DNA of 64,000 bases from a virus, in the IMG/VR virus record IMGVR_UViG_3300044959_000131, positions 64,001 to 128,000 of that record; one strand, given 5' to 3'. Positions within the stretch are counted from its first letter, which is position 1. Each line of letters opens with the position of its first letter. Below, piece by piece: positions 1 through 64,000 of the stretch. The position numbers were made by a program, and so were the translations under genes. The notes below the pieces were generated by a model. The model did not search any database and was not told the DNA's origin. It was given only the letters and a program-made list of their open reading frames with translations.

Positions 1-1
1 A

Positions 2-127
2 GCGCGTCGAGAGAAGGTCATTTCTGAACTCAAGGCAGAACTTGAGCGCTTGGAGAAGGACAATGAGGCCCAGAAAGATCCTTCTGTTGTCAGGGCTCGT
101 CTTAGCCGGTTGCTCAACCCTCTGTAG
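2..127 (+). CDS. C-terminal fragment of a probable i-spanin (Rz-like); 5' end outside the window
   Basis: Frame 2 is open from the window edge to TAG at 125-127 and reads ARREKVISELKAELERLEKDNEAQKDPSVVRARLSRLLNPL (coiled-coil-like). It overlaps a lipoprotein gene in another frame, as Rz/Rz1 pairs do. Confidence 0.55.
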   Translation, partial: ARREKVISELKAELERLEKDNEAQKDPSVVRARLSRLLNPL

Positions 128-395
128 GGACTATTGCAGGCAGGATGAGCAAACACCCGTGCAGGTGGTGTCATCAGTAACCCCCTGCCTCGCAGAGCCG
201 CCGCCGGTCGAGAGGTCGGTCACGCCGACCGTCGATGAATCCTGTCCAAAACAGTTCGTTCTCTGCTTGGAAGTTGATGCGGGGCTGGATTTGGAGTACA
301 ACATCCGCACAACGAGACGGTGGATGAAAGAGGCTTGGGCTCGTTGTGGAACTGTGCTCGATGCCGGAGTGATGGCATTTGACGCCGGTGACTAA
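63..395 (+). CDS. Lipoprotein, probable o-spanin (Rz1-like)
   Basis: ATG at 63 gives MRPRKILLLSGLVLAG-C: basic N-terminus, hydrophobic core and LAGC lipobox (Cys17). The mature part is Pro/Cys-rich and starts inside the upstream ORF. Confidence 0.7.
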   Translation: MRPRKILLLSGLVLAGCSTLCRDYCRQDEQTPVQVVSSVTPCLAEPPPVERSVTPTVDESCPKQFVLCLEVDAGLDLEYNIRTTRRWMKEAWARCGTVLDAGVMAFDAGD

Positions 396-434
396 ACCGT
401 ATCCCAGAGGCACTTTCAGCTCTGTGGAGGTACC

Positions 435-686
435 ATGGGACTGAGAGAACGCCTGCTCGGTGTTGCGGGTAGCGGTAAGAGACCAACTCTCGTCATCTAC
501 TGGGCTGACACACGAAAGCTTCTGACGTACATGGAGAGGGTACTTCTTCACCAATCCGCAGAGGTAATCTCTGTGACTCCTCTTGAGGTACTACTCCAGG
601 ATATCAAGAGTGGTAGAAAGGTAGTCGTTCGGGGCATTACTGATGAGCATTTGCCGGAAGGCCTTTACTTTGACTCTGAAAGCTAA
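435..686 (+). CDS. Hypothetical protein (83 aa)
   Basis: GGAGG ribosome-binding site before the ATG; ends at a terminator hairpin. Confidence 0.6.
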   Translation: MGLRERLLGVAGSGKRPTLVIYWADTRKLLTYMERVLLHQSAEVISVTPLEVLLQDIKSGRKVVVRGITDEHLPEGLYFDSES

Positions 687-714
687 AAAAGAGGCTAGGA
701 GTCCCTAGCCTCTT
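685..714 (-). terminator. Rho-independent terminator between convergent genes
   Basis: 11-bp stem AAGAGGCTAGG/CCTAGCCTCTT with a 4-nt loop. The A-run at 685-690 gives a U-tract on the minus strand. Confidence 0.7.
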
Positions 715-735
715 AAAGCCCTACGGTGCCCCTGC

Positions 736-939
736 TCACCTCGAAGCGACCGCTGCATTCACGATCTTCGTGAGGATTACGGAGCGCTTCGTACCTCGCG
801 GAATGACGATTCCGAGCTTCGTATCAGCGAACTCGATGAGCTCTTCGTCAGAGAGCTTCTCCAGGTCTGCGCTGTCGACCGCTAGGTACGTCGTAGGGGC
901 AATGGTATTCGGACGCCGACCAGCAGGAGGCGGGCTCAC
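736..939 (-). CDS. Small helical hypothetical protein
   Basis: LEKLSDEELIEFADTKLGIVIPRGTKRSVILTKI resembles small helix-extended-loop-helix nucleic-acid-binding modules. Start codon uncertain. Confidence 0.5.
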   Translation of the reverse strand: MSPPPAGRRPNTIAPTTYLAVDSADLEKLSDEELIEFADTKLGIVIPRGTKRSVILTKIVNAAVASR

Positions 940-965
940 CTCCTGCTGCGTCTGTGCCGACGTCC

Positions 966-1937
966 CTACTGAGGGAGGTACTTGCTGATGTACGTCTTGA
1001 AGCCTGGAAGAGTGGTACCTTCCTGTCCAGCGCTCTGGCCCAGAGTCCCAGTGCTGAGGTAGATGTGGTGGACAGCAGCCATCAGCATCTCGACTGACTT
1101 CTTGAGATCGACGAACTGCGTTGCCAACGACATCAGGGATTTGTTGGTCTCAGACGTCTGGGCCGATAGGTTCCCGACCATCGTCCTGAAGTCTTTTCCC
1201 TGCCGTTCGAGCTCTTCAGACACCATCGACAGCCCCTTACCAATGGAGTCGATCTTGGACACAATGTCGTTCAGGATGGACGTCTGTTGGGAAGGCTGTG
1301 GTGGCGACACTGGTGAAACTGGGGCAGAAAGAACCACCGCCCCAGAATTTTGAACAGGTGGTGCGACCGGAACCTGTGCTGGCTGAACAGCAGGAACCTG
1401 TGCTGGTTGAACAGCAACAGTAGGTGCAGCAACAGGTGCCGCGAGTGGCGGTGGTGCTACTGCTGACTGTAGACCTTTTGGAGCTGGCCTCTTGAGCCCT
1501 GTAGTAGGCGGTGCAGAGGGAGGATCCTGTGGAGGGGGAATCGGAGTCTGAGCAGCGGCAATGGCCTGTGCCGGAGAAGCTACCGGTTGAGGCTGGAACT
1601 GTTGCATGGAGATAGGTGATTGTACGGCGGGTCCTGAATTGGTTCCGTTAGTTTGCACAGTTGCTCCAATCTGTTGCGACGCTTGGTTGTTGACTACCTG
1701 TGAATTGTTTCGGTCATCCGTAATCCATCCCTGAGCGAGCTCGTATTCGAGAACTTTGTTCCTTACCATATCTCTATCGCTCAGGGTTTCGTGGTAGCTC
1801 ATCAGTGCTGTGCCGTCTGGCTTCTTGTACTGCTCCGTTACGGCTTTCCTGATAGCCAGGAACTTGCACGTCAGGAGCTGTTCTTTCCTCACCGAGTATG
1901 GGATCGGAGACTCTGGAGGGAACTTAGGGTCACTCAT
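966..1937 (-). CDS. Hypothetical protein with a long Pro/Ala/Gln-rich linker and C-terminal coiled coil
   Basis: 323-aa ORF with ordered N-terminus, about 130-aa low-complexity middle and heptad-like C-terminus. Confidence 0.8.
   Translation of the reverse strand: MSDPKFPPESPIPYSVRKEQLLTCKFLAIRKAVTEQYKKPDGTALMSYHETLSDRDMVRNKVLEYELAQGWITDDRNNSQVVNNQASQQIGATVQTNGTNSGPAVQSPISMQQFQPQPVASPAQAIAAAQTPIPPPQDPPSAPPTTGLKRPAPKGLQSAVAPPPLAAPVAAPTVAVQPAQVPAVQPAQVPVAPPVQNSGAVVLSAPVSPVSPPQPSQQTSILNDIVSKIDSIGKGLSMVSEELERQGKDFRTMVGNLSAQTSETNKSLMSLATQFVDLKKSVEMLMAAVHHIYLSTGTLGQSAGQEGTTLPGFKTYISKYLPQ
1369..1416. repeat. 24-bp tandem duplication in coding sequence (VQPAQVPA x2)
   Basis: GGAACCTGTGCTGG(C/T)TGAACAGCA twice, one mismatch. 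Confidence 0.85.
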
Positions 1938-2151
1938 TGTTTTCTCCTTCTTCTTGTCGTTCTTCTGGTTTCTCCAACATGGCTTTGACAGCTAATTCTT
2001 CGCCAAATTTCTCCATCATCTGAGCCCTTGCCAGGTAAACCGGCTCTTCCACCGGTTCGTAAAGAACGCAAGTGAAATCTGCGAGAACCTTTTCGACACT
2101 CGTCTGTGCGCAGTTACCTAGGCGCGAGCAGCTCAGACAGTCGCCTCTCAT
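1930..2151 (-). CDS. Small Cys-rich hypothetical protein
   Basis: CxxC-x4-C-x13-C pattern; overlaps both neighbours in operon fashion. Confidence 0.65.
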   Translation of the reverse strand: MRGDCLSCSRLGNCAQTSVEKVLADFTCVLYEPVEEPVYLARAQMMEKFGEELAVKAMLEKPEERQEEGENNE

Positions 2152-2480
2152 TTGATACCTACCACATTCTTGTTTGGCTCAAAGCACAAAGCATGTCGGC
2201 CCTCTGAGCATGGGAAGGTCGTACACTTCCCATTGCATCCCGGAAGCTGACTCCTGCACTTATCCCAGTACCTGGCAATGAAGTCCTCGAGCATCTTCCG
2301 GCTATATTTCGTGTCGGCATAGTGCTCAGGAGCTGGGTCCTCTTCTCCTCGTACGATTCTGACTAGGAGGTCTTTCGGAAGACCTCTCCGGAGATGTCCC
2401 AGTCCCTGAGCCTTTGCCAACGCTAGTAGCTCTGTCTCGTTACAAGTGTAAAGAACCGAATCGTCAATCTGTGTCGTCAT
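2148..2480 (-). CDS. Hypothetical protein with C-terminal Cys cluster
   Basis: AAGGA site before ATG 2480 (the track starts at 2522). C-terminus CRSQLPGCNGKCTTFPCSEGRHALC. Confidence 0.7.
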   Translation of the reverse strand: MTTQIDDSVLYTCNETELLALAKAQGLGHLRRGLPKDLLVRIVRGEEDPAPEHYADTKYSRKMLEDFIARYWDKCRSQLPGCNGKCTTFPCSEGRHALCFEPNKNVVGIK

Positions 2481-2886
2481 CGGCTTCCTTGGTGAATCGC
2501 TTCCATCTAGAGAGCCACCCATATTTGGACTTGTCGATATGAAGCTCTGCGAGCTCCTCTACCGATGGACATGAGCCGCAGAATGGGAACGGCATCTCTT
2601 TGCACGTCGCGAGTTCTGTTATTACATATGTCTCTGGTTGTTCTCCCCTGTGTAAGTCAGCTATCGACTTCCATCGTGGACACATCACCTGTTCGATCTT
2701 CTTCTCTTGAACCTCGAAGAAGAGCGTAAACCTACTATTCGGGCAAGTATGGCAATGTGGCCTAGTCTTCAACAGGCACGAGGCCCTATGTACTTTCTCG
2801 ACGATCTCTGGGTCTTCTGGAACAGGATGACAGAGTACAAACCGTCCTGACACTCCCTCCTTTATCGGCTTGTCGTCATCACTCAC
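2464..2886 (-). CDS. Cys-rich hypothetical protein (probable metal binding)
   Basis: AGGAGG before GTG 2886 (the track starts at 2910). Contains CHTC, CPRW, C-x6-CGSC. Confidence 0.7.
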   Translation of the reverse strand: MSDDDKPIKEGVSGRFVLCHPVPEDPEIVEKVHRASCLLKTRPHCHTCPNSRFTLFFEVQEKKIEQVMCPRWKSIADLHRGEQPETYVITELATCKEMPFPFCGSCPSVEELAELHIDKSKYGWLSRWKRFTKEADDDTD

Positions 2887-2896
2887 ATACCTCCTC

Positions 2897-3337
2897 CTAG
2901 AAGATGCCAAACAGTTTCGGATTTAATTCTTCAATCTCGATCTCGACTCTCGGATTCTTCTTGTCGAGGTGTTTCTCTTGAGAAGCCGCAAATGTCTGGG
3001 AATCGTCGATGTCCAACGCATCCCTGACACAGTCTTCCAAGAGCTTAATCCTGTTTGTGAGGTCAATCCTCTTATACCGAGACTTTGCCCTTCTTGATGG
3101 TGGCTTTGTAACGTCGTCCCAAGTTTCGTTGATGAGATTGTCGAAGAAGAACTTGAGATGAAGACCGAATATCCCCTTGGTGTTCATCTCCGAAATCTCT
3201 GGGAGGAACTGCTTGGCGAAGGCGGCAAATTTCTCTGCGTAGACTCGAGCTTCTTTTGTCAGGATGGTCCCTCGAATGTATATCTTGTTTGATGTTGGAG
3301 GTAGTTCGTTGAACACCATCTTCAAGTAGGTGCGCAT
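2897..3337 (-). CDS. rusA: RusA-like Holliday junction resolvase
   Basis: PPTSN N-terminal motif, IDLTNRIKLLEDC, DDSQ and terminal PRVEIEI match the RusA layout. Confidence 0.8.
   Translation of the reverse strand: MRTYLKMVFNELPPTSNKIYIRGTILTKEARVYAEKFAAFAKQFLPEISEMNTKGIFGLHLKFFFDNLINETWDDVTKPPSRRAKSRYKRIDLTNRIKLLEDCVRDALDIDDSQTFAASQEKHLDKKNPRVEIEIEELNPKLFGIF
3071..3080 (-). promoter_or_regulatory. TCGGTATAAG motif inside rusA, candidate internal promoter
   Basis: Exact match to the recurring motif; lies in coding sequence about 185 nt upstream of the next start. Confidence 0.4.
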
Positions 3338-4341
3338 CAGAGAATCTCCGCCCCTGCCTTGTAGAGCTTTTCGAAGAACTCATTTCTCTTGGATCCGGAC
3401 AGTCCTGATTCCTCTGCCGCCTCGAACTGGTTCCAGTTCCCGTACATCATCATCCGAATGGCTTTGATTTCAGAGCGGCTGAGTGTTGTTCCATACAGGT
3501 CGTACTCCTCGAATAGTGACCAAACTCTCGGCCAGATGCTCTTGATGATCTCTCCGACGGCATTTGCGTACTGTCGGATTTCCCATTGTGCAGCTGGTCG
3601 CATTCGAAGATTGAGGAATCCAAGCCAGTTCCTGAGATTGGCCTTCGCTCGCATCTTCGAGTAGCGAGAGACTGGGGTGTTGAGTCGAGCAACCTCCTTC
3701 GGAACCCCAGCCTTCAAGCTCTCTTCGTAGTTATCGTAGATCTCTCGCTGCTCTTCGACGAAAACATTCCTGATATCATCGAAGTTCGCTTCAATGTGAT
3801 CGTACGATGTAATGCTCGATTCCTGCTTGTTACCAGATTTCTTGGGTGTGAACCGATCAATCTCAGGGACGTAGTGAAGGTCTGGCATCTGAGAGTATCG
3901 AGCCGAGAACTCGTTGAAACTTTGGGTGCGGTGCCGCATCCACTCTCTGAACACCATGATTGGCGCCTGGACTTCGATGACGAGCTCACACATCTCGAAG
4001 GGTGTAGCATGCTTGTGGCGCCATAGGTTATCGAGAAGTCCAAGGTCCCCTTTCGGGAAATGAGTGAACTCTTGGGATGTGACCGGATTGTTCTCACACT
4101 TATCGCAGGTCTTTTCTGCTCCATCTTGGTTGAACGGAATCGGCTTTGACTTCTCTGGATCCGATTGGTCCAGTTTCCAGACGGACTCGCATGTCTTGCA
4201 GCGGTAGTATGGATCCCACGACACGAATCCCCTGCCTGTGCTCATCCGTGCGGCTTCGACGATGGTCTCGTCGGTGCCCATCGAATCGATGTACTTCACG
4301 TATCCATGGTCGAGAACTTTGAAGGTAGTTCCTTTTTCCAT
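3337..4341 (-). CDS. thyX: Flavin-dependent thymidylate synthase ThyX with a zinc-ribbon insertion
   Basis: ThyX signature RHRTQSFNEFSARY, plus AARMS, HATPFE, EVAR, LRM and AQWEIR. Confidence 0.95.
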   Translation of the reverse strand: MEKGTTFKVLDHGYVKYIDSMGTDETIVEAARMSTGRGFVSWDPYYRCKTCESVWKLDQSDPEKSKPIPFNQDGAEKTCDKCENNPVTSQEFTHFPKGDLGLLDNLWRHKHATPFEMCELVIEVQAPIMVFREWMRHRTQSFNEFSARYSQMPDLHYVPEIDRFTPKKSGNKQESSITSYDHIEANFDDIRNVFVEEQREIYDNYEESLKAGVPKEVARLNTPVSRYSKMRAKANLRNWLGFLNLRMRPAAQWEIRQYANAVGEIIKSIWPRVWSLFEEYDLYGTTLSRSEIKAIRMMMYGNWNQFEAAEESGLSGSKRNEFFEKLYKAGAEIL

Positions 4342-4351
4342 GATCTACTTT

Positions 4352-4558
4352 CTAAAGTGAATCTGCATACTTCTCAAACGCTTCTGTAGCCTCATCAAGA
4401 GACTCGAATGGGCCATATAGAAAGGCCCATGTTTCGTCGGAGAAGTACCATCCAGCTTTTGTTACACCAGACCCTGGCTCGTACTTTTTGAGATCGTCTT
4501 CTGAAATGAACATGAGTGGGCTTCTGATGTTTAGCTTATCTTCTTGTCTTTCACTCAT
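4352..4558 (-). CDS. Hypothetical protein (68 aa)
   Basis: Fills the operon gap; GWYF...YGPFES aromatic pattern. Confidence 0.65.
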   Translation of the reverse strand: MSERQEDKLNIRSPLMFISEDDLKKYEPGSGVTKAGWYFSDETWAFLYGPFESLDEATEAFEKYADSL

Positions 4559-4814
4559 TTTCTTCTGCCTCGGCGAGTCTTTTGTACATCATGTCCATCG
4601 CTTCTTTCGTAGGAACCCCCTCATGAAGTGAGTGGTAATGGCTCGCTGCGTGTGTGCCGTTCTTCTTGATTAGGACGTAGCCAATCGAGCTGAAACCGCG
4701 AGAGGCATGACGATTCAGTTTTACAATGGCCCATTTCTTACCCTCCTTGACGACTTCCGGATTGAGGACATCAAAGTCCTTTCCGTAGTACATCTTCAAC
4801 CACTGCGCCGACAT
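4551..4814 (-). CDS. Hypothetical protein (87 aa)
   Basis: GAAGGAG site upstream; overlaps the next gene. Confidence 0.7.
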   Translation of the reverse strand: MSAQWLKMYYGKDFDVLNPEVVKEGKKWAIVKLNRHASRGFSSIGYVLIKKNGTHAASHYHSLHEGVPTKEAMDMMYKRLAEAEENE

Positions 4815-4834
4815 CTACTTCTCCTTCAATGAAG

Positions 4835-5497
4835 TCAACAGGCTTTGGGCCGGTCGAATGTAGGTAGTTTCTTCAACATTTTGTCTACTTCTTCGTAGAG
4901 CTGAGACAGAGATCCAGTATTGTTGATGGTGTAGTCGAAGTCATCATCGGTCAATGACTTCTGCTCTTCTTCAGATGAGTGTCCTTTCAGACCTACAAGG
5001 CCAATAGCACCTGGCCTAAGAACTCGGACTACGAAACCGTTTGTCCTCCTACGAATTTTATCGACCTCGTTCTTGAATCGAACATCTGAGAAGACGACTC
5101 CTTGTCTATTTCGAGACATGAGGCTTCTCCACCAGCTAGGCTTCGATACGCCTTTCTTCGGGTCGTAGTGCATGCCACGAGACAAGATGTCGTCTGCGAC
5201 TTTGAGGCCGTAATTTATCCACGTATCAAGGTACAGCGAACGGCCCCACTCTGTCCCAAGAGTCTGTAACGCAACTCTAGGAGATAGATATCCCTTCCCG
5301 GTTGGGTATCTGAAGTCTGGTGAGTTTCTCATGTCAGGCGGACCCCACAACTGCAAATCGCTGAAGCCGTATACTTCTTTGCAGATTCGCTTGAGTGGGT
5401 CTGCGAGTGCAACCTTCACGAAACGATACTTTTTGACGAGGTAGTCGGCGATTGTGTCCTTGCCGGAACCAGATTGTCCGAGAATTCCAATAATCAC
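4835..5497 (-). CDS. Deoxynucleoside monophosphate kinase (T4 gp1-like)
   Basis: IGILGQSGSGKDT P-loop, ADPLK, PRVALQTLGTEWGR and SDVRFKNE. Confidence 0.9.
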   Translation of the reverse strand: MIIGILGQSGSGKDTIADYLVKKYRFVKVALADPLKRICKEVYGFSDLQLWGPPDMRNSPDFRYPTGKGYLSPRVALQTLGTEWGRSLYLDTWINYGLKVADDILSRGMHYDPKKGVSKPSWWRSLMSRNRQGVVFSDVRFKNEVDKIRRRTNGFVVRVLRPGAIGLVGLKGHSSEEEQKSLTDDDFDYTINNTGSLSQLYEEVDKMLKKLPTFDRPKAC

Positions 5498-5499
5498 TC

Positions 5500-6084
5500 C
5501 TACCTCCTGAACGGGTTCCGCAAAGTCGACTGATTTACCTGATTTGCCACTGTCTCCACTCTTCGCATCCTCTCGATGTCTTGACCGCGCTGAGTGATCC
5601 TTCTCGATACCGTTTCCCAGGAACGTTGCGCCATCTCCTTTAGAGATTTCAGTACGTTGTACCTTGTGAAGTGGAACAAGTACTTTGAGTGTGCGGCAGA
5701 GACACGGACATCGTTTCTCATGGCGTCCGTCTTGTCCTGGACTGTCATCCTTCCATCATGGTGAGCTTTGAGAGCAATGCGCACGCTGGATTGGATGAAC
5801 TCAAGCTGAGCCTTGGCTACTTCGAGTTCACTTTCGGCCTTGGCGAATTCAGCCCCAATGAACCCGCACCAGTTACTGAGCTGCTGTAGAAGATCTCCAA
5901 GTTCATCATCTCCAAGATCCGTAAGTGACGCCGGAATTGTTCCGTTGAATCCATTCTGAGGCTTTGATGGCAAAACGATACCGGATTCGTAGAGTGAGCG
6001 CATTGCGTCTTCGATCACATCAAGTTGCTTCAGGCCAGTATCTGGGTCGATAGTAGTCAGGTTCAGAGAACCGAGAGTTGGCAC
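5500..6084 (-). CDS. Helical protein, possibly a UvsY-like recombination mediator
   Basis: All-helical coiled-coil pattern, TVQDKTDAMRND...SRRITQR ending, and position in the recombination cluster. Function is an inference. Confidence 0.5.
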   Translation of the reverse strand: MPTLGSLNLTTIDPDTGLKQLDVIEDAMRSLYESGIVLPSKPQNGFNGTIPASLTDLGDDELGDLLQQLSNWCGFIGAEFAKAESELEVAKAQLEFIQSSVRIALKAHHDGRMTVQDKTDAMRNDVRVSAAHSKYLFHFTRYNVLKSLKEMAQRSWETVSRRITQRGQDIERMRRVETVANQVNQSTLRNPFRR

Positions 6085-6098
6085 AGTTTCCTCACTAT

Positions 6099-6989
6099 TT
6101 ATTTCTTGGCTGGTGTCGAATTCTTTGTCAGCGCCGCGTATGCATCACAGTCATAGACATACGGGCACTGATTACAGTGGAAGCCGGTCGTTGCAGGAGG
6201 CGGAGTCTTCGATTCGAAGTGACTTTTCAGAAGACGAGCTTTCCCTTCAATGACCGCCCATAGTTCAGGATCAAACTCCACTGGGAAGTCAGCGATGTTC
6301 GAGTCATTCTTATTGAAGTAGAGGTATACGACGACCGGCCTGTTAAGGGCCGCAGCATATACCATTGCCTGAAACTTGTGCTCAGGCTTTGGTCTTGTAA
6401 GCTTCTCGAAGCCGCTGGAGTTAATGCTCTTGTATTCATGCACCAGACCGACTTCGTAGATGTATGGTGAGTCAGGTATGTCGTCGATGATGAGGATGTT
6501 TTCTGCGTCTGCGTGACCTTCAATCATGAGACTTTCTGAGAGCTCTTGTAGGTCCTTAGAAAGTCTCACTTCGTGGTAGTACTCGGGCCCCCAAGCGCCC
6601 ATTCTTCCATAGCTCTGGAGCATGTCGTGTATCGCGTGCCCCAGATCGAAGATGAGCATTGTTCTGGCCTCGATCTTCTCTTGGCCCTCTTTGCCTATCA
6701 TCTCGTTGTACGTCTTTAGAAGGCACGGATGAGGGAGTTGAGATGGATGGATTCCTGGCAGTCTTGGTTCGGTCGGAATCCACCCACGCTTGTCACAAAC
6801 TGGGCAAGGTCTCCATTTTGAGTCCTCGTTGTGTATTGTCTTTTTCTTGTTGTCCGACCACTTTTCTTTCAGGAACTTGTAGAGTCGGTCCTTCAGCTTG
6901 ATGTGCTGGAGGATGATTGGCCTCATCGCTTTGTCGAGCTCCATCCACTGATCAATTGTGTGGAGCTTGACTATTTTCTTGGCTGTCAA
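6099..6989 (-). CDS. Cas4-like PD-(D/E)XK exonuclease with Fe-S cysteines
   Basis: HPSQLPHPC, GHAIH, GHAD, HEYKS, QAMVY and C-terminal CNQCPYVYDC. Confidence 0.85.
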   Translation of the reverse strand: MTAKKIVKLHTIDQWMELDKAMRPIILQHIKLKDRLYKFLKEKWSDNKKKTIHNEDSKWRPCPVCDKRGWIPTEPRLPGIHPSQLPHPCLLKTYNEMIGKEGQEKIEARTMLIFDLGHAIHDMLQSYGRMGAWGPEYYHEVRLSKDLQELSESLMIEGHADAENILIIDDIPDSPYIYEVGLVHEYKSINSSGFEKLTRPKPEHKFQAMVYAAALNRPVVVYLYFNKNDSNIADFPVEFDPELWAVIEGKARLLKSHFESKTPPPATTGFHCNQCPYVYDCDAYAALTKNSTPAKK

Positions 6990-7330
6990 GATTGATTCCT
7001 CGTATCAGAATTCTGGCTACGCAAGTCCAAGTATTCCTGCCAATCAATCACGGCGAATCTCTTTGGCGGATTCCCTTGGAACTCGATTTGGAACGCCCAT
7101 CCCTCCATACCACCCATTACGGCTTCAGCCCTGATCTTCTCAAGGTCGGCCAACTGTAATCGGTAGGACTTGGCAGAGGTTGTCTTGCACTCCAATCTCA
7201 TGTCACCTGCTTTTCGAGCGTCGCTTTTGTAGAACTCTGGTGCGCCTGACCCTGGCTGTACTCTTCCGCCGATGTCTATTGCGGCGCGTCTTTCTTGAAG
7301 CTGACTTTTTCTTCGATTTCTGTTCATCAA
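6986..7330 (-). CDS. Small PD-(D/E)XK nuclease, phage Hjc-type resolvase-like
   Basis: E...GSGA...KSD...LECKTT catalytic layout; AGGAG site before ATG. Confidence 0.75.
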   Translation of the reverse strand: MMNRNRRKSQLQERRAAIDIGGRVQPGSGAPEFYKSDARKAGDMRLECKTTSAKSYRLQLADLEKIRAEAVMGGMEGWAFQIEFQGNPPKRFAVIDWQEYLDLRSQNSDTRNQS

Positions 7331-7601
7331 CTAGTCTCCTCACATGCGATTCAATCTGCCGATTGACGTCAAAAAGTACCGCCCCTGGCATCCTCTTGTG
7401 CGACGAGAACGTCTTCCTTCCGCATTCGACCATCAAGGCGAATTCATCCGTCTTGAGGCTATGCTGCATGGTAACGAACACCTTCTCCCCAGAGGCGACA
7501 GACAATCTCGTCGCATTTTTAGCCAGCATCGAGAACTGCTTCTCCAAGTACCGGTTACGCTCTGGCGCCTTCGGGGAGAAGGTGAATGATGTCTTCATCA
7601 T
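7203..7601 (-). CDS. Hypothetical protein (132 aa) whose basic tail overlaps the next gene
   Basis: Only long minus-strand ORF directly after recA; 128-nt same-strand overlap with 6986..7330. Confidence 0.5.
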   Translation of the reverse strand: MMKTSFTFSPKAPERNRYLEKQFSMLAKNATRLSVASGEKVFVTMQHSLKTDEFALMVECGRKTFSSHKRMPGAVLFDVNRQIESHVRRLVDEQKSKKKSASRKTRRNRHRRKSTARVRRTRVLQKRRSKSR

Positions 7602-7607
7602 ATACTT

Positions 7608-8903
7608 CTACTTCCAGTTGTTGTACTTGATGTCGATTCCGACTTTCCTGAAGCAGGCCTCACGGATGTAGTTCATGTATGTGTTACCATCTCCGGCTTT
7701 GCTCTTTTCGATGACGTCATCCTTGAGGGCTTTGATGAAGGCGTCCTTTCCTTGGGCACGTACAAGGTACTTACTATCGTCGAATGGGTCTCTGACACCG
7801 AGCCACGCACCCGATTGTTCGATGACGCCGTGAGTAACTCCAGCGACTAGTGTGTCGAGGAAAAAGTCAAAGTTGCTCGTATCGTACAAGAATACGAACT
7901 TACCTTTACCTCCTTCGTGCATCCCGGCCTTGCCCTTTACAATCTTCCAGTTCACTTCCTTCCCGTATGGAATGAACTGCTGCTTCCATCCAGCAGGCGT
8001 GTAAACGGCTTGATCATTACCGAGCATCGTTCCGGACTCGACGTACAAATCGACCAACTTGGCGTGCTCTAGTGCATTACCTCCAGGTGCTTTGTACGGC
8101 GCGTTCGGGTCTTTGATGTTGTCTCGGACCTGGTTGATTCCAATGATGCAGGTGTCCCGGACATCGCCCCAGTCCGTTTCCATCGTCAGCATGTTTGTTA
8201 GCTTCTTGAGGAACATGGTGTTTGGGGCTGACGTTCCACCGTACGTCTTATCGTGAACTGACTCGTTCTCTTGCTCTGCGTTTGCCAGAGCGTTTCCGAT
8301 GCTGTCGATGATGATGAGGTGGTATGTGTTCTGCTCTACCGCCCGTAGAATCACGTCGTAGAAGTCTTCAGCCGCCATTGCGTGAAGCTCGTGAATGGTC
8401 CCAATCTGAGGGAACAGTTCATCGGCTTCCTTGCGGGTGAGTGGCTTCTCTCCCTTCATCATCCTCCCTTCGTTCAGGGCGTAGAGTTCATCGTCACCGA
8501 GGTGGATCTGAACCCCCACTTTTCGTGCCTGGGATCGGTCGGCAGGAATTTCCGTCATCGCCAACAGGACCATCAGGTTGTCACCGATGAAGTGCTGGAG
8601 CTGGCGAACGCATTGCCACGCAAGAAGTGTCTTTCCTGCGTTCCTGCGACCGATGATTTGACTGATTCCACCGCACGGAAAACCTCCACGGAGCTCGATG
8701 TCTAGAGTCAAAAGACCCGTCGGCACCCTCTTGGTGGACCATGGAAGAACGTATTCCGAAGCGGGCTTCAGGATCGCACGGCCCCTCATCTTCTTGTTCA
8801 CTTCGTCCATCAAAGCAGCGGCACGTTCTGCCCTGCTCAGAGGAGCCCCATCCTTTTGGTTTTTGACAGACTTTTCCTCTTCAGCCTTCTTCTTGGCCGC
8901 CAT
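7608..8903 (-). CDS. recA: RecA/UvsX-family recombinase
   Basis: PTGLLTLDIELRGGFP, Walker A GRRNAGKT, Walker B IIIDS, GINQVRD and PGGNALEHA. Confidence 0.92.
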   Translation of the reverse strand: MAAKKKAEEEKSVKNQKDGAPLSRAERAAALMDEVNKKMRGRAILKPASEYVLPWSTKRVPTGLLTLDIELRGGFPCGGISQIIGRRNAGKTLLAWQCVRQLQHFIGDNLMVLLAMTEIPADRSQARKVGVQIHLGDDELYALNEGRMMKGEKPLTRKEADELFPQIGTIHELHAMAAEDFYDVILRAVEQNTYHLIIIDSIGNALANAEQENESVHDKTYGGTSAPNTMFLKKLTNMLTMETDWGDVRDTCIIGINQVRDNIKDPNAPYKAPGGNALEHAKLVDLYVESGTMLGNDQAVYTPAGWKQQFIPYGKEVNWKIVKGKAGMHEGGKGKFVFLYDTSNFDFFLDTLVAGVTHGVIEQSGAWLGVRDPFDDSKYLVRAQGKDAFIKALKDDVIEKSKAGDGNTYMNYIREACFRKVGIDIKYNNWK

Positions 8904-8930
8904 GACACTCCTCTTAAGTTTGTGTGATGA

Positions 8931-9107
8931 CTACTTCACTCTGATAGGAGGACGCTTTTCGAATGGCTCAGTACCACAGTTTGGACACCACATGAGGAAC
9001 TGGCTGTTCTCAATGCACTCCTCGCCGCATCTGGGACAGATCAATGTTTTCTTCGTTGAAGCTGTCTTTACTGCTTCGTCTTCGTAGACGACTCCGAGCT
9101 TCTCCAC
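8931..9107 (-). CDS. 58-aa zinc-ribbon protein (below the ORF-track cutoff)
   Basis: AGGAGG then GTG 9107 gives MEKLGVVYEDEAVKTASTKKTLICPRCGEECIENSQFLMWCPNCGTEPFEKRPPIRVK; TAG at 8931. Confidence 0.8.
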   Translation of the reverse strand: MEKLGVVYEDEAVKTASTKKTLICPRCGEECIENSQFLMWCPNCGTEPFEKRPPIRVK

Positions 9108-9352
9108 TTTGACCTCCTACTTGACTTGAATCGAACTCTCACTCTTGGACCCACTTTTTGTTTACCACCGAAGTACGACATTGGGCCGACGACTGTCGGT
9201 GTCAGTGTACCGAACGCCCTCAGTTTGACAGGTTCTCCATCTTTGAGAGCGTCCGACATCTCGGACAGTAGCATGTTGAAAATGCGTGCTACGAGAGACT
9301 TATGAATGCCCGATTTCTTCGCTACGGACTCTATTAGTTCGACCGAAGTCAT
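9068..9352 (-). CDS. HU/IHF-like DNA-binding protein
   Basis: MTSVELIESVAKKSG, ALKDGEPVKLRAFGT and RVRFKSS follow the HU fold pattern. Confidence 0.88.
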   Translation of the reverse strand: MTSVELIESVAKKSGIHKSLVARIFNMLLSEMSDALKDGEPVKLRAFGTLTPTVVGPMSYFGGKQKVGPRVRVRFKSSRRSKWRSSESSTKTKQ

Positions 9353-9367
9353 CTTCCAATCAAGTGC

Positions 9368-11356
9368 CTACTTGGCAGCTGCCCACGAGTACCCATCTCC
9401 AACTTCTGCTGGCAGTGGGACACGAAGCGGAGTATCGAATGGGTTTTCCATGAGTTCCTTCGCCCTCTGTTTGACCTTTTCAACGGTCTGAGGGTCATCT
9501 GGGCACTCCCAGATGAGCTCGTCATGGATCTGAAGCAGTAGCTTCGCTCCGAGCTCATTCATGATAGGATCATGCTCAGATGCGATCATTACCACCTTTG
9601 CGATGTCGGCTGCGCTCCCTTGGATGATCGAGTTTACGCCCTGACGCTCGGCTTGACTTCGGTCCTTTGGAGACATTGATTTTAAGTCTCCAAACCTGCG
9701 ATAGCGTCCGGTTATTGTTTGAACGTATCCGTTCTTATACATGAACTCGTGGGTCGCTTGGATGTACCTTCTAACGCCTGGGAAGACGTTGAACCATTTC
9801 TCAATGAGCTGAAATCCCTCTTCCTCGGTAACGACCTTATTCATCTTGGCCGCGGCAGCAGCCTGTGTAAGACCGATCGCTAGACGCTTCCCTCCGATGC
9901 CGTAGATGATTCCGAAACCAGTTGCCTTGGCAGATTGCCTCATGAACAAGAGCTCTTTCTCCCGTTCTGTAAGCTCTCTTCCAAGACTTCCCTTCTTGTG
10001 TTGCTTCTCAGCCTTCACGGCTCCAATGACCTCGTCGTACGGGATGCCGTGAATTTCGGCGACCGTAAGACAGTGCAGGTCGATTCCGTCGTGAATGGCC
10101 TGGATCATCTTCTCATCGCCAGAGAAGTGAGCCATGAGCCTCATCTCAAGCTGGGAATAGTCAGCGACGATGAGACGCTGTCCAGCTCCAGCAATGAATG
10201 CCTCTCGTATGACGAACTCATCTTCAGAAGCACGGGGTATGTTCTGAAGATTTGGGTCCGAAGATGAGAGTCGACCTGTTACGGTTCCGTGTTGATTCAG
10301 AGTCGAGTGAATTCGATGGTTGTCATCAATCCAGCTCTGAAGACCGACGACGTAGGTGCCATAAATCTTGGATATACCTCTATACCTCAGCATGAGCTGA
10401 GCCCAAGGATCCCCATCGTCGGCCCACTTCTCTAAGACGTCAGAGTCGGTCGAGGGCTTTTTAACTCCCGTCCTACCGCCCTTCGTCATTTTCACAACCT
10501 TCTTCTGAAGGTGATCGATGAAGAACCAACGAATGTCGTTCGTCGAGTTAAGGTTTATTGGTCTTCCAGCTTCCTTCGCAAACTCCTTGTCGATTCGAAG
10601 CATCTCCTTCTCCATCGGAGCTTGTAGCTCTCGGAGATAGCCTCCATCGACCGTGATACCTCGGCGCTCCATTTTGTAGAGCACCTTCGTGAATGGGACT
10701 TCGATTTCGTAGAACAGCTCGTACAACCCAGCTTTCTTCAGAAGCTTGTCGAAGTGCCTTCTAAGCATCGTTGAGTTGTAGGCATCTAGGCTGGCGTAAT
10801 CTACTGCCGCCATCCTCTTTTCTGGGTCGTCGAACGCCTCGCGAATGAGCTCGCCAGTTGTCTTGACTATTGGATTTGTCTTCGTTCTTCTATGGACCTT
10901 GCCGAATGTTTGTTCGAAAGTTGGAGTTACGCGGCCAAAATGGTCTTGGACGCATTCCTTAAGACCGTGACGGCCTTGGTTGTTCTCATTCAGCATCCAC
11001 GACTGAATCATCGTGTCGCACCACCGGCCTGCTTTGGTCAGGTCGATTCCGGTGTTGGCAAACATGTGAGCGTCGAACTTTGCGTTCGTGAAATCGAAGT
11101 TGATTTCAGGATTTTCGAGAATCGGCTCCTTGAACAATGGTAGCAACGATGCTGGTAGGCAGATGCGATGAATGCCGTCCGATAACGACCACACTACAAC
11201 GACGTCTTTATGTCGAACGAGACCAGTTGTCTCTGAGTCAATTCCAAGAGAGCCTTGTGTCTTATGACTCTTCTGGAAATACTCTATCCACTTCAGTGCC
11301 TCTTCTTCAGTGTCGACGAGATGGCCAGCAGGAATGCTGAGATCGAAGCCTTGCAT
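9368..11356 (-). CDS. polA: Family A DNA polymerase with 3'-5' exonuclease and no 5'-3' exonuclease
   Basis: Exo I DSETTG, Exo II NAKFD, Exo III YASLD; TGRLSSSDPNLQNIP; motif A DYSQLE, motif B KATGFGIIYG (Phe at the E. coli 762 position), motif C IHDE. Start set at ATG 11356 because the track's extension crosses a terminator. Confidence 0.95.
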   Translation of the reverse strand: MQGFDLSIPAGHLVDTEEEALKWIEYFQKSHKTQGSLGIDSETTGLVRHKDVVVVWSLSDGIHRICLPASLLPLFKEPILENPEINFDFTNAKFDAHMFANTGIDLTKAGRWCDTMIQSWMLNENNQGRHGLKECVQDHFGRVTPTFEQTFGKVHRRTKTNPIVKTTGELIREAFDDPEKRMAAVDYASLDAYNSTMLRRHFDKLLKKAGLYELFYEIEVPFTKVLYKMERRGITVDGGYLRELQAPMEKEMLRIDKEFAKEAGRPINLNSTNDIRWFFIDHLQKKVVKMTKGGRTGVKKPSTDSDVLEKWADDGDPWAQLMLRYRGISKIYGTYVVGLQSWIDDNHRIHSTLNQHGTVTGRLSSSDPNLQNIPRASEDEFVIREAFIAGAGQRLIVADYSQLEMRLMAHFSGDEKMIQAIHDGIDLHCLTVAEIHGIPYDEVIGAVKAEKQHKKGSLGRELTEREKELLFMRQSAKATGFGIIYGIGGKRLAIGLTQAAAAAKMNKVVTEEEGFQLIEKWFNVFPGVRRYIQATHEFMYKNGYVQTITGRYRRFGDLKSMSPKDRSQAERQGVNSIIQGSAADIAKVVMIASEHDPIMNELGAKLLLQIHDELIWECPDDPQTVEKVKQRAKELMENPFDTPLRVPLPAEVGDGYSWAAAK

Positions 11357-11384
11357 TTCGCTCTCTTTTGAACGTGTGTTCAGT

Positions 11385-11428
11385 ACAAAACAAAGAGGTC
11401 CCCTATCTGTGGACAGATAGGGGACCTC
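11385..11428 (-). terminator. Rho-independent terminator between the SSB-like gene and the polymerase gene
   Basis: Perfect 16-bp inverted repeat GAGGTCCCCTATCTGT/ACAGATAGGGGACCTC (11395-11428) followed by TTTGTTTT on the minus strand. Confidence 0.8.
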
Positions 11429-11437
11429 CTTACTCAC

Positions 11438-12853
11438 TTACTTACTGAAGTTTGGCTTGAACGGTGGCTGGAAAGGCTGTGGTCCAGGAACGTTCGTCAG
11501 AGTCTGCGATGGATTGTATGGAGCGTACTGAGGCGCGGCAGCCGGCTGCTGCGGAGAGTACGGCACATATGGCGCGTATTGCTGCTGGATAGGCGCTCCT
11601 TGTACCTGTTGAGGCATTCCCATCGCGTTGGGTGGTACGAATGGAGAGTAGGCGCTGACTTGTGGTGCGCCGAGTTGAGGTAGGTTGAGCTCCAGTCTCT
11701 TCGCCTGTTCTTCGAGAGATCTTGGCCTGAAGATATTGTCGAAGTCGAATGGCTCGGACAGCTCCTCGATGACGTCTTGGACGCTCTTACCGCCCAACAG
11801 CTGTTGGATGTGAGGCGGCAACGTCCTCTGGAACTCTTCAATAGTTTGGAATTGCTGTAGGAACAGCTGGCTTTGAGTCCCTTCTCCCTGCCTCTTCCCC
11901 CACAGGACGACGTCCTTGAGTCCGAGTTGAGAGAACTGTCGACCAGCACTGGCGCACATCTCGCAGCTCACGACCTCTTTTAGCCAGACTCTCTTCTGGC
12001 ACTTCAAGCAGACGTATGGCTTCGCGGCCACCATCTCGAGCTCTTTGTCGCTGCGAGGATCCGTGGCAAGGTCGATGAGTACGCTACCGCACTGAGAGCA
12101 GTTATATGACTCTCTCGTGAGCTGCTGCGAGCATCGAGCGATCAGTTGCCCCTGTTGGTTGTAAATCAGTGCGCTGCACTGACTCGAAATCTGAAGATCC
12201 CACGCCTGAAGATTGGCGAGGTGGTTCTTACCGACTTCGATGTACCGTCTGTGCCCGAATTCCGTTGTGATGTCGTTCGGGTTGTATGGGAATGATTCCC
12301 CATGTTGTAGTACAGGGGGCTGGCCCGACTTTACCCGGCAGAAGTTGCAAGTCCGACCCTCGCACTCCGAGTAGGTGAAAACAGGACCGGAGTTGTCCTG
12401 CCTCATCCGTACCTGTCCGGTTTTGTAGTCGATGTACGGGTGGCGGTGATAAGGCGTCAGGTGAACGATACCGAAAGCGAATCTTTCAGACCTTGTTACT
12501 GATTTATCTCCCATGTCCTGAGCCATGCATCCGGCGCAGGGCTTTGGGTTGTGAGGGTCGTGTCCTTGTGAGCATGTCTCTTTCGGGAAGTACTCTTTCC
12601 CGTTCTTGAAAATCTTCCTCGTGTGCTGCTGGAACTTGAAGAAGATGTTTTTGACAGGAAGTGGCTTTCCATCCGGACCGAACTCGACGGTCTCAGGCGG
12701 CGGATTCGGGTCGATGTATTCTGCGTTGATGATGACGAATGGGGTGGCGTTTCCGTGTGGCAATCGGTAGTTGTCGTACCATCCACCTCCTCCACCACCG
12801 CCCTTCGGCTTTTGCTGCGAGTTGGCCATTGCACTGCGACGGAACTGATTCAT
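11438..12853 (-). CDS. Probable ssDNA-binding protein (gp32-like) with extra zinc ribbons and a P/Q/Y-rich tail
   Basis: H...C...CxxC N-terminal Zn pattern, several further CxxC pairs, and position between primase and polymerase. SSB call is an inference. Confidence 0.6.
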   Translation of the reverse strand: MNQFRRSAMANSQQKPKGGGGGGGWYDNYRLPHGNATPFVIINAEYIDPNPPPETVEFGPDGKPLPVKNIFFKFQQHTRKIFKNGKEYFPKETCSQGHDPHNPKPCAGCMAQDMGDKSVTRSERFAFGIVHLTPYHRHPYIDYKTGQVRMRQDNSGPVFTYSECEGRTCNFCRVKSGQPPVLQHGESFPYNPNDITTEFGHRRYIEVGKNHLANLQAWDLQISSQCSALIYNQQGQLIARCSQQLTRESYNCSQCGSVLIDLATDPRSDKELEMVAAKPYVCLKCQKRVWLKEVVSCEMCASAGRQFSQLGLKDVVLWGKRQGEGTQSQLFLQQFQTIEEFQRTLPPHIQQLLGGKSVQDVIEELSEPFDFDNIFRPRSLEEQAKRLELNLPQLGAPQVSAYSPFVPPNAMGMPQQVQGAPIQQQYAPYVPYSPQQPAAAPQYAPYNPSQTLTNVPGPQPFQPPFKPNFSK

Positions 12854-12864
12854 TTGTATGTCTC

Positions 12865-13929
12865 CTAAGATGTGTATTGCTGCCTCCGAAGAGGTCCTTG
12901 ATATACGAATTGAGTTGATGACAACACCATTTCTCGAAGTTGCTCTAACGGGTAATCGTCAGGTTGTGTATTGTTGTGGTGTATAGGGTATTGAAGAACC
13001 TTCACTCTCCCGTACATCGGTTTCCAGAGAAGATTTCCTACCCGTTGCGTAGCCCTCCTTCCAGCCTCGTCGTTGTCGAAACATAGTACCACGGTTCCGC
13101 CGAGACGGTGAATTAATCTTTGCTGTCGCTCCGATAAGTAACTTCCCATCGCAGCAACCGTGTTCTTGAACCCAGCTTGAATCATCCACAAACAAGCTTT
13201 GAATCCTTCGACGATGTAGACCGTGTCATCTTGGTCTGACATCTCGACGATCCTTGGAAACACTCGATTGAAGTTCCACAGGAAGTCATGGTTTTCGCAT
13301 TTGTAGCCAGGGTACTGTTCATCGAACCATTTACCGAAGTCGCCTTCGATCCACAGTGAGCCTCGGCGGTGACCACCCTGGTATACCTTGTACTTCGGAT
13401 ACTGTCCCTCCTGTGTCGCGCCCCCAGAGATGCCAGCGAGATTCCCGTAGACATCTCTCAGTGGGTACGTGATGCGATTGTTTTTCCTATCGAACCCGAT
13501 CTCCATGTCCTGCAAAAGGTTCGGGTCGAACCCTTTTTGGACGAGCTGTAGAGGCATCCAATCAAAGACTCCCAGTATTGCCTCTGGCAGTACGTAGTCG
13601 GCCTTGAATGGATCCTTATCCGAGAAGAAGTTATCGATATTTGATTTGTAGATCTCCCTTTGACGTTCTAACTCAGGTCCGATGACGGCGAGTTCTGCGT
13701 CGATTGTTGCTCTTTGTACACCGAGTAGCCTGAGAAGTCGTCTCAGGTCTCCGCTTTCATGGCACGCAAAGCAGTTGAAGATTCCTCCTTTCACGAAGTT
13801 AACGCCGAACGACGGATTCGTTTCCTGCCCGCCTTTGTGGAACGGACATCTGCAGACGATGTTGTTCCCACTTACCTTGAACGGTCCTGGCAAGTATCGT
13901 CCAAGCAAGGCAAGGATCTGGTCTTTCAT
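12865..13929 (-). CDS. dnaG: DNA primase (CHC2 zinc finger plus TOPRIM)
   Basis: CPFH...PSF...CFAC, YIVEGFKA and LCFDNDEAG. Confidence 0.93.
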   Translation of the reverse strand: MKDQILALLGRYLPGPFKVSGNNIVCRCPFHKGGQETNPSFGVNFVKGGIFNCFACHESGDLRRLLRLLGVQRATIDAELAVIGPELERQREIYKSNIDNFFSDKDPFKADYVLPEAILGVFDWMPLQLVQKGFDPNLLQDMEIGFDRKNNRITYPLRDVYGNLAGISGGATQEGQYPKYKVYQGGHRRGSLWIEGDFGKWFDEQYPGYKCENHDFLWNFNRVFPRIVEMSDQDDTVYIVEGFKACLWMIQAGFKNTVAAMGSYLSERQQRLIHRLGGTVVLCFDNDEAGRRATQRVGNLLWKPMYGRVKVLQYPIHHNNTQPDDYPLEQLREMVLSSTQFVYQGPLRRQQYTS

Positions 13930-15365
13930 GACACGTCTTTTACGATCTTCATCGGAATCTTTGGGTCTTTGAAGTTAGCTTTCTTGAATGGATTGTTGAT
14001 AGGCCCAGGTCCTTGTTGAGGAGGCTTTTTTGCGTATGCTGATTTGTCGTCTTCATCAGCATCTAAATTGACGATTGTTCTTATGTAGTCGAAGTTAGTG
14101 GCAGGCTCCCCGTTGATGACGATCCCGTCGAACCTGCCTTCACGAAGACCTGGTGCTGTAATGTACAGCTCCGTCCTTCTGACGTTGTTCTCGTCGATTC
14201 GGTCCTTCTTTGAAATTCGGAACACAGCATCTGCGTCTTGACCGAATGCATCAGCATACGCCAGTTCTGTTAGATCCTCTCCCTTGGACTTGTCGGCGGC
14301 TCTGTTTGCCTGAGTCACTCCGATAATTGGTATGTCGAAATCTTGAGCCGTGAGCTTCAGATCTTGGGAGATGTGTGCAATGGCCTTCCAGTCAACGGTT
14401 CGCTGGCCGGAACGGTCATCCTTCATGAGGTACATTCCATCGACAATGACAAGGTCTGGCTTTACGTCCCGAATCTTCGACTGAAGCCAAGCAACGCCTC
14501 CACCGCCAGAGCCTCCAGAGGCGGCACTTCGGTCGGACGTAATGATGAAGCACGGTGGGCGACCGCCTTCCGTCGACAAGGATTTCTCGTCATCAAGGAG
14601 CTCTTTCAGCAACGTGAAGACATTTTGCTTGATGTGAGGTTGTAGAGTTCCGTTCTTGAATGCCTTGTAGTCAACTCCTGCGATAGTCGCGGCGACACGC
14701 TGAGCTACGAGGAGTGGACCCATCTCTCGAGTATAGAAGAGAACTCTCTTCCTCGAGTGTATATAGGCGTGGACGCCGATCTTGATGGCGACCCACGTCT
14801 TCATTGATTTTGGGCGACCGTACAGGATGATGAATTGGCTCCCCTGCATCCCCTGAGTTTCTTCGTTCAACTGATCCCATGGATAAGGGATGCCGAGTAA
14901 TCCATGTGCGGCTGCAACGGCCTCGTATCTATCTAGAAGAGTACTATATGCAGATGAGATTGGAAGATCCTCGCCGACTTCAGCTAGAGAAGCCATCTTG
15001 GCCGCTTCAGTTCTAAGAATTGAGATTGCCTCCATCGGGTCTTTGTCTACGATGGCCAACAGATCTTGTGATATTTTCCGAACCTCAAGCTTTATTCTCT
15101 CTCGGCGTAGGTGGTTACAGAGAATCGCTACAGAGTCGAATGCCGGTGCAAAAAAGAAGGACGGAAACCTAAGCTTCACCATCTCCGCACTCGGCACCTG
15201 GCCGTGGGAGTGCGGGTTGAAATACTCGCTCCGTATGTACCTGTAAACCTCACGAACTTCTGGACTCGTGAAGTAACTCTCGTCAATCTGTAGCTTTGTG
15301 AGAGTGTGGAAGTCTTTTGTGTTGATTACCTGTGTGATGAGAGCGTATTCGATGTTCGCAGACAC
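13926..15365 (-). CDS. dnaB: DnaB-like replicative helicase (SF4)
   Basis: Variant Walker A YGRPKSMKT, Walker B VIVDG, QANR and DAFGQDAD. GTG 15365 follows an AGGGGA site (the track starts at 15383). Confidence 0.88.
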   Translation of the reverse strand: MSANIEYALITQVINTKDFHTLTKLQIDESYFTSPEVREVYRYIRSEYFNPHSHGQVPSAEMVKLRFPSFFFAPAFDSVAILCNHLRRERIKLEVRKISQDLLAIVDKDPMEAISILRTEAAKMASLAEVGEDLPISSAYSTLLDRYEAVAAAHGLLGIPYPWDQLNEETQGMQGSQFIILYGRPKSMKTWVAIKIGVHAYIHSRKRVLFYTREMGPLLVAQRVAATIAGVDYKAFKNGTLQPHIKQNVFTLLKELLDDEKSLSTEGGRPPCFIITSDRSAASGGSGGGGVAWLQSKIRDVKPDLVIVDGMYLMKDDRSGQRTVDWKAIAHISQDLKLTAQDFDIPIIGVTQANRAADKSKGEDLTELAYADAFGQDADAVFRISKKDRIDENNVRRTELYITAPGLREGRFDGIVINGEPATNFDYIRTIVNLDADEDDKSAYAKKPPQQGPGPINNPFKKANFKDPKIPMKIVKDVS

Positions 15366-15407
15366 GTAATCTCTTCCCCTCAACGAGTGAAGATTGAAAG
15401 GGTCCCT

Positions 15408-15435
15408 GACGGCTGAGGCTTACGCCTCAGCCGTC
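15408..15435 (-). promoter_or_regulatory. 12-bp hairpin with a GNRA (GTAA) tetraloop in the helicase leader
   Basis: GACGGCTGAGGC-GTAA-GCCTCAGCCGTC on the minus strand, intergenic, no U-tract. Confidence 0.65.
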
Positions 15436-15442
15436 GGTCTTC

Positions 15443-15452
15443 CTTATCCCGA
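15443..15452 (-). promoter_or_regulatory. TCGGGATAAG motif, candidate phage promoter for the helicase-primase-SSB unit
   Basis: Intergenic, just upstream of the leader hairpin and the helicase start. Confidence 0.6.
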
Positions 15453-15526
15453 AGAATGATGGTTTCTTACTATCGCCTTCGTTCAGAAGGCGGTGCCCAT
15501 ACTACTCTTCGAAGTGTCCGAGTCAA

Positions 15527-15832
15527 CTAGAGGCCTGGTATCTCATCCTCTAGAGGCATTTCGTGTTCATGGACTCTATCGGTAGTAGGTCCATCGGAGA
15601 ATACGACCGTGCAGATGTCCTTCTCCATCGAGTTGATGAGCTCGTTGAACTTCGTTGCGGTCTCATCGCTCCATGTGGAGAATGTCCCAGATCCAAATAG
15701 CTCGCCAGTTGTCGAGTTCATCAATACAAACTTGGCCTCGACCCCAGCACCTGGGATTTGTGGTCTTGTTACGAGGGTAAGCTCGACAACCTTGACCGCG
15801 TCGATTCTGCAGGTTCCTTGTCCCTTTGTCAT
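15527..15832 (-). CDS. Hypothetical protein (101 aa)
   Basis: Operon-packed ORF with an acidic C-terminus. Confidence 0.7.
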   Translation of the reverse strand: MTKGQGTCRIDAVKVVELTLVTRPQIPGAGVEAKFVLMNSTTGELFGSGTFSTWSDETATKFNELINSMEKDICTVVFSDGPTTDRVHEHEMPLEDEIPGL

Positions 15833-15833
15833 C

Positions 15834-16169
15834 TTAGAAAGGTGACTTTTTCTGACGGCTCTTCATGAGCTCTTGCTCAGCGAGTTTCTGATGCTCGACG
15901 CAATACTCCCTCGCCAGTTTACCAGCAAGGTCGATCGCCTGTTCAATTGTTTCTGCATCTTGGTTACAGCTCAGGGTGACTGTGACCATTGCTCCAGCTC
16001 CTGAACCGAACTCCTTGAGAGACATATCGGCTGATACTGAGACTCTGGCCTTAGCGTCACCTAGAAGCTTCTTGTAAATGTCCATGTAGCTCTCCGGTAG
16101 ATCAAACTGACCGATTTCGATTTGGTCTCCCCACGTCCTTGAGATTGAAACTTTTGGAAGCTGCATCAA
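15834..16169 (-). CDS. Hypothetical protein (111 aa)
   Basis: Operon-packed; overlaps the upstream stop; AAGGA site. Confidence 0.75.
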   Translation of the reverse strand: MMQLPKVSISRTWGDQIEIGQFDLPESYMDIYKKLLGDAKARVSVSADMSLKEFGSGAGAMVTVTLSCNQDAETIEQAIDLAGKLAREYCVEHQKLAEQELMKSRQKKSPF

Positions 16170-16759
16170 TCATCCTTTTTCTTCTCTCCGAAGAAAGCGA
16201 TGGGCTTTGGACCTTTCACCGTAGGGGTTCCTTCTTTCTCGTCGTAAACACCTTCGATGACGTCTGTGTGTCCATGAAGCTTTAGCCACTGCATGATTCC
16301 GTCATAGTCGACAACGAATTCGTTTCTGACGAGGTGATATTCGCGACCATCTTTGGATACTCCCTTCAACGCCATCATCTCATCGAAGAATCCCTTCCTT
16401 TTCGCAAGCTCTATTAAAGTCGATGCATCGATTGATCGCCTCGTAAATGACGATACGGTGAAAGGTCCATATGTCAGTGTCGTCGGTTTTCCATCTGGAC
16501 CGCGCCATTGTGACGACCCGAGCTGGACGGCGGATCTCATTGCGTTCTTTGCCGTCAAGAGCTTTGAGTTTCTGTCCTCAAGAAGCCTTTTTAATTCCTC
16601 CAATACGAGTTTGAACTCTTCGATGATTCGCTCTACAGGCACGTCTGGAACGATGAGTTCCTTCAAGATTAGGCCCGACATGAACCTCTCTTCCAGTTCA
16701 GCGTACTTTCTGTCTGCCTCAACGAAATCATCGACAGCCTTCTCGTACTCCGGTTTCAT
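16166..16759 (-). CDS. Hypothetical protein with N-terminal coiled coil (197 aa)
   Basis: GAGGA site; ATGA overlap with the UDG stop. Confidence 0.8.
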   Translation of the reverse strand: MKPEYEKAVDDFVEADRKYAELEERFMSGLILKELIVPDVPVERIIEEFKLVLEELKRLLEDRNSKLLTAKNAMRSAVQLGSSQWRGPDGKPTTLTYGPFTVSSFTRRSIDASTLIELAKRKGFFDEMMALKGVSKDGREYHLVRNEFVVDYDGIMQWLKLHGHTDVIEGVYDEKEGTPTVKGPKPIAFFGEKKKDD

Positions 16760-17580
16760 GAAATTCCTCTGTTCGGCTGTGGGATACCGAAGTTCTTCTC
16801 CATCAGAAAGTCATACACTCTGAACGCTTTCATGAAGTCCATCAGCGTCTTCGAGTAGTCACCGCCTGGTACATTCCAATCAGCTTTTCTTAAGAGGTAC
16901 GACGGGTGGAGGGTGATGATGACTGGGTAGGTTAGCTCTCCGACCTTACCTTTCATTCTCATGTCGAACAGCTCGCCTCGTTTCGTCGTCACCTCGAGCT
17001 TCTTGTTTATCAAAGTCTCAGCAGCAGTTTTTCCAGAAGCAATGATGACGATTGGATCGACGATGTAGATGATGTTCATCAATCGCTCGTTACAAGCCTT
17101 TATCTCTGGGGGTATTGGCTGTCTATTCTCTGGTGGCCTACAGCTTACGATGTTCGTTATGAAGACGTTTTTCTCTCTCCATCTGAACATGAAGTCGTGA
17201 AATTCACGCTCGGCGTTCCTTGAACGTGTGCTCTTGAGGTATTTGACGTACTCTGTCTTTACCTCCTGGTCTGCTGCTGTAGCCGCCAATATCTGGTTCA
17301 GAAGTTTACCGGAGCGACCGACGAAGGGTACCAGTTCCTTCATCTCTTCCTCTCCTGGAGCCTCTCCGACAATCATGACTCCGGAGTCCGGGTTCCCACT
17401 GCAGAATACGATGTCTTCTATCTCCTGACCATCATCAGTGCACCGGAAGTCTTTTAGACCGCATCTCTGACACTTGAACCACTGGTCATATAGAGATTGG
17501 AGCTGCTCTTCTTTTGAGCCGCGAAACGTGTGTATGACGGTTGCTGTATCTTCCTGTTGTTTGTTTGCCTTTTTTGTCAT
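16756..17580 (-). CDS. udg: Uracil-DNA glycosylase, family 4 (Fe-S)
   Basis: CQRC, IVGEAPGEEE, PFVGRSGKLL, TNIVSCRPPENRQP and HPSYLLR. Confidence 0.93.
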   Translation of the reverse strand: MTKKANKQQEDTATVIHTFRGSKEEQLQSLYDQWFKCQRCGLKDFRCTDDGQEIEDIVFCSGNPDSGVMIVGEAPGEEEMKELVPFVGRSGKLLNQILAATAADQEVKTEYVKYLKSTRSRNAEREFHDFMFRWREKNVFITNIVSCRPPENRQPIPPEIKACNERLMNIIYIVDPIVIIASGKTAAETLINKKLEVTTKRGELFDMRMKGKVGELTYPVIITLHPSYLLRKADWNVPGGDYSKTLMDFMKAFRVYDFLMEKNFGIPQPNRGIS

Positions 17581-17582
17581 TC

Positions 17583-18044
17583 CTACCTCTTGAATGGGCT
17601 GGTCACTCTTCTTTCAGGAAGAATAAGCCCAGCATCTTCAGCCTTGAGATGGACCTTTCTATCCAGGTATTCCTTGTATAGATTAAGGATAGCTAAGACG
17701 GTCTTCGGGCTCTGTGACACGACTCTGTACCAGCAGGTCGGAGCTATGTTGATTTGCCCTTGCTCGACAAGATCGAAATCTCCCATCATGTAGCTGAGTA
17801 TGACTCCATTCCCTTGCACCTGTTGTAATCGAAGAATCCTTTTTGGATTGTGTATGCAGATGAATCCGTTCTTCTTGAGTTTCTCATTGATATGATTGAA
17901 ATCATCGTCCTCGTGTAGCTCTGCCATGATCTGATCAGAACCGACGTGGAAGATGACCAAATTCTTGGCGATTACACCTCTTTGTTTCAGCTCATCGATT
18001 ACCTTGTTGACTTCTTCGTGACCATCAATCGTATTCTGAGTCAT
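17583..18044 (-). CDS. Hypothetical protein (153 aa)
   Basis: Operon-packed ORF. Confidence 0.75.
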   Translation of the reverse strand: MTQNTIDGHEEVNKVIDELKQRGVIAKNLVIFHVGSDQIMAELHEDDDFNHINEKLKKNGFICIHNPKRILRLQQVQGNGVILSYMMGDFDLVEQGQINIAPTCWYRVVSQSPKTVLAILNLYKEYLDRKVHLKAEDAGLILPERRVTSPFKR

Positions 18045-19488
18045 CTTCCTCCTCCTTCAACGATTTGAATTCTGCGTCGTACACGGCCTGCACGTCTGGC
18101 GGCAGAGTGCTTGGGACCTCGAAATCTGATGGTTTGAACACCTCAAATTTGAACCCCCAATGCCTCAAACTTGTACGGATGCTAGAACAGAGCTTCTTCA
18201 GTGGTGGAGCCATCCAGTCCTCGAAGACAATCATAACCGGATGCTTCTTACCTTCTCTGAACCTTTGAATACGGCCCATCGACTGCTGGAGAGCCACCTT
18301 CGACCTGAAAGGAGTCAACCAGAACAGAGTATCGAGTCTGTCATCATCAACGCCTACGGATCCGAGTCGCGCGATGGCAAAACAGAGTCGACTGTTTCTG
18401 AGTAGATCAGTCCGTTCGTTACGATCTGTCTCTGAGACAATGAGTGAAGACCCTGGAAACATCTTGTGGAAGAGCCTTAGCTGAGCCTTTGAATGAGACA
18501 GGCAAAGTATCTTTCTTCCGTTGTCGAGAGCGCGTTTGATGCACCAATATCTGTATGTGTTCCCGGATAGGTCTTTCCCTAGAATCGTTCTTAGAATTGA
18601 GACGTTCGTTGTGTTGTTGATTTTGGCTTTCTCGAAATCAATCCTTGCCGGAGTCTGTTGGAAGTAAATGTACGGTATCAGGTCTTGTTTCAGGTCCGTG
18701 TAGAACGGCTCTCCAATGTGGTATCGATAGATTGGGTCGAGCCCATCTTCCCTCTGCACGGTCGCTGTAAGACCGATACGGTCGCCGTAGAAAGGGGATG
18801 CTGTCAGGCTGAAGACAGGTGCACCAATCTGATGTACCTCGTCGTAGATGATTTGTCCGAAGTATCTGAATAACTCTTCAGGAATCCGCCCATCACGAAT
18901 CTGAAGAGCAAGTGTGGTCACCAAGGCCAATGTGACTGGATGCTTCCAATCAAACGTTTTTCCTTGGATGATACCCAGCTTGCCATGAAACCTCAGACCT
19001 GGAGGTGTCTCGCCGTCTCCGTATATTGACCTCTTCCATTGGTCCAGAATTCCGCCATCTGGAACGATGACTAGAGTTGGAACCCCTCTCTGAGCGATCT
19101 TTTTGATAGCGAGTTTTGTCTTACCCTTCCCACACCCCAAGTTGAGGATTCCATTGTCGTTCTGAGCTAACGCCTGCCACGCCTTTTCTTGCTCTTCGTT
19201 TCTCGGAACGACCAAATCCTCGAACTCGACTTTTTCAAACTCTGGACTGATGTCTACAAACGGAAACTTGTAGTTGACGTACTCAGATGGTCTTAGAAAC
19301 TCCCTCGGGCAAATGATGTGGTGCTTAGTCTCAGACCACATCCTATGAGTTTCTTGCTTCCCCTGAACGTTAACAGTGAATTCCAGAGCTCGTTGAACTG
19401 GTCCAACTCGAATTCCGGACTTTGGGAGCCATAGGCTGTTTGAGACGTAAGCTTTATCGGGTTCTTTCTCAACGAACTCCAGAATCAT
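18025..19488 (-). CDS. Superfamily 2 DNA helicase (UvsW/XPB-like)
   Basis: GCGKGKT, IYDEVH, GLTAT and QSMGRIQR; AGGAGG site. Confidence 0.9.
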   Translation of the reverse strand: MILEFVEKEPDKAYVSNSLWLPKSGIRVGPVQRALEFTVNVQGKQETHRMWSETKHHIICPREFLRPSEYVNYKFPFVDISPEFEKVEFEDLVVPRNEEQEKAWQALAQNDNGILNLGCGKGKTKLAIKKIAQRGVPTLVIVPDGGILDQWKRSIYGDGETPPGLRFHGKLGIIQGKTFDWKHPVTLALVTTLALQIRDGRIPEELFRYFGQIIYDEVHQIGAPVFSLTASPFYGDRIGLTATVQREDGLDPIYRYHIGEPFYTDLKQDLIPYIYFQQTPARIDFEKAKINNTTNVSILRTILGKDLSGNTYRYWCIKRALDNGRKILCLSHSKAQLRLFHKMFPGSSLIVSETDRNERTDLLRNSRLCFAIARLGSVGVDDDRLDTLFWLTPFRSKVALQQSMGRIQRFREGKKHPVMIVFEDWMAPPLKKLCSSIRTSLRHWGFKFEVFKPSDFEVPSTLPPDVQAVYDAEFKSLKEEEDDSEYD

Positions 19489-19501
19489 TTGTACCTCCTA
19501 C

Positions 19502-20125
19502 CTACTTATTCTCCTTGTCGTTTTTAGGCGCCCACAAGAATTGTCTGACGCCGAGAAGTAACTCACCTAGTGCTGACTCAACGGACGCAAGTAGCATGTT
19601 CTTCGCGACTCGCTGAACAAAATTCTCGTTTCCGAGCTGTGGCCGCATGACACTTGGAGTGCCCTTGAGAGCGGAAAACAGTGGGTCTTGGAACTGCCCG
19701 TACCGATCGTCGATGACGGGTATCAATGAATTGACTACGGTTGGTTGCTGAACAACTGTCCTCACCTGTGTCGGAGCCTGTATCGGAGCCTGCGGAGCAG
19801 GTTTTACTGGAATGACTTGTGGAGCAGCTGGTGGAGGTTGTGGGGCTTGAATAACCTGAGGCGTTGCGTACTGGGACTGTGGCTGGAACTGGCTAAAGTA
19901 GCTAGCCACTGGTGCCGGAACCGCTGTAGATACCGGAGCTGTCGTAGATACTGGAGCTGGGGCCGCTGTCTTGGACTTAATGGCCTGGTCCCGACACGTA
20001 TTTTGGAACCCACAGGCTCTGCACTCTCTATCCTCGTTGTCGTACTTTGAAGTTCCCCAACATGGTGGTCTCGGACCTAAAAGTTGAGAAGTCCCTGAAG
20101 GGTCTCCGTATCTAAAAACTGTCAT
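19502..20125 (-). CDS. Hypothetical protein with N-terminal Cys4 module and P/A/Q-rich linker
   Basis: PCWG...ECRACGFQNTC, then low complexity, then a helical C-terminus; GGAGG site. Confidence 0.8.
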   Translation of the reverse strand: MTVFRYGDPSGTSQLLGPRPPCWGTSKYDNEDRECRACGFQNTCRDQAIKSKTAAPAPVSTTAPVSTAVPAPVASYFSQFQPQSQYATPQVIQAPQPPPAAPQVIPVKPAPQAPIQAPTQVRTVVQQPTVVNSLIPVIDDRYGQFQDPLFSALKGTPSVMRPQLGNENFVQRVAKNMLLASVESALGELLLGVRQFLWAPKNDKENK

Positions 20126-20160
20126 TGAACCTCCGAATGATAAGTCCGCACTGCAAAGTA

Positions 20161-20170
20161 CTTATCCCGA
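20161..20170 (-). promoter_or_regulatory. TCGGGATAAG motif at the head of the replication module
   Basis: In the divergent intergenic gap, 36 nt upstream of ATG 20125. Confidence 0.65.
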
Positions 20171-20201
20171 CAGTTTGGCCTTTATTGGTAACCCGTTTTG
20201 A

Positions 20202-20231
20202 TTGACCGAGACCCTGAATAGGGCTTAAACT
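20202..20231 (+). promoter_or_regulatory. Sigma70-like promoter facing the virion module
   Basis: TTGACC-N18-TAAACT, about 30 nt before ATG 20263. Confidence 0.5.
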
Positions 20232-20262
20232 GGGAGAGATAACTCCACTGCAGGAGAAACAA

Positions 20263-21639
20263 ATGAAGACCGCGGGCGTCGTTCTCGATTTCTACGATGA
20301 TGTTTCTGGTGCTTATCTCAAGAGGTTATTCCCATCCCCTGATGAACTACCAGAGTGCATTAAGACGGCTCACATTTTGACGCCAGAAGAGAGAGAGGTT
20401 CTTAGAGACGAGGCGTACGCCCTTATCATGAATCAGAACGGCAAAGTTCTACGCAAGTTTGCATGTGTAGATGAGGGCAACACAGTTCTCTCTGTTCTCT
20501 ACTTCTTGGCTAACAAGGACAAGCTTCCAGAGGAAGCAGTAAAAACAGCAGCCGCGAACCTATCATACTTTTGTGAAGAGTTCGGCCTGCCGATTCCTAA
20601 GACCGTAAAGCTGGCAGCTCGGTCTGGGATGGCACGGACCCGGGACCCAATCAAGCAGCCCATTCTCGGAGACTCCGCAGATTGGGCTCAGCGAACCAAC
20701 CTCGTTTCGGTTCGTGGAGGAGCAGACCAAGGCCGCGTCATACCAACTGCTAGTCAAATGAAGACAGCAGAAAAGAAGCAATCGAGCGATCGTGGAACAG
20801 GAGCGACTAACCTTGGTGGTGGTGAGGTTCTCACAGACGACAAGCGTCACATCGGCGTCAAATCCAAGATGCCAAGGCTGAATGAGAACGACAGAATCAA
20901 CCTCGATAGTTTCCACCGCCTCAATCCGAGTGCGAAGCCAAAGACCACGATGGTTGACGTCACCGGTAAAGAGACGAAGCCAAAAGTAAAGAGGTCTTCT
21001 GCGAATCTAACTGCCCTTGGAGGAAGATACCCACTCGACTCGATGGCTGATGTTCAAAAGGCGATTCAGTACTTCGAAGAGAATCGCAAGGAGATGGAGC
21101 CGATCGAGGTTCATATCTTCGCCGTCAAGACAGCAGCGCGCGCCGAAGAGCTCGGGTTGCCGATTCCTGAAGACATGCGCAGATACGGCTCAATCGAGTT
21201 CGCCCCAGACGTAGACTTCCACATGGCTAATAGGCTGGCTGTCTGCGCACCTGAGTACAAAGAGTTGTACACAACTCTGCGAGAGAAGAGAGCTTACATG
21301 GAGCCAGAAGAGTTCGCTGAACTCCTGACACAAGCTGATACCGTGTCCAATCTTCGATGGTATTGGGGAGGTGAGATTGCCGATCCCTACTACGCAACGT
21401 TCGGCAAGACGGCTTCTTCTTGGAGCTGGCAAAGCAGGACCGGGGACTTCGTCTCAGAGGACGACCTCAAGTGGCTCGCCAGAAATGGTCGTCCTCTCAT
21501 TCACAAACACTTCTCAAGCGAGCTTGTGAATGAGTTCATCAAGGATCCTATTGCCATCTTTGAGTCTCTACCAGATGACTCAAAGGTGATTATTGCTCGC
21601 TTGGCCGCAGATAGATTCGATGGATTGGGGGCAAACTGA
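20263..21639 (+). CDS. Probable virion/head-associated protein with seven K-x-A motifs
   Basis: 458 aa; CAGGAG site; first gene of the structural cluster. Confidence 0.75.
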   Translation: MKTAGVVLDFYDDVSGAYLKRLFPSPDELPECIKTAHILTPEEREVLRDEAYALIMNQNGKVLRKFACVDEGNTVLSVLYFLANKDKLPEEAVKTAAANLSYFCEEFGLPIPKTVKLAARSGMARTRDPIKQPILGDSADWAQRTNLVSVRGGADQGRVIPTASQMKTAEKKQSSDRGTGATNLGGGEVLTDDKRHIGVKSKMPRLNENDRINLDSFHRLNPSAKPKTTMVDVTGKETKPKVKRSSANLTALGGRYPLDSMADVQKAIQYFEENRKEMEPIEVHIFAVKTAARAEELGLPIPEDMRRYGSIEFAPDVDFHMANRLAVCAPEYKELYTTLREKRAYMEPEEFAELLTQADTVSNLRWYWGGEIADPYYATFGKTASSWSWQSRTGDFVSEDDLKWLARNGRPLIHKHFSSELVNEFIKDPIAIFESLPDDSKVIIARLAADRFDGLGAN

Positions 21640-22112
21640 TGCTACACTCAACTGTTGAAGGGTTCATGTCTGGTCTCAAGGCTCTTCCAAAGGTCGGGCC
21701 AGAACGTGGTCGATTCATCACTGCTCATATGAGCCACGCACCGTTTCAATCTGCTCTGCAGGCGCATCCGCAGGGTCCTCAAATCCGTTCTATGTTGAAT
21801 CAGTACCTCAATTCGAAAGCCAATGCTGGATTGAGGCCTGGTTCCACGGTAACGAAAGCTGCGTCTATATACGCCTTCTTCGACGAACTCTACAAGATTG
21901 CGGACGCCGGTCATATTGCCGAGCTTACCGGTCTTGGAATTCTCGCAGCACCGAGCGTCAAGACTCTGTTAGACCCAAAAGCATCTAATAAGGAGAAGTC
22001 TCACGCCAAGTTTGAAACAGTAGGACTTGGAGTTCTCGCGGCGCCGAGCGCTTACAAGCTCCTTACAAAGAGGGCGGCCAGATACCACACTGGTTCACCA
22101 TACAGATGGTAG
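21639..22112 (+). CDS. Probable head-internal protein with FFDELYKIA cassette and a duplicated hydrophobic segment
   Basis: GLGILAAPSVKTLL and GLGVLAAPSAYKLL; TGATG coupling to the upstream gene. Confidence 0.7.
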   Translation: MLHSTVEGFMSGLKALPKVGPERGRFITAHMSHAPFQSALQAHPQGPQIRSMLNQYLNSKANAGLRPGSTVTKAASIYAFFDELYKIADAGHIAELTGLGILAAPSVKTLLDPKASNKEKSHAKFETVGLGVLAAPSAYKLLTKRAARYHTGSPYRW

Positions 22113-22174
22113 CACCATCGGTCCGGTCAAGTGGTTTGATTACATGAATCGGTAAGTTCTTCAAGGGTTTATAA

Positions 22175-23110
22175 GTGCAAAATCCAGAACTCGACTTGTT
22201 TGAGCGCTTGAAGGGCGTAGCTAACGTCAAGCCAACGGCTCCTTCAGAGGGGTCCGCGATGGAAGAGGAGTTGAAAAAGTCGAACCCAGACTATTCGACT
22301 CCTCTCTCCATCAGCAACCTCTTCACTCATCACGATGTTCATCCAGTCGTTCTGGATTTTGCTCTCCTCAAAGCGTTCGGCACCGATTGGTTTGGATGGG
22401 ATACGACGACGGTCTTTCAGGAAATAAAGAGAGTTTTCTCTTCGCAGATTTCTGAACACTCTCGGGCGAAGATTCAGGCTGTCAAGACCCTACATCTCGT
22501 AGGAACACCTTGGACAAGTTGGCAGGTCTTCGAGAAGATCATCCAAGCATTGAATAACAACATTCCTAGATGGGAATTGATGCAGGCACCGACTCTTGAG
22601 CAGCTCTACGCCGGCATCGACATCATGGATGAGATTCGTAGAGAAGAATTCGACGACGAAGTCAAGCAGTACATGGCTGCTGCCGTTCTGAACGAGGACG
22701 TTTTCTTTGTACCCCCTCCTCTCGACTTCATTCAGCTTGAAGTCAGTCAGCCGCACTATGTCTGCTTGGACTGCGGCAATCAAGATTCTGCCCTTTTCAG
22801 CGACGGCACTTGTGATACCTGCACACGCAAGTACGCTCCAGAGAACGGACTTTCGTTCAGGCCGGATCCTGATGTTCTAGACAGTGGTAAGGGTAAGAAC
22901 CTTAAGCTTGTGCTGAGGTTCGACCCGAGCCCAGTTGAGGCTCGGTGGAACCAGGTTTCGCATATGGCGAGTAAGGATGTAGATCTGCAAGAGAATCAGG
23001 TTGACATCCAAGTTGCAAAGCTGCTCGTAGCAAGAGATTACATGAACATTCGCAGGCGTCAACTTGCGGATCAGCTCATCGCATTGAAGTCTTGGTTGGG
23101 GTCCGCATGA
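22175..23110 (+). CDS. Hypothetical protein with a CxxC...CxxC zinc ribbon (311 aa)
   Basis: CLDC...CDTC; lies in the cluster upstream of the portal. Confidence 0.8.
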   Translation: MQNPELDLFERLKGVANVKPTAPSEGSAMEEELKKSNPDYSTPLSISNLFTHHDVHPVVLDFALLKAFGTDWFGWDTTTVFQEIKRVFSSQISEHSRAKIQAVKTLHLVGTPWTSWQVFEKIIQALNNNIPRWELMQAPTLEQLYAGIDIMDEIRREEFDDEVKQYMAAAVLNEDVFFVPPPLDFIQLEVSQPHYVCLDCGNQDSALFSDGTCDTCTRKYAPENGLSFRPDPDVLDSGKGKNLKLVLRFDPSPVEARWNQVSHMASKDVDLQENQVDIQVAKLLVARDYMNIRRRQLADQLIALKSWLGSA

Positions 23111-23607
23111 ACATCCACATGATTTCTGCGTTCACAGATGAACTCGAGAAGATTGCCCTCACCGAACGTGGTGCCGAAGTTTTTAGGAAGCAGGTCAAAG
23201 AGTATCGAGAAAGGGCATCGAAGCCTGGATTCAAGCGATCGCAGCAACTGCCCGGTTTCTGGAAAGGTATCATCAATAACATCCGGGCTACGGGCCGTCG
23301 ATTCAAGAATCCGAAGATGATGCTGAAACGATTCAAATGGTCGCTCACGGCTCCAGGTGTACCTAGGTACATAAAAGCCCTATCTGGACTTGGAATTGCC
23401 TATGAAGCTCGCGAAGTTTTGAAGAAAGGTGATGAAGGGACTAGCAGACTGCGACGTGCTCTTGAGGGAGCAGGAGGTCTCATTGGTGGGACTGCAGGAA
23501 GGGGGATTACTGGTTCAATTGTTGGCGGCACAGCAGGTGCGTTAATTGGAAGCCAAGCTGGTAAGGTAATCGACAAGATTCGAGGCTACAAGCCACATAA
23601 AGAGTAA
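23107..23607 (+). CDS. Probable head-internal protein: AFTDELEKIA cassette, basic region and glycine zipper
   Basis: ATGA overlap with the upstream stop; C-terminal GAGGLIGGTAGRGITGSIVGGTAGALIG. Confidence 0.75.
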   Translation: MNIHMISAFTDELEKIALTERGAEVFRKQVKEYRERASKPGFKRSQQLPGFWKGIINNIRATGRRFKNPKMMLKRFKWSLTAPGVPRYIKALSGLGIAYEAREVLKKGDEGTSRLRRALEGAGGLIGGTAGRGITGSIVGGTAGALIGSQAGKVIDKIRGYKPHKE

Positions 23608-23613
23608 TCAACG

Positions 23614-25674
23614 ATGTCATTCGACAGCCTCAGCCTTGGATTTGGTGGAACTTCACGCTTTTCTGGTCAGCGTGGACGTACTGCGGACGGCATGTCACGG
23701 AGCGGTATTCGTTACCCGTCTCCGTTCTTTGACATCGGACATACCTACCTGCCGCCGTCCCTCAAGGCTCTTCTCAGGTGGTGTAGGTACTACTACCTCG
23801 TGAATCCGCTCATCAACGCGGTCATTCACAAGATGTCGGAGTATCCAATCACCGAAATTGTCATCGACGAAAAGGACCCCGAAATCAAAAACAAATGGGA
23901 CTCTCTCCTTGGAGAGATTCTTCGGATTCGTCCATTTCAAATAGAGGTTGGCCTGGACTACTACACATACGGGATGTGCATTGTCACGATTCACTTCCCG
24001 TTCGACAAGTTCCTTATCTGCAGGAACTGCGGATTCAAAGACAAGGCGACGAAGATCAACTACCGTTGGCGTAACCTCGACTACATTGTCGATTGCCCAA
24101 AATGCGGCCACTCGGGACCTGCAAAGGTTCAGGACTTCTACAAGCGAGATGTCAACGGCATCCGATTGATGAGGTGGAATCCAGAGTACGTGAACATCGA
24201 TCCGGCATTTGCTGGTGCAGATCCAGTCTACACATTCGAGCTCCCACTTCAGGTCCGGAATGACGTCATCCTCGGTAAGAAGAGTGTGCTCGACACCATC
24301 CCGGACACATTCATCGAGGCGATGAAGAGGAACAAGTATGTCCGTTTCTCAGACGACAACCTCTTTGTTTTCAAGCGGCCCATCATCAGCCAGAAAGATT
24401 CTGGTTGGGGTATGCCGCTCATCTTCCCTGTCCTCAAAGACACGTTCTATCTACAGATATTGAGGAAGGCACAAGAGGCTATTGCTGCTGAGCACATTGT
24501 TCCACTCCGAGTTCTCTTCCCACAACCCGGCTCTGCATCCTCGGATCCATACTCGACGATTTCACTCGACTCGTGGAAGAGCAGGATCGAAAGCGAGATC
24601 GCGAAGTGGAAATACGACAACAACTACATTCCTATTCTCCCTCTTCCAATCGGAAATCAGACCATCGGCGGGCAAGGCCGTGCGTTGATGCTTCACCAAG
24701 AGATGGAGGTCTGGTCTAGGCAGATCGTTGCTGGGATGGGTGTTCCGCAGGAATTTGTATTCGGTGGAATGCAGTACTCTGGATCCAATGTCTCGATGCG
24801 AATGGTCGAGAACATGTTTCTTGGGTACAGAACCGATCATGATTTGATGCTCAATCACTTTGCCATCAAGCGCATCGCTCATTTCATGGGGTGGCCGCCT
24901 GTGAAGGCACACATGAGACGATTCAAGATGGCAGATGACCTACAACGTTCAGCCTTCTTCTTTCAGCTAAATCAAGCTGGAAAGATTTCAGACCAGACGT
25001 TGCTGCAAGAAGTTGATTTCGATCCAGCAACTGAGGAGACTCGTCGCAAGATTGAGCTAGACAAGCAACTTGAGTTCAATCGCAAGATGCAAGTCGCTCA
25101 AGCTTCTATTCAGGGCGAGATGCAAATCGTTCAGGCTCGCTATCAAAAGCGGGTTTCAGAGCTTATGCAGCCTCCTGCCGAGAATATGTCTCCTGTAGCT
25201 CCTCAAATGGCTGAATCCGGAGGTGGTGCTCTAGTAGAGCCGCCTCCTCCAGAGAATCCTTCAGAGAACACTGAAGGCGGTCCAGTTACGACACCGGAAG
25301 GTGAAATGCTACCTGGTAAACAAGTCGACCCGGCCATGCCTTCTAATTCGACAGTGTCATTCGAGAATGCTCAGAGTGCTCCATCAGAGGGTATCCCACC
25401 AGAGATGATGAGCCCACTCTCGGCGAGCATGAAGGGCGGTGGATTCAATCTTCTCTATTTGGCACGACGTGCGGCAACCGCGCTTCTCAAGATGGATGAA
25501 GGTCAGAGGATGGCCGAGATGAACAACATGAAGATGACCAACCCTCAGCTATACAGCCTAGTATTACAGCTTTTGAATCGCGAAAGAGGATCGCAGGAGA
25601 ATCCTCTTGATGCTGTTCAAAGCCCTCAGCCGCAGATTAAGCCCTCACGTCGTGCGAGCTCAACTGGTGTTTGA
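23614..25674 (+). CDS. Portal protein
   Basis: PSPFFD...RWCRYYY..NPLINAVIHKMSEYP N-terminal pattern, LMRWNP, GWGMPLIFPVLK and QEFVFGG; size and context also fit. Confidence 0.8.
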   Translation: MSFDSLSLGFGGTSRFSGQRGRTADGMSRSGIRYPSPFFDIGHTYLPPSLKALLRWCRYYYLVNPLINAVIHKMSEYPITEIVIDEKDPEIKNKWDSLLGEILRIRPFQIEVGLDYYTYGMCIVTIHFPFDKFLICRNCGFKDKATKINYRWRNLDYIVDCPKCGHSGPAKVQDFYKRDVNGIRLMRWNPEYVNIDPAFAGADPVYTFELPLQVRNDVILGKKSVLDTIPDTFIEAMKRNKYVRFSDDNLFVFKRPIISQKDSGWGMPLIFPVLKDTFYLQILRKAQEAIAAEHIVPLRVLFPQPGSASSDPYSTISLDSWKSRIESEIAKWKYDNNYIPILPLPIGNQTIGGQGRALMLHQEMEVWSRQIVAGMGVPQEFVFGGMQYSGSNVSMRMVENMFLGYRTDHDLMLNHFAIKRIAHFMGWPPVKAHMRRFKMADDLQRSAFFFQLNQAGKISDQTLLQEVDFDPATEETRRKIELDKQLEFNRKMQVAQASIQGEMQIVQARYQKRVSELMQPPAENMSPVAPQMAESGGGALVEPPPPENPSENTEGGPVTTPEGEMLPGKQVDPAMPSNSTVSFENAQSAPSEGIPPEMMSPLSASMKGGGFNLLYLARRAATALLKMDEGQRMAEMNNMKMTNPQLYSLVLQLLNRERGSQENPLDAVQSPQPQIKPSRRASSTGV

Positions 25675-25695
25675 TGGCATCGTACTTCGAGGCCT

Positions 25696-25723
25696 AAAAA
25701 AGGTCGGACTACTCGTCCGCCTT
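25696..25723 (-). terminator. Terminator for the antisense zinc-finger island
   Basis: AAGG-CGGAC/GTCCG-A-CCTT stem with a T-run on the minus strand, overlapping the TAG at 25709. Confidence 0.55.
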
Positions 25724-25939
25724 CGGGAAACAACTCTTGATCTCTAACAGCTTGAGATGCGCTTGTCGGAAGTGCTCATTTATCTCGGCCAATCTCTGAA
25801 GTAGCCCTTCAGGAGCCCCTTGATGGTGTGCTCTCTGCCAGAACCGATACTGAGTCTTCCACATCGCTAGCGCATCTTCTGCGAATCGTTCGATGTCGTC
25901 CTGCCAGATTTGCTCTTCCAAGTCAGTCTTCTGGGCCAT
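25709..25939 (-). CDS. Small helical hypothetical protein
   Basis: MAQKTDLEEQIW...; start chosen to minimise overlap (the track starts at 25963). Confidence 0.65.
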   Translation of the reverse strand: MAQKTDLEEQIWQDDIERFAEDALAMWKTQYRFWQRAHHQGAPEGLLQRLAEINEHFRQAHLKLLEIKSCFPKADE

Positions 25940-26276
25940 CGAGCTGTGCCTCACACGCGGCACAATACCGTGCTGAGCTTAAAAGCTCTGAGTATGGAAC
26001 ACCGAACATGTCTCCTGTGAGTTCGTCGATGACGGCTTCGTACTCGTCTGTGCTATCGACGATGTTCATTACGAGGTATGCCACAGAACAGAGCTCGTGC
26101 ATGACGGCATCTCCTGTGGTGCTATCACCATCAACAACAATTGGCTGACCACTTTTTCGACCCTTCCCCAATACTCCGTGATGGATGTAAACGGACCTGT
26201 CGCCAAGAAATATTGGCCTATCACACCACTTGCACATGGTGTGAGAAGGAGGCTTGTACGGCAATTCTTCACCCAT
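25923..26276 (-). CDS. Zinc-finger protein (CxxC...HxxC plus CxxC)
   Basis: CKWC...HELC and CAAC; ATG 26276 overlaps the upstream stop. Confidence 0.7.
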   Translation of the reverse strand: MGEELPYKPPSHTMCKWCDRPIFLGDRSVYIHHGVLGKGRKSGQPIVVDGDSTTGDAVMHELCSVAYLVMNIVDSTDEYEAVIDELTGDMFGVPYSELLSSARYCAACEAQLDGPED

Positions 26277-26490
26277 CGATTCGTTCTCCATGCGCACCGA
26301 TGAGTGACATCGGAGCACCGCTCTTCACTGGACAGAGGTAGTGCGCATACCGCTCATCGGATCCATCGTCGAAACGTCTTCGTAGAAGTGTGAATTTAGG
26401 GTATAGATCTTCGTTCTTGAATCGATAGACTGTCAGTCGAAGAATCCAGTCGTCCTCCTTGAATTCTTCACCGCAGATGCAGCAGTTCAT
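26269..26490 (-). CDS. Zinc-finger protein (CxxC...HxxC)
   Basis: CCIC...HYLC; ATGA overlap with the upstream gene. Confidence 0.7.
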   Translation of the reverse strand: MNCCICGEEFKEDDWILRLTVYRFKNEDLYPKFTLLRRRFDDGSDERYAHYLCPVKSGAPMSLIGAHGERIDG

Positions 26491-26891
26491 GTTGTTCTTC
26501 TAAGAACGAGTTGAAGAACCATCGATCCCCATCCACATCGAGTGCATCCATCCAAGAATCGTTCTGGCTCAACCAACTCCCTGTCCTCAGGTGGACCGCG
26601 ATACCTGCTTGACTGATAAAACTTAGGTGTCCACCTTGGTGTATCTTTGGTCTCCTCTAGGCAGTGAACACATTCCCATCCAATCTGGAATCCTTCTGCT
26701 GCCCTCTCATTGCACCATCGAACGAGAAGCTCGCACTCTCCACAGTCGTACGCTTCATCGCATTTGCCTCGAATGAACGTTCTGGCCTCCTGAGTCTGTC
26801 GAAAGATGGGACGACCTTTCTGGTCGAACTGACCACCATTCGCTGCGAACAAAAGTGGGCAGAAGGCTACTCGGACCGGGTTTTCAGGCAT
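26487..26891 (-). CDS. Cys-rich zinc-finger protein (134 aa)
   Basis: FCP, KC..AYDCGEC...WC, CVHC and CTRC. Confidence 0.7.
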   Translation of the reverse strand: MPENPVRVAFCPLLFAANGGQFDQKGRPIFRQTQEARTFIRGKCDEAYDCGECELLVRWCNERAAEGFQIGWECVHCLEETKDTPRWTPKFYQSSRYRGPPEDRELVEPERFLDGCTRCGWGSMVLQLVLRRTT

Positions 26892-26975
26892 TTTGCTGGA
26901 GTTTTACTAGTGCCGCCGTAAGTCTGGCGGCGAGGTAAGTCATGAAGCTCAGAAAAAATGAAGCTAAGAAGAGTT

Positions 26976-27158
26976 TCATTCTTCCTCGGTCTCCGTCTCG
27001 TCGACAGCGTCTTCGTCGTTTTCTTCGTCTTGCTCAGTCGGATAAAGAATTTGCCCCAAGATCGAGTTCATCAAGTCTTCTTGGAACATGTCCAACTGAG
27101 TAACTTCTTTTGGCACTGTCAGGCCTCCGATTCTTGAGGCCAGCGTATCGCTGACCAA
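26976..27158 (-). CDS. Possible small protein with an acidic tail
   Basis: Ends EQDEENDEDAVDETETEEE. Start uncertain; 27089 or 27071 are also possible. Confidence 0.4.
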   Translation of the reverse strand: MVSDTLASRIGGLTVPKEVTQLDMFQEDLMNSILGQILYPTEQDEENDEDAVDETETEEE

Positions 27159-27161
27159 CTT

Positions 27162-27171
27162 CTTATACCGA
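27162..27171 (-). promoter_or_regulatory. TCGGTATAAG motif at the head of the antisense island
   Basis: In the divergent gap upstream of the RNAP gene. Confidence 0.6.
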
Positions 27172-27190
27172 GGCCTATTGAGGTTCTTCG

Positions 27191-27220
27191 TTGACGTTAT
27201 TTACGAGCAGACTGTATTCT
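27191..27220 (+). promoter_or_regulatory. Sigma70-like promoter upstream of the RNAP gene
   Basis: TTGACG-N18-TATTCT. Confidence 0.55.
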
Positions 27221-27314
27221 GCCGTCCAAGGCTCAACGACCTCAGATGCGTAGAGGTAGAGCCTGGCAAGCCATAACCCACCTACGCATAGTGGGCGACA
27301 TTAGAGAGGGCACC

Positions 27315-30300
27315 TTGTCGACGCTAACACCAGAGGGTTCTTTCGAAATTCTCAAGAACAACGTCGTACGCGCCATCTCTTCCTACTTCCCCTACGAGGG
27401 AAAACAGAGGAAGTTGGAGCTACACAAAGTCTGGGTTGATGACAAACTTCATACTGATGACATCAAGTCACAGACTGAGGCAAAGGACCTAGACAAGACG
27501 TGGGGCGTACCAGTCAAGGCAGATGTCTCTCTCGTCGACAAAACGACAGGCAAAGTCATCGATCGAAAGACGATGACCATTGCCAGATTACCGAAGATGA
27601 CGAACCGGTACGGGTTCATCGTCGATGGGAATGAGTACCAGATCGACCATCTCTTCCGTTTGAAGTCCGGGGTGTACGCCAGAATTCAGGACAACGGCGA
27701 CCTGGAGTCAGAGTTCAACCTCGTCAAGGGACCTGCTGGTAACAGGTTCTCAATCCTCCTTGAGAGAGAGTCCAAGAAGTTCTTCCTGAAGCAGGGGGAC
27801 GCAAAGATTCCACTATACCCAATACTCAAGTCTCTAGGTGTATCAGACGATGAGATTGAGAAGAGTTGGGGAAAGGAAATACTCGCTGCCAATCGACCAA
27901 AAACCGAAGAGAAGACCTTAAAGAGTCTTCAGACCTTTTGGAAGAAGACGTCGTTCGAAGACCAGACGGAGCCGAGTGATTTAGGTGGTTATGCCCGCTA
28001 TGTACACGACTTCTTCGATAAGACGGTCCTTCGACCAGACACAACAAAGATCACTCTTGGAAAGCCAGCAACTAAGGTTGATGGTTCTGTTCTTCTGACG
28101 GCCGCGAACAAGATTCTCGGTGTTTCTAGAGGGACCCATCAGCCAGACGATAGAGACAGCCTTGCGTTCAAGGAGATCGTATCGATAGAGGACTTCCTGC
28201 CAGAGAAGATTGAGCGATCCATGAGGACGATTCGTGGAAAGCTCCGTAACACGATTGACCTCAAAGACAAGAAATCTGTCTCTGAAGTTTTGTCTACTGA
28301 CCTTTTTGCTCGCCCAATCCGTGAGTTCTTCACAAAGGGCGGCTCTTTGACGGAGAGGCCTGACCAGACGAATCCTATTCAAATGATGTCTGGTCACAGG
28401 AAGACGACGTTGATGTCTTCCGACCTTGGAGGAATCAAGAAAGAACATTCCATCACGGATGAGATGCGTGTCATCAATCCGAGCCACTTTGGGTTTCTAG
28501 ACCCAATGCATACCCCGGAGTCAGAGAAAACAGGCATCACTCTACATCTGGGAATGGCGGCTAGGAAAAATGGAAAAGATCTTGAGACTCCTGTCTTCAA
28601 CGTCAAAGAAAACAAGATTCAATACCTAAATGCAACAGACTTTCATAACAGTCATGCTGTTCTACCAGACCAGGTTCGCTGGGTCGGTGGCAAGCCTGTT
28701 CCGATAGCCGAAAACGTCAAGATGAAGCTCCCAGGTGGGAGCATCGAGGTTCGACCATTCAGAGAAGCTCAATACGTCATGCCGTCCGCAAAGGGCATGT
28801 TCGACATCGCTTCGAATCTCATACCTTTCTTACCATCGAACCAAGGCAACCGTGTTTCGATGGCTGATAAGCAGATGGAGCAGGCCATCTCTCTAAAGTA
28901 TAGAGAGGAGCCTCTCGTACAAACCAAGACCGACCATGCGGACCCGAATCTGACATTCGAAAAAGTTCTCGGTGGGTTCACATCTCATAGAGCTCCAGTC
29001 TCAGGTAAAGTCGTCTCCGTAAAGAACGATTCAATTACCATCAGTGACGGTAAGAAAAAGCACCAAGTTCATCTCTATGAACACTTCCCCCTCAACGACC
29101 CAAAGGGGATGATGCACTCAGAGCCTGTCGTGAAGGTCGGAGACACGGTCCGACAAGGACAGGTTATTGCTGACAACAACTTCACCAAGAATGGAACGCT
29201 CTCGCTTGGAGTGAATCTTCGTGTCGGATACATCCCTTACAAGGGCTACAACTACGAAGATGGTATCGTTATATCTGAGAGCGCCGCAAAGAAACTCACG
29301 TCCGAACACCTCTATAAGAAGAAGATCGAACTCGATCCTGAGAACGACGTCATTTCAAAGAGCAAGTTCATCGCTTATGCTGCTACCAAAGCCAATCAGC
29401 TAACAAAAGAGCAGCTTGATCTATTGGACGATGATGGAGTCATTCGAGTTGGTTCCAAGGTTCGTCCAGGTCAAGTTCTGATTGCAGCAGTCGGTAAGAA
29501 CCTTACGACACGCCAAGGTAGTGCTCTCGCAGCTCTAGGAAAGAGGGCCTTTCAGCCGTACAAGGATAAGTCACTTGTATGGGACGAAGACCACGTTGGC
29601 GAAGTCGTAAAGGTCATCAAAGATCCATCTGGAAAAGGGGTCAAGGTATACGTCAAAACTGAAGAGCCACTGGTTGTAGGTGACAAGTTGTCAGGCCGTC
29701 ACGGTAACAAAGGAATCGTGACGATGATCCTTCCTGACCACGAGATGCCGTTCACCATAGACGCCGACGGAAAACGACGTCCACTTGAAGTCCTTCTCAA
29801 CCCAACAGGTGTTCCAACACGTATCAATGTTGGTCAAGTTCTGGAAACGGCGGCCGGTAAAATTGCTGAGAAGACAGGAAAGCCGTACATCGTCAATAAC
29901 TTCTCAGGCCCGAACACGAACTACCGTGAACAGGTACTGAAAGACCTTCGTGCTCATGGCCTTAGAGACGAAGAGCTTGTCTACGACCCAAAGGACCCGA
30001 AAAGGCCACTTGGCTCGGTTCTCGTCGGTCCTCAGTATCTTTTGAAGCTTAAGCATCAAGTTGAGAAGAAGCTCACAGTTCGTGGAGGTGGGACGGATGT
30101 TACCGGTCGTGGACTTCCATACGATATAGATAGGACCCCGACAAAGGGAGGAGAGAGAGGGGGCCAAGGCTTTGGAGCCCTCGACGTCTACGCCCTTCTT
30201 GGACATGACGCTCGCCATAATCTTCGTGAGATGGCGACTCAAAAATCCGACTTCCAAGACATGACGTTCTGGAACATGGTCCAAGAAGGCCATGAACCAC

Positions 30301-33300
30301 CTCCCCCGAAGCCGCCGTTCAGCTACGAAAAGTTTGTCAGTCTACTGAAAGGTCTCGGAGTCAACGTCGAAAAGAAAGGAACGGCTCTTCAACTCTCTCC
30401 ACTCACAGACCGTCATGTCATCGAGATGGCTGGAGGCCATAAGGGTGAGTTGAAGAATCCACATCTCGCCCTTCGAGCTAAGGACCTGAAAGAAGAACGT
30501 GGTGGTCTGTTCGACCCAGTTGCGACTGGCGGTATCGTTGGAGACAAGTGGAGCTATATCAAGCTCACGGAGCCGATGCCGAACCCAATCTTCGTCGGCT
30601 CAAACAACCGTCCTGGACCCATTCCGGCTCTACTTGGATTGAAGCTCAAAGAGCTTGATGAGGTCATGAAAGGCGTTCGACAGATCGACGGTAAGACAGG
30701 TGGCATGGCCATATACGATGCCTTGAAAAAGGTTGACGTCGACAAAGAACTCGCTGCTCTTCGTGAGAAGCTTCCTACACTCACAGGTGCAGCTCTCGAC
30801 CGTGCGAATAAGAAGTTCAAATATCTGTCGGCTCTGAAGGAAGCAGGTCTGAAGCCTCATGAAGCGTACGTCATGAACGTAGTTCCGGTCATCCCTCCGG
30901 TGTTCCGACCTGCTACCGTCACACAAAATGGCGATGTTCAGTACTCGTCTTTGAACGGACTATACAAAAACATCGCCATACTCAACAACAAGCTCAGCGA
31001 AGTAGATCCAAAGGTATTCTCTGAAGAACACAGGTCTCCTCTTCGCTGGCAGCTCTACGACAGCCTGAGGGCTCTTCAATCGGTTGGCGGTTCCGTCGGC
31101 TACGACATCGACTCTCCAGGAAGCAAGAGAAAGTTAAAGGGAATCCTCGACATCATAGGTGGAGGAGAGGGTGAGCAGCCGAAGGAAGGCTATTTCCAGT
31201 CCAAGCTGGTCAAGCGAAGGCAGAATCTATCCATCCGCTCAACAATCGTTCCAGAGCCAAAACTTGGAATCGATGAAGTAGGTATTCCAAGAGGCGCAGC
31301 GATGGAGTTGTACAAGCCATTCGTTGTAGCCGAGCTAGCTCACCACGGCTTTGATCCTCTATCTGCTCAGCAAGAGATGAGGAACGGAACGAAGGCTGCG
31401 TACGACGCACTTGAGAAGGTCATCAAGGAACGGCCTCTTCTTCTCAAACGCGATCCAGCTCTTCACAAGTTCTCGATCATGGCCTTTACACCTAGGCTCG
31501 TAGAGGGAAAGGCCATTCAGATTCATCCTCTAGTTACTGGTGGATACAACGCCGATTTCGACGGTGACACGATGGCCGCAACTGTCCCTCTAACAAGAGA
31601 GGCCGTCGAAGAAGCGAAGAAGATGTTTCCTTCGAAGAACCTCTTCTCCCCTACAACCGGTGGTGTAATGTATTCGCCGACTCAAGAAGCGCTCCTCGGA
31701 CTTCATCTTCTTTCGAAGTGGGGCAAGCCTATCGGCAAAACATTCTCAAACCCACTCGAGCTGAACAAAGCTGTTCAGAGAGGAGAGGTTCACCCAACAG
31801 ACGTCGTAAAGGTAGGAAACAAGGAAACGACATTTGGACGATTGCTTCTTGAGTCTAGAATGCCAAGGGACTTCTACCTCAATAAAGACATTCTCCACAA
31901 CCCATCATTCGTTATCGACAAGAAGACACTCAATAGCCAAATCATCACACCTCTTGCTAAGAATCACACTCGAGAATTTGCTTCCGTCGTTGACGAATTG
32001 AAGAATCTCGGAAATGAGTATTCCTTCAAGATGGGATTCTCTTTCGGACTCAAGGACCTCGAAACAATCCCTCAAAGGGACGTAATACTCAAGGGCGCAC
32101 ACAGAGAGGCCGAGGCTGCAAGACGCTCAATTAAAGATAAGGATGCGCTGAACACCAAGCTCATCGACATCTATCAAAAGGCGACAGCTAAACTTGAGGA
32201 GGCCGTAAAGAATACACCGTCCGATAATCGCCTCGCGACGATGGTTACCTCAGGAGCTCGCGGTAAGCTAGAACAGCTACGACAAATGATTGCTGCTCCG
32301 ATGTTGGTTCAGGATTCCCAGAACAACATCATCCCAACACCTATTACTAAGAGCTACGCAGAGGGTCTGGACATTGGTGACTACTGGCTCGCCCAGCACG
32401 GTGCGAGAAAAGGAACTCTTCAGAGAGTACTTGGAACTTCAGAGCCTGGGGTCGTCTCAAAGGACATCATGAATACAACGATGTCCACTCTCATCGTCTC
32501 ACCCGATTGCAAGACGAATCATGGCCTGCTGATGGATGTTACTCACAAGGATATCGTAGATCGATTCACTGCGAAGCCCTACAAGTTGAAGGATGGAACG
32601 ATCATCAAGGCAGGAACACTTCTAACTCCAGAGATTCTGAACCGACTCAAGAACTCAAAAATTGACAAGGTCCTGGTTCGAAGCCCTCTTAAATGCAATC
32701 ACGGAGATGGAATCTGCGCGAAGTGTTTTGGGTTGAACGAGTCTGGAAAGCTGCACGACGTCGGCACAAATATTGGCGTGCTCGCTGGTCAAGCTCTGTC
32801 AGAACCAGCCGTCCAAATGGCGATGGACGCATTCCACACTGGCGGAGTCGCAACGGGTCGTGGATCTCTGTCCGTAGATAGGCTCACTAGACTTGGAGAT
32901 ACCTTGAGAATGCCGAAGAAGTTGAAGAACTCGGCCACCCTAGCTCGTGTAAGCGGAAAAGTTACGGACATCAAAAAGGATGCCGTCGGAGGTGTCGACA
33001 TCTTCATTGGTGGAGAGAGGCACTACGTTCCAAAGCATCTCGTGTCTCCAGACATCAAGATTGGAACCGAGGTGAAGAAGGGCATGCCAATATCAAAGGG
33101 GTTTATCAACCCTCACCACCTCCTTCCACTGACAGACATCCATACCGTTAGAAACTTTCTCACAGACGAGATGTACAGCGGACTGTATGAGAAAGAAGGT
33201 GTTAGAAAGAGAAACGTCGAAGTAGTGGTACGTGCTCTTACCAATCTCACGAAGATAAAGGATCCAGGTTCGAGCACATTCATACACGGAGATGTGGCCC

Positions 33301-33575
33301 CTACCTCTATCGTTGAGGAGTTCAACCGTAACCTGCCAAAGGGAAAGAAGCCAATTGTTCATGAGCCCATGCTGAGAAGCATTGAACAGGTCCCATTGAT
33401 CGGTTCTACAGACTGGATGGCTCGATTGAACTACCGAGAGCTGCACAACACAATACAGCAAGCAGCGGCTCAGTCTTGGAAGTCCGATATCCACGGCAGA
33501 CATCCAATTCCGGGTCTGGCGTTTGGTGCTGAGTTTGGGAAGCCGCCGCCCGGCAAGCCGAAGGGTGCCTACTGA
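27315..33575 (+). CDS. rpoBC: Single-polypeptide two-barrel RNA polymerase (beta-beta' fusion)
   Basis: Beta motifs GDKLSGRHGNKG, LLNPTGVPTRINVGQ, YLLKLKH, GGQGFG. Beta' motifs RSTIVP, KRDPALH, catalytic NADFDGD, SGARG, RSPLKC...CAKCFG and trigger loop GQALSEPAVQMAMDAFHTGG. No internal stop. TTG 27315 follows GAGAGGG (the track starts at ATG 27246). Confidence 0.95.
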   Translation: MSTLTPEGSFEILKNNVVRAISSYFPYEGKQRKLELHKVWVDDKLHTDDIKSQTEAKDLDKTWGVPVKADVSLVDKTTGKVIDRKTMTIARLPKMTNRYGFIVDGNEYQIDHLFRLKSGVYARIQDNGDLESEFNLVKGPAGNRFSILLERESKKFFLKQGDAKIPLYPILKSLGVSDDEIEKSWGKEILAANRPKTEEKTLKSLQTFWKKTSFEDQTEPSDLGGYARYVHDFFDKTVLRPDTTKITLGKPATKVDGSVLLTAANKILGVSRGTHQPDDRDSLAFKEIVSIEDFLPEKIERSMRTIRGKLRNTIDLKDKKSVSEVLSTDLFARPIREFFTKGGSLTERPDQTNPIQMMSGHRKTTLMSSDLGGIKKEHSITDEMRVINPSHFGFLDPMHTPESEKTGITLHLGMAARKNGKDLETPVFNVKENKIQYLNATDFHNSHAVLPDQVRWVGGKPVPIAENVKMKLPGGSIEVRPFREAQYVMPSAKGMFDIASNLIPFLPSNQGNRVSMADKQMEQAISLKYREEPLVQTKTDHADPNLTFEKVLGGFTSHRAPVSGKVVSVKNDSITISDGKKKHQVHLYEHFPLNDPKGMMHSEPVVKVGDTVRQGQVIADNNFTKNGTLSLGVNLRVGYIPYKGYNYEDGIVISESAAKKLTSEHLYKKKIELDPENDVISKSKFIAYAATKANQLTKEQLDLLDDDGVIRVGSKVRPGQVLIAAVGKNLTTRQGSALAALGKRAFQPYKDKSLVWDEDHVGEVVKVIKDPSGKGVKVYVKTEEPLVVGDKLSGRHGNKGIVTMILPDHEMPFTIDADGKRRPLEVLLNPTGVPTRINVGQVLETAAGKIAEKTGKPYIVNNFSGPNTNYREQVLKDLRAHGLRDEELVYDPKDPKRPLGSVLVGPQYLLKLKHQVEKKLTVRGGGTDVTGRGLPYDIDRTPTKGGERGGQGFGALDVYALLGHDARHNLREMATQKSDFQDMTFWNMVQEGHEPPPPKPPFSYEKFVSLLKGLGVNVEKKGTALQLSPLTDRHVIEMAGGHKGELKNPHLALRAKDLKEERGGLFDPVATGGIVGDKWSYIKLTEPMPNPIFVGSNNRPGPIPALLGLKLKELDEVMKGVRQIDGKTGGMAIYDALKKVDVDKELAALREKLPTLTGAALDRANKKFKYLSALKEAGLKPHEAYVMNVVPVIPPVFRPATVTQNGDVQYSSLNGLYKNIAILNNKLSEVDPKVFSEEHRSPLRWQLYDSLRALQSVGGSVGYDIDSPGSKRKLKGILDIIGGGEGEQPKEGYFQSKLVKRRQNLSIRSTIVPEPKLGIDEVGIPRGAAMELYKPFVVAELAHHGFDPLSAQQEMRNGTKAAYDALEKVIKERPLLLKRDPALHKFSIMAFTPRLVEGKAIQIHPLVTGGYNADFDGDTMAATVPLTREAVEEAKKMFPSKNLFSPTTGGVMYSPTQEALLGLHLLSKWGKPIGKTFSNPLELNKAVQRGEVHPTDVVKVGNKETTFGRLLLESRMPRDFYLNKDILHNPSFVIDKKTLNSQIITPLAKNHTREFASVVDELKNLGNEYSFKMGFSFGLKDLETIPQRDVILKGAHREAEAARRSIKDKDALNTKLIDIYQKATAKLEEAVKNTPSDNRLATMVTSGARGKLEQLRQMIAAPMLVQDSQNNIIPTPITKSYAEGLDIGDYWLAQHGARKGTLQRVLGTSEPGVVSKDIMNTTMSTLIVSPDCKTNHGLLMDVTHKDIVDRFTAKPYKLKDGTIIKAGTLLTPEILNRLKNSKIDKVLVRSPLKCNHGDGICAKCFGLNESGKLHDVGTNIGVLAGQALSEPAVQMAMDAFHTGGVATGRGSLSVDRLTRLGDTLRMPKKLKNSATLARVSGKVTDIKKDAVGGVDIFIGGERHYVPKHLVSPDIKIGTEVKKGMPISKGFINPHHLLPLTDIHTVRNFLTDEMYSGLYEKEGVRKRNVEVVVRALTNLTKIKDPGSSTFIHGDVAPTSIVEEFNRNLPKGKKPIVHEPMLRSIEQVPLIGSTDWMARLNYRELHNTIQQAAAQSWKSDIHGRHPIPGLAFGAEFGKPPPGKPKGAY

Positions 33576-34657
33576 TGGCCGTTACACATCAAGGATTAGT
33601 TGGTGCTTACGTCGAGTCTGGAAGAGTTCTGGACGTCGACATCAGCAACTACACCCTGACGGTGACTACGCAGTACTCCAAGAAACCACAGACTGGAATA
33701 ACTTGGTCGAGCCCCTATCTCCACTTTGCAAACGGAGAGGGTGTGTACATCATGCCAGAGGTCGGAAGCCTCTGCTGGATTTGTTTCCCATCCGACGGAA
33801 ACAGACCATTCGTTCTTGGATGGGCGCCAGCTGGGGACGAAGGCGACTACCGCTCACGTAGACAGTCCCTGAATCCCGGGGACATCTATCTTGGAACCCG
33901 GGACGAGAACTTCATGATTCTAAGACGGGGAGGAATCGTTCAGATCGGCGGAGGACCTCTCTGTCAGAGAATGTTTCTGCCGGTGAATAACACGATCAGG
34001 GATTTCTGCGAGAACTACGCTCTCAAAACAATTGGTGGAGACCTTACTTGGACTGTCGAGAGGACCGAGAACAGTACAGACGGAAAGAGACCAGCTGTCT
34101 TATCTCTTCTAGCTCGTGAAATGGCAAATGACGCCAAACCCATTGCAGAGCTTCTCATTGGTTCCCACGGAAGTGGAGACAAGACTATCATCAGCCTGAA
34201 AATCAAGGAGTCTGGAGAGGATGGGGCAGCCACCAACATCGAGCTAAGGCTCGATAAGGACGGGAACGTGAAATGGGAAGTGAGGAAGGATGTTCAGTGG
34301 GAAGTCGACGGAAAGTACTCGATTCGGGCGAAGCAGGACGTCCTTTTCAAGAGCGACACCAAGGTCTCGATCGAAGGCGGCTCTACAATAGAAGTAACTG
34401 GTTCTTCTGGAGTAACAATCAGAGCATCGACAGGGATTGTAGAGATCGTCGGCTCACCGCTTGTCAAGATGAATTCGAGAGTAATGGTCGGAAATGCGCC
34501 GCAACCAGTTGCTCTTGCGCCACCACTTTTGACGTGGCTGGCCACGCACATACATAACATCATCGTACCAGTTCCTGGAACCCCAACAACACCACCAGTG
34601 GTTCCACCACCGATTCCGGCAATCACATCAACAACGTTGCTCGCAAGTCCTCAGTGA
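33575..34657 (+). CDS. Baseplate central spike (gpV/gp5-like)
   Basis: N-terminal OB-fold pattern (GRVLDVD...MPEVGS..W..F..G..PFVLG), repetitive beta-strand C-terminus and apex HIH motif. Confidence 0.8.
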   Translation: MAVTHQGLVGAYVESGRVLDVDISNYTLTVTTQYSKKPQTGITWSSPYLHFANGEGVYIMPEVGSLCWICFPSDGNRPFVLGWAPAGDEGDYRSRRQSLNPGDIYLGTRDENFMILRRGGIVQIGGGPLCQRMFLPVNNTIRDFCENYALKTIGGDLTWTVERTENSTDGKRPAVLSLLAREMANDAKPIAELLIGSHGSGDKTIISLKIKESGEDGAATNIELRLDKDGNVKWEVRKDVQWEVDGKYSIRAKQDVLFKSDTKVSIEGGSTIEVTGSSGVTIRASTGIVEIVGSPLVKMNSRVMVGNAPQPVALAPPLLTWLATHIHNIIVPVPGTPTTPPVVPPPIPAITSTTLLASPQ

Positions 34658-34667
34658 GGAGAAGCAA

Positions 34668-36716
34668 ATGCGTCCACTCTTCCTCGACAAGCTACAAGAG
34701 ACCGTAAACGAGTTCCGAAAAGAGTCTGGGTACATTTACCGTCTCTCTGAGGTTCCCGATAACTGGGCTCAAGAGATCGGTAGTGAGCTTTACAAGCAGC
34801 TGCCGTTCCTCTCGGACTACGAGGTCAACGTATCTATCGATAAGAAAGACCCGGGTCGTGGCTTCGCATTCGGCTACGCCGATGTGTCAAACAAAACCGA
34901 GCGCCCAGAAGTTGAGCACGAGGAAGCTGGTATTCCACATATCAGGATTCCAATCATCGCTGAGGAGCGTCAGCTCCGTCCGTTCTCTGTGTTCCTTGAC
35001 GGGGAACGTGTTCTACCGATGACTGAAGAGCGTGTCCGTGAGGCGCTCTTCAACCCGGCAACATTCGATCTATCAAACTCGGTTCCGAGGGACCCAAGCC
35101 TCGTCGAGCCACTCATGCCTCCTCAACGCTCAGGTATCGGGTTGGGAGGCGAGTATAAGATGGCCTCTATTGCACCGAAGTTAGGGTCGATTGATTCCTC
35201 AAAAAATCTCAGGTCGTCGACTATTTCTCACGGTTCCAATAAGACAGCTTCTCTCCTTCAAGCTATCGCTCCAACGATTCGCGAGTCAGACCGCGACAGA
35301 TTCGTCGAGAAGGTCGCTTCAGACCCGACCATCAGAGCCGGCTTTCGAAGGTCTGGTATAGCGGAACTTCTTATCGATGTCATGGACACGAAGCTTGCGT
35401 CCGAGAGCGATAGACTTTCCGCCCTCGCAGATATCATCGAGCCGTCGGTTGTGACTTTACAAAAGCTTCCAGGTGGGGACTTCATTGTGAAGTCCGCGAA
35501 CGTGAATGCCTTTGTTGGTGGCGATCAAGCTGCTGGTCAAGTGGTTCCTTTCGATGAAGTCGCGGAGGCCATAGGAAGAGACGCCGCCAAGTCTCTTCAA
35601 CCTGGACAGATAGCGACAGTTGTGTCAGACCCTGTTCAGATTGATGGAGATGACGCAAACGCCGTCTCTGACGTTTCTGAATTCGGGACATACAAAGTAC
35701 AAGATTCCAACGGAAAGCAGATGGAGGGGTGGGTATTTCCAGAACTCTTGAACTGGGACAAAGATTTCACTCCCCAGAAGACACGACTCTTTCTCAATGG
35801 AAATGTGCACTCTATTCAAGATAGCATCGTTGGAGAGAGGGTCGGCTCATCGTCCCGTATTCCAGAAGACATTCCAAAAGGAGAAGGTGTATTTCGGCCT
35901 GCTGACGGTCGTGTAGCCACGGCTCCCATTACAATTCAGTACGGAACAACGAATTCACAAGGCATCCACACATACGTTGGCACTGACTCTTTTGGGAACG
36001 AGATCAGGGTATCGTTGGTGCCACACCTAAAGAAACCGCAGCGCATCTCTGACAACGAGTTTGCTTTGCCGAAGGATTGGGGCTTCACGAGACTGAATAA
36101 GAGGGTAAAGCTTGTCTCGAATGAGAACGCTTTTGGCCTCTCCAAGAAAGTCAGCAAGGAAAAGACTTCCGCCACCCTCTTCTATAACGGCTCGTTCAAC
36201 ATAACTGGCGGCTGTGGCTTGGACAAGATCTCATCCGACCTCAGATATGACCTGGATGCCGTCGGAGCCGAGTTCATCTTAGGACTACTCGGTGTCGACG
36301 GCGTGACGGCAAAGCAGAAAGTTGCAGAAGCCCGCAAAGTCGGATTCGTCAAGCTGTCCGGTCTACGAACCATCAGGACTCTTTCCGAGCGTTATCAGCA
36401 AGCAGTCAAAGAAGCTTCGGCCTTCCTGCACAAAATCCCAGACTTGAGGAGAGATCTAATCAAAGAGGCGGCCGCAATCGAGGATCAAGGAACTGTCGAT
36501 AAGGTCTTGGCGCTCAACTTCATCAATCCGGAGAACCTGTCTACGTTCATCGAATACCTGCCAGAGCTTGAGCAGACAAGCGAAAGAATGGCAGAGATGG
36601 TGTTGGCTGGTTACCTCGGGATGAAAGAAATCCCTCTTGGTGCAGTAGAACGCTCAATGCGAAACATGGAAGAAGTAATTCAAGGTCTCAAAGCAATCCA
36701 GCATTCTCACGATTGA
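34668..36716 (+). CDS. Probable virion structural protein (682 aa) with many K-x-A motifs
   Basis: GAGGAG site; KMAS, KTAS, KVAS, KLAS, KSAN, KEAS and KEAA. Confidence 0.8.
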   Translation: MRPLFLDKLQETVNEFRKESGYIYRLSEVPDNWAQEIGSELYKQLPFLSDYEVNVSIDKKDPGRGFAFGYADVSNKTERPEVEHEEAGIPHIRIPIIAEERQLRPFSVFLDGERVLPMTEERVREALFNPATFDLSNSVPRDPSLVEPLMPPQRSGIGLGGEYKMASIAPKLGSIDSSKNLRSSTISHGSNKTASLLQAIAPTIRESDRDRFVEKVASDPTIRAGFRRSGIAELLIDVMDTKLASESDRLSALADIIEPSVVTLQKLPGGDFIVKSANVNAFVGGDQAAGQVVPFDEVAEAIGRDAAKSLQPGQIATVVSDPVQIDGDDANAVSDVSEFGTYKVQDSNGKQMEGWVFPELLNWDKDFTPQKTRLFLNGNVHSIQDSIVGERVGSSSRIPEDIPKGEGVFRPADGRVATAPITIQYGTTNSQGIHTYVGTDSFGNEIRVSLVPHLKKPQRISDNEFALPKDWGFTRLNKRVKLVSNENAFGLSKKVSKEKTSATLFYNGSFNITGGCGLDKISSDLRYDLDAVGAEFILGLLGVDGVTAKQKVAEARKVGFVKLSGLRTIRTLSERYQQAVKEASAFLHKIPDLRRDLIKEAAAIEDQGTVDKVLALNFINPENLSTFIEYLPELEQTSERMAEMVLAGYLGMKEIPLGAVERSMRNMEEVIQGLKAIQHSHD

Positions 36717-36756
36717 CTAGGAAATAGACGTAACACAAACTTAAAGGAGAAAAACA

Positions 36757-37836
36757 ATGCTCAAGCCGAAGCACCTCACACACCTCATTCTCCCTACCGT
36801 AGGTGCTGTCGGTGGTGGACTATCCTCACATCATATAGCCAAGAAGAAGATTGAGAGTTCCCCTAAGTTTAAAAAGCAGCTCGAGTCTAGACCAGGAGGG
36901 TCCAAAAAGTACATCGCGTCGAAGACTATAAGAGGTGCTCTTGGTGGATTGGGTATTGGAGCTGGCACTGAGCTATCTCGTTCCTTGTATGGTCTACGAA
37001 AGTCTCTCATCAGAACAGCAGTTCCAAAGGCTAGAGTTACAAAGGATAGATTCGGAAAGGCGAAATCAGTCATTCCAGTTCCAGATTGGTTGAAGGGAGT
37101 AACGACAAAGGCAGAAGCTAAGAAGAAGTACCGAGAGATGGCAAAGAAGTACCACCCAGATCGTAACCCTGGTGACAAGAGTGCCGAAGAGAGGTTCAAG
37201 GATATTGCGAGTCAGTGGAAGAGTTTCACAGAGAGTGATGAATTCAAAAAGCTCGGCTCTTCTATGTACGCGATCATGAAGCACATTTCTGGTGGACCCA
37301 TCATGAAGAACATCTCTCATGGTGGTTCTAAGGGACCTACAGAAGCAGCTGCACAAGTCGCGTCTGTAGCAGCAAAGTCCAAAGAGATGAACAAACTGAA
37401 AAAGTTCTTCTGGAGAAACTTTCGCAAACGCAGGTTGAAATACTATATTGGACGTCCTCTACTCAGCGTACCAATTGCTGCATCCACAGCTGGTGGTGCC
37501 GTTTTAAAAGGTATACAATCGATCACGCCAGAGGATCGTAAGAAGAAGCGTGCACTTAAGGCTTTTGGGAAAGGCGCTATCGAAGGTGCGGCTATTGGTG
37601 GACTAGGTGGTCTTGCAATTGGAGGGGTTCTACATCAAGGTCATAGACTATTACGTCACAGCATTCGTGATTCGTATCGAAATCTGAAAAAAGCTATCAA
37701 CTTTAGGGAGAGGTATATTCAAGACATGAGAAGTAGAGGACAGAGCGTACCGACTAGTGAGCTCTCCGGCCTAGATGCTGATAAGAAACGGTTAGAACGC
37801 CTAAAGAAAATCCTCTTTCCAAAGAGTAAAGAATAA
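36757..37836 (+). CDS. J-domain (DnaJ-like) protein flanked by glycine-zipper hydrophobic segments
   Basis: AEAKKKYREMAKKYHPDRNPGDKSAEERFKDI with intact HPD; AAGGAG site. Confidence 0.85.
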   Translation: MLKPKHLTHLILPTVGAVGGGLSSHHIAKKKIESSPKFKKQLESRPGGSKKYIASKTIRGALGGLGIGAGTELSRSLYGLRKSLIRTAVPKARVTKDRFGKAKSVIPVPDWLKGVTTKAEAKKKYREMAKKYHPDRNPGDKSAEERFKDIASQWKSFTESDEFKKLGSSMYAIMKHISGGPIMKNISHGGSKGPTEAAAQVASVAAKSKEMNKLKKFFWRNFRKRRLKYYIGRPLLSVPIAASTAGGAVLKGIQSITPEDRKKKRALKAFGKGAIEGAAIGGLGGLAIGGVLHQGHRLLRHSIRDSYRNLKKAINFRERYIQDMRSRGQSVPTSELSGLDADKKRLERLKKILFPKSKE

Positions 37837-37838
37837 GT

Positions 37839-38696
37839 ATGAAACATCCAGCCGAGACATTCATCAAGTACCTCCTCATCAAGGATAAAGATGTCACGGA
37901 TGCAGAGGTGCTTAAAACGTTGCAGGACTGGGGATTCCTCTCTCCACACGACAACTATCTTGGATTCTTGAGGCAGAAGATTTCGAATGTCCCTGCTAAC
38001 TTCGACCCTACGAACCGTTTGAGCCGAACATCAATGAACTATCTCCGCGAGCACGGGGTGTTCGAGCTCTTTTTCCCGACGGCGGCGACTCACGAGGCTT
38101 GGGACATTCTCGGCGACCCATTCAAGAGACTCCAGGTCGAGCAGGTTCTTCTTGCTCGACTCGACCGTAAATCGGTAGCAGCACGACTCAACAAGAAGTA
38201 CAACTGGCACCTCACGGCCGAAGGCCTCTCTGCATTTCACGACTTCTTCTGGAACGTGAAGTCGATGTCATGGGATGAGTGGGGACGGTTCCTATTTGGC
38301 CGATCAATGATGTACGAGAGGTACCTTGGTCTGTTACAGGCGTCCCCTCAGCTTGCGTTTTTCCATCTCAGGCTTGAGCAGACGATCGAGTCGAAGGACA
38401 TGATCAAACGTGCTCAAGAGATTGCTTACTTCACTCTCGAGGAAGTCAGTCAAAAGCCAGGAACCGGGCCGGACAAGGTGAAGGCCATCGGTGTTCTCGG
38501 AAAGACAATCGTTGAATGTCACGAAGCCCTCTCGACTTCGGACATGGCTCTCAAAGACATTCTCAAGAACTTCGAGAGATTCCGTATGGAGCACCCACAG
38601 GTACAGCCACCAGACATCAAGTCGCTTGCTCCTAGAGGCAACTTCAGTGGTAGTGGGGTTGAGGAGAAGACGAGGAATACGAATTCTGAGTCATAG
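37839..38696 (+). CDS. Hypothetical protein (285 aa)
   Basis: Operon-packed helical ORF. Confidence 0.8.
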   Translation: MKHPAETFIKYLLIKDKDVTDAEVLKTLQDWGFLSPHDNYLGFLRQKISNVPANFDPTNRLSRTSMNYLREHGVFELFFPTAATHEAWDILGDPFKRLQVEQVLLARLDRKSVAARLNKKYNWHLTAEGLSAFHDFFWNVKSMSWDEWGRFLFGRSMMYERYLGLLQASPQLAFFHLRLEQTIESKDMIKRAQEIAYFTLEEVSQKPGTGPDKVKAIGVLGKTIVECHEALSTSDMALKDILKNFERFRMEHPQVQPPDIKSLAPRGNFSGSGVEEKTRNTNSES

Positions 38697-38723
38697 TCCC
38701 ACTGTATTGAAAATGGTCGTCCT

Positions 38724-39842
38724 ATGCCTTTCAAGTCCGAAGCTCAAAGAAGAAAGTTTCACGCCATGGCGGCTCGAGGAGAAATATCCGAGAGCAAGGT
38801 CAGAGAGTGGGAACATGAGACACCGAACAAAGACAGTCTTCCTTACCGCGTGAAATCTGCAAGCCTGTTCGTGCCAACTCATATATCAGCAGGTTTGTCT
38901 TTTAAGACGATTGGTAGGTCTCATGGTAAGCACGCACTCCACTCAGCTAAGAAAAGGATGAGAAAGGCCATGAACAAAGAGTCAGGTGCTATCGAATTGA
39001 TTACACTAAACTCGTTTGTCAACGAGCTCGAGAAAATATCATCCAACTATTTTCCTTCTCCTGTTTCTGCTTCGGTATCTGCACGTAGAGCCGTTAGAGC
39101 AAGGGTTGCTGCGGCAGCTAGAGCTGCAGAGGAAAAGAGGAAAGCTTTAGAGGCTGCCTCTCGAGCCAAGTACAAAAACGCACCTGGCGACTTAGAGGTG
39201 GATAGGCTCAATAGGCGTCGTGATAGAGCCGCCGCCCGTGGAAGTACCACGAATCCGGCACCGCAACCAGCACAGAACGCTCCAAACACGAAGCCGCCAG
39301 AACCACCAAAACCAACGGCAGCTACTCAACCAGCAGCTAATAAACCAGCATCTACTCAACCAGCAGCTAATAAACCAGCATCTACTCAACCAGCAGATAC
39401 TCAATCGGCAGGTAAACAATCTGAGCCATCGACAAGCGGATCATCAATGAGCTCGGCGGCGAAATGGGGGCTAGGAGGCCTTGCAGCTGGTGTAGCAACT
39501 GGTGTAATTGGAACAAAGATGCTGGAGAAGAAATTGAAAAGAAATGATGAGTCGTCTTTAGACAAGACTTCCATGCCATTTCTCAAGCAGGACCGTCCTG
39601 CGAAGGTGAAGGAAATCTACAAGGCACTCAAGCGCGACCATCCAAACATGCCAGCAGAAGTCAAAGCTCGTATCGCGGCTCGGAAAGGCAAGAAGAGCCC
39701 AGAGTCAAGGAAACCTCCAGAGACCGGAGGTCCGGCATACAAGGCTCCTCTTCACTACGAGTACAAAGACGGTAAGTACAAGGCAGCAATGTATAGAGCC
39801 ATCCAGAACCTGAAGCGATCGCTTGGAGAGGTATACTGGTGA
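38724..39842 (+). CDS. Modular basic head-associated protein, possible polyprotein
   Basis: Starts MPFKSEAQRRK; contains FVNELEKISS, a Pro/Ala linker, a Gly-rich hydrophobic segment and a second MPFLKQDRP module after DKTS. Confidence 0.75.
   Translation: MPFKSEAQRRKFHAMAARGEISESKVREWEHETPNKDSLPYRVKSASLFVPTHISAGLSFKTIGRSHGKHALHSAKKRMRKAMNKESGAIELITLNSFVNELEKISSNYFPSPVSASVSARRAVRARVAAAARAAEEKRKALEAASRAKYKNAPGDLEVDRLNRRRDRAAARGSTTNPAPQPAQNAPNTKPPEPPKPTAATQPAANKPASTQPAANKPASTQPADTQSAGKQSEPSTSGSSMSSAAKWGLGGLAAGVATGVIGTKMLEKKLKRNDESSLDKTSMPFLKQDRPAKVKEIYKALKRDHPNMPAEVKARIAARKGKKSPESRKPPETGGPAYKAPLHYEYKDGKYKAAMYRAIQNLKRSLGEVYW
39322..39396 (+). repeat. 30-bp tandem repeat x2.5 in coding sequence (TQPAANKPAS)
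   Basis: CTACTCAACCAGCAGCTAATAAACCAGCAT twice plus a 15-nt partial copy. Confidence 0.9.
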
Positions 39843-39845
39843 AAG

Positions 39846-41276
39846 ATGTCTCTATCTGCCAGAGACTTCATCCTTCAGAAGCTGGCTGAGTACGCTCCTG
39901 GAATCCCAGACAAGGAGACTGCTCACCCTCTTCCAAAGATTGATAAGCCAACGACGTGGGAGTTTGGTCTCCACGAACACCACGCCGAGAAGAGAGGTCT
40001 GCACTACGACCTACGACTCGGTGACCCGAGAAGCGGTCATGCCCATTCCTGGGCGCTCCCAGCAAAATGGCCCGGCCCCGGAGAGCACATCTGGGCCATT
40101 CAGCAGCCGACTCATACCGTCAGGTACATGGATTTTGAGGGACATATTCCGAGCGGATACGGTGCTGGGAAGGTCGTCCTCAAGGACCGAGACAAGATCG
40201 AGGTGACGAAGGCAGAGCCTGGGTACATCTCCTTCAACATCTATCGTGGAACGGGCCCTGAGGAATACTCTCTCCGTCACATCGGAGGAAAGGTCTGGCG
40301 TTTTGTGAACAAGACTATTCATAGGGAGAAGCACCAGCATATACCTGAAAAGAAGCCGGATTACAAGGAGGTTCCTGTTTCGAAGGTTCCTATAGATGAC
40401 CCTCGCTATGTGATGTCGGCAAAGATTGATGACGCTCACAACATCTTCTACTTCCCGAAGGCTGGTGAGCAGGTAAGGGTCATATCTTACAGGAAGTCAA
40501 AACGAGCCCCAGGCGGGTTCATCGAGCATACCCACAAAGTTGATGGTATTTTTGGTAAAGAGACTCCAAAGGAACTGGCCAACACAGTTGCCAGAGGTGG
40601 TCTCTACGCAATCAATCCGAATACTGGACGTGCCACTGAGGCTAACATAATTGGCGGGATGCTTAATTCAAACGTCTGGAAGTCTCGTGAGAAGCAAAAG
40701 GATTTTGGAAAACTCGTACCTGTTCTCTATGACATAGACATCTTCAGGGGCAAGGATCTTTCAAAGGCGCCGTACAGGGAAAAGCTCATGGCTCTGAAAC
40801 AGATTCAGAGAGCCATGCCTGGTGTGTTTGAACTCCCAGATATGGCGTTCACCGTCGAGGAGAAGAAGAAGCTCCTTGAGGACATAAAGAATAAGAAGCA
40901 CCCACAGACAGAAGAGGGAGTCGTTCTGTGGAACGCCGTCAAGAGCGAGCCTCCAATAAAGGCCAAGTTCCGCACTGAAAGAGATGTCATCATCAGGGGT
41001 TTCTTTCCTGGAGAAGGACAGCACAAGGGTAAAGGAGTTGGAGGGTTTGTCTACTCGATGACGAAGGACGGACCAATTGTCGGGAGAGTCGGCACTGGTC
41101 TGTCTCACGCTCAGAGACGGGACATGTACAAGAACCCGGAGAAGTACATAGGACTCGTAGCAACTATTGGGTCTCAAGGAGAATTCAAGAGTAAAGCCCT
41201 CAGAGCACCAAGTTTTCTACGATTCCACCTTGACAAGAATCCTCAGTCTCGATTGGACCAGATTCAACTGTCGTAG
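39846..41276 (+). CDS. LigD-type 3'-phosphoesterase domain fused to an ATP-dependent DNA ligase domain
   Basis: PE domain: HHA...LHYDLRL, SWALP, MDFEGHIPSGYGAG. Ligase: SAKIDD, RGGLY, YDI, EEGVV, IKAK and OB-fold VGTGLS...LRAPSF. Confidence 0.85.
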   Translation: MSLSARDFILQKLAEYAPGIPDKETAHPLPKIDKPTTWEFGLHEHHAEKRGLHYDLRLGDPRSGHAHSWALPAKWPGPGEHIWAIQQPTHTVRYMDFEGHIPSGYGAGKVVLKDRDKIEVTKAEPGYISFNIYRGTGPEEYSLRHIGGKVWRFVNKTIHREKHQHIPEKKPDYKEVPVSKVPIDDPRYVMSAKIDDAHNIFYFPKAGEQVRVISYRKSKRAPGGFIEHTHKVDGIFGKETPKELANTVARGGLYAINPNTGRATEANIIGGMLNSNVWKSREKQKDFGKLVPVLYDIDIFRGKDLSKAPYREKLMALKQIQRAMPGVFELPDMAFTVEEKKKLLEDIKNKKHPQTEEGVVLWNAVKSEPPIKAKFRTERDVIIRGFFPGEGQHKGKGVGGFVYSMTKDGPIVGRVGTGLSHAQRRDMYKNPEKYIGLVATIGSQGEFKSKALRAPSFLRFHLDKNPQSRLDQIQLS

Positions 41277-41285
41277 AAGAGTCTA

Positions 41286-41768
41286 TTGGAGGCGTCCATG
41301 CCGTGGATTGTGAGAGATACAAATTCGAATCGTGATTCTGCCGTCGATGGGTCGGTAGATGCGAAGTCTTTCGAGAACACAAAATCGGAGCTCTTGCCAA
41401 TTGCTCATAAAGAATCGTTGACAGGTGCGAAGACAATTCAGCCCATCGATTTTCAGCCCGTGAAAAGTCCTGGAAACTACGAGGCTGAGTTTGCAGTAAA
41501 GGGCGAGGATGTCATTTTCCATTTCTGGCCGTGGGGATATCACGAAGCAGAACGTCGGGGTGTAGCTCTTCCTCGATTCAAAAAGAACTTTGCAGAGAAA
41601 CTCAACTCTTCAATGGCCAAAACATTTGGTCAGCACCGAATACAGATTTCCGAAGACCCTGATATGGGTGCTTTCTTTGTCAAAGCCGTTGGATTCGGAA
41701 TCAATCAGTTCCACCGAGAGCTTTGCATTGAAGCATGTGAGAACCTTCACAATGAGTTTGAGGGTTAA
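41286..41768 (+). CDS. Hypothetical protein (160 aa)
   Basis: GGAGG site before ATG 41298; ends at a convergent junction. Confidence 0.7.
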   Translation: MEASMPWIVRDTNSNRDSAVDGSVDAKSFENTKSELLPIAHKESLTGAKTIQPIDFQPVKSPGNYEAEFAVKGEDVIFHFWPWGYHEAERRGVALPRFKKNFAEKLNSSMAKTFGQHRIQISEDPDMGAFFVKAVGFGINQFHRELCIEACENLHNEFEG

Positions 41769-41791
41769 GAAAGGGGGTCAAGCCCCTTCCC

Positions 41792-42115
41792 TCAAACTAC
41801 CCTTTCAGACAGCTCCACATACATTTGATAGAGCTCGTCAAGGTCCTGCTTTATCCCATTCACAGTGTCAACAGCGTTTTTGAGATCGACGTGTAACTGC
41901 CTGACTTGGCATCTCAGAATGTAGAGCTGTCGAATGACTTGTCTGTTAACGTAGCAGAAGCAATCTTGGCAGACAGCGGCAGGTTTCGAGAACCCATTCC
42001 ACAAAGACATTCGAACCTTGAGTGATGAGTCGCACACTACACATGGGATCAATGCGACTTCATCTGATGAGAAATTTCCTGCAGTATCTTTTCCTGTGCA
42101 CGTAATTGATAGCAT
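41792..42115 (-). CDS. Zinc-finger plus coiled-coil hypothetical protein
   Basis: CVVC...CQDC followed by heptads; 56-nt overlap with the RNase HII gene. Confidence 0.6.
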   Translation of the reverse strand: MLSITCTGKDTAGNFSSDEVALIPCVVCDSSLKVRMSLWNGFSKPAAVCQDCFCYVNRQVIRQLYILRCQVRQLHVDLKNAVDTVNGIKQDLDELYQMYVELSERVV

Positions 42116-42668
42116 CTTCCGAACTTGAAATTACGAGGCCGTACTTCCTTATGGCCTGTTCATGGTCTTTTGACCCATAGCCCTTATTCTTGTCCCATCC
42201 GTACTTCGGGTGTTTCTTTGACATCTGGGACATGAGCCTATCCCTCCATACCTTGGCGATGATGGAGGCAGCGGATACGTAGACGTACTTCAGGTCAGCC
42301 TTTGGCTCTACAATCTGGTTCCCAGTCCATGCTTGCACTTTGTGATTTCCATCAACGTAGAGAATTGTCGGCTTGCAGACGACGAGGTCATCAAGTGCCC
42401 GTTTGTAAGAAATCTGTAGGGCTTGTGATGGGCCCATCTTGTCTATTTCCCATGGCCAAGCGTGACCGAGTCCGACATCTAAAGATGCGGCTACTATGGA
42501 CTCGTATAGAGACTCCATCTTTTTAGACGTGAGCTTCTTTGAGTCTGTCACTCCGGGTGGTAAAAACTTGAGGTCTTTTTCCCGGAAGACGGCAACAGCG
42601 GAGATGTACGGTCCTGCCCACGCACCGTATCCAACTTCGTCGATGCCTCCGTATATGACTGACGGCAT
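42060..42668 (-). CDS. rnhB: Ribonuclease HII
   Basis: GIDEVGYGAWAGP, DSKKL, VDGN, KAD, AASIIAKVWRD and NKGYG. Confidence 0.93.
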   Translation of the reverse strand: MPSVIYGGIDEVGYGAWAGPYISAVAVFREKDLKFLPPGVTDSKKLTSKKMESLYESIVAASLDVGLGHAWPWEIDKMGPSQALQISYKRALDDLVVCKPTILYVDGNHKVQAWTGNQIVEPKADLKYVYVSAASIIAKVWRDRLMSQMSKKHPKYGWDKNKGYGSKDHEQAIRKYGLVISSSEDAINYVHRKRYCRKFLIR

Positions 42669-42688
42669 TCGTTAATCGCCTCTATTAT

Positions 42689-42698
42689 CTTATGCCGC
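42689..42698 (-). promoter_or_regulatory. GCGGCATAAG, variant of the recurring motif
   Basis: 8/10 match, 21 nt upstream of the rnhB ATG, overlapping the upstream TAA. Confidence 0.4.
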
Positions 42699-42995
42699 TG
42701 GATGTTCATCTCTTGGAAGTCCGAGCCTTCGTTTGATGATCACCTTCGTGGTCATTGAGGTTCCTTCGGACTCGACTTTTCCTTGTGGAACGGTATCGTT
42801 CTTCGCGGCATACTGCTGAAAGAGATTCCAGGTGAGCAGCATCCTTTTGCCTGATATAGGTTCACCAAATCTGAACTTGACGATGTACACCAATGGATTG
42901 ACAGTGGTTTGAAGTTCGAATGAAACACTCGTTCCAAGGGCTCCTTCCATTGAATGGCAAAATGATTTGAGCCAAGCGAGTGGTGGCGGTATCAT
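42690..42995 (-). CDS. Hypothetical protein (up to 101 aa)
   Basis: Fills the gap between rnhB and terminase; start uncertain (42995 or 42950). Confidence 0.55.
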   Translation of the reverse strand: MIPPPLAWLKSFCHSMEGALGTSVSFELQTTVNPLVYIVKFRFGEPISGKRMLLTWNLFQQYAAKNDTVPQGKVESEGTSMTTKVIIKRRLGLPRDEHPAA

Positions 42996-45858
42996 GGAAA
43001 GAATGCTAGTCGTTTCTTCAGATGATTATGACCGCAGCAATCGCGACGTCATTATTTCTGAGAGTGGTGAGCCTGAGCTTCCCGAAGAGTGGGACTACGA
43101 ACCTCAGGTCTTCGATGGGTTTCTCGACGACTCACAGCTTGCCAAGAAAAGCTCCGAGTTGATCGGTGTATACCCTTCTCAATTCGTCGAGTTTGCGATT
43201 CGTATACCCGACAAGAAGACTCAGCAATTAGTACCGTTCTCTTTTGAAAAACGTAGGTATCTTCGACTCCCATACGACACCCCAGCGAAGAGGACGCTTT
43301 ACAAGTGCGGGCGACAAGTTGAGAAGAGTACATTGTTGGGGAACAAGTGTTTGGCGTACTGCTGCATTATCAATGCATTCAATGTTTTGTACGTCGCCCC
43401 AACGAACATGCAAACAAAGACCTTCTCACAAGACCGTTTGAAGGAGCCCATCGAAACGTCCGATGTTTTGAAGTCTTGGACAACCCCCAAACTCAGCGAC
43501 AACGTATTTCTCAAGAAGTTCATCAATCGTAGCCAGATTACCCTCCGCTACGCTTACCACAACGCAGACCGTACTCGTGGTATCCAGGCAGACCTTGTTC
43601 TAATTGACGAGATTCAAGACGTCATCACGGACAATATCCCAGTCATCGAACAATGTGCCTCGCACTCCACATTCAAGCTCTTCATGTACTCAGGAACACC
43701 GAAGAGCTTCGACAACCCAATTGAGCATTACTGGACCAACTTCTCGACCCAAAATGAGTGGGTCGTTCCGTGCGATCGCCACGGCGTTCCAAGTGACCCA
43801 TCAACATGGTTCTGGAACATTCTAGGTGAGGAGAACATCGGTAAGAAAGGTCTCATTTGTTCGAAGTGTGGAGAGCTCATCCATGCACTGAGACCAGAAG
43901 CACAGTGGGCTTCCATGAACCCAGAGGTTCGAAAGAAGCTGACTGAGCCGTATGAGGGTTACCGAATCCCTCAACTCATGGTGCCGTGGATGGAGTGGAG
44001 CGAAATTCTCGACAGCTACGCTACATACCCTCGTCAGAAGTTCTTCAACGAAGTTCTCGGGATGTCGTACGACTCAGGAACCAGGCCCCTGACTCGGCAA
44101 GACATCATCGACAACTGCAGTTCCGACATTGTCATGTCTCAAGAAGGGTTGTCGAGAATTCGTTCGAAGATGAGTGGAGGGATGGAGGTTTTTGCCGGAA
44201 TCGACTGGGGTTGCCACGACGAGGAGACACGGATTCTCACCGATAGCGGCTTCAAATACTTTCGAGACCTGACCGACAACGACAAAGTCGCTCAATGGGA
44301 TCCTGATACACGGTTGATGTCATTCGTGTATCCGAAGGTCCGAACGGTCCGTGAATGGGATAAACCACTTCTCCATTTCAAGGCGAATGGGTTGGACATG
44401 ATGTTGTCCGACCCTCATCGAATGAGAGTGAGACCTCTCAATGATGATGGGACGGGAAAGTGGATTACGGAGCCAGCGAGTAAAACCGCAGAGCGTGGTG
44501 GCAACGTAAAATTCGTTGGGTACGTCGATTGGGACGGGTCCGAAGAAGAGTACTTCGTATTGCCCAGTCGGGACCAAACTACTGGTTACAGCGGTAGTGA
44601 AGATCGTATCTACCGCATGGATGATTGGTTGGAATTTCTCGGCTATTATTTGTCAGAGGGTTCTATCTGCTTTGATGGAGATAATCCATCATGCATCAAA
44701 CTATCTCATCGGGAATCCGTAAATCTTGAGCAGGCTCGTAGGATTGGAAGTCTGCTACAGCGGCTCTTCCCAAATGATCTATCTACGATACAACACCCAG
44801 AGACTGGTTACATCGATTGGACAATCTACGGTAAACAGCTCTGGAAGTGGGTTCATGACCAAGTCGGAAAGTTCGACGACGAGAAGAGAATACCGAGGAG
44901 ATTTCTGAATCTCTCGAAGCGCCAACTTCGAATTCTCTTCGATGCCATGATGCTTGGAGACGGAGGTGGCGGCAAAAGAAGAGGACGTACCAATGGTCGC
45001 TACTGCTCGACTTCCAAGGGTCTCTGCGAAGACTTCCAGGAGCTTTGCATCCGCCTAGGACTCCGTAGCACTCTGTCATTGCATAAGAGGGCTGAAGGAA
45101 ACCGTAAGGCCATATGGAGAGTTTCTTGGTCTCCTGGAAGAGACTTCGAATTCAACAACCCCAAGCAGAGAGTTAAGAGAGTTCCATACAATGGAAAGGT
45201 ATACTGTTGCTCCGTTCCATCTGGATACATCATCACTGAGAGAAACGGCTGCATCGCTTATCAAGGGAACACAGGAGAGAACACGTTTTCTGTGATGGCC
45301 CTTGGTACATACTTGGATGGAAAATTTACCATCTTCTACATCCACAGATTCGAAGGACAGGAGGTCGAACCACTCGTTCAACTCGACCTGATCGAGAAGC
45401 TGATTTACTACTGGGACGTCAGGCTTGTCGGAGTCGACTATGGCGGCGGCTTCGATCGTAACGATGCTCTTGCTAGAAAGTTCGGCAAGAACCGAATCGT
45501 GAAATATCAGTACTCTCAGCCAAGTCAGAAGGTGCGATGGGACGAGGGGCTGCACAGATTTTTGGTCCATCGGACAGAGGTGATGACTGACATTTTCACT
45601 GCCATAAAGAGAAGAAACGTTTTCAGGTTCCCGACCTGGGAGCAGTTCGAAGACCCATTTGGCAGGGACATGCTGAACATCTTCTCCGAATACAACGATC
45701 AACAGAGGCAGATCCAATACAAGAAGAGTCCAGACGCAACGGATGACTCATTCCACGCCATTCTTTTCTGCTTTCTTGCCTCGATGCTTCGACACCCAAG
45801 GCCGGACGTTTTGGTGCCGACTCAGAAGACGAATAGCTCGATGGACCATGACAGCTAA
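42967..45858 (+). CDS. terL: Terminase large subunit containing one intein (about 610 aa after splicing)
   Basis: Variant Walker A CGRQVEKST, Walker B LIDEIQD, SGTP, FFNEVLG, nuclease GIDWG and terminal DDSFHA. Real start may be ATG 42994 or 43003. Confidence 0.92.
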   Translation: MSQASGGGIMERMLVVSSDDYDRSNRDVIISESGEPELPEEWDYEPQVFDGFLDDSQLAKKSSELIGVYPSQFVEFAIRIPDKKTQQLVPFSFEKRRYLRLPYDTPAKRTLYKCGRQVEKSTLLGNKCLAYCCIINAFNVLYVAPTNMQTKTFSQDRLKEPIETSDVLKSWTTPKLSDNVFLKKFINRSQITLRYAYHNADRTRGIQADLVLIDEIQDVITDNIPVIEQCASHSTFKLFMYSGTPKSFDNPIEHYWTNFSTQNEWVVPCDRHGVPSDPSTWFWNILGEENIGKKGLICSKCGELIHALRPEAQWASMNPEVRKKLTEPYEGYRIPQLMVPWMEWSEILDSYATYPRQKFFNEVLGMSYDSGTRPLTRQDIIDNCSSDIVMSQEGLSRIRSKMSGGMEVFAGIDWGCHDEETRILTDSGFKYFRDLTDNDKVAQWDPDTRLMSFVYPKVRTVREWDKPLLHFKANGLDMMLSDPHRMRVRPLNDDGTGKWITEPASKTAERGGNVKFVGYVDWDGSEEEYFVLPSRDQTTGYSGSEDRIYRMDDWLEFLGYYLSEGSICFDGDNPSCIKLSHRESVNLEQARRIGSLLQRLFPNDLSTIQHPETGYIDWTIYGKQLWKWVHDQVGKFDDEKRIPRRFLNLSKRQLRILFDAMMLGDGGGGKRRGRTNGRYCSTSKGLCEDFQELCIRLGLRSTLSLHKRAEGNRKAIWRVSWSPGRDFEFNNPKQRVKRVPYNGKVYCCSVPSGYIITERNGCIAYQGNTGENTFSVMALGTYLDGKFTIFYIHRFEGQEVEPLVQLDLIEKLIYYWDVRLVGVDYGGGFDRNDALARKFGKNRIVKYQYSQPSQKVRWDEGLHRFLVHRTEVMTDIFTAIKRRNVFRFPTWEQFEDPFGRDMLNIFSEYNDQQRQIQYKKSPDATDDSFHAILFCFLASMLRHPRPDVLVPTQKTNSSMDHDS
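44212..45270 (+). mobile_element. Intein with LAGLIDADG homing endonuclease in terminase (353 aa)
   Basis: Starts CHDEETRILTDSGFK, ends YQGN before Thr+1; LGYYLSEG and MMLGDG blocks. Confidence 0.9.
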
Positions 45859-45886
45859 AAAGGAGAGAGGAAGTTTCCCTCCCCCC
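45857..45886 (-). terminator. Rho-independent terminator at a convergent junction
   Basis: GGGGGGAGG/CCTCTCTCC stem with G-U pairs that work only on the minus strand, followed by TTTTT. Confidence 0.65.
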
Positions 45887-45899
45887 TCCGGTCATCTCA

Positions 45900-46316
45900 T
45901 CAGCGGCTTCCGGCCGAGAGACGTACTACTTTTCCCGATACGAGCTTCTCCTGCTCGTACTTGATGAAGCCCGGCAACTGCCGGGCACTCGGGATTATGA
46001 ACCGGATGCCCTCCCACAGCAGGATGAGTGCGACCGGTGTGACCGCTGCGAGTAACACAGTCACCGTCGCGCTCTTCATGCGCACTGCTGTGTGTTTGAC
46101 CCTCTCCCCGAATGTGGGATTGTACTGCTTCCCCCTCAGCTTGGCCGCGAGGGCGAACTTGCCCTCGCTTTCGAGATCCTTAGCGACCTCTTCTATGAAC
46201 CGATCCCACTCTTCCCGCGGGATTTGTATCATCTGCTTCGGAGTGACCGGTTCACCGGTCACTCCGTCGCGCGCTTCATTCCCGTTCATTTCGATGACAA
46301 CTGACTTCTTATCCAC
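45900..46316 (-). CDS. Predicted single-pass membrane protein
   Basis: GGAGGAG site before GTG; hydrophobic ATVTVLLAAVTPVALILLWEGIRFII. Confidence 0.75.
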   Translation of the reverse strand: MDKKSVVIEMNGNEARDGVTGEPVTPKQMIQIPREEWDRFIEEVAKDLESEGKFALAAKLRGKQYNPTFGERVKHTAVRMKSATVTVLLAAVTPVALILLWEGIRFIIPSARQLPGFIKYEQEKLVSGKVVRLSAGSR

Positions 46317-46369
46317 GATTGCTCCTCCGAATGAGGTTTACCAGGGACGTAAATTTCCCTGGCAACTTA

Positions 46370-46379
46370 CTTATACCTA
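46370..46379 (-). promoter_or_regulatory. TAGGTATAAG, variant of the recurring motif
   Basis: 9/10 match, intergenic, 54 nt upstream of GTG 46316. Confidence 0.55.
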
Positions 46380-46389
46380 GAGGATAGAA

Positions 46390-47085
46390 TTATTTGCTGG
46401 TCGATTCGCTCAATTTCTTGAAGAGCGTTCCCTTCTCTGATTCAAACTTCTCAAGAAGAGAGTCAGAAACTGGTGTCTTTGATACTTGGTGCCACATGAG
46501 TAATGTAGATCGAATCTTCTTTCGACCTTCATCAAGCTTCTTGTGAAGAATCTGAAGTGGCAGGCTGTTCTTGAAGTCTTCCCTCGTAGAGACATATCTC
46601 ATCTGCGCCAAGCAGAGTTTGAAGAAGACCTCGTATGGGTGCTCAAGTCCGAGAGACTCTTTGAGCATGTCAAGAGAAACTTCATCGAGACGGTCAAATA
46701 CGTCTGTTGCCCACGACTCAATCTCTTCATCTTTCCAGACCCCGGCGGCCAGGGCTTTCGAAGCTGCTGCGTAGAGCATCTTGGCCTCGTCGGCATTCGG
46801 ACGGAGGGGGTCATCCCGAATCTCCAGAATCCTCCTACACAGGGCCATGTCCTGTTCCAGTTTCAGTACTCTTCGCATTAAGATGGCGAAGTTCTTTCGA
46901 TTGAGAGCCGGGAGATCTGTGCCGGACTCGTTTGCGAGCTGCTCTACATCCTCACGGTTGAGGACAACGTGACCATCATGAAAGGACTTGCGTAGGTAGC
47001 CTCGCTTTACGTAGTTATGGATGGTACGCTTCGAACATCCAAGCCGGTTAGCGGCCTCGTCGAAGGTGTAGAAAAGGCTTCCCAT
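46390..47085 (-). CDS. DNA-binding protein with an N-terminal MerR/excisionase-type HTH
   Basis: YTFDEAANRLGCSKRTIHNYVKRGYL...NREDVEQL; GGAGGGAG site. Confidence 0.85.
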   Translation of the reverse strand: MGSLFYTFDEAANRLGCSKRTIHNYVKRGYLRKSFHDGHVVLNREDVEQLANESGTDLPALNRKNFAILMRRVLKLEQDMALCRRILEIRDDPLRPNADEAKMLYAAASKALAAGVWKDEEIESWATDVFDRLDEVSLDMLKESLGLEHPYEVFFKLCLAQMRYVSTREDFKNSLPLQILHKKLDEGRKKIRSTLLMWHQVSKTPVSDSLLEKFESEKGTLFKKLSESTSK

Positions 47086-47129
47086 GTCTCCCTCCGAAAA
47101 CTACCCTATTCTAGTCGCACACCGACAAC

Positions 47130-47139
47130 CTTATTGCGA
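47130..47139 (-). promoter_or_regulatory. TCGCAATAAG, variant of the recurring motif
   Basis: 8/10 match in the divergent gap, 45 nt upstream of ATG 47085. Tentative. Confidence 0.4.
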
Positions 47140-47153
47140 CGGAGCTTACCTCA

Positions 47154-48296
47154 ATGAATGAGTTCGAAAACTATCTCTTGAGCGGAAAGAATCACGCAAA
47201 GCTGTCCGCCGAGGCTCTTGAGTTAATGGGTAAGCAGGCGGCGAACCTCTACCTCGATGAGGGTATTCCTCTCAACGATGGAATCGCAAGGATTGCTGGG
47301 GAACATCCTGATATCTCAGCAGAGCAAATCAAGAGAATCGTTGAGTTCGCCAATACCGCAGTGTACCTGGCCAAGCACGACCAGAATAAGAATGCCGGAA
47401 GAGAGTACAGCTACCCTCAATTTGAACTTGCTGATGCAGGTCGAATCATTCAGGACCTATCAGATGGCGCCAGACCAACGATTGTTACCAAGACCGATAT
47501 CGATTATGCCCGTCAGGCAAAAAAGGAGAAGTTATCGTCTCCGGAGCTTGAATCCGCACTAATTGGTCTATTCAAGACGTCATCTGGAGAGTCTGAAGAG
47601 AAGGACTACAGCCCTGATACCGTTGTACATGAGCTGATGGCGGCAAAGGACCTTCTGGTTGGTCTGCGTGATAACATTGGGGACCTTTACAATCAGCATG
47701 AGGGCCTATTTAAGGAGGCCGCCTCCGACTTCTACAACAACGTCAAGACATACTTGCTAGACGGTGGTTCCTTTGGTGAAGTCGTTGCCGCACTTGGTAC
47801 TGTCGCAAATGACGATGACCTCAAACTTCATTTGGAGCCAGTTGTCGCGAGACTCATTCGAGAAAAAGTCGCCTCTGTGCAGGAGCTCAAGAAGCAGTAC
47901 TCTGAAGTCGAAAAGATTGCTCATCGTACGGTCGACCCAGAGCATCCAATCATCTTGTCGTACTCCGCCATGGTCCTCGCTGGTGAGGAGCTACAGAAGA
48001 CAGCAGCCGCACTTGAGGAGGTTGGAACTGAACTGAATACTCTCAACGGCTTCATCAAAGAAGCCTATTTCACGAAAGAGTCACTCGCTCCACTCGTCGC
48101 AGCGGCTTCCAGAGCCCTTCCTGCTATCGGCCGCTTCGCAGCCGGAGCCGGTCGAGGTCTATTGGGGCAGATCGGACGTGGTGCTTTAAACGAGTTCAAG
48201 AACAATCCAATCTCGACCATATCCACAGCCAAGTCACTGCTTCCTCAGAGACGGCAAGCTCCAACCCCTCCGGCGCAGATGAACCCCGGATACTGA
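47154..48296 (+). CDS. Probable head-associated protein (380 aa) with K-x-A motifs
   Basis: KTSS, KEAA, KVAS, KIAH and KTAA; Gly/Ala-rich basic C-terminal segment. Confidence 0.8.
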   Translation: MNEFENYLLSGKNHAKLSAEALELMGKQAANLYLDEGIPLNDGIARIAGEHPDISAEQIKRIVEFANTAVYLAKHDQNKNAGREYSYPQFELADAGRIIQDLSDGARPTIVTKTDIDYARQAKKEKLSSPELESALIGLFKTSSGESEEKDYSPDTVVHELMAAKDLLVGLRDNIGDLYNQHEGLFKEAASDFYNNVKTYLLDGGSFGEVVAALGTVANDDDLKLHLEPVVARLIREKVASVQELKKQYSEVEKIAHRTVDPEHPIILSYSAMVLAGEELQKTAAALEEVGTELNTLNGFIKEAYFTKESLAPLVAAASRALPAIGRFAAGAGRGLLGQIGRGALNEFKNNPISTISTAKSLLPQRRQAPTPPAQMNPGY

Positions 48297-48601
48297 TGCG
48301 TATGATGAAGAGACTACAGAAGATTGCGTCAAGTTCAGCAGCTCTTCGAAATGTCTTCTTACGTAAGGAAGCGGGCCTAGGTCGGGCCGCGGCAGGTGCG
48401 GCGAAGTACGTTGCCGACAAGGCACTTGGATTTGCTGGTAATCAAATCAAGAAACATGGACCGATTTGGGGAACCTTTGGATTGATTGGTGGTGGAATGA
48501 CGCTTGCCGAAACGCCCAAGGCTGTTCGGTCCACGTACCAAGCTTACAAGTCTGGGTTCAACCCGGCCCTTCATAGAGCAGAGCTTGGTCTTGATAGATG
48601 A
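48296..48601 (+). CDS. Small basic Gly/Ala-rich head-associated protein
   Basis: LQKIAS, RKEAG and WGTFGLIGGGM; TGATG coupling. Confidence 0.7.
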   Translation: MRMMKRLQKIASSSAALRNVFLRKEAGLGRAAAGAAKYVADKALGFAGNQIKKHGPIWGTFGLIGGGMTLAETPKAVRSTYQAYKSGFNPALHRAELGLDR

Positions 48602-48616
48602 TGTACGAGGACGAGA

Positions 48617-49249
48617 ATGACTACTGAAGATATTCTTACAGCTGTTTCTGAGTCCCATCCAGAGATGATGGCCAAGACGGCTAAAATCATTGCCATAACC
48701 GAGCGACTTTATCCGGAGTTCGTTCCAGGTATCATCTCTGATTTCGAGACCATTTGCTCAGTCGTCAATGAAAAGACGGCAGAGAAGATGACCGGATTGA
48801 AGCCTTATGCGATTGGTATCGCTGGTACTGTTGCAGGTGGTCTCTTAAGTGCCATCGCAACCGACCTCTACGACGCTGCCAAGCGCGGTCTCACAAAGGG
48901 ACGTAACTTCAAACGCATCATGGAGGCCAATCCAAATCTCAAGAGGGAAGTAGATAAGAAAACCCTCTTAATGGCATATGACACGCTTCATAGGTATGCT
49001 CCAGAATTTACTGCAGATCCGCTTCTCGGTGGAGCTCTCCTAAAGAACATCTCAGAGCTTCCAAACATGAGTCACAAGACCATTGTCGAACTAATTGGTG
49101 CGCAGAAGAATATAGCTGATGCCAAGAGCCGATACTTCTCTGAAATGTCAAAGCTTTCTCCACTTCTCGTCCCAGACAGCGGTCATACAGAAGTAAGATA
49201 TGAGGGCGGGGTTGAAAAGTCGAGAACGGTTAGACGTCCAGGTGTCTGA
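48617..49249 (+). CDS. Probable head-associated protein (210 aa)
   Basis: KTAK, KTAE and YAIGIAGTVAGGLLSAIA; coupled to the protease gene. Confidence 0.75.
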   Translation: MTTEDILTAVSESHPEMMAKTAKIIAITERLYPEFVPGIISDFETICSVVNEKTAEKMTGLKPYAIGIAGTVAGGLLSAIATDLYDAAKRGLTKGRNFKRIMEANPNLKREVDKKTLLMAYDTLHRYAPEFTADPLLGGALLKNISELPNMSHKTIVELIGAQKNIADAKSRYFSEMSKLSPLLVPDSGHTEVRYEGGVEKSRTVRRPGV

Positions 49250-52200
49250 TGAAGAAACAAGTTCAATTCAGAGGACATACAGAGTTTGGTGTCTTCTGTC
49301 GGTCGCTATTTGGAAGTTCAGGAGCGTTTGAGAAGATTGCTGGAGCTCCTCCTTTTGCTGATTGGCCAACAGGAGAAGAGCTTAGAAAGTACATCTCAAA
49401 GATTACCAAAGAGGACCGTAAAAAGTACGTATACGTTCTCGTAAACGCTCTCGGAGCTGGTGAGTACTTCGGTTGCTTCCCAGCAGGCTCCATTGTTCGT
49501 TCTAAGCGAGGAGATATCCCTATTGAGCATGTCGTAGTTGGTGACGAGGTTCTCACTCACAGAAATAGATGGAGAAGGGTCATTGCAACCAACCGCAAGT
49601 TTCATGATCTCGGGTTGGTTCATTTGGATGTCACCGGGGTTCCGCACTTGGCTCCGGCTATCTCAGCGACCCCGAATCATGAGGTTTTTGTCGTTCCTCG
49701 TGACGACTTGTTTCGAGCTCGTAGAGATATTCTCTACAAGCGTGGAGAGATGGATTGGAAATCCTCCTACAATGAATTTGTTTCATCTCTGAATCCAGAC
49801 TGGATGCCGATTGAGTTCATCCGCCCAGGTGACTTTCTGTTTCAGCCATTTCCGATTGAAACTCGGAATTCAGACTTTGCTCAGAAGTGGGGAGATCATG
49901 ACTTTGCGTACTTGATGGGACTCTTCGCGGCTGAGGGGTGTCTAGCAGAGAGGTACGGTCGGGATAGGAACAAGGAACGATCGGAGCTGGTTGAGAGGAT
50001 TGTTTTCGTCATAGGGGATCATGAAGATCACATCGTCAGGAATGTACAGCGCATTGTAGAGAAGCATGGGAGATCTGTGACCGTAAAAAGGACCCCAGAG
50101 ACCAAATCTATTCGCCTTGAACTTTGTTGGAAGGAGTTGGCTCAAGCTTGTTTGGAGCACATCGGCTGCCATTCAACCGAGAAGAGCTTGTCTTGGGACA
50201 TTCTCACAATGCCACATGGGTGGCAGGAGGCTTTTCTAGCTCCATATGTTGAGGGTGATGGACACTTTGTAGAGAACTCAAAGTTTGAGCGGTACAACGG
50301 CTCAGTGGTTATATCCACCGCATCTAAGAATCTGGCCTTGGACCTACGACTTCTCTACGCTCGTCTCGGGATCGTGGTATCTGTTAACGGACGGCATAAT
50401 ACCAAGGCCACTTGGTACAACGGCAACCCAATTTACACCATTCACATAGGAAAAACGTGGGCCAAAGACTGGAATGGCTCGACTAGGGCGTCAAGCTACA
50501 TCGATAAGGAACGTGGGTTCATCATTTCACCAGTGAGGAGTGTTTCGCATGAGAAGTGGTCCGGTGAGGTATTTGACCTGACAGTCGAGGAGGACAGTTC
50601 CTATGTTGTGAATGGGATTGTCGTCCACAATTCGAATATCAACGCGGACTACTTTCCTTGGAATGCTCTTGCGCATGAAGGCGACGACTACGGCTACAAA
50701 ACGTTCCTGAACGCCCATGCATTTCAGCATCACAAGAACAAGGACCCGACTAGGGCTTTCGGAGTCCCAGTTCTCTCGGTGCTGAACCACCCGATGAAGC
50801 GTGTCGAGCTCATCGTCAGACTCGACAGAGCAAAGGCAAAGGAAGAGCAGGCTGACGGCATCATCACTCGTATCGAAGCCGGAGAGTTTCCAGATGTCAG
50901 CATGGGCTGCGTCCCCAAGTACGCAAAGATATTGAGGAAGGATGGACGTATCGTTCACATCGAGGAGATCCGAGAGGGAGACGAGGTCATATCACATCGA
51001 GGACGCGCTCAGAGAGTCGTCAGCACGATGGTCCGCCGTCACAAGGGAACCATCTTTCACATCAAGCCTTATGGTCACAGAGACGCTCTGATTCTGACCG
51101 AGGAGCACCCTCTCTGGATCGTTCGTGCTGAGCAGATGGAGTGCCGTCCATCTTCGAAATCCATAAATCAGGGTCGGAGACAGCATGTATGCACCCCAGA
51201 CAGCCATCTCACGAAGAAGGGCTGTTCTGGCTGTTTAACGAGGCCCTCTTTCAAGTTTGAGTGGGTCCGAGCAGATGAGGTTTCCGAGGGAGACTATCTT
51301 GCGATGCCTATTCCGACCTTTGAGGCTGAACGAAAGTTCACAGCCGTCGAGGCAAGGCTTCTCGGATACTATTTGGCAGAGGGCTACGTCCTAAAGAACA
51401 ACTCTGGCGAGGCAATCGGGGTCGAGTTCTGCACCGGGCTGAATGAGATCGAAACCCATGACGAACTTCGTAAGCTCGCCACTCTATCTGGCCTCGCAGA
51501 TAAAGTCGTCGAGCGAGACATCCCTGAGCGCAATGGAAAATACATCGCCATCTGGGATCGGAATCTGGCTGATCTTTGCTCCACTCATTGTGGGAGTGGA
51601 GCAAAGACGAAGTTTCTGTCCGCCTCATTGATGGGGGCTGACGAAGAGACTCTACAGCTCTTCATCGGTGCCTACGCGAACGGAGACGGTGGGTGTTACG
51701 AGGGTTCCATCTACTTCTCCACTGCATCGGAGCAACTTGCTGACCAACTTCGAATCTTATTGGCCCGTCTGCGCTGCATCGCAAGCGTAAACGAGATTGT
51801 CCACAAGCCGTCGAAGTTGGTTAATACAGAGACCGTAGAGTTTCAGGTCCGTGTTGGGAAAGACTCGGCTTGGAGACTTACCGGTTCGAGGTTTTCACCC
51901 GGTCGGTCAGAGAAGATCTGTAACAAAAGGTTCTTCTACGATTTCGAGGGAACGACGTATTTGATGACTCCCATCGAGCGTATCGATGAGGTCGAATACG
52001 ACGACGATGTCTACAACTTTGGAGTCGAGAACGACGACAGTTATCTGATCGATGGTTTGGCTGTTCACAACTGTAAAGTTCCTTTTGACATTTGTTCGAT
52101 ATGTGGACAGAAATCCAAGACTAGGCTGGATTACTGCTTCCCACCTGGGACGCCAATTCTGATGGCCGATGGACAGTTCAAGGCCATCGAGGAAGTTCGA

Positions 52201-54273
52201 GTTGGTGACGAAGTTATCACCCACACTGGATCTACAAAAAGGGTCGTTCGTCTACTACCTAGCACGGCTCACGACGGGCTGATCAAGATTACGGCTTATG
52301 GATTTGGAGACATATTAGCTACTCCAAATCACCCATTCATGATTGGAAGGACAAAGACCGGTGTGAAAGGAGGTCGTAAGGCACAGCTCGACGAGTCGCC
52401 GCCAGATTGGGTCGCCGCAGAAGACGTTCAGCAATTCGACACTGTCTTTCTGCCAATTCCAAAAATTGAGCTCTCCAAGGATTCAAAATACAGCAATGCA
52501 CGCGTCGGGTGGTTACTCGGGCTCTACCTAGCAGAAGGGTCCCCAAGCTTCTCTCCTGGTGTCGCGCATCCGAAATCAGTCACGTTGTCAGTCAACGTAA
52601 GCGAATCCTTTGAGGACCGCGTCAAGGAAGCCGTAACTTTGATGGGAGGCGACGCCGCAGACGTTAGCGTCTGCGTATCAGAGGAGCGACACAGCAAGAG
52701 TATTCGAATCAACAATAGAGAGATTGCTGAGTGGCTTCTACTGATGGGTGGGCGTGGTAGTCACACTAAGACGCTCAATCCTGCAGTTTGGCATCTGGGA
52801 GAAGAATTTGCTAGGGGTGTTCTTCTCGGTTGGTGTGATGGAGATGGTAGCACTGGTGATAACGTAACAAGGATCGCAACTTCGTCTGAATCCCTTGCGA
52901 GGCAGATGCAACTTCTTGCTGCATCTTGTGGGATTCTATCAGGTCTTAAGCTATACTCTCGTGATACCAATTTCTGCCACCAGGATATTTGGTATCTCAC
53001 GTTCTCGGGAGATGCCTCGGCGGCTCTTCGTGAGCAACGTCCCCAGGAAGTTTTTGAGAATCAGTCCAAGCTCTTCTTCTGGAAGAATTACCTCTGCTCT
53101 ACTGTCAGAAGAGTTGAAGAAGTTCCATACCATGGAGACGTCTTCAACTTTGAAGTCGAGGATGACCACTCATACGTAGCCGGATGCTTTGCGGTTCATA
53201 ATTGCCATCACATGATGCCTCCTCCAGAGCTGAGGAGTGTATACGGACCGAACAAGATTCTCCCCGATGGCCGTCGCATCTACGTCATCAACACGATGCC
53301 GAAGTTCTTCGACATCAGTTTTGTATTCATTGGTGCAGACAAGACGGCGAAGGTGATGGCCAAGGTGGCATCCGTTGGAAACTCGGTTTGCCTTGGAGAA
53401 GTGTGCGCAATACCGAGACCGTCAGCCGTTGTTCACGAGCTCACTTCATCACCACCTTCTGAAGATGGATTCCGGAAGGTCGCTTCTGCAGATTGTTCTT
53501 GCGGATGTGGTGGGCCGTGTGATCCAATGTCAAAGCTTGCCGATGCGTTTGGTGCCACAAAGGTCGGGGAGATCATCAAGACCGTACCAGCTGGAAACTT
53601 TGCCAAGAACATCCTTCCAGCAATTGAGGCTTCAGAACCAGACCTACCAAAATCTCTTCTCAATGACCTGGCATCTAGGCACACAATTGGGGAGATTACG
53701 GGTCGCGCCGCCTCCCTTGGCATTGTGTTGAAGCCTGTTGAGTTCCAAAGGATTGTACTTGTAAGGATGGGAAATGGAGAACTGGCAGACGAGCTCGACG
53801 ACGAGTGCAACGTATTCAGACACGTCCAAGCTGTGGACGACTCAGTCCAACCAGACCCCCTACTTCCTGAAACTGGTCTCCTTCACCTGCTCCGTCGATT
53901 TATCTCAACTCGTTCGGGACTGGGGGAGCCACTCCGGATCCGGTCTGTTAAAGTTATGCTGGGCGTGAAAAAGCCTCTTCCCACCCGGACGCCGATCGAA
54001 CATCCTCTACTCGACAAAATCAGTGCCGCCTATAATGGGTATAGGCGGAACCTTCTGAAGAAACTTTCACAGGTCGAAAACGTGATCTACAACGACCCAT
54101 CGCTAAGAAAAGAGATCTTGGGGAATCGGTTGTCTAGCTTGTTCACAAAGACGGCCAACTCCCAAATCTTGTCTCACGATTCGTTGTCGTACATGATGGG
54201 CGCGTACTTCACGGATAGAGGCCTGTTGCTCAATACTGGCATTACTGATGTAGTGTCAGGTTTAATGGCCTAG
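49249..54273 (+). CDS. Prohead maturation protease precursor with three inteins (544 aa after splicing)
   Basis: Spliced extein reads ...GEYFG-SNINADYF...QHH...DVSMG-CKVPFDICSICG...DY-CHH...FFDISFV; lies immediately upstream of the scaffold and capsid genes. Confidence 0.82.
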   Translation: MKKQVQFRGHTEFGVFCRSLFGSSGAFEKIAGAPPFADWPTGEELRKYISKITKEDRKKYVYVLVNALGAGEYFGCFPAGSIVRSKRGDIPIEHVVVGDEVLTHRNRWRRVIATNRKFHDLGLVHLDVTGVPHLAPAISATPNHEVFVVPRDDLFRARRDILYKRGEMDWKSSYNEFVSSLNPDWMPIEFIRPGDFLFQPFPIETRNSDFAQKWGDHDFAYLMGLFAAEGCLAERYGRDRNKERSELVERIVFVIGDHEDHIVRNVQRIVEKHGRSVTVKRTPETKSIRLELCWKELAQACLEHIGCHSTEKSLSWDILTMPHGWQEAFLAPYVEGDGHFVENSKFERYNGSVVISTASKNLALDLRLLYARLGIVVSVNGRHNTKATWYNGNPIYTIHIGKTWAKDWNGSTRASSYIDKERGFIISPVRSVSHEKWSGEVFDLTVEEDSSYVVNGIVVHNSNINADYFPWNALAHEGDDYGYKTFLNAHAFQHHKNKDPTRAFGVPVLSVLNHPMKRVELIVRLDRAKAKEEQADGIITRIEAGEFPDVSMGCVPKYAKILRKDGRIVHIEEIREGDEVISHRGRAQRVVSTMVRRHKGTIFHIKPYGHRDALILTEEHPLWIVRAEQMECRPSSKSINQGRRQHVCTPDSHLTKKGCSGCLTRPSFKFEWVRADEVSEGDYLAMPIPTFEAERKFTAVEARLLGYYLAEGYVLKNNSGEAIGVEFCTGLNEIETHDELRKLATLSGLADKVVERDIPERNGKYIAIWDRNLADLCSTHCGSGAKTKFLSASLMGADEETLQLFIGAYANGDGGCYEGSIYFSTASEQLADQLRILLARLRCIASVNEIVHKPSKLVNTETVEFQVRVGKDSAWRLTGSRFSPGRSEKICNKRFFYDFEGTTYLMTPIERIDEVEYDDDVYNFGVENDDSYLIDGLAVHNCKVPFDICSICGQKSKTRLDYCFPPGTPILMADGQFKAIEEVRVGDEVITHTGSTKRVVRLLPSTAHDGLIKITAYGFGDILATPNHPFMIGRTKTGVKGGRKAQLDESPPDWVAAEDVQQFDTVFLPIPKIELSKDSKYSNARVGWLLGLYLAEGSPSFSPGVAHPKSVTLSVNVSESFEDRVKEAVTLMGGDAADVSVCVSEERHSKSIRINNREIAEWLLLMGGRGSHTKTLNPAVWHLGEEFARGVLLGWCDGDGSTGDNVTRIATSSESLARQMQLLAASCGILSGLKLYSRDTNFCHQDIWYLTFSGDASAALREQRPQEVFENQSKLFFWKNYLCSTVRRVEEVPYHGDVFNFEVEDDHSYVAGCFAVHNCHHMMPPPELRSVYGPNKILPDGRRIYVINTMPKFFDISFVFIGADKTAKVMAKVASVGNSVCLGEVCAIPRPSAVVHELTSSPPSEDGFRKVASADCSCGCGGPCDPMSKLADAFGATKVGEIIKTVPAGNFAKNILPAIEASEPDLPKSLLNDLASRHTIGEITGRAASLGIVLKPVEFQRIVLVRMGNGELADELDDECNVFRHVQAVDDSVQPDPLLPETGLLHLLRRFISTRSGLGEPLRIRSVKVMLGVKKPLPTRTPIEHPLLDKISAAYNGYRRNLLKKLSQVENVIYNDPSLRKEILGNRLSSLFTKTANSQILSHDSLSYMMGAYFTDRGLLLNTGITDVVSGLMA
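49474..50631 (+). mobile_element. Intein 1 with LAGLIDADG endonuclease (386 aa)
   Basis: CFPAGSIV...VVHN, Ser+1; LMGLFAAEG and YVEGDG. Confidence 0.93.
50908..52071 (+). mobile_element. Intein 2 with LAGLIDADG endonuclease (388 aa)
   Basis: CVPKYAKI...AVHN, Cys+1; LLGYYLAEG and YANGDG. Confidence 0.93.
52135..53202 (+). mobile_element. Intein 3 with LAGLIDADG endonuclease (356 aa)
   Basis: CFPPGTPI...AVHN, Cys+1; LLGLYLAEG and WCDGDG. Confidence 0.93.
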
Positions 54274-54335
54274 AGGTCCTAACCTCGAAGATGGCAATCG
54301 ACTCATAACAACCACAACACGGAGAACTAGAAACA

Positions 54336-55004
54336 ATGGATCCAAGACTTGCAGAAATCTACGGAACCAACGAGGACATCAGCGACACTGAGAAGCTAGC
54401 CGCTGCCAAGCTGGCAGAGGAGCTCGCGGACGATGACGAGATCGACCTCGACGGAATGTCCGATGAGGAAATCGAAGCCCTCGCTAGAGAAGTCCTAGAG
54501 GGTGACGACAGCGACGATGACGACGAGTACGATGATGCCGCTGAGAAGGTCGCCGAGGCCGACTACCTTGGGCGTGTAATGGCACACGCCTACGTACAGG
54601 AACTAAAGAGCATCGAAAAGGCGGCTGCTCCGGAGCCGTCGGCGGCGACGGCGCTCGCGAAAAGGTCAAGGCTGAGAGAATACTACGGCAAGGGCAAGAT
54701 GCAGCTCGAGCGGGCATTGAAGGCCATTAAGTCCCATCCGAAGACCACAGCAGGAGTCGCCACTGGTCTAGCTGGTCTCGGTGCTGGTGCGTACCTGCTT
54801 AGCAGAAAGAAGGGGAAGCGTAAGCACGCCTCGGCCACTCCGGCGCTCGATGCACTCGCCGAGCAGAGGGCACTTGAGATTCTAGAGGAAAATGGAATCG
54901 ACGTAAACGATGAGAGCGATTCGAAGTACGATGTTCTCGCTCAGGCCGTTGAGTTACGTGCTCGGGAGATGCTCGAAGACGCAGGATACGAGTTCGAGGA
55001 CTAA
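54336..55004 (+). CDS. Acidic scaffold-like or core protein
   Basis: Highly acidic helices, KLAA/KVAE/KAAA/KHAS, and one central basic-hydrophobic segment. Confidence 0.75.
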   Translation: MDPRLAEIYGTNEDISDTEKLAAAKLAEELADDDEIDLDGMSDEEIEALAREVLEGDDSDDDDEYDDAAEKVAEADYLGRVMAHAYVQELKSIEKAAAPEPSAATALAKRSRLREYYGKGKMQLERALKAIKSHPKTTAGVATGLAGLGAGAYLLSRKKGKRKHASATPALDALAEQRALEILEENGIDVNDESDSKYDVLAQAVELRAREMLEDAGYEFED

Positions 55005-55019
55005 TACCAGTTCTGACGG

Positions 55020-55066
55020 TTGGGGATTCCTGGGAATTGGTATTTCTCAATCCCAGGAATCCCCAA
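55020..55066. repeat. Perfect 16-bp inverted repeat (long intergenic hairpin)
   Basis: TTGGGGATTCCTGGGA (55020-55035) and TCCCAGGAATCCCCAA (55051-55066) with a 15-nt spacer. Confidence 0.9.
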
Positions 55067-55084
55067 TCTGAGAGGTCAACGACA

Positions 55085-55345
55085 ATGCCCAAGTGGCATA
55101 TCAGTTTGGGTACTGTCTTGGGCTTCTCAGATGAGCTTCAGAAGATTGCGATGTCATTTAAACCGACATCTTTTGGAGACGTGAGGAAGGAAGTGTCGTA
55201 CGCGGGAACAGCACTAGCGAGGCGAAAGCCAAGCTATGCAAAGGTCAATAAACAGCAGACACTACCGGCATCGTCATCAGAGCTCACTGAGAGCGCAAAG
55301 ACTGTTCAACCACCCCCTGCGACGATGCCCGGGGGAGATTTGTAG
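55085..55345 (+). CDS. Small head-associated protein with GFSDELQKIA cassette
   Basis: GAGAGG site before ATG 55085; the track's 55037 start lies inside the hairpin. Confidence 0.7.
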   Translation: MPKWHISLGTVLGFSDELQKIAMSFKPTSFGDVRKEVSYAGTALARRKPSYAKVNKQQTLPASSSELTESAKTVQPPPATMPGGDL

Positions 55346-55351
55346 GAGACC

Positions 55352-56359
55352 ATGATGCACACCAAGCTCGCCGGTCACATTCCCCTGCACGAGATGATTG
55401 CAAACACCATCAATAGTGCTCGCAACAAGCTCGCTGCCGAAGGTGCGGAGTCAAAGGAAGAGGCCAAGAAGGTTCTTCCATTCATGAAGAAGAAGGAAGA
55501 GAAGAAGGAAGAGAAGGAGAAGGCGTCATCTGCCTTCGACTTCTCTGACCCAGATGAACTTTTGAAGCTAGCATCTGTTCTTTATGAGCTCGGAGACAAG
55601 CTTGCTGACTCGAAATACGTCGGCGGCGAGAAGAGTCAAGGTGGAGAAGTTCTTCCAACCGCCTCTGCTGTCCCAGGAAAGCAGCAATACACGAAGGACT
55701 CTTCAAAGTCTCACAACATTCCAGCCAGCACTCCTGAGAAGTCAACGTCTGACAATCCAGGAGCAGCGACCGCAACTGAGACGGATGACAGGCCAGGTAA
55801 GCTTCTAAGGTACCTACGAGCCAAATACCCAAATAAGGGTGTGTTGAGAACGTCTCCAGAAGCTGGTCAGGAGAAAAAGTCTTCAGCTCTAGAATACATC
55901 CTCGGTAAGGTAGCTACGTTCGGCGCTCAAGAAAAGAGCATGGGTGGGGAGACGCTGGACAGCGCCTCAGAGCAGGGTCCAAAGCCTCCTTCTGACTCGA
56001 AGGGTGGAAACGATGCTCGGAGCCACATCCGATCGAACAAAGCCGCCATCGATATGAAGAAGGTGGAAGGCAAAAACCCACAAAAGAGGATGTTATCTGA
56101 AGTACTGACGGAGCCAGCCCAATCGAAGGCTCATGACTCAAAGGTTCACGAGAATCTGCGCAATGCCTCCAAAGGGGGCGTGAAGATCGCAGTAGCAAAG
56201 GCCTTCCTTCAGAAGATTGCTGCGGATGAGTGCCATCCGCAGCATGAGAAGTTGAAGGAAGCGTTGAAGAAGCGTCTGGAGAAGAAGAGCATGGGTGGTC
56301 TTGGAATGGGAGCACCAATGCCGACCACTCCTCCTGCTCCGATGCCAATGGCTCGGTAA
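55352..56359 (+). CDS. Scaffold or core-like low-complexity protein with many K-x-A motifs
   Basis: 335 aa; Lys/Glu/Ser-rich; KLAG, KLAA, KASS, KLAS, KVAT, KIAV and KIAA. Confidence 0.75.
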   Translation: MMHTKLAGHIPLHEMIANTINSARNKLAAEGAESKEEAKKVLPFMKKKEEKKEEKEKASSAFDFSDPDELLKLASVLYELGDKLADSKYVGGEKSQGGEVLPTASAVPGKQQYTKDSSKSHNIPASTPEKSTSDNPGAATATETDDRPGKLLRYLRAKYPNKGVLRTSPEAGQEKKSSALEYILGKVATFGAQEKSMGGETLDSASEQGPKPPSDSKGGNDARSHIRSNKAAIDMKKVEGKNPQKRMLSEVLTEPAQSKAHDSKVHENLRNASKGGVKIAVAKAFLQKIAADECHPQHEKLKEALKKRLEKKSMGGLGMGAPMPTTPPAPMPMAR

Positions 56360-56377
56360 AGAAGAAGGGAGACCGCC

Positions 56378-56752
56378 ATGGGTAAAATCGGAAAAGTTCA
56401 GATTGGACAGATGATGAAAGTCGCTGCCCACTCCATCCGGCTCCTTTCGGAGGAGAACCAGCGTCTCAGAGAGAAGGTCGCTCAATTCGAGCACCGGGCA
56501 CGTGTCGAGAAGGTGGCCTCGCTCATGGAGGAGAAGGGCCTTCAGCCCGAGCTCTCCTTCGAAGAGAAGGTCGCAGTACTTTCTCAGAAGGACAACCTGG
56601 ATGTCATCGAAGAGGCCGTAAATCTCTCGGCGCCACAGTTCAAACTTGCCTCCGTCGATGAGGGAGGAAGAGTGACTGTGGAGGGTGGATCGGAAATGGA
56701 CAGCTCTGCTGCGGAGAACAACTTCGCAGCAGCGCTCGCAGGACTGGACTGA
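56378..56752 (+). CDS. Scaffold-like coiled-coil protein
   Basis: KVAA, KVAQ, KVAS, KVAV and KLAS within 124 aa; two genes upstream of the capsid gene. Confidence 0.75.
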   Translation: MGKIGKVQIGQMMKVAAHSIRLLSEENQRLREKVAQFEHRARVEKVASLMEEKGLQPELSFEEKVAVLSQKDNLDVIEEAVNLSAPQFKLASVDEGGRVTVEGGSEMDSSAAENNFAAALAGLD

Positions 56753-56797
56753 CCCATCTCACAGGTCTAAACATCAACTTTGAAGGAGATTTGAAAC

Positions 56798-57292
56798 ATG
56801 TCAGCACCACTTTTTCAACTTGTGACGGAGCTTCAAACCCTCACACGCCGCGATTTTCCTGCGGCTGATGAGACTTCTCTAAACCCACTAAGTGCTCGTC
56901 CTCTCGTCGATGGAGAGTGGCTCGAACTTGATTCGAACTACAAGCTTGCTCGTGGAGGCGACAACAACGCTGCAACGCCGGACGAAGGTTTGTCAATGAA
57001 CACCTTCGTCGTCCATACAGAGCGTGGCAGATATGACGTACAGGCAATCAGAAAGGTCAACGTTCTGATGCTTGGAATGTACGAAGCTGAAACTCAGGTT
57101 GTGGACACGACTGGACTAGCTCTTGGGGATGCCTTGACCGTTCAAGACATCTTGATTGGAGGTGTCGTTCGTCGTGGTCTGAAGAAGGCCGGAGCAACTC
57201 CGGGTCGTGTAGTTGTAGGATACGTCTCGAAGCTTTACCCCTCGGGTCCGGCCAAGGTTCGTTTTGTCCACATGGCGAACACCAAGTACTAA
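56798..57292 (+). CDS. Probable capsid decoration/cement protein
   Basis: 164-aa beta-rich Gly-containing protein directly before the capsid gene; AAGGAG site. Confidence 0.6.
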   Translation: MSAPLFQLVTELQTLTRRDFPAADETSLNPLSARPLVDGEWLELDSNYKLARGGDNNAATPDEGLSMNTFVVHTERGRYDVQAIRKVNVLMLGMYEAETQVVDTTGLALGDALTVQDILIGGVVRRGLKKAGATPGRVVVGYVSKLYPSGPAKVRFVHMANTKY

Positions 57293-57334
57293 TAAATCCA
57301 GGTGACCATTTAACAAAGTTCAGGAGAAATCAAC

Positions 57335-58453
57335 ATGAGCGCTGTTCCAGCAAGAGTCCTCAACGACCTGTTCTTCGAAAAGGTCGCCACCACAGATGGC
57401 AAGGAGAAGATTGCCGAGTTCGGTGGAACATACATCCGAGACCGCCTGCGTGAGGTATCATTCGCACGCAAGATCCTTCCTCCTCAGCCGGTTCAACGGA
57501 CTGAGTGTCAGAGGTCTGTGAACCACGACACCTTGGTCAAGATCGTCGACATCGAGCCAAACTCGAAGGCCGTCGCCTTGACATTCCGTGGCCAACCGAC
57601 TGCTCGCTTCATCCGTGCTCCTCGTTTCGAGATTCCGTTCTTCACGATCTCGTCCGAGAAGTTCGAGAAGACGGAGCAGGAACTTCTGGCTTACGAGATG
57701 CCCATCACCAAGATCATCGAGGAGAACTCGGTGAAGGACATCCAAGAGATCGAGGACCGTCAATTCCTCATCTACGTCGAGGCGGCTGTTCAGGCTATGC
57801 AACTCGATGCCAATGGTGGGGTCCCGGCGCCATTCAATGTCTCAAACCTTGGAACAACTGTCGCTTCTTCAGTGGTCAAGGGTGACGGTGCAATTGCAGC
57901 CGGTGCAAACAACTTCGTCTCATACCCCATCCTGAAGCCGGACCTCATCAAGCTGAAGAAGCTACTGCACCGCCGCAAGCTGCGTGCAGAGAGGATGATC
58001 ATCACCGAGCCTGACTACGATGACATCTCGGCCTGGACCATCCAGGACGTTGGCATGACCATCGCTGGTGAGACCTCGGTCGAGGGATGGAAGGCGTCGA
58101 CAGTGGTCGGGTTGAAGATCATCCGCACCATCAAGACCGACATCCTTCGTGAGGGCAACGTGTACTGCTTCACGGCGCCGGAGTTCTTGGGCCGGTTCTA
58201 CGTTCTGAACCAGACCAAGTTCTACATCGACAAGATTGCGAACCTCATCACCTGGCAGTCGTGGGAGGACATCGCAATTGGCATCGGTAACATCGCGTCC
58301 GTTGTCAAGCTTGAGCTCTACGGAGGATCGGTCACGCCAGGAGCGACCGACCCAGGCTACACCTCCAAGCTGCCTGTCGATGAGAGCGACCTCGGTGCAG
58401 TGAACAACAGAGCTGATGCAGGACTAACGGTACCAGCAGTAGACCAGTTCTGA
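57335..58453 (+). CDS. Major capsid protein (HK97 fold expected)
   Basis: 372 aa after protease, scaffold and decoration genes; RLREVSFARKILPPQPV N-arm pattern; CAGGAG site; followed by a terminator. Confidence 0.8.
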   Translation: MSAVPARVLNDLFFEKVATTDGKEKIAEFGGTYIRDRLREVSFARKILPPQPVQRTECQRSVNHDTLVKIVDIEPNSKAVALTFRGQPTARFIRAPRFEIPFFTISSEKFEKTEQELLAYEMPITKIIEENSVKDIQEIEDRQFLIYVEAAVQAMQLDANGGVPAPFNVSNLGTTVASSVVKGDGAIAAGANNFVSYPILKPDLIKLKKLLHRRKLRAERMIITEPDYDDISAWTIQDVGMTIAGETSVEGWKASTVVGLKIIRTIKTDILREGNVYCFTAPEFLGRFYVLNQTKFYIDKIANLITWQSWEDIAIGIGNIASVVKLELYGGSVTPGATDPGYTSKLPVDESDLGAVNNRADAGLTVPAVDQF

Positions 58454-58477
58454 AATCGATAGTATGGTCTAACATTG

Positions 58478-58507
58478 GGGAGGGAGAGAAACCTCCCTCC
58501 CTTTCTT
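58478..58507 (+). terminator. Rho-independent terminator after the major capsid gene
   Basis: GGGAGGGAG/CTCCCTCCC 9-bp stem, 6-nt loop, then TTTCTT. Confidence 0.8.
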
Positions 58508-58546
58508 GACTAAACCTGTCTGAAACAACAAGAGGAGACCTTACAA

Positions 58547-58906
58547 ATGTCAGTCGAGAAGATTGCATCGTATCTTGATGTCGACCCTGAAGACCTTGAG
58601 ATCATGGCACAGGAAGTTCTTGAGAAGGTCTCGAGTTCTGGACTCGGTCGCTATGCAGAGCTATTGGCGGGTGGAAAGAAAATGACCTTTTTGGCCCGCT
58701 CGAAAACGCCGGAGATGCTGACAGACACCCGTCCAGGTAACGTCCTTAGAGCCTTGCTACCTGGAAATCGTGTGACTCTAAAAGCTAAGCGTGAGGCACT
58801 CAAGTCTTTGGCAGCAAGACTTGGAACTGGTGGAGCTGTTGCTGCGGGCGCATACGGATTGAAGAAGCTTCGCGACAGGTACAAGAAGTCCAAGTCCAAG
58901 AGGTAA
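58547..58906 (+). CDS. Small basic head-associated protein
   Basis: EKIAS, EKVSS and LGTGGAVAAGAYGL followed by a Lys-rich end; GAGGAG site. Confidence 0.75.
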   Translation: MSVEKIASYLDVDPEDLEIMAQEVLEKVSSSGLGRYAELLAGGKKMTFLARSKTPEMLTDTRPGNVLRALLPGNRVTLKAKREALKSLAARLGTGGAVAAGAYGLKKLRDRYKKSKSKR

Positions 58907-58914
58907 TTATTGAC

Positions 58915-59379
58915 ATGTACTATGAGATCACTCGCGGCCTACGAGTCGGTAAGAGTCTCACTCCCGCACAGCGTACTTCATCACTATTCGCTGAGGAGCC
59001 TGTAGTACTTGGTCGGGTTTTGAGGCGTGGAGCCGGTCCAATCCGTATCAGTCCAGAAGATTTCGAGCGCAACAAGGTTCAGCTCCTACGACTTGAACGA
59101 GCCGGGTCAATAATCATCAAACCTCCACAAGACAAACCACAGGACAAAGACGTCTCGATCACAGAATCTGTTGGTTTGGAGTCTCCAAAAATCACACAGG
59201 CTGATAATTCTTCTACAGGTACAGAACCTACAGCTGATGAGACAATGAAGGCCACTGAAATACAACAGACCGAGTCCATCATCTCTGAAGAGCCACCTGC
59301 TACGACTGCTGTGGAAGACACCAAACCTGATACTACGTCGGTAGACGAACAGCCTCGAAAGAAGAAGCGGAAGGAATGA
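58915..59379 (+). CDS. Hypothetical protein with a Thr/Glu-rich disordered tail
   Basis: Operon-packed ORF. Confidence 0.7.
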   Translation: MYYEITRGLRVGKSLTPAQRTSSLFAEEPVVLGRVLRRGAGPIRISPEDFERNKVQLLRLERAGSIIIKPPQDKPQDKDVSITESVGLESPKITQADNSSTGTEPTADETMKATEIQQTESIISEEPPATTAVEDTKPDTTSVDEQPRKKKRKE

Positions 59380-59741
59380 TGATGAAGGTTTTCAATCTCA
59401 CCGACCAAATAGTGGACTACCGTGGGAAGGTGATTCCGCCATACGGGTCGGAAGAGTACGACATCACATTCATCCCGGACCGCGACAGAGCATTGGAGAA
59501 GAACGGCATCCTCTCATTTGGCGCCCTTCCAAAATGGTGGAGAAAGCCAGAACAGCATTCGCCTGTTAATACTGAACCATCGAACCAGATGGAAGTCAGT
59601 AAGGAAATACACAGTTCGACACAAGAGACAAACGAGGAAGTAAAAGAAGCTAGACTCGAAGTTATTGACGAAGTGAAGGTCGTGGAAAAGTCGTCAATTT
59701 CAAACGATGAAAAGAGCGCCTACAAAAAGAAGCGATTCTAA
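59376..59741 (+). CDS. Hypothetical protein with an acidic tail
   Basis: ATGA overlap with the upstream stop. Confidence 0.7.
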   Translation: MMMKVFNLTDQIVDYRGKVIPPYGSEEYDITFIPDRDRALEKNGILSFGALPKWWRKPEQHSPVNTEPSNQMEVSKEIHSSTQETNEEVKEARLEVIDEVKVVEKSSISNDEKSAYKKKRF

Positions 59742-59754
59742 CGAGAGATAGTCC

Positions 59755-60249
59755 ATGGCTGTCGATGTCAACGCATCCAATCTTCCGAATGCGGACCTCG
59801 AACTGAATGCCATGGTTGCCCAGGTTCGGGCGTTTCTCAGAGACTACGCCGAGCTCAACCGTCTCATCGCTGGAGTCGAGAACTCAAACAGACAGATTGT
59901 GTGGGCCATCTTTGACGCTCTAGACGATTTCAACACGACTCCACCGTTCACGTTCTTCGGAATTTCGAACTTCCCATCCAAGAGTCTTCTCGTACGTGGA
60001 ACGGTTATCAGTCTCCTTGAGTCTGTCGGCCTCTTACAAACTAGAAATCACCTCTCGTTCTCTGATGGTGGTCTACAGGTCGGCGTCAGCGATAAGACAC
60101 CATTCATCCAGTCCTGGATTCAGCTCTTCAGGAACTCATACGAAGAGAAGAAGCTGCGGTTGAAGGTGGCCTACAATATTGAATCGGCTTGGGGTGGTGG
60201 GATTCACTCAGAGTACCGGTTCGTCAACAACTTCTACGGTGAGTGGTGA
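59755..60249 (+). CDS. Probable head-completion/neck protein
   Basis: 164 aa helical protein downstream of the capsid gene. Function inferred from position only. Confidence 0.55.
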   Translation: MAVDVNASNLPNADLELNAMVAQVRAFLRDYAELNRLIAGVENSNRQIVWAIFDALDDFNTTPPFTFFGISNFPSKSLLVRGTVISLLESVGLLQTRNHLSFSDGGLQVGVSDKTPFIQSWIQLFRNSYEEKKLRLKVAYNIESAWGGGIHSEYRFVNNFYGEW

Positions 60250-60252
60250 TAC

Positions 60253-60399
60253 ATGGCTGTTGCACTCAAAGTTCGCTCCTTTAAGAGCTACAACGACCTC
60301 ACGTCCTTCGCTGCTGACCCCGCAAATAACGTCAATACGATCGTATCGATTCAGCACGACGCGGTGAGTGGAGAATGGGTTCTGTTCTTCCTGAGCTAG
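60253..60399 (+). CDS. 48-aa hypothetical protein (below the ORF-track cutoff)
   Basis: ATG 60253 gives MAVALKVRSFKSYNDLTSFAADPANNVNTIVSIQHDAVSGEWVLFFLS; TAG at 60397; fills the gap. Confidence 0.6.
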   Translation: MAVALKVRSFKSYNDLTSFAADPANNVNTIVSIQHDAVSGEWVLFFLS

Positions 60400-60437
60400 T
60401 TCCGACACACAACATCTTCAGTTACTATTGGTGATGG

Positions 60438-61214
60438 ATGACCTACTATCTTTCAAAGAATGCCTCTGTTAGTAAGCCTATGTCAGAGGCAGCGAAGCGA
60501 GTTGCTGAGTGGGTCAAGAAGAATCCACATCAGATTGCTGGTGCTGGTATTGGAGCAGCTCTCGCGGCACTTGGGACATATATCGTAAGTAGACCTGGTA
60601 AATCCGGCCGATCGATTGACCAAGGCGAGTCGAGCAAGCTCAAGCGACCAAAGAAGGACGAGACATTTGCCGAAGGTCTTGCTCGCATTTTTCACAATAC
60701 GAGAACAGAAATAGCAGATCTTGCTGCTAAGCATCCAGTGTCTATGGCTCTCGCGTCTGTTCCAACCGGAGCGGCCCTTGGACGCGCTATTGCAACTAAG
60801 CTCAAAACTGGGTCTGCCATGTACAAGCTCGCATCTCCAGAAATCATTGAACTTGTCAAGGAGTGGGGACGTGAGAGAGCAAGAAGGGAAACCTATACGC
60901 TGAACAGGATGTACGAGGCCACCGAGAAGTTGGCATTTGGAACGGACATCGGTCATGCCATCGGTTCCCTCGGGAGGCACATTATTAGGACACCATCTGC
61001 TACAAGGGCCATTATCGGTGCAGGGATAGGAGCCGCAAAACACTACTTGGTCGGTAATAATCAGGGTACGGCATCGCTTTTGGGTGATATGGCCCTTGGA
61101 GCAGGGGCTGGTCTAGGAGCACCACACGCCATAGGCTTGTTGAGTCGTATGAAGGGTGAAGGTTTTGGTGGCGCGATTGGCGAAGGTGTCCGTCGTGGTC
61201 TCGCTGGAAAGTAA
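60438..61214 (+). CDS. Two-module glycine-zipper protein split by K-x-A sites
   Basis: IAGAGIGAALAALG module, then YKLAS...EKLAF, then AIIGAGIGAA and LGAGAGLGA module. Confidence 0.75.
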   Translation: MTYYLSKNASVSKPMSEAAKRVAEWVKKNPHQIAGAGIGAALAALGTYIVSRPGKSGRSIDQGESSKLKRPKKDETFAEGLARIFHNTRTEIADLAAKHPVSMALASVPTGAALGRAIATKLKTGSAMYKLASPEIIELVKEWGRERARRETYTLNRMYEATEKLAFGTDIGHAIGSLGRHIIRTPSATRAIIGAGIGAAKHYLVGNNQGTASLLGDMALGAGAGLGAPHAIGLLSRMKGEGFGGAIGEGVRRGLAGK

Positions 61215-61241
61215 TGAGCTCGCGCTACCTGTGGATTATCA

Positions 61242-63002
61242 ATGTCCAGGCGCCTGCCGATCGATGCACACCTCATCGGTTACTGGGGCTTCGACGAGGC
61301 CCTGGAGACAGATACTGCAATCGATGGAACAGGCAACTCACTCGATCTGACAGTCAACGCTTCGAGTGGTACAGCTCCAGGTCGCGTTGGAAACTCTAGA
61401 CTGTTTGATGGCGCATCATCGTATGCGTCAATCTCCAGCGCACTACTCAGGTTGACTGGTGACCTGACGTTGATGGTATGGGCAAAGCTCAATTCCTACA
61501 ACCCGTCAGGTACACAGCTTCGAGCACTCATATCATGTGGCGGTCCAACGACGGGTGATAATCTACTGTACGGTGTTGCAGTAACTCTCTCTGGGCAACT
61601 GACATACCGTCACACATCAGCGTCCGGAGAAGTCGTCGTCTCAACGCCTCCGGGCACCATCAGGACGAATCAGTTCTATTTCATTGTGATTCGTCGAATC
61701 GCAAATGGACCGAACCAAGACATCGAAATCTACGTCGACAACGTTCTGAAGTCGACGACGGTTACTGTTGGTGGCTCACCGTCGTCGATGCCAGTTCCTC
61801 CACCGTTGCCAAATCCTTCGGCCATCTTCAGCGTTGGTCGTTCACAGAGAGAACCAGATTTCGCATTTTGGCATGGGGCTGTCGACGAACTCTCCGTCCA
61901 TGACGTTGCCCGCCCATACCATGCATACCTGATCGAGGCATACTATCGAGCATCTATTCGATCAGAGACTACTAAGCTGACAACTACGAACACAGTCGTC
62001 GCTGTGTCTAGTTACGACATGGGAGCTGGAGTCAGGTGGTGGTGTATCGAGAGAGACCAAGACCTCTACGTAGTCAAAGAGTCTCCATTCGGAAACTTTG
62101 GACCAGAGACCAGGCTCACGACGGTCGGTGGAGGCAACTCATCTCTCACTGGGTCTCCAGAGCTCATTTATGACGCTGCCAACGACACACTCTACGTATT
62201 CTTTGTATCTGGGAACCGAATCTACAAGCTGACGGCAAATTCGACCGACGATCCGGCCACCGTCAACATGCCGTATACGGCAGACACCGGTAGCATCATC
62301 AAATCAGTCGATAATATCGATGGAGGTCGGTTAGGAGACTCGTCTACTGGACAGAGAACTCCATTGGAGTCAGACTTTATCTACGTCAACAGGACTCCAA
62401 TCAAACTCAGCCTAGCCGAGGCTGGAAACCTAGGAGACTCGAGCACAGGAGGTTCCTATTCTTCAGTTGTTCAGGGGACTCCGAACGCACCGAATATCGA
62501 AATCATGACCTTGCCGACATATGGTCTTGGTCTGGTGATTGGTCCAAGAGACTCCGAGACCGGCGGCTATATGGCGTACCGTCTCGAAGGCGGAGTAGCA
62601 ACAGCTCTCCCAAGTCCAATTCTGTTGCCCGATCATTCCAATAGGTACTTTGTCCCTTTGTCATCTCGACCGTACGGAATGGCCTATTACGCAGAGGCCC
62701 TAACCGTAGAAGGGAGACCGAGCGGAGTTTTCACCCCAGTCATCGTCGATTTTTTCAACGAGACCTTCGAATCTCCAACTGGAGTCATTCAGTACGGTCG
62801 AAACGGCTCTGGAACGGATAACGGAAGCCTTGGCGACTCGTCAATTGGTGCTCGAGATATTCTCGTATCTGACTTCTCGTACGTAAACCGAGCTCCCCTC
62901 AAACTATCGACCCAAGACCCGAGCGTGGATCTTCTTGGCGATTCTTCGACCGGTCAAACGGCGATTGTGAATCAGGGCTCCATCACCGTGGTGGCACAAT
63001 GA
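61242..63002 (+). CDS. LamG/concanavalin A-like domain protein, probable tail or receptor-binding appendage
   Basis: GYWGFDE, GNSRLFDG, TLMVWAK and WHGAVDELSV; C-terminal LGDSS repeats. Confidence 0.8.
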   Translation: MSRRLPIDAHLIGYWGFDEALETDTAIDGTGNSLDLTVNASSGTAPGRVGNSRLFDGASSYASISSALLRLTGDLTLMVWAKLNSYNPSGTQLRALISCGGPTTGDNLLYGVAVTLSGQLTYRHTSASGEVVVSTPPGTIRTNQFYFIVIRRIANGPNQDIEIYVDNVLKSTTVTVGGSPSSMPVPPPLPNPSAIFSVGRSQREPDFAFWHGAVDELSVHDVARPYHAYLIEAYYRASIRSETTKLTTTNTVVAVSSYDMGAGVRWWCIERDQDLYVVKESPFGNFGPETRLTTVGGGNSSLTGSPELIYDAANDTLYVFFVSGNRIYKLTANSTDDPATVNMPYTADTGSIIKSVDNIDGGRLGDSSTGQRTPLESDFIYVNRTPIKLSLAEAGNLGDSSTGGSYSSVVQGTPNAPNIEIMTLPTYGLGLVIGPRDSETGGYMAYRLEGGVATALPSPILLPDHSNRYFVPLSSRPYGMAYYAEALTVEGRPSGVFTPVIVDFFNETFESPTGVIQYGRNGSGTDNGSLGDSSIGARDILVSDFSYVNRAPLKLSTQDPSVDLLGDSSTGQTAIVNQGSITVVAQ

Positions 63003-63589
63003 ATCCATACAGAGTCGAACTTCTATCAGAAGAAGAGACCGAGAGATTTCTGAAGATGATGGAAGGTCTTACCATATTTGGTAAGCATGTTCCGGATAAG
63101 CACCGTCGCATGCTGACAGCGGATGGATTCGAGCTCAAGGGTCAGTTCGAGCTCATCGCTCGTAATGTTGACTCTGGAGAAGTCGAGTGGCATCACAGCC
63201 AAGATAATCTCGTCACAGACCTCGGACGACACGCCTTCTGGGTCTCTGGATTCACAAACAACGCCATCGGTTTTCTCCCATCCAAAGAGACACCAGTACC
63301 GACAAGGCTGTCAATTTCTACGGACGCTTCGCAGAGCTTCTTGTCAGGAAGCCTGGGAAGTGGGTCGGTCACTCCGTCGACATATACAAAACAGTTTTCC
63401 ACGACGTTCGGCGCTCCGACCGCGAACAGAACACTTGGCACGATTTACATCGCTGCACCAGGTACTCACGATCCCAACCTTGGGGCTTGGAGCATCAGGG
63501 CGTATGCTCTTCTGACGCCTCCAAAAACTCAAACGACGACCCAGACACTTGAGGTCGTCTACAAAATTTCGATGAACCCGATCTACTGA
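62999..63589 (+). CDS. Probable tail-associated structural protein
   Basis: ATGA overlap; NLVTDLG motif and Thr/Ser-rich beta strands. Confidence 0.65.
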   Translation: MNPYRVELLSEEETERFLKMMEGLTIFGKHVPDKHRRMLTADGFELKGQFELIARNVDSGEVEWHHSQDNLVTDLGRHAFWVSGFTNNAIGFLPSKETPVPTRLSISTDASQSFLSGSLGSGSVTPSTYTKQFSTTFGAPTANRTLGTIYIAAPGTHDPNLGAWSIRAYALLTPPKTQTTTQTLEVVYKISMNPIY

Positions 63590-63600
63590 GGGATTCTCTC

Positions 63601-64000
63601 ATGGCAATCAAAGACGTCATCGGCATTTTGACACTCAGAACACAGAATGGAGATGTTCTGCAAGATAGCAATCTCTCTTTTCGGATGCCTGCACTTTACA
63701 GGACCATCTATCGATGGAACAACAACTACGCTGGCGATGAGCCGTATATTTATACGCAGCCATTCAAACAAGCCTATCTTCTTGAAGATGACGACATCAC
63801 AGTCGGGCATGGTACTTTCGCTGGAACGAACTACCCCGTCTTCTTCACCAGCTCGATGTCGGCGTCTCAGATGACGACCTACGATCATCCACGATTCCGG
63901 AACACAAGGACTCTCGGAACCGTCCCGGCATCAGACATTCCAAGAGTCATCGGTTCCGTATCTGCGGCAAGTCGATATCCAGGTCAGGTAGGTGGGTGGG
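63601..64000 (+). CDS. 5' part of a probable tail-associated protein running off the window
   Basis: ATG 63601 (MAIKDVIGILTLRTQNG...) after GAGGGA; open to the window edge. Confidence 0.7.
   Translation, partial: MAIKDVIGILTLRTQNGDVLQDSNLSFRMPALYRTIYRWNNNYAGDEPYIYTQPFKQAYLLEDDDITVGHGTFAGTNYPVFFTSSMSASQMTTYDHPRFRNTRTLGTVPASDIPRVIGSVSAASRYPGQVGGW

Follow-up and report, generated by a model that had tools for sequence, protein, structure and literature searches.

Inteins are usually described in enzymes of replication, repair, nucleotide metabolism and DNA packaging, with the large terminase (TerL) and ribonucleotide reductase (RNR) as classic targets. They also occur in the Lon protease of Thermococcales. 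Another cellular protease, the chloroplast ClpP of Chlamydomonas eugametos, is cited as an intein host (ref. 52 in PMC5050341), and the RNR of Pyrococcus abyssi is cited with three inteins (ref. 53 in PMC5050341). Prp8 is an intein hot spot with seven sites (PMC6805012). Among phages, inteins have been found in mycobacteriophage TerL, portal, primase, methylases, RecB-like nuclease, ThyX and nucleotidyltransferase (Kelley et al. 2016, PMC5050341); no protease appears among the hosts in that survey, where all phage intein hosts were said to bind nucleic acid. In the literature that we searched on inteins and phage head or maturation proteases, no phage head protease was described as carrying an intein.

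In the 64,000-nt window of viral DNA analysed here, we identified a gene in which three inteins interrupt a predicted prohead protease (Table 1). Its frame is open throughout its 5,025 nt, and its ATG shares one base with the stop codon of the preceding gene (TGATG). Intein boundaries were taken from the translation and verified by script. All three inteins begin with Cys, carry a block-B T-x-x-H and end in His-Asn, and each contains two LAGLIDADG blocks (starting at precursor residues 222 and 332, 704 and 806, and 1089 and 1192) that close with an acidic residue (E-G, D-G). In Pfam searches, LAGLIDADG_3 scored 103.5 bits across three stretches of the precursor, well over its curated cut-off, while Intein_splicing, Hint_2 and Hom_end_hint reached 84.3, 61.5 and 53.9 bits against curated cut-offs of 35.8, 28.4 and 32.1. 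Block F, usually Asp, is Asn in intein 2 (Y-N-F) and intein 3 (F-N-F), and this residue is also kept in their allelic relatives. Judged by these motifs, the three segments are confirmed as canonical class-1 LAGLIDADG inteins, and we infer that they splice. They account for 1,130 of the 1,674 residues, in agreement with the initial annotation, which had put endonuclease-bearing inteins at two thirds of the gene; its intein and extein lengths and the 63-nt gap (21 codons) between inteins 2 and 3 were identical on recheck, as were the two LAGLIDADG blocks and terminal HN reported for each intein.

Table 1. Features of the intein-bearing gene and its neighbours (nucleotide positions in the window; aa, residues of the encoded protein; a vertical stroke in junction motifs is written as a slash)
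Feature	Position	Strand	Description
Large terminase (TerL)	42967..45858	+	phrog_675 (E 1e-54), GpA_ATPase, LAGLIDADG_3; own LAGLIDADG intein at about aa 416-768
Predicted head-maturation protease precursor gene	49249..54273	+	single ORF, 1,674 aa including three inteins
Extein 1	49249..49473	+	aa 1-75 (75 aa); propeptide-like N-terminal stretch and first strand, last residues GEYFG
Intein 1	49474..50631	+	aa 76-461 (386 aa); site a; Cys1, TPNH, VVHN/S; +1 Ser
Extein 2	50632..50907	+	aa 462-553 (92 aa); putative catalytic core with His494-His495 and Ser551
Intein 2	50908..52071	+	aa 554-941 (388 aa); site b; Cys1, TEEH, AVHN/C; +1 Cys
Extein 3	52072..52134	+	aa 942-962 (21 aa); Cys-rich knuckle C-x6-C-x2-C
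Intein 3	52135..53202	+	aa 963-1318 (356 aa); site c; Cys1, TPNH, AVHN/C; +1 Cys
Extein 4	53203..54270	+	aa 1319-1674 (356 aa); predicted protease-domain end, disordered Cys/Lys-x-Ala linker, C-terminal helical domain
Major capsid protein gene	57335..58453	+	29% identity, E 3e-35 to Salmonella phage Arash gp226

Removal of the three inteins leaves 544 residues. When this sequence was aligned with intein-free homologues (P0003 and ten others), no gap was found at any junction, and HMM coordinates ran on contiguously over each of them; the lack of junction gaps led us to dismiss chance as an explanation of the three inteins. Extein 1 is collinear with residues 1-75 of intein-free homologues, and extein 3 is likewise collinear with them. 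The nearest intein-free homologue, P0003, is 80.6% identical overall and 87% identical in the N-domain, and the C-extein of the closest relative, P0002, is 91% identical. The inteins sit after the first strand (GEYFG/S), two residues past the Ser (SMG/C) and in the Cys-rich knuckle (DY/C), with site c 21 residues beyond site b.

Alignments A1 and A2 have invariant columns H109, H110 and S166, with 56-57 residues from the His-His pair to the Ser; the precursor's His494-His495 are encoded at nt 50728-50733 and its Ser551 at nt 50899-50901. Also invariant in A1 are C169, C176, C179 and C190, and the +1 Cys residues of inteins 2 and 3 are invariant cysteines of the C-x6-C-x2-C-x10-C motif of intein-free homologues. 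Every family-invariant residue is kept in the window's exteins, and extein 1 holds a conserved Lys-x-Ala (E-K-I-A, K29/A31). There are 613 homologues of near-equal length and 382 longer ones, and many homologues have inserted cargo-like domains. The C-terminal domain of extein 4 is helical in the P0003 model (pLDDT 75-93) and has no assigned role: it matched no family in Pfam or PHROGs and only unnamed viral clusters in the ESM Atlas, and in tblastn searches of cultured phages the C-extein matched nothing, whereas the N-domain does match.

The host protein is supported as a prohead serine protease of the T4 gp21 / HK97 / herpesvirus-assemblin fold class, mainly by the predicted fold of close homologues together with the annotation of relatives. 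The fold model was that of the N-domain of the intein-free homologue L013 (pLDDT 76), a domain with 89% identity to its spliced counterpart in the window. Like T4 gp21 and the herpesvirus assemblins, which the model resembles in structural comparison (T4 gp21, 5jbl: Z 9.3, rmsd 3.0, 135/165 residues; VZV protease, 1vzv: Z 7.2), the window's protease has a His...Ser spacing of about 55 residues, a gene in the head module and a propeptide-like N-terminus. Foldseek ranked 5jbl first at a probability of 0.98, followed by HCMV, PrV and HSV proteases, and BFVD returned 71 viral-model matches at E<=1e-3, many of them called prohead protease. A full-length model of P0003 was mediocre (pLDDT 65) and matched gp21 at a Z of only 5.1, a weakness that was resolved by folding the N-domain alone. 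Moreover, phrog_18299 ('head maturation protease') matched 39 of 44 intein-free homologues (best E 6.8e-9; P0003, 1.9e-5) and, weakly, the window's extein 2 alone (E 0.011), the sole PHROG match among the separate exteins; phrog_2774, whose function is not annotated, matched all 44. The N-domain also found Rhodococcus phage E3 gp77 'prohead protease' and Gordonia phage 'capsid maturation protease' genes by tblastn.

Unlike its predicted fold, the sequence shows no significant similarity to gp21 or the assemblins at the sequence or profile level. Pfam gave no match on any extein or on P0003, the family profile found nothing among PDB sequences (best E 1.8), and hhalign of the family against gp21, as a single sequence or a 27-sequence alignment, reached a probability of at most 1%. 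The best hhalign path, at a probability of 0.6%, sets the His-His pair and Ser on gp21 H85 and S140, which we take to be the catalytic residues of that enzyme. Peptidase_S77 and Peptidase_S78 matched neither the exteins nor the rest of the genome, where the S77 control also matched nowhere; the protease is therefore filed only in the same fold class, in neither family. It also differs from gp21 and the assemblins in having an additional Cys-rich knuckle past the Ser, followed by a linker that is long and disordered and by a helical C-domain of 270 aa. T4 gp21 cuts at (L/I)-x-Glu, a different motif from the Lys-x-Ala conserved here.

The genomic setting agrees with this assignment. The capsid gene lies 3 kb downstream of the protease gene, and the order TerL, protease, major capsid gene is the same in phage Arash, where the protease homologue gp222, annotated as 'structural protein' only, is also upstream of the capsid gene gp226. 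An ORF at 55352-56359 was considered as the capsid gene and dropped, being without similarity to the Arash capsid protein. The fold match of the homologue, the PHROG and annotated-phage matches and the position upstream of the capsid gene thus bear out the earlier identification of the host as a prohead protease. The window comes from an uncultured phage whose 177-kb record is 93% complete. In that record the protease is present once, detected as four extein pieces, and a search for a second protease of the same, S77, S78 or ClpP families found none. This protein is the phage's only recognisable capsid-maturation protease, with a backup possible in the missing part of the record.

Other inteins in the genome qualify a contrast drawn in the initial annotation, which set the invaded protease against intein-free replication genes. 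RecA, DnaB, the polymerase and RNAP do look intein-free, but TerL (junctions GIDWG/C and YQGN/T) and the class II RNR each carry one intein; beyond these two and the protease, the 177-kb record gave no Hint or LAGLIDADG signal in profile searches.

The window's three inteins are mutually 25-28% identical but share 59-73% identity with same-site inteins of distant phages, which indicates three separate homing lineages; across the family, inteins cluster by insertion site. The best same-site match of intein 1, at 73% identity, is in P0140 (site a), where the whole extein shares only 56%; that of intein 2 is in P0137 (site b, 72%), and intein 3 reaches 59% with P0128 and 57% with P0130 (site c). 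At site b, the N-domain of P0122 is 89% identical to that of the window, yet its intein just 36%, while the N-domain of P0137 is just 64% identical. Homing would account for the finding that, between distant phages, inteins at a shared site resemble each other more closely than do the proteins that host them. The allelic inteins contain no stops and vary in none of their splicing and endonuclease motifs.

Across relatives we found six insertion sites, all of them in a stretch of about 120 residues that surrounds the invariant His-His and Ser, and 42 of the best 150 among 3,272 family representatives have one or more large insertions. A search for intein-free or partly occupied alleles had been suggested at the outset, and both kinds proved numerous. 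The gene had also been singled out as triply invaded; the three inteins stand, but the case is no one-off, being the extreme of a family-wide pattern in which P0385 is a second three-intein allele. The protease family is an intein hot spot, spread over many related phages, that had not been described before. None of the 226 homologues in cultured phages has an intein, and a tblastn search of cultured phages with intein 2 matched inteins in methylases and a tRNA synthetase and none in a protease. Cluster C mycobacteriophages are intein-rich and carry a homologue of the window's protease (gp90 in phage Alice); the intein of their 'hypothetical protein' (Alice gp247; Kelley et al.) was excluded as a protease intein because it lies about 100 kb from that homologue.

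The arrangement thus resembles multi-intein archaeal and cyanobacterial proteins in placing several independent class-1 LAGLIDADG inteins at conserved active-site positions of one essential gene, and Prp8-type hot spots in that different alleles are occupied at different sites. Unlike in the multi-intein cellular proteins, the host is a predicted virion-maturation protease rather than a nucleic-acid or nucleotide enzyme, it belongs to large uncultured phages, and two of its inteins are just 21 residues apart. As in mycobacteriophages, the inteins are phage-borne, of the homing type and unevenly distributed among relatives, and one host protein can have several sites (a-g in mycobacteriophage TerL). 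The cellular protease inteins also interrupt serine proteases, but these are of unrelated folds, with single inteins and cellular hosts.

We propose, at a probability of about 85%, that the phage's sole recognisable prohead protease carries in its catalytic core three independent class-1 inteins that splice and home. The protein would be made as an inactive 1,674-aa precursor, from which each intein would excise itself and ligate its flanks through Cys1, the terminal Asn and the +1 Ser or Cys. Splicing would yield a 544-aa protease that goes into the prohead and matures it. The LAGLIDADG homing endonuclease of each intein is apparently intact, and during co-infection these enzymes would cleave the same conserved site in alleles that lack the intein, so that it is copied in. 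The inteins themselves are ordinary; what is new is the kind of gene that hosts them.

The placement of the inteins raises the question of whether they also serve the phage as a timer or conditional switch, responsive to temperature, redox or zinc via the +1 Cys and adding a zymogen layer until late assembly. Such a role would fit the confinement of all insertions to the residues around the His-His and Ser, the membership of the +1 Cys of inteins 2 and 3 in the invariant cysteine motif, and the delayed activation that prohead proteases are known to need. T4 gp21, for instance, becomes active through self-cleavage (PMC9958956). However, most family members and every cultured-phage homologue are intein-free, so a switch is unnecessary for function; occupancy is patchy and discordant with the host-protein phylogeny, matching selfish homing, and inteins in general insert at active sites, for which a regulatory reason is unneeded. 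We consider a switch unlikely, and its stronger form, in which splicing is a working part of capsid maturation and up to three temperature-, redox- or zinc-responsive reactions time prohead processing, slightly less likely still.

Two further readings question whether the product works as proposed. The protein might have the assemblin fold and no protease activity, acting for example as a scaffold or cargo carrier, which would accord with the curated protease profiles that all failed to match, the insignificant hhalign result, the 'structural protein' label in Arash and the cargo-like domains of many homologues. Yet the His-His and Ser are invariant in 48 diverse sequences and coincide with gp21 H85 and S140 on the best path (probability 0.6%), Lys-x-Ala is conserved at domain borders as self-processing would predict, and inteins typically target the most strongly constrained residues, all of which makes an inactive protein very improbable. 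Alternatively, at least one intein may no longer splice, the product then being dead weight or the gene in decay, and maturation proceeding by other means or independently of a protease. Splicing is deduced from the anatomy, inteins 2 and 3 have Asn for the usual block-F Asp, a 21-aa extein is squeezed between two large inteins, and the record is 93% complete. Against this, the long frame is open, the nucleophiles, T-x-x-H and H-N are all intact and do not vary in allelic inteins that are 57-73% identical, the exteins hold every family-invariant residue, and the record contains no other protease of the same or of three other prohead-protease families; we give loss of splicing the smallest chance of all.

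On the preferred reading of three splicing and homing inteins, a virion-maturation protease without a nucleic-acid role ranks with the most heavily invaded phage genes seen: six sites lie in about 120 residues, about a quarter of the best-matching representatives are occupied, and a gene can hold as many as three inteins. Such a host extends the known niche of inteins and favours the view that a good homing target is made by an active-site sequence that is conserved and essential, rather than by a DNA-related function. The family also provides natural empty target sites alongside about six allelic sets of LAGLIDADG endonucleases that look active, and the order of splicing could be studied in a precursor whose second and third inteins lie 21 residues apart. 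For annotation, such 'hypothetical proteins' of 900-1,700 aa in large-phage contigs may be read as head proteases.

The head-maturation (prohead) protease precursor is encoded by a single ORF whose start shares one base with the stop of the ORF upstream. Reading of its translation, with junction motifs located by script, places three inteins between exteins of 75, 92, 21 and 356 aa, with inteins 2 and 3 lying 63 nt apart, exactly the lengths and spacing proposed in the initial annotation. This anatomy is observed directly: all three inteins carry Cys1, a block-B T-x-x-H, a terminal His-Asn and two LAGLIDADG blocks, each closed by an acidic residue, and the Pfam matches on the precursor (LAGLIDADG_3, 103.5 bits; Intein_splicing, 84.3; Hint_2, 61.5) all lie far over the curated cut-offs. 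No sharp break in base composition was seen along the gene. Between block B and the first of its LAGLIDADG blocks, intein 2 also contains a Cys-rich insertion (E-C-R-P ... H-V-C-T-P ... K-G-C-S-G-C) that is conserved in its five nearest site-b relatives and may be a metal-binding DNA-recognition element.

Coordinates of the protease precursor, its inteins and motifs, and other features of the record (window positions unless stated; a slash marks a junction or motif boundary)
Feature	Position	Strand	Description
Large terminase TerL	42967-45858	+	963 aa, with its own LAGLIDADG intein
TerL intein	aa ~416-768		~353 aa; junctions GIDWG/C ... Y-Q-G-N/T
Flanking ORFs (eight)	47154-49249 and 54336-57292		380, 101, 210, 222, 102, 335, 124, 164 aa
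Protease precursor	49249-54273	+	single ORF, 1,674 aa
Intein 1 (site a)	aa 76-461	+	386 aa; +1 Ser; spliced GEYFG/SNINAD
Intein 2 (site b)	aa 554-941 (50908-52071)	+	388 aa; +1 Cys; spliced DVSMG/CKVPFD
Intein 3 (site c)	aa 963-1318	+	356 aa; +1 Cys; spliced RLDY/CHHM
Conserved Cys motif	50899-50907 + 52072-52134 + 53203-53211		C-x6-C-x2-C-x10-C(-x-H); spliced residues 168-191
Lys-x-Ala motifs	spliced residues 29-31, 246-248, 285-287		E-K-I-A/G, A-K-V-A/S, R-K-V-A/S
Major capsid protein gene	57335-58453		29% identical to annotated Arash major capsid protein, E 3e-35
Class II (B12-dependent) ribonucleotide reductase with fifth intein	~24.6-27.6 kb, outside the window (L007:601-3546)	-	982 aa

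Joining the four exteins by script gave a protein of 544 aa, which aligns with P0003, an intein-free reference homologue of 543 aa, and with ten others without a gap at any of the three junctions. The joined protein shares 80.6% identity with P0003 overall, rising to 87% in the first 257 residues, and each of the three insertion points falls in a block that does not vary within the family. With the C-extein as query, 613 near-length homologues were retrieved, mostly of 540-570 aa, without a Hint domain. The nearest relative, P0002 (JGI, 8.4-kb contig; 91% identical to the C-extein), is called as 355 aa and begins M-M-P-P-P three residues past the site-c junction, suggesting that its frame was interrupted or ended upstream of the called start.

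Related phages, in which the initial annotation had proposed to look for intein-free or partly occupied alleles, hold both. A profile of the protease domain (N-domain) matched 3,272 cluster representatives at E<=1e-3, of which 1,273 remained at E<=1e-30. Among the best 150 of this ranked list, which do not give an unbiased frequency, 42 have at least one catalytic-core insertion of at least 120 aa (in practice at least 356 aa), and their junctions reveal one intein in 31 cases, two in 10 and three in one. Six sites are defined by junctions: a (G/S before NINxD), d′ (just ahead of the His pair), d (just past it), b (SMG/C, the commonest, with two unrelated intein lineages), e (ahead of C-S-I-C) and c (DY/C). 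The homologue P0385 (1,691 aa) carries three inteins at a, d′ and b, and the combination a, b and c in the window is therefore rare but not unique. Matches from cultured phages were uninterrupted in 226 of 226 records. From the search for longer homologues and the exhaustive profile search, the protease family is an intein hot spot.

Within the protease, intein 1 sits 33 residues ahead of the invariant His494-His495 pair (precursor numbering), intein 2 starts two residues past the invariant Ser551, and intein 3 sits 21 residues past intein 2, inside the conserved Cys motif, whose first and last cysteines provide inteins 2 and 3 with their +1 nucleophiles. The inteins share only 25-28% identity among themselves, while each has a closer relative at its own site: for intein 1 the intein of homologue P0140 at site a (73-74% identity), for intein 2 that of P0137 at site b (72%), and for intein 3 that of P0128 at site c (59%). 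Inteins and host proteins are also directly observed to be discordant, as the host extein is only 56% identical to that of P0140 (whole extein) and the N-domain only 64% identical to that of P0137, whereas P0122, with an N-domain 89% identical to that of the window, carries a site-b intein of another lineage (36%). In each allelic group, neither the motifs for splicing nor the two LAGLIDADG blocks vary, and every frame is intact. Taken together, the low mutual identity, the close same-site relatives and the discordance with the host are what one would expect if three separate homing lineages, each specific to its site, were still moving between phages, rather than of intragenic duplication having multiplied one intein.

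The identity of the host protein is less apparent from sequence comparison. No extein had a Pfam match, the only PHROG match was that of extein 2 to 'head maturation protease' (E 0.011), and the family profile matched no PDB sequence. Among the homologues, 39 of 44 matched phrog_18299 (head maturation protease; best E 6.8e-9) and 44 of 44 matched phrog_2774 (unknown function). Profile searches did not place the protease in Peptidase_S77 or S78, and the family is one that Pfam has not curated. In cultured phages, tblastn with P0003 gave matches covering the first ~250-360 residues in Vibrio phages D69, D148 and D181, Salmonella phage Arash gp222 ('structural protein'), Bacillus phage G gp19, Rhodococcus phage E3 gp77 ('prohead protease'), Gordonia phages Pupper and Stormageddon ('capsid maturation protease') and about 200 cluster C mycobacteriophages.

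The full-length P0003 model was mediocre (pLDDT 65), yet its top PDB match was T4 gp21 (Z 5.1). The N-domain was folded alone from 48 diverse sequences of viral contigs, the first being 89% identical to the spliced N-domain of the window, and this close homologue's model (pLDDT 76, pTM 0.70) aligned by VIA-align with gp21 (5jbl) at Z 9.3 (rmsd 3.0, 135/165 residues), with VZV protease at Z 7.2 and with HCMV protease at Z 5.2; these homologue models represent the joined exteins of the window. Foldseek likewise returned 5jbl at probability 0.98, followed by a series of herpesvirus proteases, and 71 predicted viral structures matched at E<=1e-3, many named prohead protease, COG3740 or XkdF. Profile-profile comparison with gp21 was statistically empty (probability 0.6%), although along its best path the invariant His pairs with H85 of gp21 and the invariant Ser with S140, which we take to be the catalytic residues of gp21. 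Moreover, the genes are ordered TerL, protease, capsid, and the Arash homologue likewise lies upstream of its capsid gene, which fits this identity. We conclude from the fold, the PHROG and annotated-phage matches and the gene order that the host protein is a prohead protease of assemblin fold, as first annotated. The eight flanking ORFs, which had no Pfam match and no meaningful PHROG match, presumably include the portal and scaffold genes.

The family has further features besides the invariant His and Ser. The Cys motif is itself invariant and follows the putative catalytic Ser; it may be a zinc knuckle, a feature not known to us from T4 gp21, and different phages use its cysteines as the +1 residues of inteins at sites b, e and c. 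Three conserved Lys-x-Ala motifs, candidate self-cleavage sites, fall exactly where model confidence is low, at the borders of propeptide, protease domain and linker. Past the ~250-aa protease domain, a disordered linker leads into some 270 aa of helical domain, which matched only unnamed viral clusters in the ESM Atlas. In many relatives of 700-870 aa (P0141-P0216 and others) the linker ahead of the C-terminal helical domain holds an inorganic-pyrophosphatase-like domain (PF18823), replaced in some by DUF5661, a cupin or an RRM, an arrangement that resembles enzyme cargo attached to the head protease; no cargo-like domain was found in the window's own linker.

The record is a viral contig of 176,945 bp, estimated as 93% complete, and three Hint and LAGLIDADG profiles found five inteins in it (three in the protease, one each in TerL and ribonucleotide reductase) and no signal in any other gene. 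The contrast drawn in the initial annotation thus holds for the replication genes and RNAP, which are intein-free, but the usual targets were not spared. The penultimate residue of the TerL intein is Gly instead of the usual His.

Genes with several inteins and intein hot spots are well known, among them RNR, DNA polymerases, MCM and Prp8. In phages, the recorded hosts include TerL, portal, primase and methylases, and a survey lists no protease and describes all phage intein hosts as binding nucleic acid after splicing (PMC5050341). Its one 'hypothetical' cluster C host was considered as a possible instance of this protease and proved to be a different gene. Our literature searches turned up no intein-bearing phage head protease, which is weak evidence given the partial coverage of the literature.

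We infer that the precursor would be inactive while its core is split three times, that each intein would follow the standard four-step splicing route, and that the ligated 544-aa protein would enter the prohead, probably via its C-terminal domain, and cut itself and its substrates, while the intein endonucleases would drive homing in co-infection. The protease is present in single copy, seen as four extein pieces, and no S77-, S78- or ClpP-type protease was found in the record; as this is the only recognisable head protease, the phage appears, from its sequence, to depend on all three splicing reactions. Overall, the inteins themselves are canonical; what is new is the class of gene that hosts them, with its unusually dense insertion sites.
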